A stretch of DNA of 58,883 nucleotides, counting the filler. It is 7 parts of 7 records of this genome, joined end to end, with 100 filler letters (N's around TTAATTAATTAA, not from the genome) between each part and the next. Parts side by side here need not be neighbours in the genome. Positions count along the whole stretch, not along the records: positions 32,035 to 39,131 come from SRR31156797_64280; 6 more parts are not named here. The stretch is one strand, 5' to 3'. The notes below the pieces were generated by a model. That model was not told where the DNA came from and did not search any database. It saw nothing but the letters and a program-made list of their open reading frames with translations. This document shows, piece after piece, positions 1 to 58,883 of this stretch. Every line of letters begins with the position of its first letter. Position 1 is the stretch's first letter. The position numbers were made by a program, and so were the translations under genes.

Positions 1-63
1 TAGCGTAGCGTAACCCAACAATTTCATTCGCTTTTAAGTTTCGGTCTTTACTCTGACGCTATG

Positions 64-83
64 AGGGCGGCCGAAGCCGCCCT
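64..83 (-). terminator. GC-rich hairpin downstream of cooC
   Basis: AGGGCGGC-TTCG-GCCGCCCT on the minus strand (8-bp stem, C(UUCG)G loop), 25 nt past the cooC stop; no strong U tract. Confidence 0.5.
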
Positions 84-108
84 AATTTGATGGGTTAAAT
101 CCTTCTCA

Positions 109-870
109 TCAGGCGATAAGTTTTTGATAAATCCTTTTAACAGCCTCGACTGCCGTGGGGGAAGTGTCGTAGACCGCTTTTCCTGAAAGATCGGCTTCCA
201 CGATTTCGTCGCTGTATGGAATATGCCCCAGAATCTCGAAATCGCTTAATTCCTTTTCAATAAATTGTTCGTCCCTTTCGTGGCGGACCTTGTTGCCGAC
301 AACGGCAATGCCGGGCAGCCTGAGATCCGCGGCCAGCTTCCGGACTGTTTCCGCGGTGTCGATGGACCTGCGGCCCGGTTCGACAACAATAAGCAGCTTG
401 CTGACCGCCGAGGAAGTGGCCCTGCCCAAGTGTTCCAGGCCGGCTTCCATATCCATGATAACCACTTCGTCCCTGGCCAGAACAAGATGCATGACCAGGT
501 TTTTAAGAAGCACGCTTTCAGGGCATATGCAGCCTCCGCCGCCCTTGGCCACGCCGCCAAGGGTCATGAATTTAAGACCGCCGACTTCCTTGGCGATAGT
601 GTCGGGGAGGTCGTCCACCTTGGGATTCATTTTAAAAACCGAACCGTATTTTCCCGGTTCGGTTCCCGTCCTCTCGGCGATCAACTCGCGCATCTCGGAA
701 ATCGGTATTATGTCCTGGGGTTTTTCAAAACCCAATGCGCCGGCCAGGTTGGCGTCCGGATCGGCGTCAATAGCCAGAACCTTTTTTCCTTCAGCCGCAA
801 ACATCCTGGCCAGGGTTGCGGCCAGGGTTGTCTTGCCTACTCCGCCTTTTCCACTCACTGCAATCTTCAT
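109..870 (-). CDS. cooC: CO dehydrogenase/acetyl-CoA synthase Ni-insertion ATPase (CooC/AcsF family)
   Basis: Deviant Walker A GKGGVGKTT, IDADPDANL, GGGGCICPE (CxC), DMEAGLEHLGR. Confidence 0.9.
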   Translation of the reverse strand: MKIAVSGKGGVGKTTLAATLARMFAAEGKKVLAIDADPDANLAGALGFEKPQDIIPISEMRELIAERTGTEPGKYGSVFKMNPKVDDLPDTIAKEVGGLKFMTLGGVAKGGGGCICPESVLLKNLVMHLVLARDEVVIMDMEAGLEHLGRATSSAVSKLLIVVEPGRRSIDTAETVRKLAADLRLPGIAVVGNKVRHERDEQFIEKELSDFEILGHIPYSDEIVEADLSGKAVYDTSPTAVEAVKRIYQKLIA

Positions 871-873
871 GTA

Positions 874-1515
874 TCACCCTCCCTTTACTTGTGAAGCCAG
901 ACGCATAAGCCTGTAGACCACCATCCCCGACACCCAGGCTATGTCTTCAGTAGTAAAATAGTGTTGTATGCTTTTGTCGAAAAGAATTTTCCCCGAAGGT
1001 TCAAATTCGTCGTCGCCTCCCCATATAACCAGGGTTATGGGCGTCATGGGGAGGGGGTAAAAGACAGCGGCCGCGTCCCCCTGGCCTTCGACCGGCTTTC
1101 CGCCGATCAGCGGAGCCGCTTTGGCCAACAGGTCCGGGTCGGCGCCGAAAACCGAAAGCATGGGCGCTTCCGCACGTTTATAAAAAGCTGAATAATAGAA
1201 TTCGCCGGAAGGAACTTCCCTGTACGTAACCTGTTCGTTCTGCAAAGGGATGCCCTTGGCCTGGTTTAGATAGTGAAGAATAATCACCTTTTCAGTTAAT
1301 GGAACTTCATCATCGGAATCCGAATAGTCGACCTTAATATCGGGAAAGGATATCCTGATCCGGCGTCCTATGAATTCCAATATGAAATGGCCGCTGCCTT
1401 CTTCGTCGGATTTGAATTTACACCCGCTAAGGTTCCCGATTTCAACCGGGTTCTTTCCGGCAAGCTCGGCGGCGGCAATCTTAAAAGCATTTTCGTAATC
1501 GTCAGTCCTGGCCAC
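874..1515 (-). CDS. DUF3786 domain protein
   Basis: ILHYL...YREVPSGEFY..AF and WGGDDEFEPSGKILFD motifs; start moved to GTG 1515 after GGAGG; 3 nt upstream of cooC. Confidence 0.8.
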   Translation of the reverse strand: MARTDDYENAFKIAAAELAGKNPVEIGNLSGCKFKSDEEGSGHFILEFIGRRIRISFPDIKVDYSDSDDEVPLTEKVIILHYLNQAKGIPLQNEQVTYREVPSGEFYYSAFYKRAEAPMLSVFGADPDLLAKAAPLIGGKPVEGQGDAAAVFYPLPMTPITLVIWGGDDEFEPSGKILFDKSIQHYFTTEDIAWVSGMVVYRLMRLASQVKGG

Positions 1516-1637
1516 TAGCAACCTCCACTCGAATAATATGCGGACTTTACAACCGTAACCATCCACTGTACTATATTAATACTCATCCCGCCCCAAGTCC
1601 ATACGCGGGACTCAATTATATTTTCGAGGTTGATAAA

Positions 1638-2354
1638 ATGGCTCGACGTAAAGCGAAAAAAAAGAAACCCGCGCCGAGCCCAAAAAAAATCGAGCCAGGC
1701 CCTCTGGGACACAACCCTTTTCAATCCTTGAAAAATATTAAAATTGAACAAAAGGCGCCTCCTCCCGAATTTGTTCCAACGCCTGCTCCGCCGGAAGTCG
1801 AGGAAGAGGATATATTCGACTCGGCCATGGCCGACGTCATCCCTATTGACAGAGACGTCACCCGTGTCGGCGCTCCGGTTCAACCGGGTCGTGCAACCAA
1901 TGAGTTTTATTCCGAAGATGTCGAGGTGCTGGCCCATTTGAGAGAACTGGTAACCGGGCGAGCCCAGTTTGACATCGTGGACACGGATGAGTACCTCGAA
2001 GGATATATAAAAGGCATCAACCCGATAATAATGGAAAAACTTAGATTGGGCCGTTATTCGATCCAGGCGTACCTCGACCTGCATGGTTTGACGGTCCGGG
2101 AAGCGGCCGAGGATGTCAGAAGCTTTATTTTTGAATCGGTTGCACTGGGGTATCGTTGCGTTTTACTTGTGCACGGCCGGGGATTGAATTCAAAGGATCA
2201 TATACCGGTTTTGAAGGAGCAATTGCAGGCCATGCTGCTTCGCGGCCCGGTCCGCAAACACATCCTGGCTTTTTCATCCGCCCGTCCTCATGACGGAGGG
2301 GCCGGGGCCAGTTACGTGCTTTTAAGGGCCAAGAAAAAGGTGCATTATAAGTAA
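1638..2354 (+). CDS. Smr/MutS2 C-terminal domain protein
   Basis: LDLHGLT, VHGRGLNS and DGGAGASYVLL Smr motifs. Confidence 0.9.
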   Translation: MARRKAKKKKPAPSPKKIEPGPLGHNPFQSLKNIKIEQKAPPPEFVPTPAPPEVEEEDIFDSAMADVIPIDRDVTRVGAPVQPGRATNEFYSEDVEVLAHLRELVTGRAQFDIVDTDEYLEGYIKGINPIIMEKLRLGRYSIQAYLDLHGLTVREAAEDVRSFIFESVALGYRCVLLVHGRGLNSKDHIPVLKEQLQAMLLRGPVRKHILAFSSARPHDGGAGASYVLLRAKKKVHYK

Positions 2355-2355
2355 G

Positions 2356-4191
2356 TTAATACTTGACTGATACTCGGTCCCTGCCTGCGAACTTACTGTC
2401 ATAGAGGGCTTCGTCCGCCATTGATATCAACGAAGATGGATCCGTTGATTTATCCGGGACCACGGCTGAAATTCCAAGACTTATTGAAACAATGTTTTTT
2501 ATTGGCGAGGCCTGATGCGGTATTCGCAAGTTTTCAACCCCGGACCTGATTGCCTCAGCAACATTTTTTGCCTCTTCCACAGTGCAGTGGGGCAAAAGGA
2601 TCACAAATTCCTCCCCGCCGTATCTTGCCGCGACATCGCCGGCCCGTCTGGTGTTTATCTTTATAATATCCGCAACCTTTCGAAGACAGTCATCGCCCCT
2701 TGGATGGCCGTATGAATCGTTGTATTTTTTAAAATAGTCAATATCGCACATGATCATGGCTAGGGGTTGCTGCATACGCTTCAACCGCTCCCACTCATTA
2801 TTGATTTTTTCATCAAAATATCGACGGTTGAATAATTGAGAGAGGCCGTCGATGTTTGAAAGACGATCCAGTTCCTCATTTGCCTGCCTTAATTCCTTGG
2901 TTCTTTCGAGAACCTTTTCCTCTAATTCTTTAGTAAATGCCTGTTGGGTTTGCAGCTTTTGGCTTTGAGCGTTAATAATTTCCTGCCGCATGATGTTGAT
3001 TCTATCCGCCAATGCCAATGACAGCAAAATCATTTCCGTTGTAAATCCAATTCGTAATGCATTTCGCGTAATAAAAACGTCCGGCAAAAGCCCTACTAAT
3101 TTTGAGGTGTGAACAATTATGCTTATTATATTAATAGTCCAGGCAAATACAAAAAAGCGGGCGCCGGAGAAGCCTTTCCGCCAGGAAATTAATCCTACCG
3201 CCAACAGGATTACTGGAGTGAACAGGTTGACGCGGGTGATAAATTTTGTGGATAAAGATAAAGACAGAACAAATGGCAGAATTGAAACAGATAAAAAGAA
3301 AAGACCCAGGACGGTGAGGAAATTATTGAATTTGGGCAAATATTTTTTGGATTGAACAAAACTCTGGCAGAAAAAAGTAGCGGCGGCAGCGGCTAACGAA
3401 CTGAAAAACAAGGCGCCCCTGTATACCAGCCAGGGCTGATTCGGCATTAAATATTCCGAAACCAGTCCGTCAACGCCCGCCATATACAATACCGCGCTTA
3501 ATAAGTATAAGACATAGTATAGATAACTGTGATCGATTACTGAAAAATATATGAACAGGTTGTACAGAATCATGACCATAAAGACGCCGTAGAAAATTCC
3601 AAGCGCATATGATTCCGTGACGGCTTTGCCTGTGAAAGCTTTCGGCAACCAGAGTTTCAATGGGATGCTATGGGATATTTCTCCCCAGGTTCGAAGGTAA
3701 AGAGTGATTTTGTTTTTGGGGATTATTTTGATTTCAAAAGTAGTATGATGATATTTGATTTCCCTTTGGTTAAACGGCCGATGCCCGCCGCCGCTTCTCT
3801 TGCTTATTCCCAGTATTGGATCAATGATAAATAGGGAAATGTCCTGAATATTAAACCTGGCCAATTCAAGAAACCATGTTTGTGTATTTTCTGTAGGATT
3901 ATGAAGCGTGACTCTGCTCCAGACTGCGCTGTCCGTTTGGCCGAAAGAGGGCGTATCTACATGGCTTTTTTTAAATTGACGAGACAACTCCGGTGATCGG
4001 ATCTCATTAATAGTCAGATTTTTTGTATCATCTATATATATTTCCAGATGTTTCCCGAGCGAATATTTCATCCGGCCTTCATTAAGAACCAACACATCAG
4101 CATTGGCGCCCATCGCGTGCAAGACTGCAAGCATGAAGGCGACGATAAATACAGATCCTTGAATCGCTGTCTTGTTCAACATGTCGGTCAA
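2356..4191 (-). CDS. Diguanylate cyclase with 7TM-DISM sensor (extracellular domain + 7TM + GGDEF)
   Basis: Signal peptide, periplasmic domain, several TM helices starting YGVFMVMILYNLFIY, DGLSQLFNRRYF, RAGD I-site, RYGGEEF. Confidence 0.9.
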   Translation of the reverse strand: MTDMLNKTAIQGSVFIVAFMLAVLHAMGANADVLVLNEGRMKYSLGKHLEIYIDDTKNLTINEIRSPELSRQFKKSHVDTPSFGQTDSAVWSRVTLHNPTENTQTWFLELARFNIQDISLFIIDPILGISKRSGGGHRPFNQREIKYHHTTFEIKIIPKNKITLYLRTWGEISHSIPLKLWLPKAFTGKAVTESYALGIFYGVFMVMILYNLFIYFSVIDHSYLYYVLYLLSAVLYMAGVDGLVSEYLMPNQPWLVYRGALFFSSLAAAAATFFCQSFVQSKKYLPKFNNFLTVLGLFFLSVSILPFVLSLSLSTKFITRVNLFTPVILLAVGLISWRKGFSGARFFVFAWTINIISIIVHTSKLVGLLPDVFITRNALRIGFTTEMILLSLALADRINIMRQEIINAQSQKLQTQQAFTKELEEKVLERTKELRQANEELDRLSNIDGLSQLFNRRYFDEKINNEWERLKRMQQPLAMIMCDIDYFKKYNDSYGHPRGDDCLRKVADIIKINTRRAGDVAARYGGEEFVILLPHCTVEEAKNVAEAIRSGVENLRIPHQASPIKNIVSISLGISAVVPDKSTDPSSLISMADEALYDSKFAGRDRVSVKY

Positions 4192-4396
4192 TCTGCTTAA
4201 GCCTCAAAATAAATAAGAAAATAGGTGTGTATAAAATATAACATAATGTTGAAAATCCGGGAAATTGACCTAAGGAGTTTGAAGCTTCAGATAACCTGGG
4301 ATGTGTGGGTTAAAAGATTGCGGTTAGTAAAAGTTCTCCAATGAAATGTTAATCCGGACGACTGATTGCGCCCGGAATTTTATTCGCATGGTTTAA

Positions 4397-5503
4397 TTAT
4401 TCGTGAAACATGAATCTGCGCATACTGATATTGAGCAGAAATCCCACGGCGATAAAAGTCGTGACCAGTGAGGAACCTCCATAGCTTATAAACGGCAGCG
4501 GTATGCCAACCACGGGCATCATGCCGGTGACCATGCTGACGTTTATCAAAAACTGCCAGAATATCAATGATATGAGCCCCAAGGCCAGCAGAGCCCCGAA
4601 CCTGTCCTGGGAACGGCTGACAATTCGGATGCCCATTAGCACCAAAAGGAGGAACAGTGTCAGCAGGACAAATGAGCCTGCAAATCCCCACTCTTCGGCA
4701 AACACGGAAAAGGCGAAGTCCGTGTGTTGTTCCGGCAGGAACCTGAGCTGGCTCTGGGTGCCTTTAAGAAAGCCCTTACCCCAGAACTGGCCGGAGCCCA
4801 CGGCTATTTTCGATTGAATTATATGATAGCCCGCCCCGAGTGGATCGCCTTCGGGATTTAGAAAGGTGATAATTCTCTGCTTTTGATAATCCTTCAGAAA
4901 GCTCCAGGCAAAAGGAAGCGTCACGGCTATAAAGCCCGTAAATGTTATCATGACGACCGGCCGGATTCTTAGAAAAGCAATTATGGACAGGCCGGCGAGG
5001 GCCAGGTGGACGGCGGTTCCCAAATCCGGTTGCTGCAAAATAAGCACAAAGGGCGCCCCGATAATAAAGGCCGGACCCACAAGTTCCCTGAAGCCCAACC
5101 CCTGTGGATATTCTCTGCGGGCAAAGTATTTTGCCAGGGCGATAAGCACGAACACTTTCATTAATTCCGAAGGCTGGAACCTGACAAAGCCGAGGTCTAT
5201 CCAACGTTGGGCGCCGGAACTTATTTTGCCTAATATCAAAACCAAAACGAGCAGGGCAATGCCCAGGCCGTATAATATCCATCCGGTTTCCCTGAGATGA
5301 TGATAATCGATGAACAGCAAGCCGATCATGGTCCCGAGGCCGAGCAGCATCCAATATATCTGTTTTAAATAAATAGGACTGCCTCCGGTGTCGTATCCCA
5401 GAGACGCACTATATAAATTCACTACTCCCAGGACGGCCAGGGCCAACACCAGGCATAGGAATATCCAATCAAAGTTTTCCAAAAGACGTCGATCGAACAT
5501 CAT
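4397..5503 (-). CDS. rodA: Rod shape-determining protein RodA (SEDS)
   Basis: GAQRWIDLG, QPSE, QPDLGT, FLPEQHTDF, PLPFISYGGSS; follows mrdA. Confidence 0.95.
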   Translation of the reverse strand: MMFDRRLLENFDWIFLCLVLALAVLGVVNLYSASLGYDTGGSPIYLKQIYWMLLGLGTMIGLLFIDYHHLRETGWILYGLGIALLVLVLILGKISSGAQRWIDLGFVRFQPSELMKVFVLIALAKYFARREYPQGLGFRELVGPAFIIGAPFVLILQQPDLGTAVHLALAGLSIIAFLRIRPVVMITFTGFIAVTLPFAWSFLKDYQKQRIITFLNPEGDPLGAGYHIIQSKIAVGSGQFWGKGFLKGTQSQLRFLPEQHTDFAFSVFAEEWGFAGSFVLLTLFLLLVLMGIRIVSRSQDRFGALLALGLISLIFWQFLINVSMVTGMMPVVGIPLPFISYGGSSLVTTFIAVGFLLNISMRRFMFHE

Positions 5504-5505
5504 AA

Positions 5506-7389
5506 TCAGTTCCCCGTTTCGACCTGATCCCCTTCAGTAGAGGCCTTCAGGTCTTCAGAAGAATCCTTGGGATGAAAAAAGGCGTCCAAAACCTTCTTGG
5601 CCACGGGCGCGGCCACAGCCCCGCCGCCGCCGGAATGCTCAACCACTACCGCCACTGCAATTTTGGGCTCTTCCACCGGAGCATAAGCGACAAACCAGGC
5701 ATGGTCTCTGTATTTATAAGGAAGATCCTTTTTGCTCCATCCTCGAAATTTTTTAAGGGCTATAACCTGGGCTGTTCCGGTTTTTCCCGCTACTGAAACA
5801 TAGTCCAGCCTGGCCCTGCGCCCGGTGCCGCCCGGTTCATTAACCACGGCGTTCAGACCGTCTTGAATGGCCTTAATTGTTTCCGGCTTAAAATTGAGCT
5901 TCCGAACAATCTCGGGTTCAACCTCTTTGACTATTTCGCCTTCACTGTCGGTAATTTTCTTAACCAAATGCGATTTATACAATGTTCCGCCATTGGCCGC
6001 CACGGCTATGACCTGGGCCATCTGCAACGGCGTGGCCTGAGTGTACCCCTGGCCGATAACAATGGAAAGGGTCTCCCCGGGCCGCCAGGGTTTTTTATAC
6101 CTTTTCTTTTTCCACTGTTTCGTCGGCGTCAATCCGGCCTTTTCACCAGGAAGGCCCAAACCCGGCTTGCGGCCCAGGCCGAAGGCCCGCGCGTATTCAG
6201 CCAGTTTATCCACTCCTACCCTGAGGCCGACTTCATAATAATATATGTCGCAGGATTCCTTGAGGGAGCGGTGCATGTTGACCTGGCCGTGGCCGCCCTT
6301 GTTCCAGCAATGGAAGACGCGGTCGCCGAAGGGAAGTCCTCCGGCGCAGGTAATTCTTGTCTCCGTGGTTACGGCGTTTTCTTCCAAGGCGGCTGCCGCG
6401 GAAATGATTTTATAGGTCGATCCAGGCGGGTACAGCCCGCTGACGGCCCTGTTTTCCAATGGATGTAATGGGTTTTCGAGCAGTTCTTTCCACTTTTTGG
6501 ACGAAATTCCTTCAATGAAATCATTCGGGCTGAAAGTAGGCATGGAAGCAATGGCCAGGATTTCACCTGAGTTCGGATCCAGGGCCACAACCGCGCCGCT
6601 GCTTTCTCCCAGGGCTTCCTGGGCCGCTTGTTGCAGTTCGGCATCGAGGGTAAGGTAAAGGTTATTTCCAGGTTCGGGATTGATTTTCTTTAACACCTTC
6701 AAAACGCGGCCGGATGCATCTACTTCCACCATTCTGCGCCCCCGCAGGCCGTGCAGGTATTCTTCCCAAACGCGTTCCACGCCGTGTTGCCCCACCAGGT
6801 CGCCCATGCGGCTTTCCTTGTACTTATTGCTGCCAAGTTGCGTCTGGGTAATCTCGCCCAGGTATCCGACAACATGGGAAGCCAGCCGGTCATACAGGTA
6901 TTTTCTCTTGGGTTTTACCTGGATGACTGCGCCGGGCAGTTCATAGCGGTGCGTCTCAAGGGCGACGAGGTTGTCGTGGGTCAGTCCGGAAAGGATAACA
7001 GCCGGTTTAAAGGCCGGCTTCTTGCGGATTTCCTTGTATTGATCCCACAGGTCCAGGTATGGAACGCCGAGCAGGTAGGCCAGCTTGTTGACCAGGGCCT
7101 TGGGATCGTCCACATCCTCCCGTAATATGGCCAGGTCGTATGAAGGAACGTTTTCCACCAGTATGACGCCGTTTCTGTCCATGATGACGCCTCTGGCCGG
7201 AGGAATGTCCTGTATTCTGGTCCGGTTGCTTTCGGATTTGACCCTGTATTCATAACCTCTGATAATCTGGAGATACCAAACCCTGAGCATCAACAGAGCA
7301 AAAATGATTAAGACCACAATTGCCAGGTAGGATTGTCGCGCTCGCAGATCTTCTGTTTCTTCGGAAAAGGGATTGCGCGGGATTTTCAT
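5506..7389 (-). CDS. mrdA: Penicillin-binding protein 2
   Basis: N-terminal TM helix, RGVIMDRNG, PGSTYK (SxxK), SCD, KTGTAQ; in mre operon. Confidence 0.95.
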   Translation of the reverse strand: MKIPRNPFSEETEDLRARQSYLAIVVLIIFALLMLRVWYLQIIRGYEYRVKSESNRTRIQDIPPARGVIMDRNGVILVENVPSYDLAILREDVDDPKALVNKLAYLLGVPYLDLWDQYKEIRKKPAFKPAVILSGLTHDNLVALETHRYELPGAVIQVKPKRKYLYDRLASHVVGYLGEITQTQLGSNKYKESRMGDLVGQHGVERVWEEYLHGLRGRRMVEVDASGRVLKVLKKINPEPGNNLYLTLDAELQQAAQEALGESSGAVVALDPNSGEILAIASMPTFSPNDFIEGISSKKWKELLENPLHPLENRAVSGLYPPGSTYKIISAAAALEENAVTTETRITCAGGLPFGDRVFHCWNKGGHGQVNMHRSLKESCDIYYYEVGLRVGVDKLAEYARAFGLGRKPGLGLPGEKAGLTPTKQWKKKRYKKPWRPGETLSIVIGQGYTQATPLQMAQVIAVAANGGTLYKSHLVKKITDSEGEIVKEVEPEIVRKLNFKPETIKAIQDGLNAVVNEPGGTGRRARLDYVSVAGKTGTAQVIALKKFRGWSKKDLPYKYRDHAWFVAYAPVEEPKIAVAVVVEHSGGGGAVAAPVAKKVLDAFFHPKDSSEDLKASTEGDQVETGN

Positions 7390-7934
7390 TTTTCCTGCTC
7401 CGAAGCGTCTGTCTTCGGCGTCAGTATTTCAAGGGCCTTGAACACGGGCGGCCCTAATAAGGAAGTAAAAATCGCCGAAGTTAAAAAAGACGCGGTCGGG
7501 CTTGACCAGTCGGAAGGCATCATTCTTAGCGGACGCCCGAAAACATGCAGGGTCAGGAAAATTAAAAAACCTCCGCCAAGAACAAATATAAGAACAAACA
7601 GCATCTGGTAATAATAGGCTGCGGGATCGAGCCGCTGACGAACCAGGTACGCGGCCAGCAACACGAGCAGAAACAATCCACCATGCATGCCCAATACGCA
7701 GCCTCCGGCGGCGTCTCTGTAAAGACCCAGTATCACGGCTAATATCATTCCCTTGGTTAAAGGGAATTTCAGTCCCATGTACAGCACAACCAGAAATATC
7801 AGGTCGGGCGCACTTCCCCGGGGAAAGAGGCTGAATCCGAATTTGGTCTGGCCGATGAGAGAGGCCAGGCCGATAATGAAAAGAATAATCGCGCCTTTCC
7901 ATGAAGGATCTGTTATACGAACTTCGTCAGCCAA
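7386..7934 (-). CDS. mreD: Rod shape-determining protein MreD
   Basis: Hydrophobic protein with PDL and GLYRD motifs, between mreC and mrdA. Confidence 0.8.
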   Translation of the reverse strand: MADEVRITDPSWKGAIILFIIGLASLIGQTKFGFSLFPRGSAPDLIFLVVLYMGLKFPLTKGMILAVILGLYRDAAGGCVLGMHGGLFLLVLLAAYLVRQRLDPAAYYYQMLFVLIFVLGGGFLIFLTLHVFGRPLRMMPSDWSSPTASFLTSAIFTSLLGPPVFKALEILTPKTDASEQEK

Positions 7935-7958
7935 TATCTCGTCCCTAATATGGAGCCG

Positions 7959-8774
7959 TTAAAACGGAGGTTGTTCGGTCAAGATCACAAGAACTTCTTC
8001 AAGGCGATTCAACCGGACTTCCGGAGTGATGTCAACTTCAAGGAAAATGTCGTGTCCCGCGCTTTTTATCCGGCTGACCGTGCCAAGCGGTATCCCTTTG
8101 GGGAATACGCCGCCCAGGCCCGAGGTCACTACAATGTCGCCCTTGGCTACTTCATCATTTTGGCGCACGTAATTCAAGGTGCACTTTTTTTCAGAGTGCC
8201 CGGTGACAATCCCCCTGGCCCGACTCCTTTGGACCAGGGCGTCTATGGAACTGTTGAAATCGGTAAGAAGAAGAACCTTGGAATAATTCGGAGATACTTC
8301 GATCACACGGCCGACGACGCCTACGTCCGAAACCACGGGCATGTCTTTGCCCACGCCGTCGCTGCTGCCCCGATCAATAGTGATGGTTTTGATCCATGGC
8401 CCGGGATTCCAAGCCACGACATGGGCGCCGCAGTAGTTATACTGGTGATTTTCCGAAAAGTTCAGCAGCTTTGTAAATCTTTTATTGGCCTCGCCTTTTT
8501 CCCTTAATTCGGCGACCTGTCCCTTGAGGCTTTCCACCGCCCGCCTGAGCTCCCGGTTTTCTTCCCGCAGTCCGGCCAGGTAAAAATAGGCCCGCCACAG
8601 ATTCTCCAATCCCCTGGCCGAGGATGTCAATCCTTTCTGAAAGGTGCTGACCGTTTCAAAGAGGGACTTTTCCAGCCACGATGCATCTTCCCTGGGACCT
8701 GAATGAACGGACAGGGACACCAGGATAATGATCGCAAGAGAAGCGAGTACGATGACGCGATTCCGAGATAACAT
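7959..8774 (-). CDS. mreC: Rod shape-determining protein MreC
   Basis: TM helix, coiled coil EENRELR, IDRGSSDGV, TSGLGGVFPKGIP. Confidence 0.95.
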   Translation of the reverse strand: MLSRNRVIVLASLAIIILVSLSVHSGPREDASWLEKSLFETVSTFQKGLTSSARGLENLWRAYFYLAGLREENRELRRAVESLKGQVAELREKGEANKRFTKLLNFSENHQYNYCGAHVVAWNPGPWIKTITIDRGSSDGVGKDMPVVSDVGVVGRVIEVSPNYSKVLLLTDFNSSIDALVQRSRARGIVTGHSEKKCTLNYVRQNDEVAKGDIVVTSGLGGVFPKGIPLGTVSRIKSAGHDIFLEVDITPEVRLNRLEEVLVILTEQPPF

Positions 8775-8829
8775 CTATTCTAAATGGCCGATTCTATTAA
8801 TGTTGTGGATATTATTTGACCGGAGGGTT

Positions 8830-9897
<1,068 letters not shown>

Positions 9898-10351
9898 TCA
9901 TCACAAGGTCACACAACCATGTTTGAGTATTGCGTACTAAATGCCCAACCTAGCAGAAAAGCTTAAATAACTCAAGTTTTTATTTAAGCTGTCCCATCCG
10001 GTTTGCGCACCGGCATGATTGCTCCCTGCAGTATTAAGGTATAAGATCACAAGGTCTCTAATGTCAATCTGTTTCGGCGAAATGATGCAATCTTCTCTAG
10101 TTAACGGAGAATTATTTCAAACCGACATAAGGTCCGTACAAACTGTTGCATAAAATGTCGAGTTGGGTTATAAGCCGTATGTTGCGCTTGGCTTGGTCCA
10201 AAAAAAGAAGACGACGACGGACCCGGACCTTGAGACGAAGATGCTTTTGGACAGGTTTATATCTTAATAACAGGGATTTAACCGGATCGAGGCGCCGGGC
10301 GGCCGGAGTTGAAAAACATAAAAATAATAGAGGGCCCCATTAAAAATCTTC

Positions 10352-10380
10352 TTGACTTGGAAGGGGCTTATGACTATGCT
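10352..10380 (+). promoter_or_regulatory. sigma70-type promoter for rplU-rpmA-obgE-proB
   Basis: TTGACT-17 nt-TATGCT, about 30 nt upstream of the rplU ATG. Confidence 0.65.
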
Positions 10381-10409
10381 TGGCGTTTACGTTAACGGAG
10401 GTTCGTAAG

Positions 10410-10721
10410 ATGTACGCGGTAATCAAAACCGGTGGAAAACAATACAAGGTAGCCCCCGGTCAGACAGTTCGGGTTGAGAGACTCGAGGGACAGATAGGAG
10501 ACGAGGTCTCCATTAAGGATGTTCTTCTGGTTTCGGACGGCGAACAGATAAAGGTGGGGCAGCCCATCCTGTCCGAAGCTGAAGTTAAGGCGAAAATCGT
10601 TGAACAGCACCGCGCGAAAAAGATTATTGTCTTTAAGAAAAAGCGCCGCAAGGGTTATCGCCGCACCAAGGGTCATCGTCAATACTACACGGCCATCAAG
10701 GTCGAGGAGATAAAGGCTTAA
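10410..10721 (+). CDS. rplU: 50S ribosomal protein L21
   Basis: [14 protein letters not shown]...[16 protein letters not shown] before ATG 10410. Confidence 0.97.
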
Positions 10722-10734
10722 GGAGTTAATACTC

Positions 10735-10989
10735 ATGGCACATAAAAAAGCGGGCGGCAGCAGCCGTAACGGCCGCGATACCGCGGGCAAAAGACGCGGG
10801 GTCAAAAAATACGGCGGCGAGCAGGTCAAGGCCGGTAATATACTTGTCCGTCAGTTGGGCACAAAAATTCACCCGGGAACGAATGTTGGTCTGGGCAGGG
10901 ATTACACCCTTTTTGCACTTGTTGATGGCACCGTCGCGTTTGAGCGATTCGGTAAAAATAGAAAAAAGGTCAGCGTTTACAACGCTTGA
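10735..10989 (+). CDS. rpmA: 50S ribosomal protein L27
   Basis: [15 protein letters not shown]...GRDYTLFAL. Confidence 0.97.
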
Positions 10990-11027
10990 ATCCGGCCGGA
11001 TAAACCGGTCCAAGAATAATCCCCGTC

Positions 11028-12068
11028 ATGAAATTTGTAGATCAGGCTACGATATATGTTAAGTCGGGGAAAGGCGGGCCGGGATGCGCCAGCTTCCGCC
11101 GGGAAAAATATATTCCCCGAGGCGGGCCCGACGGAGGCGACGGCGGCAAGGGCGGCGACGTTATCCTCATCGCCGACTCCCAAAAAGACACCCTCTTTCG
11201 TTTCCACATGAATCAACATTTCCGGGCTGAAAACGGTCGGCCCGGAATGGGAAAAAACAGGCATGGAAAAAGCGGGGCCGACAGAATAATAGAATTACCC
11301 CTGGGCGTTATGGTTTATGACGCCGAAACGGGGGAACTGCTCACCGATCTGACTATTCCGGGAAAACCTTATGTTGCCGCCAGGGGCGGTCGAGGCGGTC
11401 GGGGCAATGCCCGGTTCGCCACTTCGACCAACCGCGCTCCCCGGCATTTTCAACCGGGCGAACCCGGCGAGGAACTGCGGATAAGGCTTGAACTCAAGCT
11501 TCTTGCCGACGCCGGGCTGGTCGGTCTGCCCAATGCCGGCAAATCAACCCTCATATCCAGACTTTCAGCGGCAAAACCCAAGATAGCCGATTATCCTTTT
11601 ACAACCCTTATCCCCAACCTGGGCGTTGTGCCGATCGACGGGTATAATTCCTTTGTCCTGGCCGATATACCGGGTCTGATTGAAGGGGCCAGCCAGGGGG
11701 CCGGGCTGGGTCACAGGTTTCTGAGGCACGTACAGCGTTGTCGCGTCCTGGTGCACCTGATAGACGCGGGCGATGTCGATCCCGATAATCCCCTGGCCGA
11801 CTTTAAAAAAGTGGAAGCCGAACTGGCGGCCTTTGATGATGAACTGGCCAATAAAAAGCGGATAGTGGCGGTCAGTAAAATGGACCTGACCGATTCGGAC
11901 ATAGCTTTGGCCTTGATTAAGGAAGCAATGCCCGATCAGAAAATTTACCCATTCAGCGCTGTCTCCGGAGAAGGGGTGGAACAGCTTAAATGGGCCATGT
12001 GGGAGCTTATCCGGGAAGAAGCGTCTCCGGAAGATGAATCGGACCTTGAAGACGGGGAATATCGGTAA
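11028..12068 (+). CDS. obgE: GTPase Obg/CgtA
   Basis: FRREKYIPRGGPDGGDGG, GLPNAGKST, YPFTT, DIPGL. Confidence 0.97.
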   Translation: MKFVDQATIYVKSGKGGPGCASFRREKYIPRGGPDGGDGGKGGDVILIADSQKDTLFRFHMNQHFRAENGRPGMGKNRHGKSGADRIIELPLGVMVYDAETGELLTDLTIPGKPYVAARGGRGGRGNARFATSTNRAPRHFQPGEPGEELRIRLELKLLADAGLVGLPNAGKSTLISRLSAAKPKIADYPFTTLIPNLGVVPIDGYNSFVLADIPGLIEGASQGAGLGHRFLRHVQRCRVLVHLIDAGDVDPDNPLADFKKVEAELAAFDDELANKKRIVAVSKMDLTDSDIALALIKEAMPDQKIYPFSAVSGEGVEQLKWAMWELIREEASPEDESDLEDGEYR

Positions 12069-12494
12069 TGTCAGATGCTACTTATCGAAGGGGCTTGATA
12101 TCCTCAGCAAAACGAATAGTCGTCAAAGTGGGCAGTGGAGTTCTGACCGGGGCGGGCGGGCTTAACACCAGGAGAGTCGGCTCCCTGGCCGGCCAGATAG
12201 CGGCCTGCCGGTCATTGGGCATAGAAGTTGTCCTGGTTTCATCCGGGGCGATTGCATCCGGATTCAAAAAAGTGGGTCTAAGCGAAAAACCGCAAACAGT
12301 CAGGCAACAGGCCGCGTGCGCGGCCGTGGGGCAGGCCGGTCTGGTTATGACCTATGAAAAGGCTTTTAAAAAAAGGGGCTACAAAGTCGCCCAGGTTTTA
12401 CTCACCGCCGACGATCTGTCTCACCGGCGGCGTTACCTGAACGCCCGCAACACCATGACCACCCTGCTTGAGTGGGGCGTCATTCCGATAATTA
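12068..12494 (+). CDS. proB: Glutamate 5-kinase (3' truncated at contig end)
   Basis: VVKVGS, VSSGAI, AAVGQ, YLNARNT; TAATG overlap with obgE. Confidence 0.95.
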
Positions 12495-12594
12495 NNNNNN
12501 NNNNNNNNNNNNNNNNNNNNNNNNNNNNNNNNNNNNNNTTAATTAATTAANNNNNNNNNNNNNNNNNNNNNNNNNNNNNNNNNNNNNNNNNNNN
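12495..12594. other. Artificial contig spacer
   Basis: N-run, TTAATTAATTAA (stops in all six frames), N-run; 100 nt. Confidence 0.97.
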
Positions 12595-12646
12595 CCCGTT
12601 TGTTTGCCGTGTTCCAAGCCCGCGACGGCGGGCCGAGGTGCACGAT

Positions 12647-14218
12647 CTAGTGCCGGAAGTGCCGCATGCCGGTGAAGACCATGGCCAGGCCGGCTTCGTC
12701 GGCCGCCGCGATGACCTCGTTGTCGCGCATGCTGCCGCCGGGCTGGATCACCGCCGTGGCGCCGGCTTCGGCCGCCGCCATCAAACCGTCGGCAAACGGG
12801 AAGAAGGCGTCGGACGCCACCACCGATCCCAGGGTCCGGGTCTTGTCCTCGCCGGCCGCTTCCGACGCTTCCTTCGATTTCCAGGCGGCGATGCGGGCCG
12901 AATCGACCCGGCTCATCTGCCCCGCCCCGCCGCCGACCAGGGCGCCGTCCTTGACGTAGACGATGGCGTTCGACTTGACGTGCTTGCAGATGGCAAAGGC
13001 GAACAGAAGGTCGGTCATTTCCCGATCGCTCGGCTTGCGCTTGGTGACCACCTTGAGCTCGTCGGTGGTGACTGCGTTGTCCCGGGTCTGCAGCAGATAA
13101 CCGCCGGAAAGTGAGCGCAGGGTCATGCCCGGCGCTTTTGCATCCGGCATGCCGCCGGTACGAAGCACCCGAAGATTCTTCTTGGCGCCGAGAATCTCGC
13201 GGGCCTCGGCGCCGATTTCCGGTGCGATCACCACTTCGGCGAACAGTTTGGCGATTTCTTCCGCCGTCTCGCCGTCCAGCTCGCGGTTCAGCGCGATGAT
13301 GCCGCCGAAGGCGCTGACGGGGTCGCAGGCCAGGGCCTTCAGATAGGCGTCCTTCAGGGAACCGCCGAGGGCGCAGCCGCAGGGATTGGCGTGTTTGATG
13401 ATGGCGCAGGCGGTTTCATCGAACTCGCCGACCAGCTCGAAGGCGGCGTCGGTGTCGTTGAAGTTGTTGAAGCTCAGTTCCTTGCCCTGAAGCTGCTCGG
13501 CTGTGGCGACTCCAGGTCGTGCTTCGCCGGTGACGTAGAAGGCGGCCTCCTGGTGCGGGTTCTCGCCATAACGCAGGGTCTGCTTCAGCTCGCCGGCAAA
13601 GGTGGCGCGTTTCGGGAAGGTCTGACCCAACTGGCCGGCGAACCAGGAAGAGATGGCTGCATCGTAGGCGCCGGTGCGGGCATAGGCCGCGGCGGCCAGT
13701 TTGCGGCGGAATTCGGCCGTCGTGGCGCCGTCGTTCGCGGTCATCTCGGCGATCACGGTTGCGTAGTCGGACGGGTCGACGACGACGGTCACCGAATCGT
13801 GGTTCTTGGCGGCGGCGCGGATCATGCCGGGACCGCCGATATCGATGTTTTCGATGCAGGTGGCGAAGTCGGCGCCCTTGGCGACGGTCGCCTCGAACGG
13901 ATACAGATTGACCGCCAACAGATCGATCGGCGCGATACCATGGGTTTCCATGGCCGCTTCATGTTCGGCATTGCCGCGGATGGCCAGCAGGCCGCCGTGG
14001 ATTTTCGGATGCAGCGTCTTGACCCGGCCATCCATGATTTCAGGAAAACCGGTGTGTTCCGAAACCTCGGTCACCGGAACGCCGGCACCCGACAAGGCTT
14101 TGGCCGAGCCGCCGGTCGACAGGATCTCGACACCGGAATCAGCCAGAAAGCGGCCGAATTCGACAAGCCCGCTTTTGTCGGACACGGATATCAAGGCACG
14201 GCGGATGGGTCGGTCCAT
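12647..14218 (-). CDS. purH: Bifunctional AICAR transformylase/IMP cyclohydrolase
   Basis: [54 protein letters not shown] precedes ATG 14218. Confidence 0.97.
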
Positions 14219-14293
14219 CTGTTTCCTCCAATTCTTTTTCGTCTCGGGTGGACCGTTGCGGTCCGACATTACTTAAAAAAATAAGCCGCCCTA

Positions 14294-16219
14294 TTAGGCG
14301 GCGGTTTCGGCCGATTGTTCAGAGGCCGCGGCGTATTCGGGAACCAGCGTCGAAATCGCCTCAACGAGTTTGGGCGCATCGGCCTGCCGGCTGGCTTCGG
14401 CCAGGGCGGTCACCGATTGGCTGATGGCGTCGATGTCGGCGGCCCTGGGTTCGGCCATCATGATTCCGGCATAGGGCGTTTCAACCAGGGTTTCGCTGTC
14501 GTGGAACAATTCCTCGGTCAGTTTCTCTCCGGGGCGCAGGCCGACGATTTCGATGTCGATATCTTCGCCGGGACGCAACCCGGCCAGGCGGATCATCTGT
14601 TGCGCCAACTCCAGGATGCCGACCGGCTGACCCATTTCAAGAATGAAGATGTGCCCCGCATATTCCGCCCGGTCGGCACCGAGCGCCGAGGCCTCAAGCA
14701 CCAGTTCGACCGCTTCGCGGATGGTCATGAAATAACGGGTCATATCCGGGTGCGTCACCGTCAGCGGGCCGCCCGATGCCAACTGGTGCTGGAAAAGCGG
14801 GACCACCGAACCCGTCGACCCCAAAACATTGCCGAACCGTACGGTCACATACCGTGTCGCGGCCCCTTTCCCGGCTCGGCCCGTTTCCAGATCCAGGGAC
14901 TGGCAGACCTGCTCGGCAATGCGCTTCGTCGCTCCCATCACGTTGGTCGGATTGACCGCCTTGTCGCTGGAAATCAGCACCATCACGGAAACGCCGGTTT
15001 CGCGGCAAACGCGAGCGACGTTGGCGGTGCCGATGACATTCGTCATCACGCCTTCGAACGGATTGGCCTCGACCAGCGGCACGTGTTTCAGGGCGGCGGC
15101 GTGAAATACCAGTTCGGGTTTCTGGTCCTTGAAAAGGTGACGCAGTTTGGCTTCGTCCCGGACGTCGGCGATGACGGCGGCACGCGGCACTTCCGGATGC
15201 CGTTCCGAAACCTCATGGTCGATCTGATAGAGCGCAAATTCGGAACTATCCAGAAGCACCAGGCTTTGCGGCCCGAAACCACAGATCTGGCGTACAAGTT
15301 CGCTGCCGATGCTTCCGCCGGCGCCGGTCACCAGGACGCGCCGTCCCGAAATAAGACCGGCCATGGCCTCGCGGTCGAGCGGCATCTGCGGCCGCCCGAG
15401 CAGATCCTCGACGGCGACCGGTTTGATCTCCACCTTGTCCTCGATACCGGAACGGAAATCGGTCAGGTTCGGAATTCGGGCCAGAGCCATACCCAATGCG
15501 TCGGCGTCGTCCAACAACTTGCGCACGCGAGGCCCGTCCAAATCTTCCGCTGTCAGGACCAGCCGTTGCGGCCGCCTGCCTTGTGCCGACAGACGCTTGA
15601 CCACATCGGTCAGATCCTCGGTCGTACCGAGCACTTCGATCCCATGGATGACCCGGCCGACACGCCCGTCCCGTTCCGATACGATCCCGACGACTCGATA
15701 GACGGCATCGCGTGGTCTGGACACGGCGCGGATGAACAACTCGGCGCGATCACCCGAACCGACCAGCAGGACCGGAATGCGGTGCACGCCTTCCGCCTCC
15801 AGGCGAAAATCGATGCGACGGTCCTTGTACAGCCGGTAAAGAAACCGCGGCCCCCCGAGAAGGGCCATCAGCACGAACCAGTTGATAAACGGAAGCGATC
15901 TTGGCAAGCCGTCCAGACGCGTCCACAGGAACATGACCGCCAGGAACACCAGGATGACCAGGGTCGAGGCGCGGGCGATCGCCCACAGGTCGTTCAAGGA
16001 TGCATAACGCCAGACGCCCCGGTAAAGGCCCATGAACCAAAAAACGATTGCAGCAATAACGGTAAACGTGAGGGTGCCGCGCAGCAGCAGATCGGTCGAA
16101 TAAACAAAGACGATATCGCCGACCCGAAGATAAACCGACACCGCGAACGCCAACGCCGCCATCACGATATCGTGGGCGAAGGCTACAGTACCTCTCGCGG
16201 AAATCCGGGCGAGCATCAA
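14294..16219 (-). CDS. Membrane-anchored nucleoside-diphosphate sugar 4,6-dehydratase (CapD/WbpM family)
   Basis: Four N-terminal TM helices, EDLLGR, TGAGGSIGSE, HAAALKHVP, DKAVNPTNVMGATKR, RFGNVLGS, RPGEK. Confidence 0.92.
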   Translation of the reverse strand: MMLARISARGTVAFAHDIVMAALAFAVSVYLRVGDIVFVYSTDLLLRGTLTFTVIAAIVFWFMGLYRGVWRYASLNDLWAIARASTLVILVFLAVMFLWTRLDGLPRSLPFINWFVLMALLGGPRFLYRLYKDRRIDFRLEAEGVHRIPVLLVGSGDRAELFIRAVSRPRDAVYRVVGIVSERDGRVGRVIHGIEVLGTTEDLTDVVKRLSAQGRRPQRLVLTAEDLDGPRVRKLLDDADALGMALARIPNLTDFRSGIEDKVEIKPVAVEDLLGRPQMPLDREAMAGLISGRRVLVTGAGGSIGSELVRQICGFGPQSLVLLDSSEFALYQIDHEVSERHPEVPRAAVIADVRDEAKLRHLFKDQKPELVFHAAALKHVPLVEANPFEGVMTNVIGTANVARVCRETGVSVMVLISSDKAVNPTNVMGATKRIAEQVCQSLDLETGRAGKGAATRYVTVRFGNVLGSTGSVVPLFQHQLASGGPLTVTHPDMTRYFMTIREAVELVLEASALGADRAEYAGHIFILEMGQPVGILELAQQMIRLAGLRPGEDIDIEIVGLRPGEKLTEELFHDSETLVETPYAGIMMAEPRAADIDAISQSVTALAEASRQADAPKLVEAISTLVPEYAAASEQSAETAA

Positions 16220-16238
16220 TCGGTCTCTACGGAACCCC

Positions 16239-17198
16239 CTATCGGTCCGCCTGGCGAAGGTACCAGGCGGCCGTTTCGCGCAGCCCTTCTACCACGCTCT
16301 GGGGCGGTTGCCACGCTAGAATTTTGCGGATTTTGCGATCGTCGATCCGCAGCGAACCGAGCAGGCGCTCGGCCGCCGCAGAACGGCCGACCAGTCGCGC
16401 CGCAACGCGCAACAATCCCTGCGGTACCGGCAACAGGCGGGCCGGCCTGTCAAGGGCTTTGGCGATATGTCTGATCAGGTCCGGTGTCGAAAGGTCCTCG
16501 CCGTCAGCGATTACGAAGGTCTGTCCGGCAGCCTGCGGGGTCTCCAGACAGGTGCGGATTCCATCGGCGAGGTTGGCAACCGAAATAAAGCTGCGGCGAT
16601 TCCGGATATTGGCCAGCGGCAACGGCAGCGACCGCGCACAGATATTCAGAAGGCTCAGGAAATTGCCTTTTACGCCGGGGCCGTAGACCAGGGGCGGCCT
16701 GATGACGACGGTTTCCAGTCCGCCGGTCGAGGTGGTCTCGGCCAAGGCGCGTTCGGCCTCCCATTTGGTGATGCCGTAGGCGTCTTCTGGCATCGGTTCG
16801 AACGCCTCGGTAAAAGCGCATCCGGTGGTTCTCTCGCCATTGACCTTGATGCTGCTGAGGTAAACCAGGCGGCGTACTCCGGCCTCTTGGGCGGCTTCCG
16901 CCAGTCGCCGTGTGCCTTCGACATTGAGGTGCCGATAGGCGGCCAAAGGATCGGCCGCGGTTTCGCGCATGACATGGGTGCGTGCCGCCATGTGAACGAC
17001 TCCTTCGATGCCGTCCAATGCGGCAGTCCAGTCGCTGTCGGGACCGATGTCTTCAAGCGGCGTCGTTTCCACGCCGTTCGGCGGGGTCCAGTTTTCCGAC
17101 GGCCGCGCAACCGCTCGGATTTCATGCCCTGCTTCTATCAGTGCCGGCAGCAGGGCCGATCCAACAAAACCGGAAGCGCCAGTTACCAATACGCGCAT
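16239..17198 (-). CDS. NAD-dependent sugar epimerase/dehydratase (WbpV-like SDR)
   Basis: TGASGFVG, SSIKVNGE, YGITK (YxxxK), RPPLVYGPGVKGNF. Confidence 0.9.
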   Translation of the reverse strand: MRVLVTGASGFVGSALLPALIEAGHEIRAVARPSENWTPPNGVETTPLEDIGPDSDWTAALDGIEGVVHMAARTHVMRETAADPLAAYRHLNVEGTRRLAEAAQEAGVRRLVYLSSIKVNGERTTGCAFTEAFEPMPEDAYGITKWEAERALAETTSTGGLETVVIRPPLVYGPGVKGNFLSLLNICARSLPLPLANIRNRRSFISVANLADGIRTCLETPQAAGQTFVIADGEDLSTPDLIRHIAKALDRPARLLPVPQGLLRVAARLVGRSAAAERLLGSLRIDDRKIRKILAWQPPQSVVEGLRETAAWYLRQADR

Positions 17199-18460
17199 CA
17201 GGCCACTCCCTTGACCTGGAGGCCGGCCTGCACCCCTTGCCCGGTCGCGGCCAATTCCAGAACTTTCTCCATCTCGCGGGCCTGGCGCTCCCGCGAAAAC
17301 CGGGGAGCGGCGGCCACGCTTTGGGCGGACAACTCGGAAAGCAAGGCGGGGTCGTCCTTCAATCTTTTGACGGCGATGGCCAGGGCATCCGGGTTTTCGG
17401 CGGGAACATGAAGGCCGGCGGCGCTACCCTTGACGATGTCGCTGGCCTCGCCTGCGGGTGCGGCCAGCAAAACCGGCAGGCCCATGCCCATGGCTTCGAA
17501 GATTTTCGACGGAATAACGCCTGCGAAGACCGGCGAGTCCTTCAGATGAACCAACGCGACGTCGCACAGGGACCAAACTGCCGGCATGCGATCCTTCGGT
17601 TGCGGCGGCATGAAAACGACGTTCTCAAGCCGGCGGGCCTTGGCGTCGGCCATCAGGGCATCGCGTTCGGCTCCGGCTCCGGCCAAAAGAAACCGGATTT
17701 CCGGCACGTCGCGCAGTCTGTCGGCTGCGTTCAGAACGTTGCCGAGGGCATGCGCCATGCCGTGGGTGCCGACATAACCGACAACGAACTTCCCGTTGAG
17801 GCCCCATTCGCTGGCCAGTGTCTCATCGGTTTGGCGCGGACCGTAACGCGGCAGATCGACACCGTTGACAACGACGGCGATCTTGTCGGGGGAGATCCCC
17901 CGGGCGGTCAGGTTCTCCTTGAAGGAACGGGTCAATGCCGCCACCGCCGCCGAGCGGCGATAAAGAAACAGCTCCAGCTTTTCGACGGCACGCAAGGCCG
18001 GATTGCGGCCCATGGCGCCGACCGCCGAAATCGAAGCCGGCCACAGATCGCCCAGCTCGAACACAAAGGGAACACCGCGCAGGGCGCCGACGGCCCAGCC
18101 GGCGACGGCGGCGAAGAACTGCGGCGAAGTCGCGGCGACGACATCGGGCCGGGATTGCAGGACGCCGCCCAGGATGCTGCTTGGTAAAAAGCTCAGGAAA
18201 TCGAGGCTCCGTCGAACAACGCCGCGATTGGCGGAGATGAAGGTCTTTACCCGAACCACCCGAATTCCCGACATCTGCTCGGTTTGAATCCAGCGGTTGC
18301 GATAGCCGTCGAACACCTTGCCGTGGGGAAAATTCGGCGCGCAGGTGATGATCGTGACATCATGGCCCCATTGTGCCCAATAGCAGGCCCGCTCGAACAC
18401 GCGCGTCGCCGCCGCGTTGGTCTCGGGAGGAAAATTTTCGGTCAGGAACAGAATTTTCAC
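17198..18460 (-). CDS. Glycosyltransferase family 4 (WbuB-like)
   Basis: KILFLTENFPPE, YVGTHGMAH, PSKIFEAMGMG; true start is GTG 18460 (GTGA overlap with upstream gene), not 19075. Confidence 0.9.
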   Translation of the reverse strand: MKILFLTENFPPETNAAATRVFERACYWAQWGHDVTIITCAPNFPHGKVFDGYRNRWIQTEQMSGIRVVRVKTFISANRGVVRRSLDFLSFLPSSILGGVLQSRPDVVAATSPQFFAAVAGWAVGALRGVPFVFELGDLWPASISAVGAMGRNPALRAVEKLELFLYRRSAAVAALTRSFKENLTARGISPDKIAVVVNGVDLPRYGPRQTDETLASEWGLNGKFVVGYVGTHGMAHALGNVLNAADRLRDVPEIRFLLAGAGAERDALMADAKARRLENVVFMPPQPKDRMPAVWSLCDVALVHLKDSPVFAGVIPSKIFEAMGMGLPVLLAAPAGEASDIVKGSAAGLHVPAENPDALAIAVKRLKDDPALLSELSAQSVAAAPRFSRERQAREMEKVLELAATGQGVQAGLQVKGVA

Positions 18461-19473
18461 GGTGTTTTTCCCCCGATGACGCCGGCGCCGCCACGAAGGA
18501 ACATCAGGAATCCGGCGACGACGACCACCGTTACCGCCAATGCCGGAGCTACCCAACCAATGACGGCCAAAGCGGCGGCTGCGACCAAGACCATTTTGAT
18601 CACGAAGACGGACAGGGAAACCCGGGCATGGCCGGCGCCCTTCTTGATGGCCTGCTGATAGAAATGTTCGCGATGCGGACGCCAAACCTTCTCGCCGCGC
18701 AGGGCCCGGCGGCTCAGGGTCGTGGTGGCGTCGGCCAGGTAATAGGCCGGGATGATCAGCGCCGCCGCCCATTGCCCGCTCGATGCCAGGGCAAGCAGCA
18801 GCCAGCCGAGCAGGAATCCCAACGGCACACTGCCGACATCGCCGAGGAAGATCTTTGCCGGATGCCAGTTCCAGCGCAGAAATCCGATAGCCGCTGCGGC
18901 CAGCACCAAGGCAAATAGGGTGAGAGGTCCGGAAATCCCGGCTAGCACCGCAGCAATCGCGATACCGGCGCCGGTGCCGGCGGTTTCGACGGCAGCGATG
19001 CCATCGATGCCGTCCATGAAATTGAACAGGTTGATGTACCAGAGCCAAAGGAGGGCGGCGGCGGCGATATCCCAATACCCCGGAAACAAGCCGGCGAAAT
19101 AAGGGCCTTGCCCCGGCACCAGGACGAGAGCCACGCCGACCGCGACCGCTTGGCCCATGAGCCGGACTACTGGGGACAGACCGCGCAAATCATCGATCCA
19201 GGAAAGGCCGCCGAGTGCCAATGCCAAACCACCCAGAGCCCAAGCCGATGCCTGGCCCGAGCCAAGCCAATGGGCGGCAACCAGCCAGCCCATAATGACA
19301 ACGGGAACGACACCCCAGCCGCCGCCCCTCGGCGTCGGTATGTCGTGGCTGCTGCGTTCGTTCGGATGATCCAGAATGGCGCGACGAGCGAGGGCTTTCC
19401 GCACGGTGCCGGTCAGACCCAGCGTCGCGGCGAAAATGGCTGCACAGAAAATCACGGTTGCGCTTGCGCTCAT
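18457..19473 (-). CDS. Undecaprenyl-phosphate N-acetylhexosamine-1-phosphate transferase (MraY/WecA/WbpL family)
   Basis: DHPNERSSH..PTPRGGG, IDD, NLFNFMDGIDG, IFLGDVGS, HREHFYQ. Confidence 0.9.
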   Translation of the reverse strand: MSASATVIFCAAIFAATLGLTGTVRKALARRAILDHPNERSSHDIPTPRGGGWGVVPVVIMGWLVAAHWLGSGQASAWALGGLALALGGLSWIDDLRGLSPVVRLMGQAVAVGVALVLVPGQGPYFAGLFPGYWDIAAAALLWLWYINLFNFMDGIDGIAAVETAGTGAGIAIAAVLAGISGPLTLFALVLAAAAIGFLRWNWHPAKIFLGDVGSVPLGFLLGWLLLALASSGQWAAALIIPAYYLADATTTLSRRALRGEKVWRPHREHFYQQAIKKGAGHARVSLSVFVIKMVLVAAAALAVIGWVAPALAVTVVVVAGFLMFLRGGAGVIGGKTP

Positions 19474-19508
19474 CGCCAACCTGTATAACCGAGGCGGCAG
19501 GCAGGTAC

Positions 19509-19537
19509 AAAAAAAAGCGCCCGTCCCAGGAGCGCTC
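19509..19537 (-). terminator. Rho-independent terminator after asnB-like gene
   Basis: AGCGCTC-CTGGGAC-GGGCGCT followed by a T run on the minus strand. Confidence 0.6.
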
Positions 19538-19563
19538 CAATGGTATGGCGATTTTTCAAGGAC

Positions 19564-19852
19564 TTAGGCCAAGCCGGTGCGCCAAGCGTCCAGAACCAGC
19601 AGAGACCAGATCTTGAGCGCATGATCGCGCCGACCCCGTTTGTGTTCCTCAAGAAGTTTTTTAACCGCGGGCCACTCGAGTCCGGCCGCTTCCATCGATG
19701 TCTTGACCAGACGATCGGCGACCATTTCGGCGAGATCGGTTTTCAACCAAACGCCCATGGGCGGGTTGAAGCCGCGTTTTGGCCTTTCGACAATATTTTT
19801 CGGCAGAAGGCGATGGGCAACCGCCTTCAGCACCGTTTTCAGACCGCCCTGG
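19564..19852 (-). CDS. asnB: Asparagine synthase-like amidotransferase, C-terminal fragment
   Basis: LLPKNIVERPKRGFNPPMGVW and EHKRGRRDHALKIWSLLVL. Confidence 0.8.
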
Positions 19853-19952
19853 NNNNNNNNNNNNNNNNNNNNNNNNNNNNNNNNNNNNNNNNNNNNTTAA
19901 TTAATTAANNNNNNNNNNNNNNNNNNNNNNNNNNNNNNNNNNNNNNNNNNNN
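19853..19952. other. Artificial contig spacer
   Basis: Same N/TTAATTAATTAA/N spacer. Confidence 0.97.
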
Positions 19953-20905
19953 GTGCCCGTCACCCAGGCCCGGCCGGAAATTGAAGGGATAACGGCTTCC
20001 ACATCTCCCACCCTGGCCAAGGATTCAATCCGGCAGTGAAATCGGGAGCCGATCACAGATTCCCCGATATAATGGTCACCGACCTTGAGCTGCCCCCGCC
20101 TGGCCAGTACCGCCATTCTGGCCGAACACCCGGTTCCCGTGGGGGACCGGTCCAGCTTTCCCGGCTGGATGGAAACGGCATTCCGTCCCTTGAGGATGCC
20201 CTTTTCCGCCACCAGGGGGGCGGCGATCTGACAGAATGATATATGATCCCAGTCCGGGTTTTCAGGATGAACAAATCCAAGCTGCTCGGTGGCGGCATTG
20301 GTTATTTTTATGCCTGCTTCGGCCATCTCCCTGGCCTCGTCCGGTCTCACCTCAAAGCCCAGTTCCACAGCATCCGCAATGACGAAGGAATCCCCTCCGT
20401 ATGCCGTATCCACCGTCAGGGTCCCCATTCCCTCCACCTCCAGGGGAACATCCAGTTTATGGACAAAGGACGGGACATTGTGAACGGTCATTCTTTTCAC
20501 CTTCCCGTCTTTGCAGTCGGCAACGGCCCGGATCAGCCCTCCCGGGGCTTCCAGGGTGAGAATGGTTCGGGGTTCTTCCATGGGCAGGATACCGGCTTCC
20601 AGCAATACCGTTGATACGCAGATGCTGTTGGACCCGGACATGGGCGGGGTATCTTCCGGCTCCATGATGATCCACCCCATCTGGGCGTCGGGATGTTTGG
20701 GGGGAACCAGAAGGTTGACATGGCGGAATACCCCGCCTCTGGGTTCGTTGAGCATGAACTGCCTGAGGGTCTGGTCTTTGGCAATCCACCGGGATTGTTC
20801 CCATAGGGTCTCTCCCGGAGGCGGTGCAACCCCGCCCACAATGACATCCCCGACTTCCCCTTCTGCATGGCAGCTGACCGTATGAATGATTTTTGATGAC
20901 CGCAT
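19953..20905 (-). CDS. Proline racemase superfamily protein, Ser/Thr type (probable hydroxyproline dehydratase), 3' truncated
   Basis: [19 protein letters not shown] in place of [12 protein letters not shown] in place of DRSPCGTG. Confidence 0.88.
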
Positions 20906-21016
20906 GAACCACCTTTCCCAATTAGGAATTTAAATAAAAAATCCCATATCACTAATCCGGAACGGATTCCAGAACTTTCAGACGGAAAAAAGGGAGGTCC
21001 TGCCAGGAAGGCGTGT

Positions 21017-21059
21017 AAAAAAAAAGAATTCCCCTTTGCAAAAAAACAAAAGGGAATTC
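21017..21059 (-). terminator. Terminator-like hairpin between MFS and racemase-family gene
   Basis: GAATTCCCCTTTG/CAAAAGGGAATTC stem with a 9-nt A run on + (U tract on minus). Confidence 0.6.
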
Positions 21060-21069
21060 CAAAACAAGA

Positions 21070-22314
21070 TTAAGCGGGTACGGGTTCTCCCTCCTGCCCC
21101 CGTTTTGCCGTAAGGATTTTTATGCACACCCCGCTGCCGATGACGCACAGGGCAATGGCAACCATAAAGATATAAGTGTACCCCTTGTTCCCGAAGGCAT
21201 CCAGCAGATACCCGAAAAAAGGCGGAAAAAGCGCATCAGGGGTATATCCGATGATGCTGATCACAGCCACTGCAATCCCTGTCTTTTCCTTGGGAATCTG
21301 GGTTTCCTCAAGGCAGGAGAGCATGATGGTGTAAATAACAAGCCCGATGAATCCGAAAAACAAGGTCAGGGCGATCAATATGCTGTTAGAGGTGCCGGCC
21401 GGAAGGGTCAGCACAACAATAGTGGTGATGGCCACGAGCAAAAAACTGCCCAGGAGAACCGTGGCCGTGGACCCGTATTTATCTGCGGCCCAGCCGCTGA
21501 GGGGGCCGGTAAACAGCCGGAGTCCGTAGGCACGAATGGTGCCAATCACTCCGCCCATGGCAATGGATGCCCCGAGGACATTGGTGGTATAAGGCGTCAG
21601 ATACCCGATGCAAAGGTAGATGCCGTACCCGCAGAAAATAAGGGCCGTCATCAGCCATACCGCCGGAAGGGCCAGGGCTTCTTTTACTACAGCAAAGGTA
21701 ATTTTCTGGGGAGCGTCGGTGTCAACAACCGCGTCGGGATGACGTTTTAAGGTGGTGTGAATCAAAACGGCGGCAAAACCGATAAGGACCATTTGAAAAT
21801 AAAGCAGATGGGTAAACGCCGCCACAAGCTGATCCGGATTCATGGCCACAAGCTTTGCCCCGACAAATCCGATGAGGGTGGAAAACACCCCGGTGGCCCC
21901 GTAAAAGCAGCCGAACATTTTGGCCTGGTCTTCTCCGGCACCGGTCTCCCGGACAGCCTTCACCATTGCCACCCAGTACAATCCGGTCATGGCCCCTGAA
22001 ATAGCCCATGAAATGAGTCCGCCCGTGTAGTTAAGCTGAACAATAATGACAAGGTGGGCAATCAATTCGCCTACCAGTCCCACGGCAATGAGGGTGCCCG
22101 GCCTGAATTTGTCCGCAAGCACCCCGCCGGGGATATAGATCCCCATGGCAAAAATGGTGAATATGGTCATAAAGGACCCCAGTTCCTGGTTGGTAACCCC
22201 CATGGTTTTTGTGATCAGGTCATAGAGTTTAAAATGGATATAGGGCAGGGCCATAATGGATGAAAAACTCAAGCCGATAATGGCCAATTGCATGTATTGG
22301 CGTATTTTTGTCAT
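21070..22314 (-). CDS. MFS transporter
   Basis: About 12 TM helices, GGVLADKFRP and SGWAADKYG motif-A loops. Confidence 0.9.
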   Translation of the reverse strand: MTKIRQYMQLAIIGLSFSSIMALPYIHFKLYDLITKTMGVTNQELGSFMTIFTIFAMGIYIPGGVLADKFRPGTLIAVGLVGELIAHLVIIVQLNYTGGLISWAISGAMTGLYWVAMVKAVRETGAGEDQAKMFGCFYGATGVFSTLIGFVGAKLVAMNPDQLVAAFTHLLYFQMVLIGFAAVLIHTTLKRHPDAVVDTDAPQKITFAVVKEALALPAVWLMTALIFCGYGIYLCIGYLTPYTTNVLGASIAMGGVIGTIRAYGLRLFTGPLSGWAADKYGSTATVLLGSFLLVAITTIVVLTLPAGTSNSILIALTLFFGFIGLVIYTIMLSCLEETQIPKEKTGIAVAVISIIGYTPDALFPPFFGYLLDAFGNKGYTYIFMVAIALCVIGSGVCIKILTAKRGQEGEPVPA

Positions 22315-22326
22315 GATAAGCTCCTT

Positions 22327-23946
22327 CTAATTGGTGTTATTTTCATATATGGTTTCACCGCCGAGAACGGTACGGTCCACAGTCAATTCGTGTATCTTTT
22401 CCGGATCCATGGAAAAAATGTCTTGGGAAAGCACCGCAAAGTCTGCCAGCTTACCCGGGGCCAGAGAGCCTTTAATATCTTCTTCAAAGCTGGAATAGGC
22501 CGCATTAACCGTCAAAGCCGCCACGGCGTCGTAAACGGATACGCATTGGTCCGGTCCCAGCACATCCCCCCCGCGGGTTCTGCGGTTGACGGCAGAGGAA
22601 ATAAGTCGAAAGGGATCAAGGGGGGTCACAATGTAATCGGTATGTATGGTAAAGGGGATATTCCGTTTTTTTGCACTGGCAAGGGGACTGATGCGGGCGG
22701 CCCGCTCAGGTCCCAGAAAAGTCTTTTTATGGCCGTCCCCCCAATGGTAAAGGTGGTTGGCAAAAAAACTGGGAATAATGTTCAAAGCCGCCACTCGGTC
22801 CAGCTGGTCTTCCCGGATGGTCTGGGCATGAATCAGGATATGGCGCCCCTGGAAATCGGGATAGGCCTTCTGGGCCTTTTCAATGGCGTTGATGGCCATT
22901 TCAATGGCCTGGTCCCCGTTGCAGTGAACGGCAATCTGGCAATGATGAATGTGACTCCTGTACACGGCATCATCCAGCTCTTCCTGGGAAAAATGAAGGA
23001 TCCCGTTGGAGGTACCTTCCGTGTGATAGGGCTGAGACAGACTGGCCGTATAGGCCTGGATTGAGCCATCCAGAAGGAACTTTACCGACCCCAGCCGTAT
23101 GCGGCTGTCGCCGAAACCTGTGAAGCACCCGCTTTCAATAAGGGGTAAAAATTGCTCTTCCATGATGGTCAAGTAAAACCGCAGGGAAAGTTTGCCGGCC
23201 CTGTACATCGTGTTAAGGGTGGAAATGATCTCTTTCTGGTTTCCCAGCCACCCGATGGAACCGTCCTGGACCGAGGTAATGCCCAGGCTGTTGGCATGGG
23301 CCATCCCCCGGGTATATGCCTCCAGGTATTTTTCTTTTGTATGGGGAGGGATTTTATCAGCGGCAAGCATATAGGCATGGCCGGTGAGCACCCCTGTAGG
23401 CGCCCCGTTTTCATCCACCTCAATCCGGCCGCTCCCTCCTTCGGGAATGGGGGTGTCTCCACGGATACCGGCGATCTCAATCAGTTTGGAATTCACATAC
23501 ATTACATGGCCGGACACATGAAAAAGCGCCACCGGGATTTCCGGGCAGACCGCATCAAGATCATGACGGGTAAGATGCCGTTTTTCAGCCACCAGGGAAT
23601 CATTATACCCCGTGCCCAGCACCCATTCTCCCGCCTTTAGGGTTTTCATATTTTCCAGAATATGGTCCTGTACCCGGGCAATGGTATCGGCATCGTGGCA
23701 GGCCACTTCCATGAACTCGTTGATAAAGCTATCTGTTACATGGTTGTGGGGCTCTATCAGACCCGGGATAAGGGTTTTTCCCTCCAGGTCCACGTACTCG
23801 GTCTCTTCATCTGCATAGGTCTCAACTTCGGCCCGGCTCCCTATGGCAATAATGGTTTCTCCCATAGTGCACATGGCCTCAGCCCTGTCACCTTCATGGA
23901 CCATGGTGACGATGCAGCCATTGTGCCAGATTATCTTTTTCATCAT
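22327..23946 (-). CDS. Amidohydrolase family 3 (YtcJ-like)
   Basis: PGLIEPHNH, KFLLDGS, HCNGD, HAQ, HTD, KGSLAPGKLADFAVL. Confidence 0.9.
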   Translation of the reverse strand: MMKKIIWHNGCIVTMVHEGDRAEAMCTMGETIIAIGSRAEVETYADEETEYVDLEGKTLIPGLIEPHNHVTDSFINEFMEVACHDADTIARVQDHILENMKTLKAGEWVLGTGYNDSLVAEKRHLTRHDLDAVCPEIPVALFHVSGHVMYVNSKLIEIAGIRGDTPIPEGGSGRIEVDENGAPTGVLTGHAYMLAADKIPPHTKEKYLEAYTRGMAHANSLGITSVQDGSIGWLGNQKEIISTLNTMYRAGKLSLRFYLTIMEEQFLPLIESGCFTGFGDSRIRLGSVKFLLDGSIQAYTASLSQPYHTEGTSNGILHFSQEELDDAVYRSHIHHCQIAVHCNGDQAIEMAINAIEKAQKAYPDFQGRHILIHAQTIREDQLDRVAALNIIPSFFANHLYHWGDGHKKTFLGPERAARISPLASAKKRNIPFTIHTDYIVTPLDPFRLISSAVNRRTRGGDVLGPDQCVSVYDAVAALTVNAAYSSFEEDIKGSLAPGKLADFAVLSQDIFSMDPEKIHELTVDRTVLGGETIYENNTN

Positions 23947-24005
23947 CTTTCTCCTTGGTTATTCAACAGGTTGTTTTTACACTACTCTTCCCCATCAAAA
24001 GGACA

Positions 24006-24043
24006 ATAGGGGATACCCCCCAGAAGGGAGGGAAAGATACCCC
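24006..24043. promoter_or_regulatory. Candidate response-regulator binding sites in divergent intergenic region
   Basis: GATACCCC at 24012 and 24036; the first lies within the imperfect palindrome TAGGGGATACCCCCCA. Confidence 0.35.
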
Positions 24044-24105
24044 ATGCCTCTAAATCATAAAGAAAAAGCTTGTATCCCTTTATTTTTTCTCCCATTATGG
24101 TTTCC

Positions 24106-24762
24106 ATGGAAAATGACAGCATACGCATCGTATTGATTGAAGATCATGTATTATTTCGCACCGGCATCGCCCAGATGCTGACTGCGGAAAACCGGTATAA
24201 AATAGTGGGAGAAGCCGGCACAGGGCTTGAAGGCCTTGATATGACGTTTAAACTGCTTCCCGATGTGGTGCTGCTGGATATCTCACTGCCCGAATTAAGG
24301 GGGGTTGAAGTGGCAAGTCGCATCAAAGAAAAACATCCCCAGATAAAAGTGCTCATGGTATCCATGCATGATTCAGTGGGATATCTGCGATCTGCCCTCA
24401 AGGCCGGGGCCGACGGCTACCTGCTCAAATCAACCAGTGTGGATGAATTTTTTGTTGCCCTCAAGGCCGTGACAGAAAATAAAAAATATATATGCTCGGA
24501 GTGCGCCGGCCATGTGGTCACCCCCTTTGCCCAGGAAGCCGTGACAATAAACGATCCTCTGGATGAGGTGACCTTAAGGGAAAAGGAAATCCTCACCCTC
24601 ATCGCAGAGGGCAACAGCAATAAGGAAGTGGCTGTCAAACTTGATATTTCCGTCAAAACAGTGGACAACCACCGCAGTAATGTCATGCGGAAACTGGCCC
24701 TTCACAATGTCAGGGATATCATCTTTTTTGCCATAGAAAACAGACTCATTGAAAAGGGCTGA
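24106..24762 (+). CDS. NarL/LuxR-family response regulator
   Basis: IEDH, LLDISLP, SMH, GYLLK receiver; T.REKEIL..IAEGNSNKEVA...KTVDNHR HTH. Confidence 0.93.
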   Translation: MENDSIRIVLIEDHVLFRTGIAQMLTAENRYKIVGEAGTGLEGLDMTFKLLPDVVLLDISLPELRGVEVASRIKEKHPQIKVLMVSMHDSVGYLRSALKAGADGYLLKSTSVDEFFVALKAVTENKKYICSECAGHVVTPFAQEAVTINDPLDEVTLREKEILTLIAEGNSNKEVAVKLDISVKTVDNHRSNVMRKLALHNVRDIIFFAIENRLIEKG

Positions 24763-24767
24763 ACCCA

Positions 24768-26378
24768 ATGGCTGCCTCCCGGATTCTTGGACTCCTGATG
24801 TGCATGGCCGTCCTGGGCAGCAATGCCCCGTCGGTTCACAGCAATGAGCCAGCCAGGGAGAACACCATCACCGTGGGCATAGAGGCCGCCCCGACCTCCA
24901 TTCTCCCCATGGTGGTAACAGGAAGTCAGTCCGGCCAGATTTCGGCCCAGGTATTTGCAGGCCTTTGCCGCTTGACGCCCAAAGGGGAGCTGGTGCCCTA
25001 CCTTGCCCGCTCCTTTTGCTACACACCGGATTATAAAACCATTAAGATCAGGCTTCGCACCAACGCCACCTTCCATGACGGCGTCCCCATCACGGCCAGG
25101 GATGTTGAATTTTCAATCCGCACCGCCCAAAAAATCCACGCCTTTCATACGGTATTTGAACAATTAAGGGAAATCAGGCTGGATTCCCCCCATGAACTTA
25201 CCCTAAAATTCAAGGCACCCCAACCCCATTTCATGAAGATGATGCTGTCCTCCCTTGTGCCCATCCTGCCCCGGCACATCTATGGAAGCGTCAAGGGGGT
25301 AATGTCAAGGACCATGGAATCCACACTCGTGGGGTCAGGCCCTTTCAGGCCGGTCTCCTATTCAGAAAAAACGATTAAACTGGAAAAATATCCCGGTTTT
25401 TTTCTCAAGGGCCGCCCTTTCCTTGACGGAATTACCTTTATCTTTTACGACAAGGTGGGAGAAATCTACTATGGGTTTGTTGAACAGGAGATTGATGTCT
25501 CCGCATTTAACTGGCGGTATGACCGGGCAGGGCTTGTTAAAACCGCCCCCTATCTTGCCCATACCACAGCAGGTTATGGAAACATTAAGCCCTATTTTCT
25601 CATACAATTTAATTTAGCCACCCCTCCCTTTGACCGGCTGTTGGTCCGTAAGGCCCTGAGCCTTGCCATTGACAGAAAATTCCTTGGGGCAAACGGATTT
25701 TCCCGGCCAATTGACCCCATGTACGGCCCCATGGTTCAAATCGATCCCTTTTACACCCCCCCGTCCTATGACCATGTCCACAATGTCCGGGAAGCCAACA
25801 GGCTGATGGACCAGGCAGGGTTTCCCCGCAACGCGGCAGGCGTCCGTATGCAGATTGTCACGGAAAGTGCCCCCTATGTATCCCAGACATCGGCCATACT
25901 GACCTTTCTCCAATACGAGCTTTCCCGGACCATAGGTGTGGAATTGATCATTTCCACACCGAAAAGCTCCGGAGAATGGGAAAAAAAAATCGGATCGGGG
26001 AAATACAGTTCAACCATTGACGAACTCTTTTCATGGCATGATCCTGTTATCGGATTCCACAGGCTATACGCCTCAAGCAACCGGGGCCGTGAAAAGGTCT
26101 GGTCAAACACCACCGGATTTTCAGATCCGGATATAGATCGGCTGCTTACCCGGGCTGCCATGGAGGCAGATACCGTTAAACGCAAGGCCCTATATGCAAA
26201 AATCCAGAATGGTATCGGCAGCCGTTATATCTCTTTGTGGCTCACGGGCACCCCCTATTCAACCATCTACAATACCCGGGTACACGGCCTTGACGACCTC
26301 TTTTTGTCCACCATGTCCCCCATGGATACAATCCATGTAACAGGGCATGCCCCCGCCGCATTAAGGAAAAGCCCCTAA
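24768..26378 (+). CDS. ABC-type solute-binding protein, family 5 (peptide/nickel)
   Basis: Signal peptide, PYLARS, FHDGVPITARDVEFS, GSGPF, PFDRLLVRKALSLAIDR. Confidence 0.88.
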   Translation: MAASRILGLLMCMAVLGSNAPSVHSNEPARENTITVGIEAAPTSILPMVVTGSQSGQISAQVFAGLCRLTPKGELVPYLARSFCYTPDYKTIKIRLRTNATFHDGVPITARDVEFSIRTAQKIHAFHTVFEQLREIRLDSPHELTLKFKAPQPHFMKMMLSSLVPILPRHIYGSVKGVMSRTMESTLVGSGPFRPVSYSEKTIKLEKYPGFFLKGRPFLDGITFIFYDKVGEIYYGFVEQEIDVSAFNWRYDRAGLVKTAPYLAHTTAGYGNIKPYFLIQFNLATPPFDRLLVRKALSLAIDRKFLGANGFSRPIDPMYGPMVQIDPFYTPPSYDHVHNVREANRLMDQAGFPRNAAGVRMQIVTESAPYVSQTSAILTFLQYELSRTIGVELIISTPKSSGEWEKKIGSGKYSSTIDELFSWHDPVIGFHRLYASSNRGREKVWSNTTGFSDPDIDRLLTRAAMEADTVKRKALYAKIQNGIGSRYISLWLTGTPYSTIYNTRVHGLDDLFLSTMSPMDTIHVTGHAPAALRKSP

Positions 26379-26701
26379 TGGCAGCCACCCTTTCCATTGC
26401 CAGAAAAACCCAGATCGGGATCGTTTGCGCTTTTGCATTTATCTCCCTGGTGGTGGTCATTCTCTACCTCCACTTTTCATTTTTCAACACACAATTAAAG
26501 CACTCTGCCGACACAACCATTCCAAGCCTCATTCAGCATACTAGGCTGGCCCAGCACAGTCACTGGCTCCAGGTGCAGATGGAACAGGCCCTGGCCACTG
26601 ACAACCCCCTGATCCTCAGACGGATCGCCAAACGGATCCGGGAACGCAGCGCCCATGTGCAGACCATAAAAACCCTAAGATCCGTCCACAAAGACCCTGA
26701 T
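26378..26701 (+). CDS. Probable membrane sensor (histidine kinase) N-terminus, truncated
   Basis: TM helix then helical periplasmic region; TAATG overlap with the SBP gene; kinase domain not visible. Confidence 0.5.
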
Positions 26702-26801
26702 NNNNNNNNNNNNNNNNNNNNNNNNNNNNNNNNNNNNNNNNNNNNTTAATTAATTAANNNNNNNNNNNNNNNNNNNNNNNNNNNNNNNNNNNNNNNNNNN
26801 N
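26702..26801. other. Artificial contig spacer
   Basis: Same N/TTAATTAATTAA/N spacer. Confidence 0.97.
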
Positions 26802-27201
26802 CCGCTGGATTTTTTCCGTATATCAAGCCACCGTTCCGTGGTGCTCCATTATTATGAGAAAAGTGTTCGGCGTGGCCGGCGCGGCACATGGGAACCACAA
26901 TCGCTTGAATCTGCGTTACGCCTGGCCGTCGGGCGAATGGGGGTCGCTGCCCATTGAAGGGGGGGTCATGGCGGCCTATAAAAGGCAGATCGAGGCGGCC
27001 GACGATCCGGACGCTTTGCGGGATGAAATCGAGAAGAAGCTACAGGCTGTGACCTCGCCTTTCCGCACCGCGGAAAGCTTCGGTATCGAAGAGATTATCG
27101 ATCCGCGTGAAACTCGACCGCTTTTATGCGACTGGGTTGAAACCGCTTATCGCCTGTTGCCAAGTGAGCTTGGGATCAAACGGCGCGGCATGAGGCCGTA
27201 G
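26802..27201 (+). CDS. Acyl-CoA carboxylase carboxyltransferase, C-terminal fragment
   Basis: QATVPWCSIIMRKVFGVAG, AWPSGEWGSLPIEGG, EEIIDPRETR. Confidence 0.85.
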
Positions 27202-27207
27202 ATATTT

Positions 27208-27247
27208 CACCACGGAGACACAGAGGGCACAGAGAAAGAGAAGAGAG
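27208..27247 (+). repeat. Left 40-bp inverted repeat of GxxExxY cassette
   Basis: CACCACGGAGACACAGAGGGCACAGAGAAAGAGAAGAGAG; 37/40 match to reverse complement of 27672-27711. Confidence 0.9.
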
Positions 27248-27250
27248 TTA

Positions 27251-27622
27251 TTATATTATCCTTCTGCGGATGCCGTCCTTTAGAATAGGGACGTTGAAGT
27301 TAATAAGCAGGCCCAGTTTCCAGCCGCCCAGCTTGAGGTAACTCATTAGCTGTGCCTCGTGAATAGGTTCTATTGAGGCTACGGCCTTTAATTCAACTAC
27401 AATTGCACCGGCTACAAGCAGGTCGAGCCTGTATCCACAATCTAGTCTCACGCCCTTATATACTACAGGCAAAGCAAACTGTCGCTTAAACGGAATTCCC
27501 CTTAATTCCAATTCCCGGCACAAACATTCTTCATAGGTCGATTCCAACAGTCCCGGGCCAAGCTCACTATGCACCTCAATCGCCGCTCCAATAATCGCAT
27601 GAGTCAACCGGTTATGATCCAT
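27251..27622 (-). CDS. GxxExxY protein (PD-(D/E)XK nuclease-like)
   Basis: [35 protein letters not shown]. Confidence 0.93.
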
Positions 27623-27671
27623 ATTTTCCCTATATTATTATTTTTTATTTTCTTATATTTTATCTATTATT

Positions 27672-27711
27672 CTCTCTTTTCTTTCTCTGTGACCTCTGTG
27701 TCTCTGTGGTG
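27672..27711 (-). repeat. Right 40-bp inverted repeat of GxxExxY cassette
   Basis: Reverse complement reads CACCACAGAGACACAGAGGTCACAGAGAAAGAAAAGAGAG. Confidence 0.9.
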
Positions 27712-27735
27712 TAATTTCTCCGGCGGCCATGTATT

Positions 27736-29163
27736 TCAGCTTTTGCGCCCGCCGACTATGATTTCCGGGATGCGAAGGGTCGGTTGGGCGTCGGCCACTG
27801 GAACTCCCTGGCCGTCCTTGCCGCAGGTTCCGATGGCAAAACCTAGATCAAAGCCGACCATGTCTATATTTTTAAGAACTTCAGGGCCGTTGCCGGTCAG
27901 GGTCGCGCCTCTCACCGGATCTCCAAGGCTTCCGTTTTTAATAATGTAACCTTCCGATACCTCGAATACAAAATCGCCGTTGACCGTATCCACTTGTCCG
28001 CCGCCCATTTTTTTCACCCAAAGACCATCGGGAGTTGATTTAAGAATTTCTTCGGGGTCGGTTTCCCCGGGAGCGATAAGGGTGTTGGTCATGCGGACGA
28101 CAGGTTTATGTCGAAAAGATTCACGCCGTCCATTGCCTGTTGAATCCACCTTGGCTTTCATGGCAGTGCGGCGGTCGTACATGTAGTTTTGCAGGACGCC
28201 TTCCTTGACCAATACGGTGTTTTGGGCGGGAGCGCCTTCGTCATCAACGGCAAAGGAGCCTCTTTTATATTCCAAAGTGGCGTCGTCGCGGACGGTTATT
28301 AGAGGTGAAGCTATTTTTTCTCCTATTTTACCGGCATATACAGACAATCCCTCATCTGAAAGATCAGCTTCCAGGCCGTGCCCCACGGCTTCATGAATCA
28401 TTGTTCCGCCGGCATCGGATGACAGGACGACAGGCATGGGACCTGCCGGGGCTTCATCCGCCTTGAGCATTAACAGGGCTCGGGAAGCGGCGATTTCCGC
28501 TATTTTTTCAGGAGACGTATTGTCAAAAATTTCAAATCCCATGGCGCCGCCCAGGGGTTCGTATCCAACCTGCATGCGCTTTCCGTCGGAAGCAACAACC
28601 TGGACCATAAAGACGGTGCTTATTCTTTCATCACCGCTTAGAAAGCCGTCGGAATTAAGAATGACCACTTTTTGAACCCTGTCGCCGTATATCACCCTGA
28701 CCTGTTTGATTTGGTCTCCGAATTCCCTGGCTTTTGCTTCGGCTCGTTTGATCAGGGCAATTTTATCTGCCGTTCCCATGCTGTCAGGACGGATTCCGGC
28801 TTGAAAGGCCGGGCCGACAACACCGGGTTTAATTGCGGAAAAATCCATTTCGCGCCCTTTGTCCACGGCTCCGGCCGCAGAGCCGGCGAGTTCCATCAAT
28901 CTTTCCGGAGAAAGTTCGTTTGTGGCGGCAAAGGCTTGGCGGTCGTCAAACAAAACCCTTAATCCGCAGCCGTTGTCAAAACCGGAAATAACTTTTTCGA
29001 GCCGGCCGTCTTCCATGACAATTGATGTAAGGGAGACATCTTCCCAGAAAAGGTCGGCCAGGTCTCCGCCCCTGGAGAGAGATTTTCGTAATATATTTTC
29101 ACCATCAAGGTCTTCAATTACTTTATGAACCCACTGTTTGGACACTATGTTTCCCTCGCTCAC
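27736..29163 (-). CDS. tldD: TldD/PmbA family metalloprotease (TldD type)
   Basis: HEAVGHGLEAD, DDEG, STGNGRRES, RMTNT, CGKDGQGVPV. Confidence 0.92.
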   Translation of the reverse strand: MSEGNIVSKQWVHKVIEDLDGENILRKSLSRGGDLADLFWEDVSLTSIVMEDGRLEKVISGFDNGCGLRVLFDDRQAFAATNELSPERLMELAGSAAGAVDKGREMDFSAIKPGVVGPAFQAGIRPDSMGTADKIALIKRAEAKAREFGDQIKQVRVIYGDRVQKVVILNSDGFLSGDERISTVFMVQVVASDGKRMQVGYEPLGGAMGFEIFDNTSPEKIAEIAASRALLMLKADEAPAGPMPVVLSSDAGGTMIHEAVGHGLEADLSDEGLSVYAGKIGEKIASPLITVRDDATLEYKRGSFAVDDEGAPAQNTVLVKEGVLQNYMYDRRTAMKAKVDSTGNGRRESFRHKPVVRMTNTLIAPGETDPEEILKSTPDGLWVKKMGGGQVDTVNGDFVFEVSEGYIIKNGSLGDPVRGATLTGNGPEVLKNIDMVGFDLGFAIGTCGKDGQGVPVADAQPTLRIPEIIVGGRKS

Positions 29164-29294
29164 CTGAGATTATTTAGCTTTGATTGAATTAACGGCCGGG
29201 CGTAAAGTCCCTGGCCGCTACAGCCGGCCGCCCATGCCGAGCTTTGAGATTTTATAATATGGCGCCCGTAATGGAAGTGCAAACAGAATCAGCC

Positions 29295-29310
29295 CCCTGA
29301 ATATTCAGGG
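29295..29310. promoter_or_regulatory. Perfect 16-bp palindrome (operator or terminator)
   Basis: CCCTGAATATTCAGGG between the kinase stop and the tldD start. Confidence 0.35.
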
Positions 29311-29335
29311 CGTCAAAAGATATAATAAGTCAGAC

Positions 29336-31798
29336 TTAATCCCTGTCGAGCGCATTTCTGACAGCAGTCAGCAATGAAGAACGCCTGAAAGGCTTGGCCA
29401 CATAGTCCAGGGCGCCGGAATCAAGAGCGGATCGGGCCTGCCCGTTTGCGGAATAACCGCTGGCAATAATGATTTTTGCCCGGGGATTTAATTCAAGGAT
29501 CAGTTCCAGGCATTTTTGCCCGCCCATGCCCGGCATGCCCAGATCCAGGATGATCAAATCCAGTTGTTGGCCCTGTTCACGGTATATTTCAAGGGCTGCT
29601 TCTCCGCTTTCAGCAGTAATGACTTTATAGCCGGCGCTTTCCAGGGCGGCCGAACCCAATTCGCGCAACGACTCTTCGTCGTCCACCAGGAGAATGGCTT
29701 CATTTCCGCCGGGAGCTTGCTGCTGTTCAATTTCATCAGGATATGCAAGAGCATCGTTGCTTTTAATAGCCGGGAGATAGATTTTGAAAGCTGCGCCCAT
29801 GCCGGATTCGCTGTAGCAGTATATGTGCCCCCGATGCCCCTTGACAATACCGAACACCGAGGAAAGTCCCAGTCCTGTGCCCTTGCCTATGTCCTTGGTA
29901 GTGAAAAACGGTTCGAATATTTTTTCAATTGTGTCTTTTTCGATTCCCGATCCCGTGTCCGAAACTTCTAGAAAGACGTATTCACCAGGCTCAACTTCGG
30001 CGTGTACACTGCAATATTCATCGTCCAGAAAAACGTTTCTGGTTTCAAATAACAGGCGTCCGCCGTCAGGCATGGCGTCGGCGGCATTGGAAGCCAGGTT
30101 GATCAAAACCTGCTCCATCTGGGTTGGATCGGCATTGACCAGCTTGAGATCCGCAGAAAAATTTGCTTCAACGCTAATCATTTTAGGAAGGGTTCTGCCG
30201 AGAATGTCTATGGTGCGCCTGATTTCCTTGTTCATATTAACCGGCCTGAGCTGCACCTGAATCTTTCGGCTGAAGGTTAGAATTTGTTCGACCAGGTTTC
30301 GCGCCCGTTCGGCGGCTTTTATGACATTTGAAATATAACCCTTGCATTTTTCTTCACGGCCGACTGTTTCAAGGGCCAATTCCGAGTAGCCCATGATAGC
30401 TGCCAGAATATTATTGAAATCGTGGGCCACGCCGCCGGCTAATTTGCCGACAGCCTCCATCTTCTGGGACTGCCGAAGTTGCTGCTCCAGGAGACGCTGT
30501 CTTTCCTCAATTTCCTTTTGCTCGGTTATGTCGCGTCCCACGCCGATTATTTCAACCACCTGTCCTTTATCATCAAGAACGGAAGTATCCATCCAGGACA
30601 ACCAGCGCCAGCCGTTTTTAGTCATGGCCCGTTGTTCCATGTAGGCTTTGTAGGGCGGCTTGTACAGGTTTTCCATGGCTTTAGCGGTTGACTCGCGGTC
30701 GTCTTCATGAACCAGGGGCATAAAGGCTTTACCTAGCAATTCGGTATCTGGTATGCCGAACATTTCACAATAAGTGGGACTGACAAACAAAAACCGCCCA
30801 TCCGGGTCGACTTTGACGACCATATCGGTCTGGTTTTCCACGAGTAAACGGTATTTTACCTCCGATTGCCTTAACGCATCCTCGGCCTTTTTGCGCTGGG
30901 TAATGTCGGTGACAATGCCTTCTATGGCCACGGGATGGCCGTCAGGTCCCTTTATCAGGACGTTGCGTTGAAAGAGCCACCGCGGTTCGCCTGACTTATG
31001 GATAATCTGGTATTCGTACGTGGGGGGCATTTCACCATTTAAAAGCAGTCCCCATTGCTCTTCAAAGTATTGTTGCCAATCAGGGTGAATAACCTGTTGA
31101 ATCAATACGGGCGAACTCATGAAATCTTCAGGACTGTAACCGGTAATACTTATAGAGGCCGGGCTGATGTACTCGTAACGGCCATCGGGCAATGACATTC
31201 TGTAAATCATATCCCTTGCATTTTCCATCAGCCGCTTAAACCGTTCTTCGCTTTTCCGTAAATCACCGGAGACTTTCTGTTCGTTAATCCTGTGTATGAT
31301 CATTTCGGTCAGCATTTCAGTATAATGATCTAAAAAACCAAGAATGCTTTCAAGTTTTTTCGGCGATATGACCGGCGTGCTTTTCACGGCAGCCAAATAC
31401 GATTCTGTTTCAAACCCGTATATTTCGGCCTGCTTTTGGAAATATTTCAGGTCGGGTTCTTCGGTGAAAAACTGACCGATGAACATGTTGGCGACATGCT
31501 CTTCTTCCAGAATGATGGGGGCGACGGCATCGGTCAGGCCGTTTTTACATTGATATATATAGTATTTTTCTTCTGTTACAATCTTTTGCATCAGGATTTC
31601 GTCGCTTTCATGACAATATTTCCTGGTAACAGGATTTGTTCTATGAAAGTCGAGGCACAACCGCTGCCAGCGGGAACGAATACTCACTTGGCCCTTAAAG
31701 TCATAGATAGCCGAGGCTATGCCTGTCAGGTCGCCCAAACTGTCCAAAAATGCTTGAATTTTTTCAATTTCGAGAAGCTTAGACAGGTTATATTCCAT
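29336..31798 (-). CDS. Hybrid sensor histidine kinase (PocR-PAS-PAS-HisKA-HATPase-REC)
   Basis: PocR-like CLDFHR/CHESD/CKNGL; two PAS domains; GGVAHDFNNIL; FFTTK..GKGTGLGL; LVDDE..DLGMP. Confidence 0.92.
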   Translation of the reverse strand: MEYNLSKLLEIEKIQAFLDSLGDLTGIASAIYDFKGQVSIRSRWQRLCLDFHRTNPVTRKYCHESDEILMQKIVTEEKYYIYQCKNGLTDAVAPIILEEEHVANMFIGQFFTEEPDLKYFQKQAEIYGFETESYLAAVKSTPVISPKKLESILGFLDHYTEMLTEMIIHRINEQKVSGDLRKSEERFKRLMENARDMIYRMSLPDGRYEYISPASISITGYSPEDFMSSPVLIQQVIHPDWQQYFEEQWGLLLNGEMPPTYEYQIIHKSGEPRWLFQRNVLIKGPDGHPVAIEGIVTDITQRKKAEDALRQSEVKYRLLVENQTDMVVKVDPDGRFLFVSPTYCEMFGIPDTELLGKAFMPLVHEDDRESTAKAMENLYKPPYKAYMEQRAMTKNGWRWLSWMDTSVLDDKGQVVEIIGVGRDITEQKEIEERQRLLEQQLRQSQKMEAVGKLAGGVAHDFNNILAAIMGYSELALETVGREEKCKGYISNVIKAAERARNLVEQILTFSRKIQVQLRPVNMNKEIRRTIDILGRTLPKMISVEANFSADLKLVNADPTQMEQVLINLASNAADAMPDGGRLLFETRNVFLDDEYCSVHAEVEPGEYVFLEVSDTGSGIEKDTIEKIFEPFFTTKDIGKGTGLGLSSVFGIVKGHRGHIYCYSESGMGAAFKIYLPAIKSNDALAYPDEIEQQQAPGGNEAILLVDDEESLRELGSAALESAGYKVITAESGEAALEIYREQGQQLDLIILDLGMPGMGGQKCLELILELNPRAKIIIASGYSANGQARSALDSGALDYVAKPFRRSSLLTAVRNALDRD

Positions 31799-31934
31799 GG
31801 CCTGCTCCAGAAACCGGGTTTGCAAATATCTTGGCAATAGCCGCCTTTTTATAAGATGACAGATTCAAGTTCTTAAGACAAGTCGGAGTTAGTGATGCAT
31901 GGCGTATTGACCGGCCATTTATTCCGCGGGAAAA

Positions 31935-32034
31935 NNNNNNNNNNNNNNNNNNNNNNNNNNNNNNNNNNNNNNNNNNNNTTAATTAATTAANNNNNNNNNN
32001 NNNNNNNNNNNNNNNNNNNNNNNNNNNNNNNNNN
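31935..32034. other. Artificial contig spacer
   Basis: Same N/TTAATTAATTAA/N spacer. Confidence 0.97.
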
Positions 32035-32157
32035 CCCCATTTTTCTTTCACCACCATCAGACATTTCAGTTTCACTGCTCAAATATATTAACATCATTAT
32101 ATTAATTGGTTATATCTTGTTTGGTGGATTTTTTGTAAAGCCGCGAAATAATCCGGG
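32035..32157 (-). mobile_element. Left end of an IS1380-like element cut by the contig break
   Basis: 32035-32064 is nearly identical to the transposase start at 35318-35348 (ATG.CTGATGGTGGTGAAAG); terminal CCCGGATTAT resembles CCTGAATTAT. Confidence 0.65.
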
Positions 32158-32181
32158 TTAAAGATTCAAACCACGCGGGGA

Positions 32182-32694
32182 TCACCCCGATTTTATAATT
32201 CGTCGTGCGGTAATATATTTCTTTCTATAATAGCCCTTGTCCAGTCGTTGCACTTCCACGCGTTTCCCCGATCTGGGAGCGTGAATGAACTTGCCGCCTC
32301 CCGTATATATGCCTACATGGTAACTGCCGTAGTATGACACTTTAAAAAATACCAGATCTCCCGGTCTCAGCTTCTTTTTGGGAACATATAGGCCTGTTTT
32401 CATCTGGTCTTTAGCTCTGCGAGGCAGTTTGTACCCGTACCTTTTGTAAACATAAGATGTAAAGCCGCTACAGTCAAAACCCTTCGGACTGCTGCCTCCG
32501 AACCTGTAGGGCACGCCGATATAAGACTTAGCCGTATAAACGACTTTTTGGCCGCTAGTCGCCTTTTTTACGGCCGGTTTTGTAGTGGATTTTACCTTGG
32601 GGGGAGCGACTCTGACCTTACTGACGCTGCATCCTTGACAACAGAAAAAGGCTGCGGTCAGCATCATGATAAATGTAATAAAAACTTTTTTCAT
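32182..32694 (-). CDS. NlpC/P60 (C40) cell-wall peptidase, probable lipoprotein
   Basis: PYRFGG...GFDCSGF, PGDLVFF, HVGIY, FIHAP; signal peptide ending QGC. Confidence 0.93.
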   Translation of the reverse strand: MKKVFITFIMMLTAAFFCCQGCSVSKVRVAPPKVKSTTKPAVKKATSGQKVVYTAKSYIGVPYRFGGSSPKGFDCSGFTSYVYKRYGYKLPRRAKDQMKTGLYVPKKKLRPGDLVFFKVSYYGSYHVGIYTGGGKFIHAPRSGKRVEVQRLDKGYYRKKYITARRIIKSG

Positions 32695-33129
32695 AAGCGA
32701 TTCAATCGGCAATTCAAATAGTAATTTTAAGTTAACAATTAATCATTATCTTGTATATTTACAATCTTAATATACAGTATGTAGTATCTATTTAAATTAC
32801 AATAATTCCAATTACATAAACTGGATAATATATTATCAAATTAACGTTAATTTAGCAAACTTTAATTGAATTTAGGTGCAATATGCAGTGTATTATTTGG
32901 CTGTTTTGAAGAGCTTTTTATATGCTAAACGGCAGAAAATAGGCTGGATAAATGTTATTAATATTGCGGATAATCTGATTTATAAAGCACGAGCGCCCTG
33001 CTCAAGAAGCAGTGCGCCCGTGTTTCGAAATCATGAAAACAGGTTTAATCTTGAATCGTGCACCCGATTGATTAACGATTAAACGATTAATAATTAACTG
33101 GAAATACCCTGGTAGGTGCACAAAACATA

Positions 33130-33308
33130 GGCAGATAAGGATAAATCGCGACCCGGGCGCCGACTCAGGGGCCAAGACCATAGGCGGGATGGGGATGGTT
33201 ACAATCCCGCCTTACTTATAAGCAATATGGGATTGGCATTAAAGCGATAAATCCCAGGGGGTTTGGGGGACTGGTCCCAGTATTACCCACTCGAAATAGC
33301 GAAGAACC
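33130..33308. mobile_element. Orphan IS end, ISL3-like
   Basis: Ends in TTACCCACTCGAAATAGCGAAGAACC (GGTTCTTCGC on minus) followed by an A-rich flank; internal hairpin 33182-33212; no transposase; left boundary approximate. Confidence 0.45.
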
Positions 33309-33351
33309 TAAAAAGAAAACGCAAAATACATTATTCGGAATCGCAATTCAC

Positions 33352-34812
33352 CTACCTCAGCGAATCTAAAAAACATCCACTAGCACTATCTCCTCCTACG
33401 TAATCCACTCCATAAATGGAAGTAGGTATTGAATCTTCTAACCAATGTATGGACCCTCCATTTTTAATTTCGAGATCACCGTTGATCTTTAGATCCACCT
33501 CCAAATGCAAAGGGTCACCCACCATCCAATCCGTTGGGAGGTAAGCGGTTGAACCGGTTACATACATCATAATATCATCCTCCCACGTACTGGGCGGGTT
33601 AAAGCTATGACCATGTTCTTTGTCCCACCCATAGATCGTCGTACCATCGCTATCCCAGATGTAGTGTTGGAATACATGGGCGTGACCGGTAAAAATCGCC
33701 TTAATTTTCTTATGATGGTCTCGGATCGTCTTAATGTATAGTTCTCTCATAGTTTTGATTTGTACATTGTTACAAGCAACTGGTATACCTTTTTCGGTTA
33801 TTTCACGTATCGGAGAAACATGCCAGAACAAAATAGCCGTTCTCCCTGTCACAGAAGCTAAAAAATTATCAAGTCTTAGAACTTGTTGCCAATTGAAACA
33901 CACGCAACTGCCTTGATCTCCAGTAAGAGTGGTATATCCACTATCCATCATATAAAAGCTCCACCCATTTTTTATAATTTTTGTTTTTGGTATTCTTTCA
34001 TCCGGATATTCCGCATAAGTGTCAACCTTGTGGAAGGAATTAGGGGATTTAGCATGCTTATCGAATATACCGATTGCGTGATCCCTCCATATGTAGGACT
34101 TTTTCTTTGCCCACTTATAGTTTCTAATGTCGTGATTACCTAGCACCATGTGATGTTCAACGGTTGCATGGAAGGAGTCACGGACATACCTGAAGAATTG
34201 ACAAGCCATATCATAACAACCCGAAATTTCGGTCCCCTCTTTACTAAGATACAGGTCCTCGATAAAATCCCCTAGGCCAAAAATGAAATGATTTGTATCT
34301 CGCGAATTTTTACCTACAGCTTTCATCCTTGTAATGTTGTCGCGTATCCGTTCTTCACTGGTACAATTATGGGCCTTCCTAGAGGGGGGGATATAACCTG
34401 GGCAACAGATGTGAGTGTCGGCATACACAGCAAAACTCACAGCTCCTACTGTAACGAAGTTGGCTGCCTCACTCATCGTTTCTGTTCCGGAGTGATAGAC
34501 CACCTCAAGGCGGTGTGATCCGTAGTTCAATTTGCCGGCGTCGTAGTAGAGGGAGAATTGACCGCTTTCGTTTTTCCCTTCAGAAACTGGATTACCATCG
34601 ATGAAGAACTCGACATAATCGATTTCATCTATTTGGTCATGGTTAACAAATTGGTCATGGTTAACAGAAACACGAAATTCACCGTGAACGACCGCTCCAT
34701 CCAACTGCAACGCTGATGATGATTTCAGAAGCGTTTTGTAGGTAATTCCTGCCCAAGAAATTGATCCTGTTAGAAAGAGTATCAGTAGGTTTACGATTGT
34801 TATTAGCTTCAT
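33352..34812 (-). CDS. Secreted calcineurin-like metallophosphoesterase with N-terminal Ig-like domain
   Basis: Signal peptide from ATG 34812; VEFFIDG Ig-like strand; DTH, GDFIED, GNHD, H, GHAH motifs; C-terminal GGDSASGCFLDSLR. Confidence 0.8.
   Translation of the reverse strand: MKLITIVNLLILFLTGSISWAGITYKTLLKSSSALQLDGAVVHGEFRVSVNHDQFVNHDQIDEIDYVEFFIDGNPVSEGKNESGQFSLYYDAGKLNYGSHRLEVVYHSGTETMSEAANFVTVGAVSFAVYADTHICCPGYIPPSRKAHNCTSEERIRDNITRMKAVGKNSRDTNHFIFGLGDFIEDLYLSKEGTEISGCYDMACQFFRYVRDSFHATVEHHMVLGNHDIRNYKWAKKKSYIWRDHAIGIFDKHAKSPNSFHKVDTYAEYPDERIPKTKIIKNGWSFYMMDSGYTTLTGDQGSCVCFNWQQVLRLDNFLASVTGRTAILFWHVSPIREITEKGIPVACNNVQIKTMRELYIKTIRDHHKKIKAIFTGHAHVFQHYIWDSDGTTIYGWDKEHGHSFNPPSTWEDDIMMYVTGSTAYLPTDWMVGDPLHLEVDLKINGDLEIKNGGSIHWLEDSIPTSIYGVDYVGGDSASGCFLDSLR
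34633..34668. repeat. In-frame 18-bp tandem duplication
   Basis: TTGGTCATGGTTAACA(AA/GA) x2, encoding VNHDQF-VNHDQI. Confidence 0.85.
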
Positions 34813-34863
34813 GCTTCCCTCCTCTTTTGAAGTCAACGACACAACTACCACTTCGGGTTTAGT

Positions 34864-35442
34864 CTCGAATTATGCGGCAAGCTCCGCAATTTCTTTGTTG
34901 CAAGTCCTTTGGGCCCGATTTTAGCCCGTTGAACGGGTCTAAATCCGGAGCGAGAGGTCTGATTCAATCCGCCAAGAGGCGATTTCTCGCCAAATTCTCT
35001 GAAAATTTTATGTTTCTCCAACTCTCGGACATGGTCATCCATCGGTATTCACTCGGTCAATCTAAAACCTGCTCGTCAGCCATGACCGAACACCGCTTGG
35101 TAGTGATGCCGAAGCGGAAAGGCAGAAGCAACGTGCACCCACCAATATCGGCTATGGTAGGAGACACGGGATGCGACCTTGACAACCCTGCGGATCAGCC
35201 ATTCCACCGACCGTTTGACCTCTTCTCCCGCCATGTAGAATTCACGCAGCAGGTGGAGCAGGTTGTAGGCCAATAGCCACATCTTGAGCCGGGCCCGGTT
35301 GAAATCCGGCCTCAAAGCCCCATTTTTCCTTTCACCACCATCAGGCATCCCAAACTCACCGCCGCAATGTATTTTAATAATTTTATCAGGTGGTTACACG
35401 CGTTTGAACCTATATTTGGGGAATTCTGCCGCATAATTCAGG
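34864..35442 (-). mobile_element. Internally deleted IS1380-family element (MITE-like, about 580 bp)
   Basis: Imperfect 16-bp terminal IRs CTCGAATTATGCGGCA (34864) and TGCCGCATAATTCAGG (35427-35442), enclosing a transposase remnant. Confidence 0.75.
35076..35348 (-). pseudogene. IS1380-family transposase remnant (N-terminus fused to C-terminus)
   Basis: GERKNGALRPDFNR joined directly to NRARL..LLAYNLL...VASRV; catalytic core absent; 90 aa. Confidence 0.75.
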
Positions 35443-35443
35443 T

Positions 35444-36535
35444 TTAAATTAATCCTCGCTCAATCCTTATTCGATTGACAAGTTCCGGATGATCCGCCGG
35501 CCCTGTATCTTCAAATCTACGAACGATGCTGATTGCGTTTGTGGGGCATACTCCCGCGCATACGCCGCAGCCGATGCACCAATCCATATCCATTTCTATT
35601 TCACCGCCGTTGAGCCGAACCGCTTCCACCGGGCATATTTCCGCGCAAGCCCCGCAGGCAAGGCATCCGTCGAAATCGGTCTCGCGGATAAAATAGACGG
35701 CCATTAAAACATCCCGTGGAATTTTCCTTCTTTTTATTATGCCCACGTTCCAGCAATAGTGGCCGCAGCAGTTGCAGGTGTGCTTGGTTTCGCCCTGGGT
35801 GTTGTCCACCATGTGCACCAGGCCTTCCCGCTCGCATTCTCCCATAATATGCGCCGTCTCATCCCTGGAAACAGCCCTGGCCAATCCCCGGCTTATGACG
35901 AATTCGGCCATTTCATCATATTTGAAACAGACTTCCAGGCTGTGGGTGCAATCCGTGCGGCCGAGTATCCGGGCCGACATTCTGCAGGGGCAATGGGCCA
36001 GGGCGATTTTTTCAGCCCTGTTCACAATGGCCAGTATTTCCTCGTGAGGCAGGACGCCTTGCTTGGGGACTTCAATTTTCGCCCCTACCGGGCTGTATTT
36101 AAAAGTCTTGGTCGGCGACCCGCCATAAACTTCTCTTGTGACCGGCACGGTAAAATATTTCAGTACCAGACCGGCCATTTTGGCGGCGGTTTCATCTGTG
36201 CGGCCATGCCAAAAAAAAGCCTGGGGCATGCCGTATCCGACCTGGTGCAAGGCATAACCCTTTTCGCCCGAAGGCAGCCGGGTTGAATAAATCATGTTTT
36301 TATCGGCTGCGGATTCAAGGGCGGCTTCGAGCTCATTGTAAGGAAGAGAGGTTCTTTTGGCAGCACGGTCAAGCCCGGCCGCTTCCAACGGGGCCAGGTC
36401 ATTGGGTATGGCCAGTACGGCCTCGGCTTCGGCCGGTGTGAACATTGCCTTTAACAAGTCGATCAAAGCTTCACTGAAAGGGTAGCCCATGACCAGGCTT
36501 TCCAAATGCCGGGCTAAACGCTGGTAGACTTCCAC
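35444..36535 (-). CDS. 4Fe-4S dicluster protein with N-terminal HTH-like and Cys-rich domains
   Basis: CPCR, CNCCGHYC, CLACGACAEICP, CIGCGVCAGVCP; GGAG RBS before GTG. Confidence 0.88.
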   Translation of the reverse strand: MEVYQRLARHLESLVMGYPFSEALIDLLKAMFTPAEAEAVLAIPNDLAPLEAAGLDRAAKRTSLPYNELEAALESAADKNMIYSTRLPSGEKGYALHQVGYGMPQAFFWHGRTDETAAKMAGLVLKYFTVPVTREVYGGSPTKTFKYSPVGAKIEVPKQGVLPHEEILAIVNRAEKIALAHCPCRMSARILGRTDCTHSLEVCFKYDEMAEFVISRGLARAVSRDETAHIMGECEREGLVHMVDNTQGETKHTCNCCGHYCWNVGIIKRRKIPRDVLMAVYFIRETDFDGCLACGACAEICPVEAVRLNGGEIEMDMDWCIGCGVCAGVCPTNAISIVRRFEDTGPADHPELVNRIRIERGLI

Positions 36536-36720
36536 AATATACTCCTTAAAATTACCGGCCGCCGAGATTCCTGACAGATAGTAAAACTCGCTTTAAGATG
36601 GTTTCGAACAGATTGGCCATATCCAGCGAACGCGGTTTAATAATAATCGGATAAAGGGATAATATCATTTTTGCTCACCCAGTCAAAATAACTTTAGAGC
36701 AAATAAATTTGGACGCCCAA

Positions 36721-36757
36721 ATAAATGATCCACGCCCAAAGGACGTGGATCATTTAT
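36721..36757 (-). terminator. Hairpin terminator after selenoprotein gene
   Basis: Perfect 14-bp stem ATAAATGATCCACG/CGTGGATCATTTAT. Confidence 0.7.
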
Positions 36758-36774
36758 ACCGGCCCGCAAATATG

Positions 36775-37032
36775 TTACTGAATCAAGCCTTGTAAATGTT
36801 CGGCCATTTTATCTTCAGAAAGAGCGATTTCATTGGAAACTTGCTGCTCGTTTACAAAGACCGCTGTTGAGGCCCTTATTTTATATGACATTGCTTCCAT
36901 TGAGTCCGTCGTAAACATCTGAACATTGAGGTTGTCGCCGAACTTTTCTTTCATTTTTTCAGCCACGCCTATGGCTTGTTTGCAAGACATTCAGCCGGGG
37001 TTGCCGCTGTGAAACAATTTGATTTCGACCAT
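36775..37032 (-). CDS. Small thioredoxin-like selenoprotein (UxxC), 85 aa
   Basis: AAGGAG RBS, ATG 37032, MVEIKLFHSGNPG-TGA(36993-36991)-MSCKQ...; in-frame TGA gives a U-M-S-C motif; SECIS-like hairpin follows. Confidence 0.8.
36961..36976 (-). promoter_or_regulatory. Candidate bacterial SECIS element
   Basis: AGCCAT-AGGC-GTGGCT starting 14 nt after the TGA; G at second loop position. Confidence 0.65.
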
Positions 37033-37288
37033 ATTTCTTTCTCCTTTCAAGGGTTGGTCTTTAACCTCTATTTATTATTACATCGGTTTTATAACTACGC
37101 AAGCAATTCACCGAAGGCTCTGCGGCATGATCATTTAATCGCCTTTTCTTAAGAGAAGCCATTTACTGCTCTTTCTTTCCAAAGCTATTGACTTGTGTTG
37201 ATAGGCCTATTCTCATACAATAGCGTGTATTGAAAAGAGGCCTTTTATAATTTCACCTTGATACGGTTCCGGCAAAAGGGGGCGCTGT

Positions 37289-38299
37289 ATGTCGATTCGA
37301 ATCCTGTTTAATTTCATCCGCAAATCGCCGCTAGGATTAATGTTAAAAATAAACAGATCCGTAAACGAATTTTACAGGGCTGCGTTCGTATCTTCAGCCA
37401 TGTCCTCGGGCATCCTTGATGCATTGTCCGACGGCCCGACCAGTATCCGTGACATAGCCCGCACACTTGATTTCAATAACAATCTGGAAGGATTGGAAGC
37501 ATGGCTCGAGCTTGGAGTCGGACTTGGAGAGTTGAAAAAAGTTCCCGAAGGGTACCGGCTCAAAGGCGCTCTTTCCAGGAGCCTGGCCCGCGAATCCAAT
37601 GATACATGGAAAGCCTATTTCCAGGCCCGCGTGGAAATCTTTTATGATTATGTACTTAAAACGCCTGCTGTCTTAAAACAAGGTCAGGCCTTTACCCTAA
37701 GCGATTCTTACGCGGAGCTTTTCGCCAGATCGTCAAAAACGGTTGAACCCGTTCTACTGGATGTAGTGGAACGGATTACTCCTCCACGGGGTGAATGCCG
37801 ACTGTTGGAAGTTGGATGCGGGTCCGGGATATATATAAAACGGGCTTGCGAGCTCAATCCCGATTTAATGGCAACGGGCATCGAACTTCAAAAATCGGCG
37901 GCGGACCTGGCCCGACAAAATATAAAAAACTGGGTTCTTGACGGCAGGGTTGAAATAGAACTGGTCGACGTTAGAGATTTCGAATGTGCCCAGCCCTATG
38001 ACCTGGTCACCTTTCACAATCTTGTATATTACTTCCCATTGAATGAAAGAGTGGAATTGTTCACACGCTTATCCGGGTTTCTCAAGCCCGGCGGCGAATT
38101 GGTCGTCACAACCCTTTGCCGTAAAAACGATCCATCAATACAATCAATGCATTTGTGGGCTTCCATGACTCGGGGATGCGGCCCTGTTCCCGAGCCGGGC
38201 CAGATTTGTGAGCAATTAAAAACCTCGGGGTTCGGTGAAGTGCGTCAAGAAAGTCTTATGCCGGGATTTTTTATGTTCACGGCTCGAAAAAGCGCCTGA
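37289..38299 (+). CDS. Class I SAM-dependent methyltransferase with N-terminal wHTH/dimerisation domain
   Basis: LLEVGCGSG, GIE, DVR, YDLV, LKPGG. Confidence 0.88.
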   Translation: MSIRILFNFIRKSPLGLMLKINRSVNEFYRAAFVSSAMSSGILDALSDGPTSIRDIARTLDFNNNLEGLEAWLELGVGLGELKKVPEGYRLKGALSRSLARESNDTWKAYFQARVEIFYDYVLKTPAVLKQGQAFTLSDSYAELFARSSKTVEPVLLDVVERITPPRGECRLLEVGCGSGIYIKRACELNPDLMATGIELQKSAADLARQNIKNWVLDGRVEIELVDVRDFECAQPYDLVTFHNLVYYFPLNERVELFTRLSGFLKPGGELVVTTLCRKNDPSIQSMHLWASMTRGCGPVPEPGQICEQLKTSGFGEVRQESLMPGFFMFTARKSA

Positions 38300-38500
38300 A
38301 ATTCACTGCCCTCTTGCTATCCCGGGCCTGAATGGATATAAGGTTCCTTATGGCGGCGTCGCCGGAAGGCAATTAATAACCGGCCGCCGCCCTGATAATT
38401 TATTCCTTGAAACCCAAAGGTGTTTTTATATAAATTGGAACCTGTCAGCAGTTGAATTCAAACTACCGACTCATGCAATTGCAGATTGAGGAGATAAAAT

Positions 38501-39131
38501 ATGCGTAGCGACGCCATGAAAAAAGGATTGGAAAAAGCGCCCCACAGATCGTTGTTCAAAGCCATGGGGTACACGGATGAAGAAATCGCACGACCCATCA
38601 TAGGAGTGGCCAACTCAAAAAATGAGATTATCCCCGGCCATGTCAATCTGGATAAAATTGCCGAAGCAGTAAAAGCCGGCATCCGTATGGCGGGCGGCAC
38701 GCCGATAGAATTTTCCACAATTGGTGTTTGCGACGGTATCGCCATGAACCACGAGGGTATGAAGTATTCTCTGGCCAGCCGAGAATTGATCGCCGATTCC
38801 GTTGAAGTTATGGCCCGGGCCCACCCTTTTGACGGCCTGGTTCTCATACCTAACTGCGATAAAATCACCCCGGGTATGTTGATGGCGGCCCTGAGACTCA
38901 ATATACCGGCCATTGCCGTTTCAGGCGGACCAATGGAAACCGGGCAGTTGGATGGCAGGGAGCTGGACCTGATTTCCGTATTCGAGGGCGTGGGCAAGGT
39001 AAAAGCCAAAAAGATTACGGAAAAAGAACTCGCCCGAATTGAAGATGCAGCCTGTCCCGGATGCGGATCATGTTCGGGCATGTTTACGGCCAATTCAATG
39101 AATTGTCTGACGGAAGCCATTGGACTCGGAC
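38501..39131 (+). CDS. ilvD: Dihydroxy-acid dehydratase (3' truncated)
   Basis: [49 protein letters not shown]. Confidence 0.96.
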
Positions 39132-39231
39132 NNNNNNNNNNNNNNNNNNNNNNNNNNNNNNNNNNNNNNNNNNNNTTAATTAATTAANNNNNNNNNNNNN
39201 NNNNNNNNNNNNNNNNNNNNNNNNNNNNNNN
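39132..39231. other. Artificial contig spacer
   Basis: Same N/TTAATTAATTAA/N spacer. Confidence 0.97.
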
Positions 39232-39332
39232 CGGGCCGCTTTTGCGGCCCATTCCGACCCATCTGCGAAGCAGATGCAGGGGCAGGTATCTCACTCTGCT
39301 TTCCCTGCACTGCGCTCGGGAATAAGGGGGTA

Positions 39333-40088
39333 CTAATTCCCTTCGGTCGTATTATCCTTTTTCTTCCGGTTCTTCCCAATGGGCCATTTTACCTTGCCGT
39401 AGCTCAAGGTCTCCGCCACAGGGCAGGCCGAAATACATTTCATGCAGTTGATGCACTGGCAGTTCCGGACCTGATCATGAACCGAAACTTCGATGTTCAT
39501 GGGACAGGCCCTGTCGCATTTCTTACAGCTGATGCAGGAGTCTTCATTCCTCTTTATGGAGAAGATGCGGGGCATGCTTAAGATCCCGTATTTCGCCGCT
39601 TCGGTACAGAGATAGTTACAGAAAGCCCGTTCAAAAAACATGGAAAGAATCAGGTAAAAGAGCATGATTCCCAGGGCAACCATCGAGGCCACAGCCGTTG
39701 TTCTCTCCGACACAACCTTCATAAATGTGCCGTATCCGTTCACAGGGGCCAGAATGAAATCCAGAATCCCGATCATAAGGATCACAAAGAGGACGTATCT
39801 CAGATACTGCAGGTACTTCTGGACTTTCCGGGGCATCTTGAATTTTCTCTTGAAGATTTTACTCCCGATATCTCCCATCACTTCCTGAACGGCACCATAG
39901 GGGCAGGCCCAGCCGCAGAAAAAGTTCCCGAAGAGGAGGGATACCGGCAGAAACACCATCAGCACCATCCTCAGATCCATATAGATTCCCGCCGCAAGCA
40001 GGACCACGAACAGCAGCTGGGCTATTCGTCTTGCCGGCTGCAGAATACTTTTTTTTGTTTTCTTGTTATTTCCTTCCATTTCCATCAA
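39333..40088 (-). CDS. Membrane 4Fe-4S binding protein (NapH/YccM-like polyferredoxin)
   Basis: FCGWACPYG, RAFCNYLC, CISCKKCDRACP, CINCMKCISACP, with TM helices. Confidence 0.88.
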   Translation of the reverse strand: MMEMEGNNKKTKKSILQPARRIAQLLFVVLLAAGIYMDLRMVLMVFLPVSLLFGNFFCGWACPYGAVQEVMGDIGSKIFKRKFKMPRKVQKYLQYLRYVLFVILMIGILDFILAPVNGYGTFMKVVSERTTAVASMVALGIMLFYLILSMFFERAFCNYLCTEAAKYGILSMPRIFSIKRNEDSCISCKKCDRACPMNIEVSVHDQVRNCQCINCMKCISACPVAETLSYGKVKWPIGKNRKKKDNTTEGN

Positions 40089-40163
40089 TCTCCTTGGTAT
40101 TTCACGATTACAAAGGGAATATAGCCTGGGCCGAAAACTTTCTACATAAACACAGAATTTAAG

Positions 40164-40186
40164 GGCTATAACATTTTGTTATAGCC
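40164..40186. promoter_or_regulatory. Palindromic candidate operator between divergent genes
   Basis: GGCTATAACA-TTT-TGTTATAGCC (10-3-10, perfect arms). Confidence 0.5.
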
Positions 40187-40250
40187 TGTATTTCGAAAGG
40201 ATTTGACAATCCCGGTGAACAAACTTATCCTTTTGAAACAGGAGGAAAAA

Positions 40251-41237
40251 ATGAAAACACGGATTTTCGGGAATACGGGGCGTTCGGTCTCTGAAGTCGG
40301 TCTGGGAACCTGGCAGCTCGGCGGAGCCGACTGGGGAAATGTCGGTGAAAAGGAAGCCCTCGGCATCCTTCATACGGCGGCGGACAGGGGGATAACCTTC
40401 ATCGACACGTCCGATGTCTACGGCCCTGAAATCAGTGAACGGTTTATCGGCAAGTTCTTAAAGGAAAGGAACGACGGGCTCTTTATCGCCACCAAACTCG
40501 GCAGATTCCCCGACCCCGGCTGGCCTGAAAACTTCACGCCTTCAGCCATGGAAGCCCATACTGACGCCTCCCTCAAGCGCCTGGGAGTCGAGGCTCTGGA
40601 TCTCACCCAGCTCCACTGCATCCCCACCGATGTGATGGCCCGGGGGGAGGTTTTTGAGACACTGAGAAATCTTCAGAAAAAGGGGAAGATCCTCCATTTC
40701 GGCGCCAGTGTTGAATCGATGGAAGAGGCCCTTATCTGTCTGGAAGAGGAGGGGCTCACCTCCCTGCAGATCATTTTCAATATATTTCGACAGAAACCGA
40801 TTGATGTGCTTTTTGAAAAAGCCCGGGACAAGGGGGTCGGAATCATCGCCCGGGTCCCTCTGGCCAGCGGACTCCTTTCAGGGAAGATGAAAAAGGACAA
40901 AAAATTCGCGAAAAATGACCACCGGCTCTACAACCGGAACGGTGAAGCCTTCAACGCCGGAGAAACCTTTGCCGGCCTCCCCTTTGAAGCCGGTGTGGAT
41001 TTAGCCGAAGAGTTGAAAGGACTCCTGCCCCCGGAGCTTCCGATGGCACAGGCCGCCCTGCGCTGGATCCTCGATCATGAAGCGGTCTCCGTCGTCATCC
41101 CCGGAGCCAGCCGTCCGGAGCAGATTGAATCCAACGCCGCGGCCTCGGAACTCTCCCCCCTCTCCGGGGAACTCCACGGGCAGCTGAAAGAGCTCTACCT
41201 GACGAAAGTCCACGGCCTTATACGGGGGGTCTATTAA
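40251..41237 (+). CDS. Aldo/keto reductase
   Basis: GLGTWQLG, DTSDVYG, ATK, SLKRL, QLH, PLASGLL, IPGA; AGGAGG RBS before ATG 40251. Confidence 0.93.
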   Translation: MKTRIFGNTGRSVSEVGLGTWQLGGADWGNVGEKEALGILHTAADRGITFIDTSDVYGPEISERFIGKFLKERNDGLFIATKLGRFPDPGWPENFTPSAMEAHTDASLKRLGVEALDLTQLHCIPTDVMARGEVFETLRNLQKKGKILHFGASVESMEEALICLEEEGLTSLQIIFNIFRQKPIDVLFEKARDKGVGIIARVPLASGLLSGKMKKDKKFAKNDHRLYNRNGEAFNAGETFAGLPFEAGVDLAEELKGLLPPELPMAQAALRWILDHEAVSVVIPGASRPEQIESNAAASELSPLSGELHGQLKELYLTKVHGLIRGVY

Positions 41238-42232
41238 ACGGGAATATCCGCAGTCTTCACCCTCTTCTTGCGGATACAGATAAAAGAATCTTCCGTCCAC
41301 CGGCGGTAGGCACAGTTGCGGCAGCTGCGGAGATCGTCACTGATCATCTCCTCGGGAACATCGGGTTTAAAATGGGAACAGGCCCTATCATCTCTGCCGC
41401 CTCGGCCCCGGCCGTGCATCTTTCCAGTCCCGATGGAAATATCCTCTCGGGAGGTTCCGGAGACACCGGCCCGGTCATCCCCGAACTTCCGCATCTCGTG
41501 CTTTTCCATGGTCACCCAGCTCCCCTTTTCCGTTCCGGGAAGGGCAAGAAGCACCGGTTCTCCTTCACAGAGAACAGGTTTTGCCTTCCAGATAATGGAC
41601 ACCCGGGCTTCCGGGGGAAGGGGCTTGAGGTCAGCCGTACAGACAGAGGTAATGAGTTTCTCTTTCAACAGGGTTTCAACTGAAAATGACATCCCCGGCT
41701 CCAGGTGGTCAATCCCCCCCTTCACCTCACCGTCGTTGCCTTCAAACCGGAGCCCCACACCTGCGAGAGCTCCAATCACCCCGTCTCCGGTTCCGCCGGT
41801 CTCTGTCAGAAAAACGCCGGTCTCCCCCGCCAGGTCATAGGCCATCCTCTTATTCAGAACCTCTCTCTTGGCGGCACTCCCGAAACATCCGAGTCTTTTG
41901 CCGATGTCCCCTTCGGAGAGGACACGAATATCGGCAATGCAGATCCCCGGGTCCGATCCTTCGGCCATCTCCTCCCGGAGGTAACACACAAGGGTCTCCT
42001 TCAATTCCGAAAGATAATCCGCCTCCACCCGGGCGGTAAAACACATGGCGCTGTTGTGGGATGTATAGGGAACATCCTCATGAATATAAAGCTGGTGTCG
42101 GGTGATAAAATCGCATCTTCCCCAGCCCTTCTCCTCGATAAGGGAGGCCATTTCCGAGGCAATAGCCCCGGTCCCCCGGGATTCAAGATTGTCCGTATCA
42201 TCGATGCAGATAAGCAGATCCAATTTGTTCAT
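41234..42232 (-). CDS. TiaS N-terminal-like (DDTD) protein with C-terminal Cys-rich module
   Basis: CIDDTD, RHQL, PYTSHNSAMC, SDPG, AKRE, GVIGALAG; tail C..F.PDVPEE...SCRNCAYRRWT...FIC. Confidence 0.6.
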   Translation of the reverse strand: MNKLDLLICIDDTDNLESRGTGAIASEMASLIEEKGWGRCDFITRHQLYIHEDVPYTSHNSAMCFTARVEADYLSELKETLVCYLREEMAEGSDPGICIADIRVLSEGDIGKRLGCFGSAAKREVLNKRMAYDLAGETGVFLTETGGTGDGVIGALAGVGLRFEGNDGEVKGGIDHLEPGMSFSVETLLKEKLITSVCTADLKPLPPEARVSIIWKAKPVLCEGEPVLLALPGTEKGSWVTMEKHEMRKFGDDRAGVSGTSREDISIGTGKMHGRGRGGRDDRACSHFKPDVPEEMISDDLRSCRNCAYRRWTEDSFICIRKKRVKTADIPV

Positions 42233-42274
42233 TGTTTAAACCGGTCCTGTTGTTTATCACCGTCAGAAGGAAAA

Positions 42275-42475
42275 TCATTCATCCGCCTCTTCCTCCCTCT
42301 TTGCTTTACGCCAGGCAGAGAGATAGAGTCCGATCAGGAACAGAACCGCAATTCCGAACCCGATCAGGTAGTAGGGAAACTGGCTCCCAAACTTCATGGA
42401 GGCCAGGATCAGGACCCCGGTCCCAAGAACCAGGTAGGCAATAATTCTGATGATAATCTGCTTTTTCATTCCCAT
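42275..42475 (-). CDS. Small two-TM membrane protein
   Basis: 66 aa, two hydrophobic helices, starts 2 nt after the clostripain-like stop. Confidence 0.65.
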   Translation of the reverse strand: MGMKKQIIIRIIAYLVLGTGVLILASMKFGSQFPYYLIGFGIAVLFLIGLYLSAWRKAKREEEADE

Positions 42476-42477
42476 AC

Positions 42478-44685
42478 TTACTCAACGACCTCTACATAAA
42501 CATAATCGGAAACCAGGTTCCCGTCAAAATCCTCAACAACGAAACCCACATAATATTCCCCGACAAAACCTTCCTCCTCCCACCATTCCAGGGGAGTTTC
42601 AGAGTTCGTCAGTTCAATATATTCACAGATTTCATAATCCCACTCTTCATTGCCGTATTCATCCCAGGTGACCCAGCTTTCATAAGGGCCGAAAAAATCA
42701 CCCGGCTGAACAGAAATTTCGTAGGGAGCGCCAAGACCGTAATCACCGTTGTATCCGTAAATTTCGTATAGCGCCCCTTCACCATTGAAATAACAAACGG
42801 CATAGAGTTCTTCTTCCTCTCCGGTGGAATAGTAAAGTCCATCTACCGTATAGATGGTATCCTCGGCCTCTATCCCGTAGTCATAGGGTTCGACGAGGGC
42901 GAAGGCAGAATCACTGCCGTTGTCTATAGCATATAAAATTGGTTCCCAGTCAAAAACAAGTTCAAACTCGCTCCCTTCCGAAGACCAGTCCGGATAGTAT
43001 ATTCCGTTGTATTCATAAGTATCATCTGCTTCAATATAATCACGGTCGGCTACAAGAAAATATTCCGATTCGGGATCGTAATAGAGAACCTCAAGATAGA
43101 TATAGGCGATATTGTCACCGATGATATCCGCCGAAAGGGTCACAAAATCATCTCCTGATATCACATTGTAATCTACCGCAATATTCTCAACACCGATCAT
43201 TCCGTATCCGGGGGCTGTGATTTCCACATCCTCTTCCGGAATGGCTATGTACTCCTCATCTTCCCAGAGCTCCCAGTTCTGCCACACCTGTTCCTCTTCT
43301 TCCTCATCGTACTCATCGTATTCCGGAGACTCTTCTTCCACCTCCGCTTCGGCGACGTCCCACTCCTCTTCCAGGACTGAGAATCCAGCACCGGTGTAAT
43401 GGGACAAAAGGAATTCATCCCAGCTGTACGTCCTCATGAAATTCGGAACCGAGTAGGCGTAACTTTCCATACCGCCCCAATCCGCCTTATAGATCGCTGA
43501 GTTGGGAAAGAAGATTGATATCCCGGTTGACCCCGGCTTAAGATTTCCATGCTTTTCCGCAATGACAGCATTATCCAGATCCTCAAGGACCTCGTTTATC
43601 AAGGATTTAATACCGCCGTCATCTATTTCTCCCAATAAAAGGGAGAGAAAATGGCCCAGATCTATGTAGGGGGAAGGCTGAGATTCATCGAAAATATTGG
43701 TAAAGCTCTGGGCATACATTCTGGCCTGAGCAATATCCTCCTGGGCCACATACTGCAGCTGAACAAGAAGTCTGTTAAAGCTTCTTCTAAAAGTTTCAAG
43801 GGCAGAGAGATCGATGGCAGAGAGGGTTGTATCGGAAACCATATATTCAACATAATCACCAACCTCCTCATCCCCGCTGTATCGATTGGTGAATGATCGG
43901 TCTGAAATTGTCAAATCGTAATATATATAGGAGTCTACAATGGCCCTGCCAAGGCCGGCACCGTTAAGCAGGGGATCAGCGATGACCGCTTCTATAAAAG
44001 CATTGTAAGCCCAGCCTATACCCGGTTCTGTTTCCTGGGAAGCCACAACATAATCGCAATAAGGGGCGAACGAGGCAAAAACCTCAAGGTGCCCCATCAG
44101 GCAGGCATCAAATCCCAGGAGATCAATAGAGTCTATTCCCGTTTCACTCAAGACGCCTTTCATCGCATCGGCCATTTCAAAAGTCCATAACATATCGCCC
44201 TCTTCAGGATCAGGGTCCGACCACCCGCCGGGCCATCCGGAACCATGGTCCGAAAGAATCAGGGCATATTTATCCGCCGGATAATTGGTGATGGCCCAGA
44301 CACAAAAATCCTTAAGGGTGTCCCCGTCAGCCATATTAGCCTCGCCCAGATCTTCAACAACCCGGCTTTCTGTCCAGTCCAAATCGTCATCATAGGAAAT
44401 CAGGTAACGCCGGGTGCCCGCCCAGTCTCCATCCCCGTCATAGCTGCCGTCAAACCTGTCCAACTGGGAAACAACCGTCACCTGATCCGATGAACCGGCG
44501 TTTTCCGCTTCATTCAGGTCATAGCAGATGCTCTCTTCCAGAGTCCAGTCATCGGCATCCTGGTAGAGCATAATCAGCCAGGAATCGCCGGAGCCCGTAT
44601 CCGAACTGCCGTCAGCCCCGACCGAAAGGGTACTGAATCCGAAGAGAAAAAGGAAAGATACAATCAGAAAAAAAGAACGCTTCAT
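42478..44685 (-). CDS. Clostripain-related cysteine peptidase (C11), secreted, highly acidic
   Basis: Signal peptide, EANMAD, YPADKYALILSDHGSGW (His), GFDACLM (Cys), ASQETEPG. Confidence 0.88.
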   Translation of the reverse strand: MKRSFFLIVSFLFLFGFSTLSVGADGSSDTGSGDSWLIMLYQDADDWTLEESICYDLNEAENAGSSDQVTVVSQLDRFDGSYDGDGDWAGTRRYLISYDDDLDWTESRVVEDLGEANMADGDTLKDFCVWAITNYPADKYALILSDHGSGWPGGWSDPDPEEGDMLWTFEMADAMKGVLSETGIDSIDLLGFDACLMGHLEVFASFAPYCDYVVASQETEPGIGWAYNAFIEAVIADPLLNGAGLGRAIVDSYIYYDLTISDRSFTNRYSGDEEVGDYVEYMVSDTTLSAIDLSALETFRRSFNRLLVQLQYVAQEDIAQARMYAQSFTNIFDESQPSPYIDLGHFLSLLLGEIDDGGIKSLINEVLEDLDNAVIAEKHGNLKPGSTGISIFFPNSAIYKADWGGMESYAYSVPNFMRTYSWDEFLLSHYTGAGFSVLEEEWDVAEAEVEEESPEYDEYDEEEEEQVWQNWELWEDEEYIAIPEEDVEITAPGYGMIGVENIAVDYNVISGDDFVTLSADIIGDNIAYIYLEVLYYDPESEYFLVADRDYIEADDTYEYNGIYYPDWSSEGSEFELVFDWEPILYAIDNGSDSAFALVEPYDYGIEAEDTIYTVDGLYYSTGEEEELYAVCYFNGEGALYEIYGYNGDYGLGAPYEISVQPGDFFGPYESWVTWDEYGNEEWDYEICEYIELTNSETPLEWWEEEGFVGEYYVGFVVEDFDGNLVSDYVYVEVVE

Positions 44686-44740
44686 AGTTTACCTCGGTAT
44701 TGCCTGGGATTTCAGATCCCAGGGGAATGGAAAATCTATC

Positions 44741-45262
44741 CTAAAAAACCATTTGAATCATAATAACCGGCATATCGTCTTCCTGAATCTGGGTATCGTT
44801 CCAGACCTCTCCCGGTAACACGAAGAGACATTTTCCCGTCAGGCTGACATAATCCTTACTCCTGTAGAGCCTTTTGAACTTTTTTTCCAGGCGTATATTG
44901 GAGTAGGGGAAAAAGGCTATGACTTTGTAAACATCCGGCTCACCGACGTAAATGGAACCATCGGTTTCATCTACCACAGAGGGAGTATTGTCAAAATCAT
45001 AGAGATTTATCTTCACCCCATGATACTTCCTGCCTGTTTCGGATATTTTCAGGTATTCATCATTACCGGGAAAGAGTTTTTCCATCTCCTCCAGAGAGGG
45101 ATAGGCCCAGTCATCAACTTCACCTCGGCGTATCGTGATCCGCCGGTTCTCAATTTCACTGTAATCGCCGCTTTTCAGGGCATCGATGACGAGATTGTTC
45201 TGGCTGGCACAGCCGAAACATAAAAGTACAACAAATAAAATCGGAACGATTCTATACTTCAT
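44741..45262 (-). CDS. Hypothetical lipoprotein
   Basis: MKYRIVPILFVVLLCFGC lipobox-like N-terminus. Confidence 0.65.
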   Translation of the reverse strand: MKYRIVPILFVVLLCFGCASQNNLVIDALKSGDYSEIENRRITIRRGEVDDWAYPSLEEMEKLFPGNDEYLKISETGRKYHGVKINLYDFDNTPSVVDETDGSIYVGEPDVYKVIAFFPYSNIRLEKKFKRLYRSKDYVSLTGKCLFVLPGEVWNDTQIQEDDMPVIMIQMVF

Positions 45263-45416
45263 CCGCCTAACCCTCCACGTGCTTCAGGGACTTCAGGTGT
45301 TCAGTCAACACGGAGCACTGTTCCGGAGCCAGATACAATCCTTTAAGAATAATCTTCTCCGATTCATAATTCCGTTTTTTCAGTTTATCGTACTTCCGGG
45401 AAAACCTGGTAATCAG

Positions 45417-45516
45417 NNNNNNNNNNNNNNNNNNNNNNNNNNNNNNNNNNNNNNNNNNNNTTAATTAATTAANNNNNNNNNNNNNNNNNNNNNNNNNNNN
45501 NNNNNNNNNNNNNNNN
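45417..45516. other. Artificial contig spacer
   Basis: Same N/TTAATTAATTAA/N spacer. Confidence 0.97.
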
Positions 45517-45747
45517 CGGGTGGCGGTGCTGCCCTGCTGCCATGATCTGAAAAAATCATCGACAGCCGGGCTTGAAGGCTGGATGGAAAACACCCTTGCC
45601 GTTGATACGGCAAGGGCGGTGAGGCTTAAAGCAAGCGGCTACAAGATCGTAACCCAGACGATCCCCTGTGAGATCACCCCCAAGAACAGGCTGCTCATGG
45701 GCGAATATCCAGCACATACCGGGGCTTCATCCGCCGGCCCTTCCTGA
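45517..45747 (+). CDS. Methyltransferase-like protein, C-terminal fragment
   Basis: VAVLPCCH, LAVD.AR...L...GY, ITPKNRLL. Confidence 0.7.
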   Translation, partial: RVAVLPCCHDLKKSSTAGLEGWMENTLAVDTARAVRLKASGYKIVTQTIPCEITPKNRLLMGEYPAHTGASSAGPS

Positions 45748-45892
45748 ACCTGGACATGCCGTCGGCAATCCGGTTAAATAGGGAGGGACGCAGGGAGGGA
45801 CGGCGAATATTTGCCGGCCGATTCTTCAGGACTTCCGCTTCAAGATCCCGGATGCGTTCTTTGACCATGATTTCCATTATGATTGGATTCAT
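45695..45892 (-). CDS. Small basic hypothetical protein divergent from LysR (65 aa)
   Basis: AAGGAGGAG RBS before ATG 45892; MNPIIMEIMVKERIRDLEAE... Confidence 0.6.
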   Translation of the reverse strand: MNPIIMEIMVKERIRDLEAEVLKNRPANIRRPSLRPSLFNRIADGMSRFRKGRRMKPRYVLDIRP

Positions 45893-45995
45893 ATTCGTCT
45901 CCTCCTTTTTATAGGGTCTCAGGTGTTGAAAATTCTTGAAAATAAATATAGGTTGACTCATATAAAAAAGATAATAGTATGATCTGATTTCAATG

Positions 45996-46010
45996 TTCGG
46001 AAAAACTGAT
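45996..46010. promoter_or_regulatory. Candidate LTTR binding box (T-N11-A)
   Basis: TTCGG-AAAAA-CTGAT interrupted dyad just upstream of the LysR start. Confidence 0.45.
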
Positions 46011-46028
46011 GAACCGGATAGGTGAACC

Positions 46029-46922
46029 ATGGAACTCTACCAGTTGCGTACCTTTGTGACAGTTGCCGAAGAGAAGCACCTCACCCGGGCGGCCAGACGC
46101 CTCAACACGAGTCAGCCCTCGGTGAGCGCCCACATCAAGGCCCTTGAAAAGGAACTCGGCATCCCCCTGTTTGAGCGAAGTAGAAAAGGAATGGGCCTCA
46201 CAGACCAGGGAGCACTCATGCTTGACAAGGCCAAAATGGTGCTTGATTCCACAAGCGAGCTGTTGAACCAGGCGGAAAAGATCAAGGGCGAGCCCGTGGG
46301 CGGGGTGAAGATCGGGATGAACCTCTGTCCCGAGACCCTGAGGATCACCCGCCTCTTTGAACAGGCGCGGACAGCCTATCCTCGGTTGACCCTCAAGCTG
46401 ATCCAGAGTTCGTCCCATCAGGTGGAGCAAAATCTTAAAACCGGGGAATTTGACTGCGGCTATATCCTTGGAACAGTTTCCTCCCACGGAATCAGGGCCC
46501 GCTTTCTCAGGTCGGTGGAGTTCATGGTGGCCGCACCTTCCTCCTGGAAACAAAGGATAGAAAACGCAGATGCCCGGGAGATCGCATCCCTTCCCTGGGT
46601 GGTCCACACCCAGGGCTGCCGCCTGGACATGATCATCGAAAAGCATTTCGGCCTGGAAAATCAACACCTCATACGGGCCGTGGAGGCGGATGACGAAACC
46701 ATGAGCCAGCTGGTCATGGCCGGTGCCGGGATCGGACTCATGTACCGGGATGAAGCCGAAGCCGCCGAAAAAGCAGGGCGGGTCGCCCTGTGGCGGGGCG
46801 TGACCCTTTCCCTGGATCTCTTCTTTGCCTATCTTGAAACCAGGAGCGACGACCCCAAGATCGAGGCCATGCTCAAGGTGCATGACGCTGTCTGGCAGTT
46901 GCCTGAATCCATGTCAGGATAG
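46029..46922 (+). CDS. LysR-family transcriptional regulator
   Basis: LYQLRTF..VAEE.HLTRAARRLNTSQPSVSAHIKALEKELG..LFER. Confidence 0.95.
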   Translation: MELYQLRTFVTVAEEKHLTRAARRLNTSQPSVSAHIKALEKELGIPLFERSRKGMGLTDQGALMLDKAKMVLDSTSELLNQAEKIKGEPVGGVKIGMNLCPETLRITRLFEQARTAYPRLTLKLIQSSSHQVEQNLKTGEFDCGYILGTVSSHGIRARFLRSVEFMVAAPSSWKQRIENADAREIASLPWVVHTQGCRLDMIIEKHFGLENQHLIRAVEADDETMSQLVMAGAGIGLMYRDEAEAAEKAGRVALWRGVTLSLDLFFAYLETRSDDPKIEAMLKVHDAVWQLPESMSG

Positions 46923-46984
46923 GCTGCGGGGCGAATCTGCTTCGCCTGTTGCCAATCCGGGGGAAAATGCGGTAGATATACCCC

Positions 46985-47671
46985 ATGAGACTTTTATTTG
47001 TGGAAGATGACGAAAAATTATCCCAATTTGTCATAACCGGGTTGAAACAGTCGGGGTTCACCGTGGATCATGTATCGGACGGGGTGGACGCCCTGCATCT
47101 GGCCATGACCGAAACCTATGACATAATGGTGCTCGATATCATGTTGCCCGGGGTGGATGGGCTGCGCATCGTGGAGCAGATGAGAAAGCATGATATTGAC
47201 ACCCCTGTCATCTTTCTCAGCGCCAAAAGGTCCACGGAAGACCGGATCAAGGGCCTTTACTCCGGGGCGGACGACTATTTGACCAAACCCTTTTCCTATC
47301 TGGAGCTGCTTGCCAGGATCCAGACCCTGCTTCGCCGGACAAAGGGGGGAAAGATCGAGCCCACCACCCTCACCGTGGGGGATCTTTCCATCGACCTTCT
47401 TGGCCGGGAGGTAAGACGCGGCGACACCACCATCGACCTTCAGCCCAAGGAGTTTGCCCTGCTCCGGCTGCTGGCCAGGAATCCGGACCGGGTGGTATCC
47501 AAGACCGTGATCATGGAGAAGCTGTGGGATTACAATTTCGATCCCCAGACCAATGTGGTGGATGTGCTCGTGTGCAGACTCCGGAACAAGATTGACAAAC
47601 CGTTCAAGTCAAAGATGCTTCATACCTTGCGTGGTATCGGATATGTCCTCAAGCCCCCGACTGATTCGTAA
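46985..47671 (+). CDS. OmpR/CusR-family response regulator
   Basis: VEDD, LDIMLPG, ADDYLTKPF, TNVVDVLVCRLRNKID, TLRGIGY. Confidence 0.95.
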   Translation: MRLLFVEDDEKLSQFVITGLKQSGFTVDHVSDGVDALHLAMTETYDIMVLDIMLPGVDGLRIVEQMRKHDIDTPVIFLSAKRSTEDRIKGLYSGADDYLTKPFSYLELLARIQTLLRRTKGGKIEPTTLTVGDLSIDLLGREVRRGDTTIDLQPKEFALLRLLARNPDRVVSKTVIMEKLWDYNFDPQTNVVDVLVCRLRNKIDKPFKSKMLHTLRGIGYVLKPPTDS

Positions 47672-49052
47672 ACTCGAGTTCAAGCTGGTTCTCTGGTTCT
47701 CCTCCGGCTTTATCGTACTGGCCCTGCTTCTTTTTGCCTTTATCTCATTTCAGCTGAACAATTTGATCCGCCTCAAAGAGAGGCAATTTGTCCAGGAAAA
47801 GGCATCCCAATACCGCACCCTTGCCGGAACCCAGGGCATGGCGTCCCTGCTGGCCCATCTCGACAGTGAAAAGGGCTCGCCCTTCAAAAGCACCATGTTC
47901 CTCATGATCAACGCCCCGGACGGCACCCGTATCCACACCTCCCTTCCCGCATTCTGGGAAACATTTCCCGTCGCTCACATCCCGGGAAAAATGGCGGCCC
48001 GGACAGGGCAGTGGGCAGTGGTCCGGGGAAGCGGCTGGTTTGGCGGTGCAAGGGAGATCGATGAGAGCGACTGGCTGGAGATCACCTCCCAAAAGCTGGC
48101 CACAGGCCACACCCTCTACATCGGCTACGCCAACGAGGAGATCGAAGAGACCCAGTCCCGCTTGAGGGAGGTGTTTTTCAACCTGCTCGGGTTCAGCCTG
48201 GCCGTGGGAATCCTGGGGGGAATCTTTCTCTCCTGGCAGGCCCTTCTTCCTTTAAAGGAGCTGGTTTCCGCCATCAAGCGTGTGCAAACAGGCCAGATGG
48301 ATGCCAGGGTCACCCCCAGCGGCACCGGGGATGACCTGGACGAACTTGCCCGCCAGTTCAATCACATGCTCTCACGGATCGAGACCCTCATCCGGGCCAT
48401 GGGCGAAGCCCTTGATAACGTGGCCCATGACCTCAGGACCCCCCTGGCCCGCATGAGGGCCTCCATTGAGAAATCCGTGGAGGCGGGAAACGATGAAGCC
48501 CTGATGAACGCCCTCATGGACTGTGCCGAAGAGACGGAACTCCTCAGCAGCATCATCAACACCCTCATGGATATTTCCGAGGCGGAAACCGGTACCATGA
48601 CCCTCCACCCCGAGAAGATCCCGCTTTCGGATCTCATGGACTCGGTGTGCGACGTGTATCAGATTCCGTCGGAAGAAAAACAGATCACCCTGAAAAAGAT
48701 CGTTCCCGGGGAGCTCTCTGTCATGGCAGACCCGGCCCGGCTCTACCAGGTGATTGCCAACCTTGTGGACAATGCGGTCAAGTACACCCCGTCCCATGGG
48801 CGGGTGACCCTCACCGCCTTCCGGGAAGGCACCGGGGTTAAAATCTGCGTGGAAGATACCGGACCCGGCATTCCCGAAGCGGATATCCCCCGGATCTTTG
48901 ACCGGCTGTTCCGTTGCGACCGAAGCCGCAGCCAGAAAGGAACGGGCCTGGGGCTTTCCCTGGTCCAGGCCGTGGTCCGGGCCCACAACGGCACCATCCA
49001 TGTCGAAAACCTCAAAGACAGGGGTACCCGCTTCACCCTGATCCTGCCCTGA
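47643..49052 (+). CDS. Sensor histidine kinase (2TM-HAMP-HisKA-HATPase)
   Basis: NVAHDLRTPL, NLVDNAVKY, DTGPGI, GTGLGL; ATG 47643 overlaps the regulator end. Confidence 0.93.
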   Translation: MSSSPRLIRKLEFKLVLWFSSGFIVLALLLFAFISFQLNNLIRLKERQFVQEKASQYRTLAGTQGMASLLAHLDSEKGSPFKSTMFLMINAPDGTRIHTSLPAFWETFPVAHIPGKMAARTGQWAVVRGSGWFGGAREIDESDWLEITSQKLATGHTLYIGYANEEIEETQSRLREVFFNLLGFSLAVGILGGIFLSWQALLPLKELVSAIKRVQTGQMDARVTPSGTGDDLDELARQFNHMLSRIETLIRAMGEALDNVAHDLRTPLARMRASIEKSVEAGNDEALMNALMDCAEETELLSSIINTLMDISEAETGTMTLHPEKIPLSDLMDSVCDVYQIPSEEKQITLKKIVPGELSVMADPARLYQVIANLVDNAVKYTPSHGRVTLTAFREGTGVKICVEDTGPGIPEADIPRIFDRLFRCDRSRSQKGTGLGLSLVQAVVRAHNGTIHVENLKDRGTRFTLILP

Positions 49053-49138
49053 TCCCCTTCAACCTTTCTTTTTTGTAATGTTATGGAAAGATTCCGGAAA
49101 GTCAGGTTCTGCTATTATCTCCCCATTAAAGATCAATT

Positions 49139-49990
49139 ATGAACCATGTAACACCGAGGAAAAATATGCAGAAACAAAAGAAAACAACGGCCAGGAAAGG
49201 ATTGCAGCTGACCGATTTAAGGGATTTTATCCGGTTGATGACGGTTTTACTTTTTCTCCCATGGATCGCCTGGGTGCCTGAAACCATTTTCGGCATGGAG
49301 CCCGATTTCGAGCTTGAAGTTGCGGTCATGCTGATGTTCGTGGTGTTCGGCTCTTTCTGGTGCGGGTGGATCTGCCCGTTTGGCAATGCCGATTATTTCA
49401 TCAGCAAAATCGGGAAAAAACTTTTTCCCACCGTGCAGTTCAATCTCCCCCCGTCCCTGGACCGGCCCCTGCGATATTTGAAATACCTCTTCCTGGCCGG
49501 ATTTGTCTATGTCATCGTTTCAAAAGGGATTGATTACTTCTGGGGAGATCACATGATCATGTACAAAGCCACGCCCTTTACATCCGCCTATATCCAGGCC
49601 AAAAAGGGATTGATCCTCCTGGTTCCCCTGCTGATGCCCCGGTTCTTCTGTAAATACCTGTGTTTCCAGAAAGCCGGATACAACCTGATGAACCGCCTGC
49701 TGCCCCTGACCACGATCAAGCGGGACACTTCCGCCTGTATCTCATGCCGCCGGTGCGACAAGGTCTGCCCGGTCCGGATCCAGGTATCGGAAAAAGAAAC
49801 CATATCAGGCAGCGATTGCCTGGGATGCTACAGCTGTGTCGACAAAGGGGTCTGCCCTGAGAAGGCTGATGCGATCCACATTTCCTTCCTGGGCAAAAAG
49901 GTAAATCCCCTGGTTTTCAGCCTCGCAGCCATTCTCGTTTACTATCTTCTCACCTGGAACATCCACACCATCACCGGACCGTTAAGTTAA
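49139..49990 (+). CDS. Membrane 4Fe-4S binding protein (NapH/YccM-like)
   Basis: WCGWICPFG, RFFCKYLC, CISCRRCDKVCP, CLGCYSC...CP; start may be 49166. Confidence 0.85.
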   Translation: MNHVTPRKNMQKQKKTTARKGLQLTDLRDFIRLMTVLLFLPWIAWVPETIFGMEPDFELEVAVMLMFVVFGSFWCGWICPFGNADYFISKIGKKLFPTVQFNLPPSLDRPLRYLKYLFLAGFVYVIVSKGIDYFWGDHMIMYKATPFTSAYIQAKKGLILLVPLLMPRFFCKYLCFQKAGYNLMNRLLPLTTIKRDTSACISCRRCDKVCPVRIQVSEKETISGSDCLGCYSCVDKGVCPEKADAIHISFLGKKVNPLVFSLAAILVYYLLTWNIHTITGPLS

Positions 49991-50036
49991 ATCAAGAAAG
50001 ACGTTCACCCCATATTGAATATCCCATAAAACGGAA

Positions 50037-50101
50037 ACAAGCCCCAATACATCTGGATCTTTTGGGCTCCCCATTTAAGATTCAGGTGTATTGGGGCTTG
50101 T
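50037..50101. repeat. 25-bp-stem palindrome (REP-like or IS200/IS605-end-like)
   Basis: ACAAGCCCCAATACATCTGGATCTT-15 nt-AAGATTCAGGTGTATTGGGGCTTGT. Confidence 0.7.
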
Positions 50102-50153
50102 CCCTGAGGCAATTCTGGAGTATGGATAGTTCGACATACGGCAATAAATCAGG

Positions 50154-50627
50154 ATGGAAAAGGAAACCATGCAGTCACTACACTGGGATATCAAAAGATT
50201 CAAAGACCTGACAATTGATGAACTCTATGACCTGCTCAGACTGAGAGTTAATGTGTTTGTGGTGGAGCAGACCTGCCCCTATCCTGAGCTGGACGGCAAA
50301 GACACCCATGAAAAGACCCTCCATATGACAGCCCTGACAAAGAACCATACCCCTGCGGCCTACCTGAGAATCCTGGCCCCGGGGGTCAGCTATCCGGACG
50401 TGAGTTTCGGCCGGGTGGTGGTGGCGGAAAATTTCAGGGGCAAGGGCTTAAGTCATACCCTGATCGAAAATGCCGTTACCGTAATTCAGGAGACATGGCC
50501 GGACCGGCAGATCACCATCGGTGCCCAGGAACACCTGAAATCCTTTTATCAATCCCACGGATTTATCCCCGTCTCAGCCCCCTATCTGGAAGACAACATT
50601 CCCCACATCGACATGACCAGACGATAG
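50154..50627 (+). CDS. elaA: ElaA-like GNAT acetyltransferase
   Basis: LYDLLRLRVNVFVVEQTCPYPELDG, GRVVV, AQEHLKSFY, YLEDNIPHIDM. Confidence 0.9.
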   Translation: MEKETMQSLHWDIKRFKDLTIDELYDLLRLRVNVFVVEQTCPYPELDGKDTHEKTLHMTALTKNHTPAAYLRILAPGVSYPDVSFGRVVVAENFRGKGLSHTLIENAVTVIQETWPDRQITIGAQEHLKSFYQSHGFIPVSAPYLEDNIPHIDMTRR

Positions 50628-50882
50628 TTGCCCCAAATGACGAACGCGTCAGCGGGTACCACCGCCACATGATCATCGAGGCGAAGAATCACAATTCAAT
50701 TGCCTTTTGGCCAATCCCCTGATACATTTTTCCGTATACATCATCCGGACTGCCCTGCTGAATGGGAGTATCAGCCAAGACAGATTCAAGCAGAGATTTT
50801 TCAATCGAAATACCTGATTTCATCCCCCTCCCCCAAAAACAATGGATTCTGCCCAACATCTTTTGTCAAAAAGGAGAGTAAA

Positions 50883-52874
50883 ATGAGCAAGGAAAAATCC
50901 GTTTCCCGATTTGGCATCCGGAATCAAATTTTAATCCCCATGGTTTTAATCCTGTTCTTATCCATACTGGTGATATCGCTTTATTCATACAGACAGCAAA
51001 ACCGCATCATCAATGATCTGATGATAAATATAGTGAAGACCGCCCTGGAACAAATCGCATCCGGTGTGGATCAATCGGAAGAATCCGTCAATGCGTTGAA
51101 AAACGCTTTAAACAAAAATTATCTCCGCCAGGTAAAGGCCGTCAGGGCAATCATCGAAACCGATCCGGATATGCTTACAACTGAAAATATGATTCGCCTG
51201 GCAAGGGAGATTGGTGTGGATGAAATCCATATTACGGACGAACAAGGCGTACTGAAATGGGGTAATATCCAAAATTTTTACGGATTTGATTTTACCACCA
51301 CGGATCAAACCCGGCCCCTGCTGAGGGGGGTGAAGGACAGATCCTTCGAACTTGCCCAGGATGCCCAGGAAAGGGGGACGGACAAGGTGCTGTTTCAATA
51401 TATAACGGTTGCAAGAAGGGACTTGCCCGGATTGGTTCAGATCGGTGTCCAGCCCAAGGAGCTCCAGGATCTGATGAAGAAAACAGACCTGCAAACCATT
51501 GTTAAGAACCAGAAGGTCGGTGAAAAGGGATATGCGATTTTACTGGACCTTGAAGGAAACACAATTGCCCATCCCGATCCTGGAAAAATCGGGACAAAGG
51601 TGACCGGGTTTGACTGGGGAGAGGAAATTGTCCGGCAAAGGCAGGGACAGCTCAAATATGAATTCAAAGGCGAAGAACGCCTTTGCGCGTTCCAGCAGAA
51701 AAACGACAAGCTTGTAATGGCGACCCTGATAACAGCGCCCTATAAAGCCCCCCTGAAAAAGCTGCGAAACGGGTTGATCCTGGTTGCCTTGATTTCCATC
51801 ATTGTTTCGGCCATTATCATTTTCACCATTGTCAGGCGTATGATTGTCTCCATCAACAAGGCGGTCCATGGCCTCAAGGACATAGCGGAAGGAGAAGGAG
51901 ACCTCACCCAGAGGCTCGAGATAAAAAGCAAGGACGAGATCGGTGAACTGGCACACTGGTTCAACGCCTTTATCACGAAGATGCAGCTGATTATAACGGA
52001 TATTGCAAGCAACGCAGACAACCTGACCTCGGCGTCGACGGATGTTTCCGGTCTTTCCATCCAGATGTCGGAAGGCGCCCAGGGCATGACCGACAGGTCA
52101 AGCATGGTGGCGGCGGCATCCGAGGAGATGAATTCCAATATGAATTCCGTGGCGGCGGCAAGTGAGGAGGCCGCCACCAATATTAACATGGTGGCCACGG
52201 CCACGGACGAAATGACCAGTACCATCAATGAGATTGCCCATAATTCCGAAAAAGCCCGTTCCGTTACCACGGAAATGGTTTCCAATGCCAAAGTGGTCTC
52301 GGCCAAGGTGAACGAACTCGGAAGCGCGGCACTGGATATAGGCAAGGTAACCGAGGCGATCACCGACATTTCCGAGCAGATCAACCTGCTCTCATTGAAC
52401 GCAACCATTGAAGCGGCCCGGGCCGGAGAGGCGGGAAGGGGATTTGCTGTGGTTGCCAATGAGATCAAGGATCTGGCAAAACAGACGGCGGAGGCAACCC
52501 TGGAAATTAAGGAAAAGATCGGCGGCGTCCAGTTGTCCACGGATGAAACCGTTGCGGAGGTGGAAAAAATTTCAGCCGTCATCGAAGGGGTCAATGAAAT
52601 TGTTTCAACCATTGCTACGGCGGTGGAGGAGCAGTCGGTGACGACAAAGGAAATTGCAGGCAATGTCTCACAGGCCTCCCAGGGCATTCAGGAAGTCAAC
52701 AAAAACGTGGCTGAAAGCTCTGGCGTTTCCGGAGAGATTGCAGAGGAGATTTCCGGCGTCAACCTGGCGGCCGGCGAGATATCCGAGAGCAGTTCAAAGG
52801 TGAGTGCCAGTGCGGAAGAGTTGTCTGACCTGGCAGAAAAGCTAAAAGAGATGGTGGAAAAATTCAAAATTTAA
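50883..52874 (+). CDS. Methyl-accepting chemotaxis protein (Cache-HAMP-MA)
   Basis: Two TM helices, IAHPD Cache motif, [46 protein letters not shown] before ATG 50883. Confidence 0.95.
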
Positions 52875-52912
52875 AGACACAAATTCAGTATATCTATTGA
52901 ATTTGTGTCTTT
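52873..52912. terminator. Hairpin between convergent genes (possibly bidirectional terminator)
   Basis: AAAGACACAAATTCA/TGAATTTGTGTCTTT, 15-bp perfect stem. Confidence 0.7.
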
Positions 52913-52936
52913 GTATTGACAAACGCGCCCAGGGAA

Positions 52937-53149
52937 TTACTCTTTTTCATCAACGAATTCCAGGATATCACCGGGCTGGCAGTCCAATGCGCCGCAGATC
53001 GCGTCCAGGGTGGTAAACCGGATCGCCTTTGCCCGCCCTGATTTCAGTACGGACAGGTTCTGCTCCGTAATACCGATTATCTCAGCCAGTTTTTTGGATT
53101 TCAACTTTCGTTTTGCCAGCATCACATCCAGATTGACAATTATGGCCAT
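52937..53149 (-). CDS. XRE/Cro-family HTH regulator (YozG-like)
   Basis: IIVNLDVMLAKR...GITEQNLSVLKSGRAKAIRFTTL..IC..LDCQPGDIL. Confidence 0.92.
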   Translation of the reverse strand: MAIIVNLDVMLAKRKLKSKKLAEIIGITEQNLSVLKSGRAKAIRFTTLDAICGALDCQPGDILEFVDEKE

Positions 53150-53152
53150 GGA

Positions 53153-53701
53153 TTACACCGTCAGCAGATTTTCGTCTTTTATTTTGCGCCCCTCGTCCAT
53201 CACCATACCGATGAGCATAATGATACAGGCAACCACCATCAGTTTGACATGATCACTGCTGATACCGATTGCCAGAATCTTCTCGCCCGGCGGGTTGTTG
53301 ATTGTCTTTGCAAGTATCAGGAACGTTTCGTTGACAACGTCTGTCAGCACCCCGAATAATGCCAGTTTCGCCAGCAGCCTGAACTGCTTTACGTTTTCCG
53401 CCTTAAAATAAATTCCCCGCTCATAAAGTGAAAATAGAGATTTCAGGCTGTTCAAGGCAAGCAGCATGACCAGAATGGCTGGAATTTCGCCCACAAAGCC
53501 AATCACACGGCTGTTAACCGCAAGAAATGCCGGAGCACCGGACTCAGCGACACCTTGCTGCATCATCGGCGGCAGGTGGTTATAGAACAACCAGTACAGT
53601 ACCGGCATGGCAGGTAAGAGATAAAGACATACTTGGAATAATTTACGAAGATTACGGCTCATTCCCCTGATTTTCAACTCGTTTTCTTTCATTTTTTCCA
53701 T
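53153..53701 (-). CDS. DUF2975 membrane protein
   Basis: Four TM helices, G.YF..EN, ending GRKIKDENLLTV; paired with a YozG-like HTH gene; start 53701 (53746 alternative). Confidence 0.85.
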   Translation of the reverse strand: MEKMKENELKIRGMSRNLRKLFQVCLYLLPAMPVLYWLFYNHLPPMMQQGVAESGAPAFLAVNSRVIGFVGEIPAILVMLLALNSLKSLFSLYERGIYFKAENVKQFRLLAKLALFGVLTDVVNETFLILAKTINNPPGEKILAIGISSDHVKLMVVACIIMLIGMVMDEGRKIKDENLLTV

Positions 53702-53747
53702 GGCATTCCCTTTGCTTTTTTTCACACCATTAATAATCTTTTTCATG

Positions 53748-53776
53748 AATAAATTACCGTTAAACGATAATTTATT
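53748..53776. promoter_or_regulatory. Candidate operator of DUF2975-XRE operon
   Basis: Near-perfect palindrome AATAAATTACCGTTAAACGATAATTTATT. Confidence 0.6.
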
Positions 53777-53930
53777 ATCGATAAATAAAACCATTCAAAA
53801 ATAAAAGCAAGAAAAAAAACACGAGGTTGCCCGCGGATCAACTTCCTGGCAGTTTCCGGGAACCGGGAGAGCCTGCAAGGGCTCTCCCATGGGGAGTTTG
53901 ATATGGATAAAAAGTCAGGGGAGAATCTGT

Positions 53931-54053
53931 TTACGATAATTCGCCGCTCTCAAGCTCGGCTTGTTTCTTTTTAAACAGATCATAAACAGACTCGAGCTTT
54001 GCAACGTCTTTTTTTGTGCCCAAAGGCATATCGATAAAACATGATTTCAGCAT
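53931..54053 (-). pseudogene. 40-codon ORF, probable collapsed remnant of a CFxxMPFG-type (DUF4071/TRAF-binding-domain-associated) gene
   Basis: GGAG RBS then MLKSCFIDMPLGTKKDVAKLESVYDLFKKKQAELESGELS*, starting 15 nt after the MscS stop. Confidence 0.5.
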
Positions 54054-54068
54054 AAATATCTCCATATG

Positions 54069-54950
54069 CTATTCAGGAATGTTGCTTGCCATTGCCACTT
54101 TGGAATGCAAAATGGAAGGAGCAAGCAAGATGGTGTTCTTGGAAAATTCATCAAGGACCTGATTTGTCACATCACTTTTAAAATCAGGTTCCCTGTACGT
54201 ACTGGCGACATATGCCTTTGCGGTTAAAACGATGGATTCGGAAGTCTGAGAACAGTATATCTGCATGGTTTTTCCCGGATCATAATAAATGGATGCCTGG
54301 ATCGCATCCCAGATGATGTCCTCCGCTTTTTTTCTTTTTTCAGGGCTTGTCAAGGATGAGATGTAGTAATTCATTACACAGAGCGAAGACCGGTCGCCTG
54401 CATTGGCGGAAACCAATGTTTCGGACCAGAGAGAATACGTTGGTATGGAGATCAGGTCATCATCCGGTGTTTTTAAACGCACATAAAAAATACCGATATC
54501 GACAATTTTACCGCTCTGCCCCTTTATTGTAACCCGATCATGCAGCTGCAAAGGTCTGCTGAATGCAACAAGGATTCTAAAAAAGAATCCTCCGACAATG
54601 GCTTTAAGAATATTCGAGGCATTGAATGTGACCCATACAAACAGCGCAATAAATGTCGCCAGGATACCGTTTCGCGCATTTTCATCAACACCGGGCAATT
54701 TTATGATCACAAATGGGATGAACAGTATCCAGAAAACGAATACAGCGGATTCCATTATGGCAGAATGACGCAATACTTTCAGCTGGCTTTCCGGCCCGAC
54801 CAGAATTTTGGACGACAGCCCTTGTTTTTTTCTTTTGCGGCCAATGAATTTGGAATATAATTTCCTAACTAAAAACAACAGGACCGCAAAGAATATCAGC
54901 AAGAACAAATATAATAAAACATATTTGTTCAGCAGAATCTTGTCTATCAT
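54069..54950 (-). CDS. MscS-family mechanosensitive channel domain protein
   Basis: Three TM helices then RPLQLHDRVTIKGQSGKIVDIGIFYVRLKTPDDDLISIP. Confidence 0.85.
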   Translation of the reverse strand: MIDKILLNKYVLLYLFLLIFFAVLLFLVRKLYSKFIGRKRKKQGLSSKILVGPESQLKVLRHSAIMESAVFVFWILFIPFVIIKLPGVDENARNGILATFIALFVWVTFNASNILKAIVGGFFFRILVAFSRPLQLHDRVTIKGQSGKIVDIGIFYVRLKTPDDDLISIPTYSLWSETLVSANAGDRSSLCVMNYYISSLTSPEKRKKAEDIIWDAIQASIYYDPGKTMQIYCSQTSESIVLTAKAYVASTYREPDFKSDVTNQVLDEFSKNTILLAPSILHSKVAMASNIPE

Positions 54951-55684
54951 TTTTTAAGTTCCTTTAAGGGATCAATGCCTAACAATTCACGTAAAAAGTA
55001 CAAAAGTACGGGAATATATTCCGTCGTTATCCTATATTGGAATCGGTCCGCGCCCTGGGATACAGCCCCAATATCAATGAATGGCTTAAGAACCCTTACG
55101 CCAAGGTCATAACTCAATCCAAGCTCTTTTGATATTGTTTCAGTGCTCCGGGGCCCACTCCAGAGTAAGGTCGCCACCGCTCTCCATTCATCCCTGGCGG
55201 ATTTTCTCAAAGCAATTCGACGTAAGAGAAGGTATATTTCTTTATCTTTTTCTATTATTTCTTCTCCGGACCGTTCAAACTGCTCATATTGATCAATTTT
55301 ACTGCGCCACATGCTTTCATACTCGTTTCTAAACCCGGGCCCCAATTCATCAGATTCCGGCATAAGAAGATCAAAGTTTTTGGCGTTTTTAAGAAACGCA
55401 TAGGCAAAAACATCGATATGGCATGTGATTGTCTGGTCAAATGGAATTTCAGCCAATGCCGAAATAAAAACTTTGACAGGTTTGAACCCGCCATCAACCC
55501 GTCTATTGAACAATTCATCAACGCAATAAATATCGGTTATCATCTTTGTTGATTCAGCAAGGACGTCACCATAAGAATGCTTTTGAGAATCATCAGCATT
55601 CTCACAGGCATTATCATGAAGTCCTTTAGCCCTTGGTCCTTCAGACCGGTCCCATCCTACGGTTAAATGAGCTTTAAGTTTCAT
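54947..55684 (-). CDS. Hypothetical protein with probable C-terminal winged helix
   Basis: 245 aa; LLWSGPRSTETISKELGLSYDLGVRVLKPFIDIGAV..YRIT pattern; ATGA overlap with the MscS gene. Confidence 0.7.
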   Translation of the reverse strand: MKLKAHLTVGWDRSEGPRAKGLHDNACENADDSQKHSYGDVLAESTKMITDIYCVDELFNRRVDGGFKPVKVFISALAEIPFDQTITCHIDVFAYAFLKNAKNFDLLMPESDELGPGFRNEYESMWRSKIDQYEQFERSGEEIIEKDKEIYLLLRRIALRKSARDEWRAVATLLWSGPRSTETISKELGLSYDLGVRVLKPFIDIGAVSQGADRFQYRITTEYIPVLLYFLRELLGIDPLKELKK

Positions 55685-55943
55685 AATAAATCAGCATTCT
55701 CGATATAGTATTCGGTTAATGAAATTAGGTTTTGATTCAAGTGGCGTTCAGTAAAGCACAAACCCATCCTGAATTCCATAGAAATCCTGGAATTCGATTC
55801 AAAGATCACGGCAGCCGGTGTTGACGCCCTTCCATGGAAATGACAATAATTTGCATTTTCAGTCCCATTGCTGGTATGAATAAAAGCTCAGTGCATTTTA
55901 TGCGAATATCACAAACAGAGGGAATAAAAGGCATATAAGCATT

Positions 55944-57077
55944 TTGAATAATAATACCAACACACGGCAAACCTTGTTCCCATTCAAGGACAGAATCCTC
56001 AGGGACCTGATGATCCGCTCCAGGACAGGCATTACAATCTATATCATCATATGGGGTATCATTATTTTTTCAACCGGTCTTTACAGGATCAGGCCTTTTT
56101 TTTCATGGTCCGTCCTGGTGCTGTTTTTTTTGATCGGCCTTCTGCGGGTCAAACACCAGATCGATTACCGGAAACCAGCCCCCCACCGTCACCGGTTCAA
56201 TTTTAATCTTCTGTCCTTCACGGTTCTGGCGCCCGCAACCCTATGGAGCGCCCTGTTTGCCTTCTCCATGTTAAAACCCATCGACACCGAGTTCAAACTT
56301 TTAATGCTGCTGACCACAGCCGGGTTATGTTCCGGCGGCACCAGTTCATACATCCCTGACAGGCGCCTGGCGTTGGGCTACATTGCCATCCTGGTGTTGC
56401 CGACGGCAACCCTCCTCTTCCTTCTCGAGAGAGGGCAACGTCCCACCCAGCTGATGCTTTTGACCTATTTTTCATACATGGTGATGGTCACACTCAAAGG
56501 ATTCAATGAGTACCGGTATGCGCTTTTGAACGAGGCCAAGCTGGAAGAAAAAAGCAACGAACTCGAACGGATCAGCGAAACGGACGGACTGACCGGAGCT
56601 TACAACCGTCGCTATTTCAACAAAATTTTCGATATTGAATGGAAACGGGCGTCCCGTGAAGGCACTCCCCTGACGTTAATCATCATCGATCTCGATCACT
56701 TCAAAAAAGTCAACGACACCTATGGGCATCTTGCCGGCGACGCAGCCCTGAAAGCCGTGACCCGTGAATTCCAAAAGACCTTCAAACGGTGCACGGATGT
56801 GGTGGTCAGACACGGTGGTGAAGAGTTTGCCATTTTACTTCCCGGCACCGATTCTCAAAATGCATTCCGGCTGTCAGAATCCCTTCGCAAAAAGATCGAG
56901 GCCATGCACATAACATACGAGGAATTCAAAATCCAGGTCACCATCAGCGCCGGGATCGCCACCTGTATCCCCTGCCATCCCAAACCAGGCGCACTCCTTC
57001 ACATGGAAGCGGACGCAGCGCTTTACAGGGCCAAAAATAACGGCAGGAATCAGACCCAGTCCATCACCATCCCCTGA
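55944..57077 (+). CDS. Membrane-bound diguanylate cyclase
   Basis: About six TM helices, TDGLTGAYNRRYF, DLDHFKKVNDTYGHLAGD, RCTD I-site, RHGGEEF. Confidence 0.92.
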   Translation: MNNNTNTRQTLFPFKDRILRDLMIRSRTGITIYIIIWGIIIFSTGLYRIRPFFSWSVLVLFFLIGLLRVKHQIDYRKPAPHRHRFNFNLLSFTVLAPATLWSALFAFSMLKPIDTEFKLLMLLTTAGLCSGGTSSYIPDRRLALGYIAILVLPTATLLFLLERGQRPTQLMLLTYFSYMVMVTLKGFNEYRYALLNEAKLEEKSNELERISETDGLTGAYNRRYFNKIFDIEWKRASREGTPLTLIIIDLDHFKKVNDTYGHLAGDAALKAVTREFQKTFKRCTDVVVRHGGEEFAILLPGTDSQNAFRLSESLRKKIEAMHITYEEFKIQVTISAGIATCIPCHPKPGALLHMEADAALYRAKNNGRNQTQSITIP

Positions 57078-57111
57078 TCCCAACGCCCGGCATACGCGGT
57101 TTTCGAATCTG

Positions 57112-57140
57112 TTGACAAAAAGCGGTGTCCTATCTATCAT
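57112..57140 (+). promoter_or_regulatory. sigma70-type promoter
   Basis: TTGACA-17 nt-TATCAT. Confidence 0.7.
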
Positions 57141-57275
57141 GGACTTTTGACAATAAAGCAGATTCTTGCGGCACAACCGATGTGTATTTTTTCTTAAAAG
57201 GGAGCCGGAGCTTTCAGATCACTATCAAACAATCGGTTTCATTGGAATACCATCATCAGACGCGGTCTTGTTCCC

Positions 57276-58883
57276 TTGCTCGCAATTCTCCTTCTGATCC
57301 TTCCCAAAATATTTCTCTCCACAGGCAACGCCGACAAAGGCCCCTTGACGGTAAAAGTCGGTGCCTACGAAAACAAACCCAAAATTTTTATCGACACCGC
57401 CGGAAAGGTTTCAGGATTCTGGCCGGAACTGATTGAATATATAGCGGACCAGGAAAGCTGGAAAGTTGAATATATCCGGGGCTCTTGGAGGGAAGGGCTG
57501 GACAGGCTGAAAAACGGTAAGATCGATCTTATGCCCGATGTCGCCTATACCGTTAAGCGAGGCATGCTCTATGATTTTTCCGAAGCACCGGTTCTTTTGA
57601 GCTGGTCAAGAATATATGTAAATAAAGAAAATACCGACATCTCATCCATAAAGGATCTGAACAACAAAACAATCGCCGTTCTCAAAGGAAGTGTCAATGT
57701 GGATGGCGCCGACGGGATAAAGGAGATCGTAAGTAAATTTGATTTAAGATGCACATTCATGGAACTTGAAAGCTATCCTGAAGTATTTGACGCCCTGGCA
57801 AAAAACATGGCCCATGCCGGGGTAACAAACAACAACTTCGGGGATGAAAACGAAAACAAATATGCGGTAAAAAAAACATCGGTAATTTTTCAGCCCATTG
57901 ACATCAAGTTCGCCTTTCCGAAGAATGCCCCGCTGAACCAGCATCTTGCAGAAATAATCAATATTCACATCAAACAGCTCAAGGCGGAAACCGATTCGGT
58001 TTACTACCGGCTGCTTGAAAAACATTTTGAAACGGAAATAGCTGAAAAAACGGTTGAAGTGATCCCGGGCTGGGGAAAAACGGTACTGGAGGCCATCATC
58101 GTTTTACTTCTTATTTTTTCCTCAGCGCTCGTCGTCTCAAGGATTCAGGTCAAAAGAAAGACAAAAGAATTATGGATCAAAAACCGGGAGTTGCGGGAAA
58201 GCGAGGAGCTTTTTTCACTGTTCATGGATTATCTGCCCTCAATAGTTTTTATCAAGGACCAGGACAGTAAGACCCTCTATGTCAACCGGTGCATGGATGA
58301 ACGGTTGGGCGCAAAAGGCTGGATCGGAAAGTCCATTTTTGAGATTCTCCCCAAGGGCCTGGCCGAGGCCACGATCGCGGATGACAGGGAAGTCATTTCA
58401 ACCGGGTACAAGAATCTTTTTGAAGAAATGCCCGATAAAAACAACGAAATGCGTTTCTATAATACCCAGAAATTCAGGATCGACAATCCCGGCAAACCAC
58501 CCCTGCTGGGAGGAATTGCCATCGATATAACCGAACTTGAAAATACCCGCAAGGAACTGGAGAGGACAAACGAACGCTTTCAGATCATAATGGATAGCCT
58601 GGATTCCCTTGTTTATATTGCGGATATGGAAACATATGAATTGTTATTTGTAAACAAGTATGGACGGAATATCATGGGGGATATCATCGGAAAACCCTGC
58701 TGGCAAGGCCTTCAGCACGGTCTGTCCGGGCCGTGCGATTTCTGCACCAATGACAGGCTTCTGGATGCCCATGGCAATCCGACCGGGGTTTATGTGTGGG
58801 AATTCAGGAATACGATGACGAACCAATGGTATGAATGCCGGGACCAGGCCATTCGATGGACCGACGGACGGTTGGTCAGGCTT
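57276..58883 (+). CDS. Sensor protein with periplasmic SBP (family 3), TM helix and PAS domains; runs off the window; absent from ORF track
   Basis: Frame open from 57198 to the end: VKVGAYENKPKIF, GKIDLMPDVAYT..R, TM helix, ESEELF...IVFIKD...YVN, IAIDIT, second PAS IGKPCW...PCDFC; start uncertain. Confidence 0.85.
   Translation, partial: MLAILLLILPKIFLSTGNADKGPLTVKVGAYENKPKIFIDTAGKVSGFWPELIEYIADQESWKVEYIRGSWREGLDRLKNGKIDLMPDVAYTVKRGMLYDFSEAPVLLSWSRIYVNKENTDISSIKDLNNKTIAVLKGSVNVDGADGIKEIVSKFDLRCTFMELESYPEVFDALAKNMAHAGVTNNNFGDENENKYAVKKTSVIFQPIDIKFAFPKNAPLNQHLAEIINIHIKQLKAETDSVYYRLLEKHFETEIAEKTVEVIPGWGKTVLEAIIVLLLIFSSALVVSRIQVKRKTKELWIKNRELRESEELFSLFMDYLPSIVFIKDQDSKTLYVNRCMDERLGAKGWIGKSIFEILPKGLAEATIADDREVISTGYKNLFEEMPDKNNEMRFYNTQKFRIDNPGKPPLLGGIAIDITELENTRKELERTNERFQIIMDSLDSLVYIADMETYELLFVNKYGRNIMGDIIGKPCWQGLQHGLSGPCDFCTNDRLLDAHGNPTGVYVWEFRNTMTNQWYECRDQAIRWTDGRLVRL

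Follow-up and report, generated by a model that had tools for sequence, protein, structure and literature searches.

The tsoX gene described here is carried on the minus strand of a window of 58,883 nt (the whole stretch of DNA that was analysed, filler letters included), which consists of seven contigs joined by N-linkers; other genes in the window may therefore derive from other organisms. The gene is located on the piece 32035-39131. Each of the six joints (12495-12594, 19853-19952, 26702-26801, 31935-32034, 39132-39231 and 45417-45516) is made up of a 12-base spacer between two 44-N runs, and the spacer is the same AT palindrome in the two joints that were read. The features of the locus are listed in Table 1.

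The reading frame extends from an ATG at 37032-37030 to a TAA at 36777-36775 and is interrupted by one in-frame TGA. The standard ORF list contains only a 71-aa ORF (36775-36990) at this place, which begins at a second ATG (36990) directly 3' of the TGA, and no RBS is present in the 24 nt 5' of this ORF. The preliminary description had claimed that the ORF track missed a longer gene starting at ATG 37032 behind AAGGAG, and this was confirmed. Read through the TGA, the frame contains the motif HSGNPG-U-MSC (residues 8-17), i.e. U14-x-x-C17.

Table 1. Features at the tsoX locus (positions along the window)
Feature	Position	Strand	Basis
tsoX CDS, 85 aa, predicted Sec at residue 14	36775..37032	-	Read-through translation, NF045809 score, predicted fold
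RBS AAGGAG, 8 nt 5' of ATG	37041..37046	-	Sequence; RBS-like word in homologues
In-frame TGA, codon 14, predicted Sec codon (U of UxxC)	36991..36993	-	Conservation; Cys homologue; thioredoxin alignment
Cys17, predicted resolving Cys of UxxC	36982..36984	-	Alignment A6; aligns to Cys35 of thioredoxin
bSECIS upper hairpin, 6 bp, 4-nt loop AGGC	36961..36976	-	Pair conservation, geometry
Thr56, at the thioredoxin cis-proline position (Pro76 of E. coli Trx)	36865..36867	-	HMMER alignment to 4hu7, 1nho
Strong hairpin 3' of the stop, probable terminator, 14 perfect pairs	36721..36757	-	Fold computation
Sigma-70-like site, 10 of 12, extended -10	36659..36686	-	Consensus match only
363-aa protein, C-terminal 4Fe-4S motifs	35444..36535	-	Profile scans
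Class I SAM methyltransferase, 336 aa, divergent	37289..38299	+	Profile scans

To gauge chance, TGA codons followed by at least 60 open codons were counted in the window (188), and three of these, tsoX included, had an in-frame upstream RBS-ATG. One of the two other RBS-ATG-TGA read-throughs was scanned and matched no NCBIfam family; the third case overlaps the start of a 332-aa ORF, which was scanned as called. This ORF (41234-42232, minus strand) belongs to the contig that follows in the window, where its neighbours are an acidic protein of the clostripain family and a NapH-like ferredoxin; it has an N-terminal half that is weakly TiaS-like / methanogenesis marker 11 and a Cys-rich C-terminus. 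On another contig, 19901-20905 (minus strand) encodes a trans-3-hydroxy-L-proline dehydratase (NCBIfam 593, cut-off 550).

A contig of depth 49 covers the tsoX stretch without any difference; it may be the source itself, and so is not independent confirmation. A further contig, about 95% identical and obtained in a second study, covers the Fe-S gene and tsoX and is gap-free within the tsoX frame; among the 40 of its 133 differences that were listed none covers the TGA, and the codon is not directly confirmed by this contig.

Family membership and predicted fold

The 85-aa product matched NCBIfam NF045809.1, named 'HSGNPxU motif (seleno)protein TsoX', with 123.3 bits (cut-off 52, E 3.3e-36); residues 2-81 were aligned to profile positions 1-80 of 82, and the motif of the family name is present in the product. 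Four further NCBIfam matches were all far under their cut-offs. The 71-aa ORF alone scored 95.9 bits on NF045809. Local Pfam yielded only a sub-threshold Thioredoxin_3 match, and the precomputed annotation of a 99%-identical protein gives PF26315 without naming it. The family, left unnamed in the preliminary description, is therefore TsoX: the gene belongs to an already catalogued family and represents neither a new family nor a new mechanism. The copy in the window is divergent (42-57% identical to the fetched loci).

In the available part of a 2026 review (PMC13188914), TsoX is tabulated as a UxxC selenoprotein (example WP_337661155.1), is credited to Haft and Tolstoy 2025 (mSystems 10:e0141724) and is given no function; the Tso operon is described there as three selenoprotein genes with adjacent, otherwise unrelated ones. 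Literature searches on TsoX/Tso terms returned this review as the only relevant paper, and the BSepDB main text does not contain 'Tso'.

Relatives were drawn from genomes and metagenomes (at least 100 metagenome matches were confirmed and the best 80 kept). The comparison comprised 91 sequences, i.e. the window and 90 loci, L002 being omitted as a duplicate of L001 and L003 as a thioredoxin below the cut-off. Seven candidates came from viral contigs, none of which was confirmed as a TsoX relative. Among 7999 candidates scored for fused forms, one longer match was obtained (P0051), whose additional N-terminal part appears to result from reading through the DNA upstream; with this number of candidates, the evidence on fused forms is weak.

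The AlphaFold2 model, computed with a 29-sequence alignment, reached a pLDDT of 96.5, with the elements E2-8, H15-34, E35-41, H46-49, E56-60, H67-70 and H73-84. Foldseek matches were thioredoxins throughout (TM 0.6-0.74), as were those of a wide structural search (best Z 11.9, rmsd 1.7, 81 residues aligned). The closest solved sequence was 1nho (E 3.1e-05 with the family profile). In the model, four strands form a sheet accompanied by helices, and helix 1 opens with U14-x-x-C17, which places the protein in the thioredoxin fold class, in agreement with the thioredoxin/glutaredoxin-like fold that had been proposed from the sequence. No signal-like N-terminus is present and the sequence opens with strand 1, which suggests a cytoplasmic location.

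In the HMMER alignment to 4hu7 and 1nho, U14, C17 and T56 correspond to C32, C35 and P76 of E. coli thioredoxin. The proline was said to be missing, and indeed Thr56 is found where canonical thioredoxins and glutaredoxins have the cis-proline before strand 3. In 72 distinct homologues listed, the site is Thr in 65, Pro in two, Ala in one and Ser in one (three unassigned), so that on sequence comparison the loss of cis-Pro is a family-wide TsoX trait. According to the part of PMC2757866 that was available, cis-Pro is more conserved than CxxC, probably contributes to the substrate site and may keep CxxC from binding metals. At most, the protein would work like a thioredoxin, and it was not classed as a canonical thioredoxin or glutaredoxin.

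Codon 14 and the hairpin downstream

Codon 14 is TGA in 90/90 related loci listed (89 by script, L086 by eye); these loci are related and partly redundant, with 69 distinct 45-mers, the window counted. Position 14 was outside the search patterns, and its conservation was therefore not built in. An ATG lies exactly 13 codons 5' of the TGA in 66/72 distinct homologues listed, and, of the 70 distinct homologues with enough upstream DNA, 60 have an RBS-like word ahead of the corresponding start. In alignment A6 (30 sequences), F7, G10 and P12, all 5' of the TGA, are invariant, and His8 is at least 90% conserved. Cys17 is invariant as well, in part as an effect of selection, since a Cys there was demanded by the pattern used on the metagenomes. 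Residue 15 is frequently other than Met.

Homologues with other residues at position 14 were also found. P0008 has Cys there and scores 110.2 bits on NF045809, above the cut-off. Six other database homologues have Trp, probably because gene callers translated TGA as Trp. P0010 has Ser at position 14 and has lost Cys17. In the protein library, 33 of 39 matches begin at residue 15 or later, and in the alignment displayed 24 of the 39 begin at query position 15-27 or beyond, as expected when gene callers stop at the TGA.

TsoX was found in six GTDB-type genomes among the 301 searched; SelB was over the cut-off in 5/5 tested and SelA in 5/5 tested. The window itself gave zero tRNA and zero Rfam matches.

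Some relatives carry further irregularities. A second in-frame TGA occurs at the Gly10 codon, four codons 5' of the Sec codon, in L041 (6475-6726) and L042, which would be either a broken gene or a double-Sec variant. Apparently damaged tsoX copies include L064 (7001-7246, in-frame TAA), L092 (frameshift or truncation) and L006 (1371-1628, without a start Met).

A SECIS-like hairpin beginning 14 nt after the TGA had been pointed out, and it was borne out by the conservation of its pairs. The hairpin (36976-36961) carries GG at the second and third loop positions, and 20 nt separate the loop from the UGA. The bSECIS criteria given in the available part of PMC13188914 are a loop of 3-9 nt with G in position 1-2, lying 16-37 nt from the UGA, an upper stem of 4-16 bp and an energy of -7.5 kcal/mol or below. 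All the geometric ones agree with this hairpin (stem of 6 bp, loop of 4 nt with G at its position 2, spacing of 20 nt); its energy, -6.5 kcal/mol for the bare 16 nt and -7.6 kcal/mol with flanks, is borderline against the threshold of -7.5. In three of four longer windows it is the preferred fold, with pair probabilities of 0.67-0.98, and in the remaining one it is outcompeted (0.02); in a 64-nt window another fold wins (z -1.33, 23/200 shuffles equally stable). Because other folds win in some windows, energy alone does not single the hairpin out, but conservation does.

Over 57 distinct sequences, 99.4% of 342 cells were paired, and 0/500 shuffles were as high (descent ignored), with slid registers pairing only 18-51%. 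Six cells were altered on both sides, and the count of pairs with a double change was reached in 33/500 shuffles. Since codon positions 1 and 2 determine four of the six pairs, the two third-position pairs were tested: both were kept in 68/69 distinct sequences listed, against 6.0 +/- 2.3 (at most 16 in any of 2000 draws) when synonymous codons were redrawn from the same genes, a null that ignores common descent. G was present in loop position 1-2 in 69/69 distinct sequences. Codons within the SECIS hardly vary (Ala GCT 66, Ile ATA 66, Val GTA 60 and Ala GCC 66, of 71), whereas Pro12 and Gly32 use all four codons. The hairpin of the window contains two compensatory changes, A-U for G-C and C-G for U-A. 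Comparison thus shows a conserved element with the sequence features of a bacterial SECIS 3' of UGA 14.

The in-frame UGA is conserved in homologues and aligned to Cys elsewhere (P0008, thioredoxins), and the apparent stop early in the gene almost certainly encodes selenocysteine. The reading of the TGA as Sec in an 85-aa UxxC protein, already put forward in the preliminary description, is therefore upheld by the homologues, in which the TGA (or a Cys) at position 14 and the 13 upstream codons are conserved. From the sequence comparisons, TsoX identity together with Sec recoding is regarded as virtually certain. The gene call is corrected in consequence (the real protein would be 85 aa with selenocysteine, not 71 aa), and comparative support is added for the TsoX SECIS, in the form of frozen synonymous codons and compensatory pairs.

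Surroundings of tsoX and the Tso operon

Downstream of tsoX, a 14-bp terminator had been claimed, and the hairpin there is a probable terminator. The 14 perfect pairs are present (arms 36757-36744 / 36734-36721, extendable to 17 pairs) and the 51-nt region folds at -31.7 kcal/mol, but a terminator scanner found none in its output and did not list the hairpin, and no clean U-tract follows the full stem. Another contig (12 kb) of run X1 has a match to the hairpin (36719-36751) with a single difference, so that the hairpin may be a repeated palindromic element. The sigma-70-like site is probably the Fe-S gene's own promoter. As the terminator-like hairpin is followed by a promoter-like site facing the Fe-S gene, tsoX is probably transcribed alone, as a stand-alone, monocistronic gene.

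Just past the Fe-S gene lies the C-terminal remnant of a DDE_Tnp_1_4 transposase (35076-35348, minus strand); from 35439 on, the second-study contig no longer resembles the window, and an insertion scar specific to the strain is suggested. Further along the same contig, 33352-34851 (minus strand) encodes a 499-aa protein with a signal-like N-terminus and Ig-like and metallophosphoesterase domains. On the other side, a cut ilvD is found beyond the methyltransferase. Between tsoX and the contig ends there are 2.1 kb on the upstream side and 4.7 kb on the downstream side.

Both adjacent genes were considered as partners of TsoX. A full-length Fe-S homologue was present in one of the related loci compared, about 5.5 kb away, and the methyltransferase had no tblastn match in these loci. 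Close homologues of the Fe-S protein (11/301 genomes, E up to 1e-60) and of the methyltransferase (10/301, E up to 1e-40) were each found in 0/6 TsoX genomes; these co-occurrence counts are weak, the genomes being incomplete and the numbers small. A link of TsoX to either gene was rejected as unsupported by the locus and genome comparisons, and the Fe-S gene, with its own promoter-like site, is probably not a partner.

TsoR, TsoA and TsoB gave no tblastn match in the window, with queries from loci typed by NCBIfam, and the Tso families were absent among the contig's other ORFs in the profile scan, which agrees with the stand-alone position ascribed to the gene beforehand. Among the 53 loci with at least 1200 nt upstream (33 shorter loci were left out), TsoA was found in 8/53 and a TsoR-like match in 12/53; with 45/53 lacking a TsoA match, a tsoX outside the Tso operon is the commoner state among the sampled loci. 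The order TsoR-TsoA-TsoX, then TsoB or a DsrE-like selenoprotein, occurs in nine loci (L005, L007, L008, L009, L025, L059, L080, L083 and L084). Directly 3' of tsoX in 10 loci (L008:1764-2072, L007 and others), a 103-aa DsrE-family protein has an in-frame TGA in UxxC, with a Pfam DsrE match and no NCBIfam match at 1e-6; DsrE-like selenoproteins are listed as known in the part of PMC13188914 available.

Neighbours were surveyed in 86 partly redundant loci, with genes called by a simple script. Each of the following was present in 3-10/86 loci: ArsR regulators, a fatty-acid-hydroxylase-like protein, a thioesterase, a metallo-beta-lactamase fold, an ABC-2 transporter, a flavoprotein-rhodanese fusion (of the NAD(P)H flavoprotein type), a flavodiiron protein, SAM methyltransferases, a chromate transporter, Mrp/NifX-like proteins, a hybrid cluster protein and DUF364. 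No reductase gene was consistently linked to tsoX in the loci surveyed.

Possible function and relation to known systems

The most likely job of TsoX, which we favour with modest confidence by analogy with its fold and closest solved relatives (1nho and other small thioredoxins), is that of a small cytoplasmic Sec/Cys redox carrier. On sequence comparison, translation starts at ATG 37032 and the product is an 85-aa protein of thioredoxin fold; as in established Sec biology, SelB-GTP-Sec-tRNA would bind the hairpin and insert Sec at UGA 14. By thioredoxin chemistry, Sec14 would be the nucleophile and Cys17 would resolve the mixed intermediate to a selenenylsulfide, after which a flavoprotein or other cellular reductant would regenerate TsoX. 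Given the altered cis-Pro loop, TsoX probably acts on persulfides, on metal-thiolates or on a single dedicated partner, in preference to general protein disulfides; the genomic context may point to sulfur, metal or oxidative-stress handling. The recurrent flavoprotein-rhodanese fusion, flavodiiron protein, hybrid cluster protein and DsrE-like selenoprotein were counted in favour of a redox carrier; the absent cis-Pro and the lack of a consistently linked reductase gene were counted against it.

The same cis-Pro site opens another explanation, in which TsoX is a selenoprotein for the binding and hand-over of a metal, a metalloid or Fe-S, with Sec14 and Cys17, perhaps also His8, as ligands and Thr replacing a metal-excluding cis-Pro. 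Such a role is possible, if doubtful. It is consistent with the prevalence of Thr in the family, with the conservation of His8, with neighbours such as the ArsR/SmtB regulator TsoR, an Mrp/NUBPL ATPase with a NifX-like domain, the chromate transporter and DUF364, and with a weak match to the MTH895/ArsE family (27.1 bits, cut-off 62). However, each metal-related neighbour occurs in few of the loci, the nearest structures are ordinary thioredoxins, and the two members that kept Pro (L001 and L011) suggest drift from an ordinary thioredoxin. Its stronger form appears unlikely: TsoX would be a selenolate-ligating metal or Fe-S carrier and not a disulfide reductase, a portable module with the family-wide change of cis-Pro to Thr, mostly outside the Tso operon and beside metal-sensing, sulfur-relay and cluster-assembly genes. 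If it were true, a first test of the family, whose function is absent from the available part of PMC13188914, could conveniently use this compact stand-alone copy. The Thr-for-cis-Pro exchange and the mostly non-operon copies were likewise not found in that part, and may already be in print.

Two further explanations were weighed. TsoX might be a dedicated subunit of the Tso pathway (TsoR-TsoA-TsoX-TsoB), orphaned here, with its partners elsewhere or lost: the nine operon-like loci and the nearby contig ends accord with this, but separation from the operon is commoner, and the intact CDS, RBS and SECIS with compensatory changes argue for continued selection, which makes it improbable. Less credible still, and already largely refuted, is a genuine stop at codon 14 or a TGA created by sequencing error, with translation yielding the 71-aa ORF or no product at all. 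That ORF has its own ATG and a family score above the cut-off, and Trp stands at position 14 in some database homologues; yet homologues just 42-57% identical have kept the hairpin, the RBS and the TGA with the 13 codons before it, residue 15 is often other than Met, and the depth-49 contig agrees (if it is not the source itself, in which case it adds nothing independent).

As a small cytoplasmic redox carrier or otherwise, the product can be set beside four known systems. It shares with TsoX (NF045809) the whole-length match above the cut-off, HSGNPxU, UxxC, the TGA at codon 14, a length of about 85 aa, Thr at the cis-Pro site and the same SECIS hairpin; it differs in its sequence divergence, in the absence of a TsoR-TsoA-TsoX-TsoB operon on the contig, and in two hairpin pairs, A-U and C-G in place of the G-C and U-A of most members. 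With the small archaeal-type thioredoxins (1nho 'probable thioredoxin', TIGR00411 MJ0307 and TIGR00412 MTH895/ArsE) it has in common the minimal thioredoxin fold of about 85 aa, an xxC motif where helix 1 begins and the match to 1nho; TIGR00411 (30.7 bits, cut-off 92.75) is below its cut-off, as is TIGR00412, and 1nho has CxxC and Pro whereas TsoX has UxxC, Thr and a two-residue insertion before the motif. The fold core is also that of E. coli thioredoxin 1 and relatives (2trx, 4hu7; TM about 0.7, about 20% identity), but TsoX is without the N-terminal strand and helix and without cis-Pro, and has Sec for Cys. NF047660, the HUIPC motif thioredoxin-like (seleno)protein tabulated in the same part of PMC13188914, is likewise a small UxxC thioredoxin-like selenoprotein, with another motif, on which the window product scores 17.8 bits (cut-off 105).
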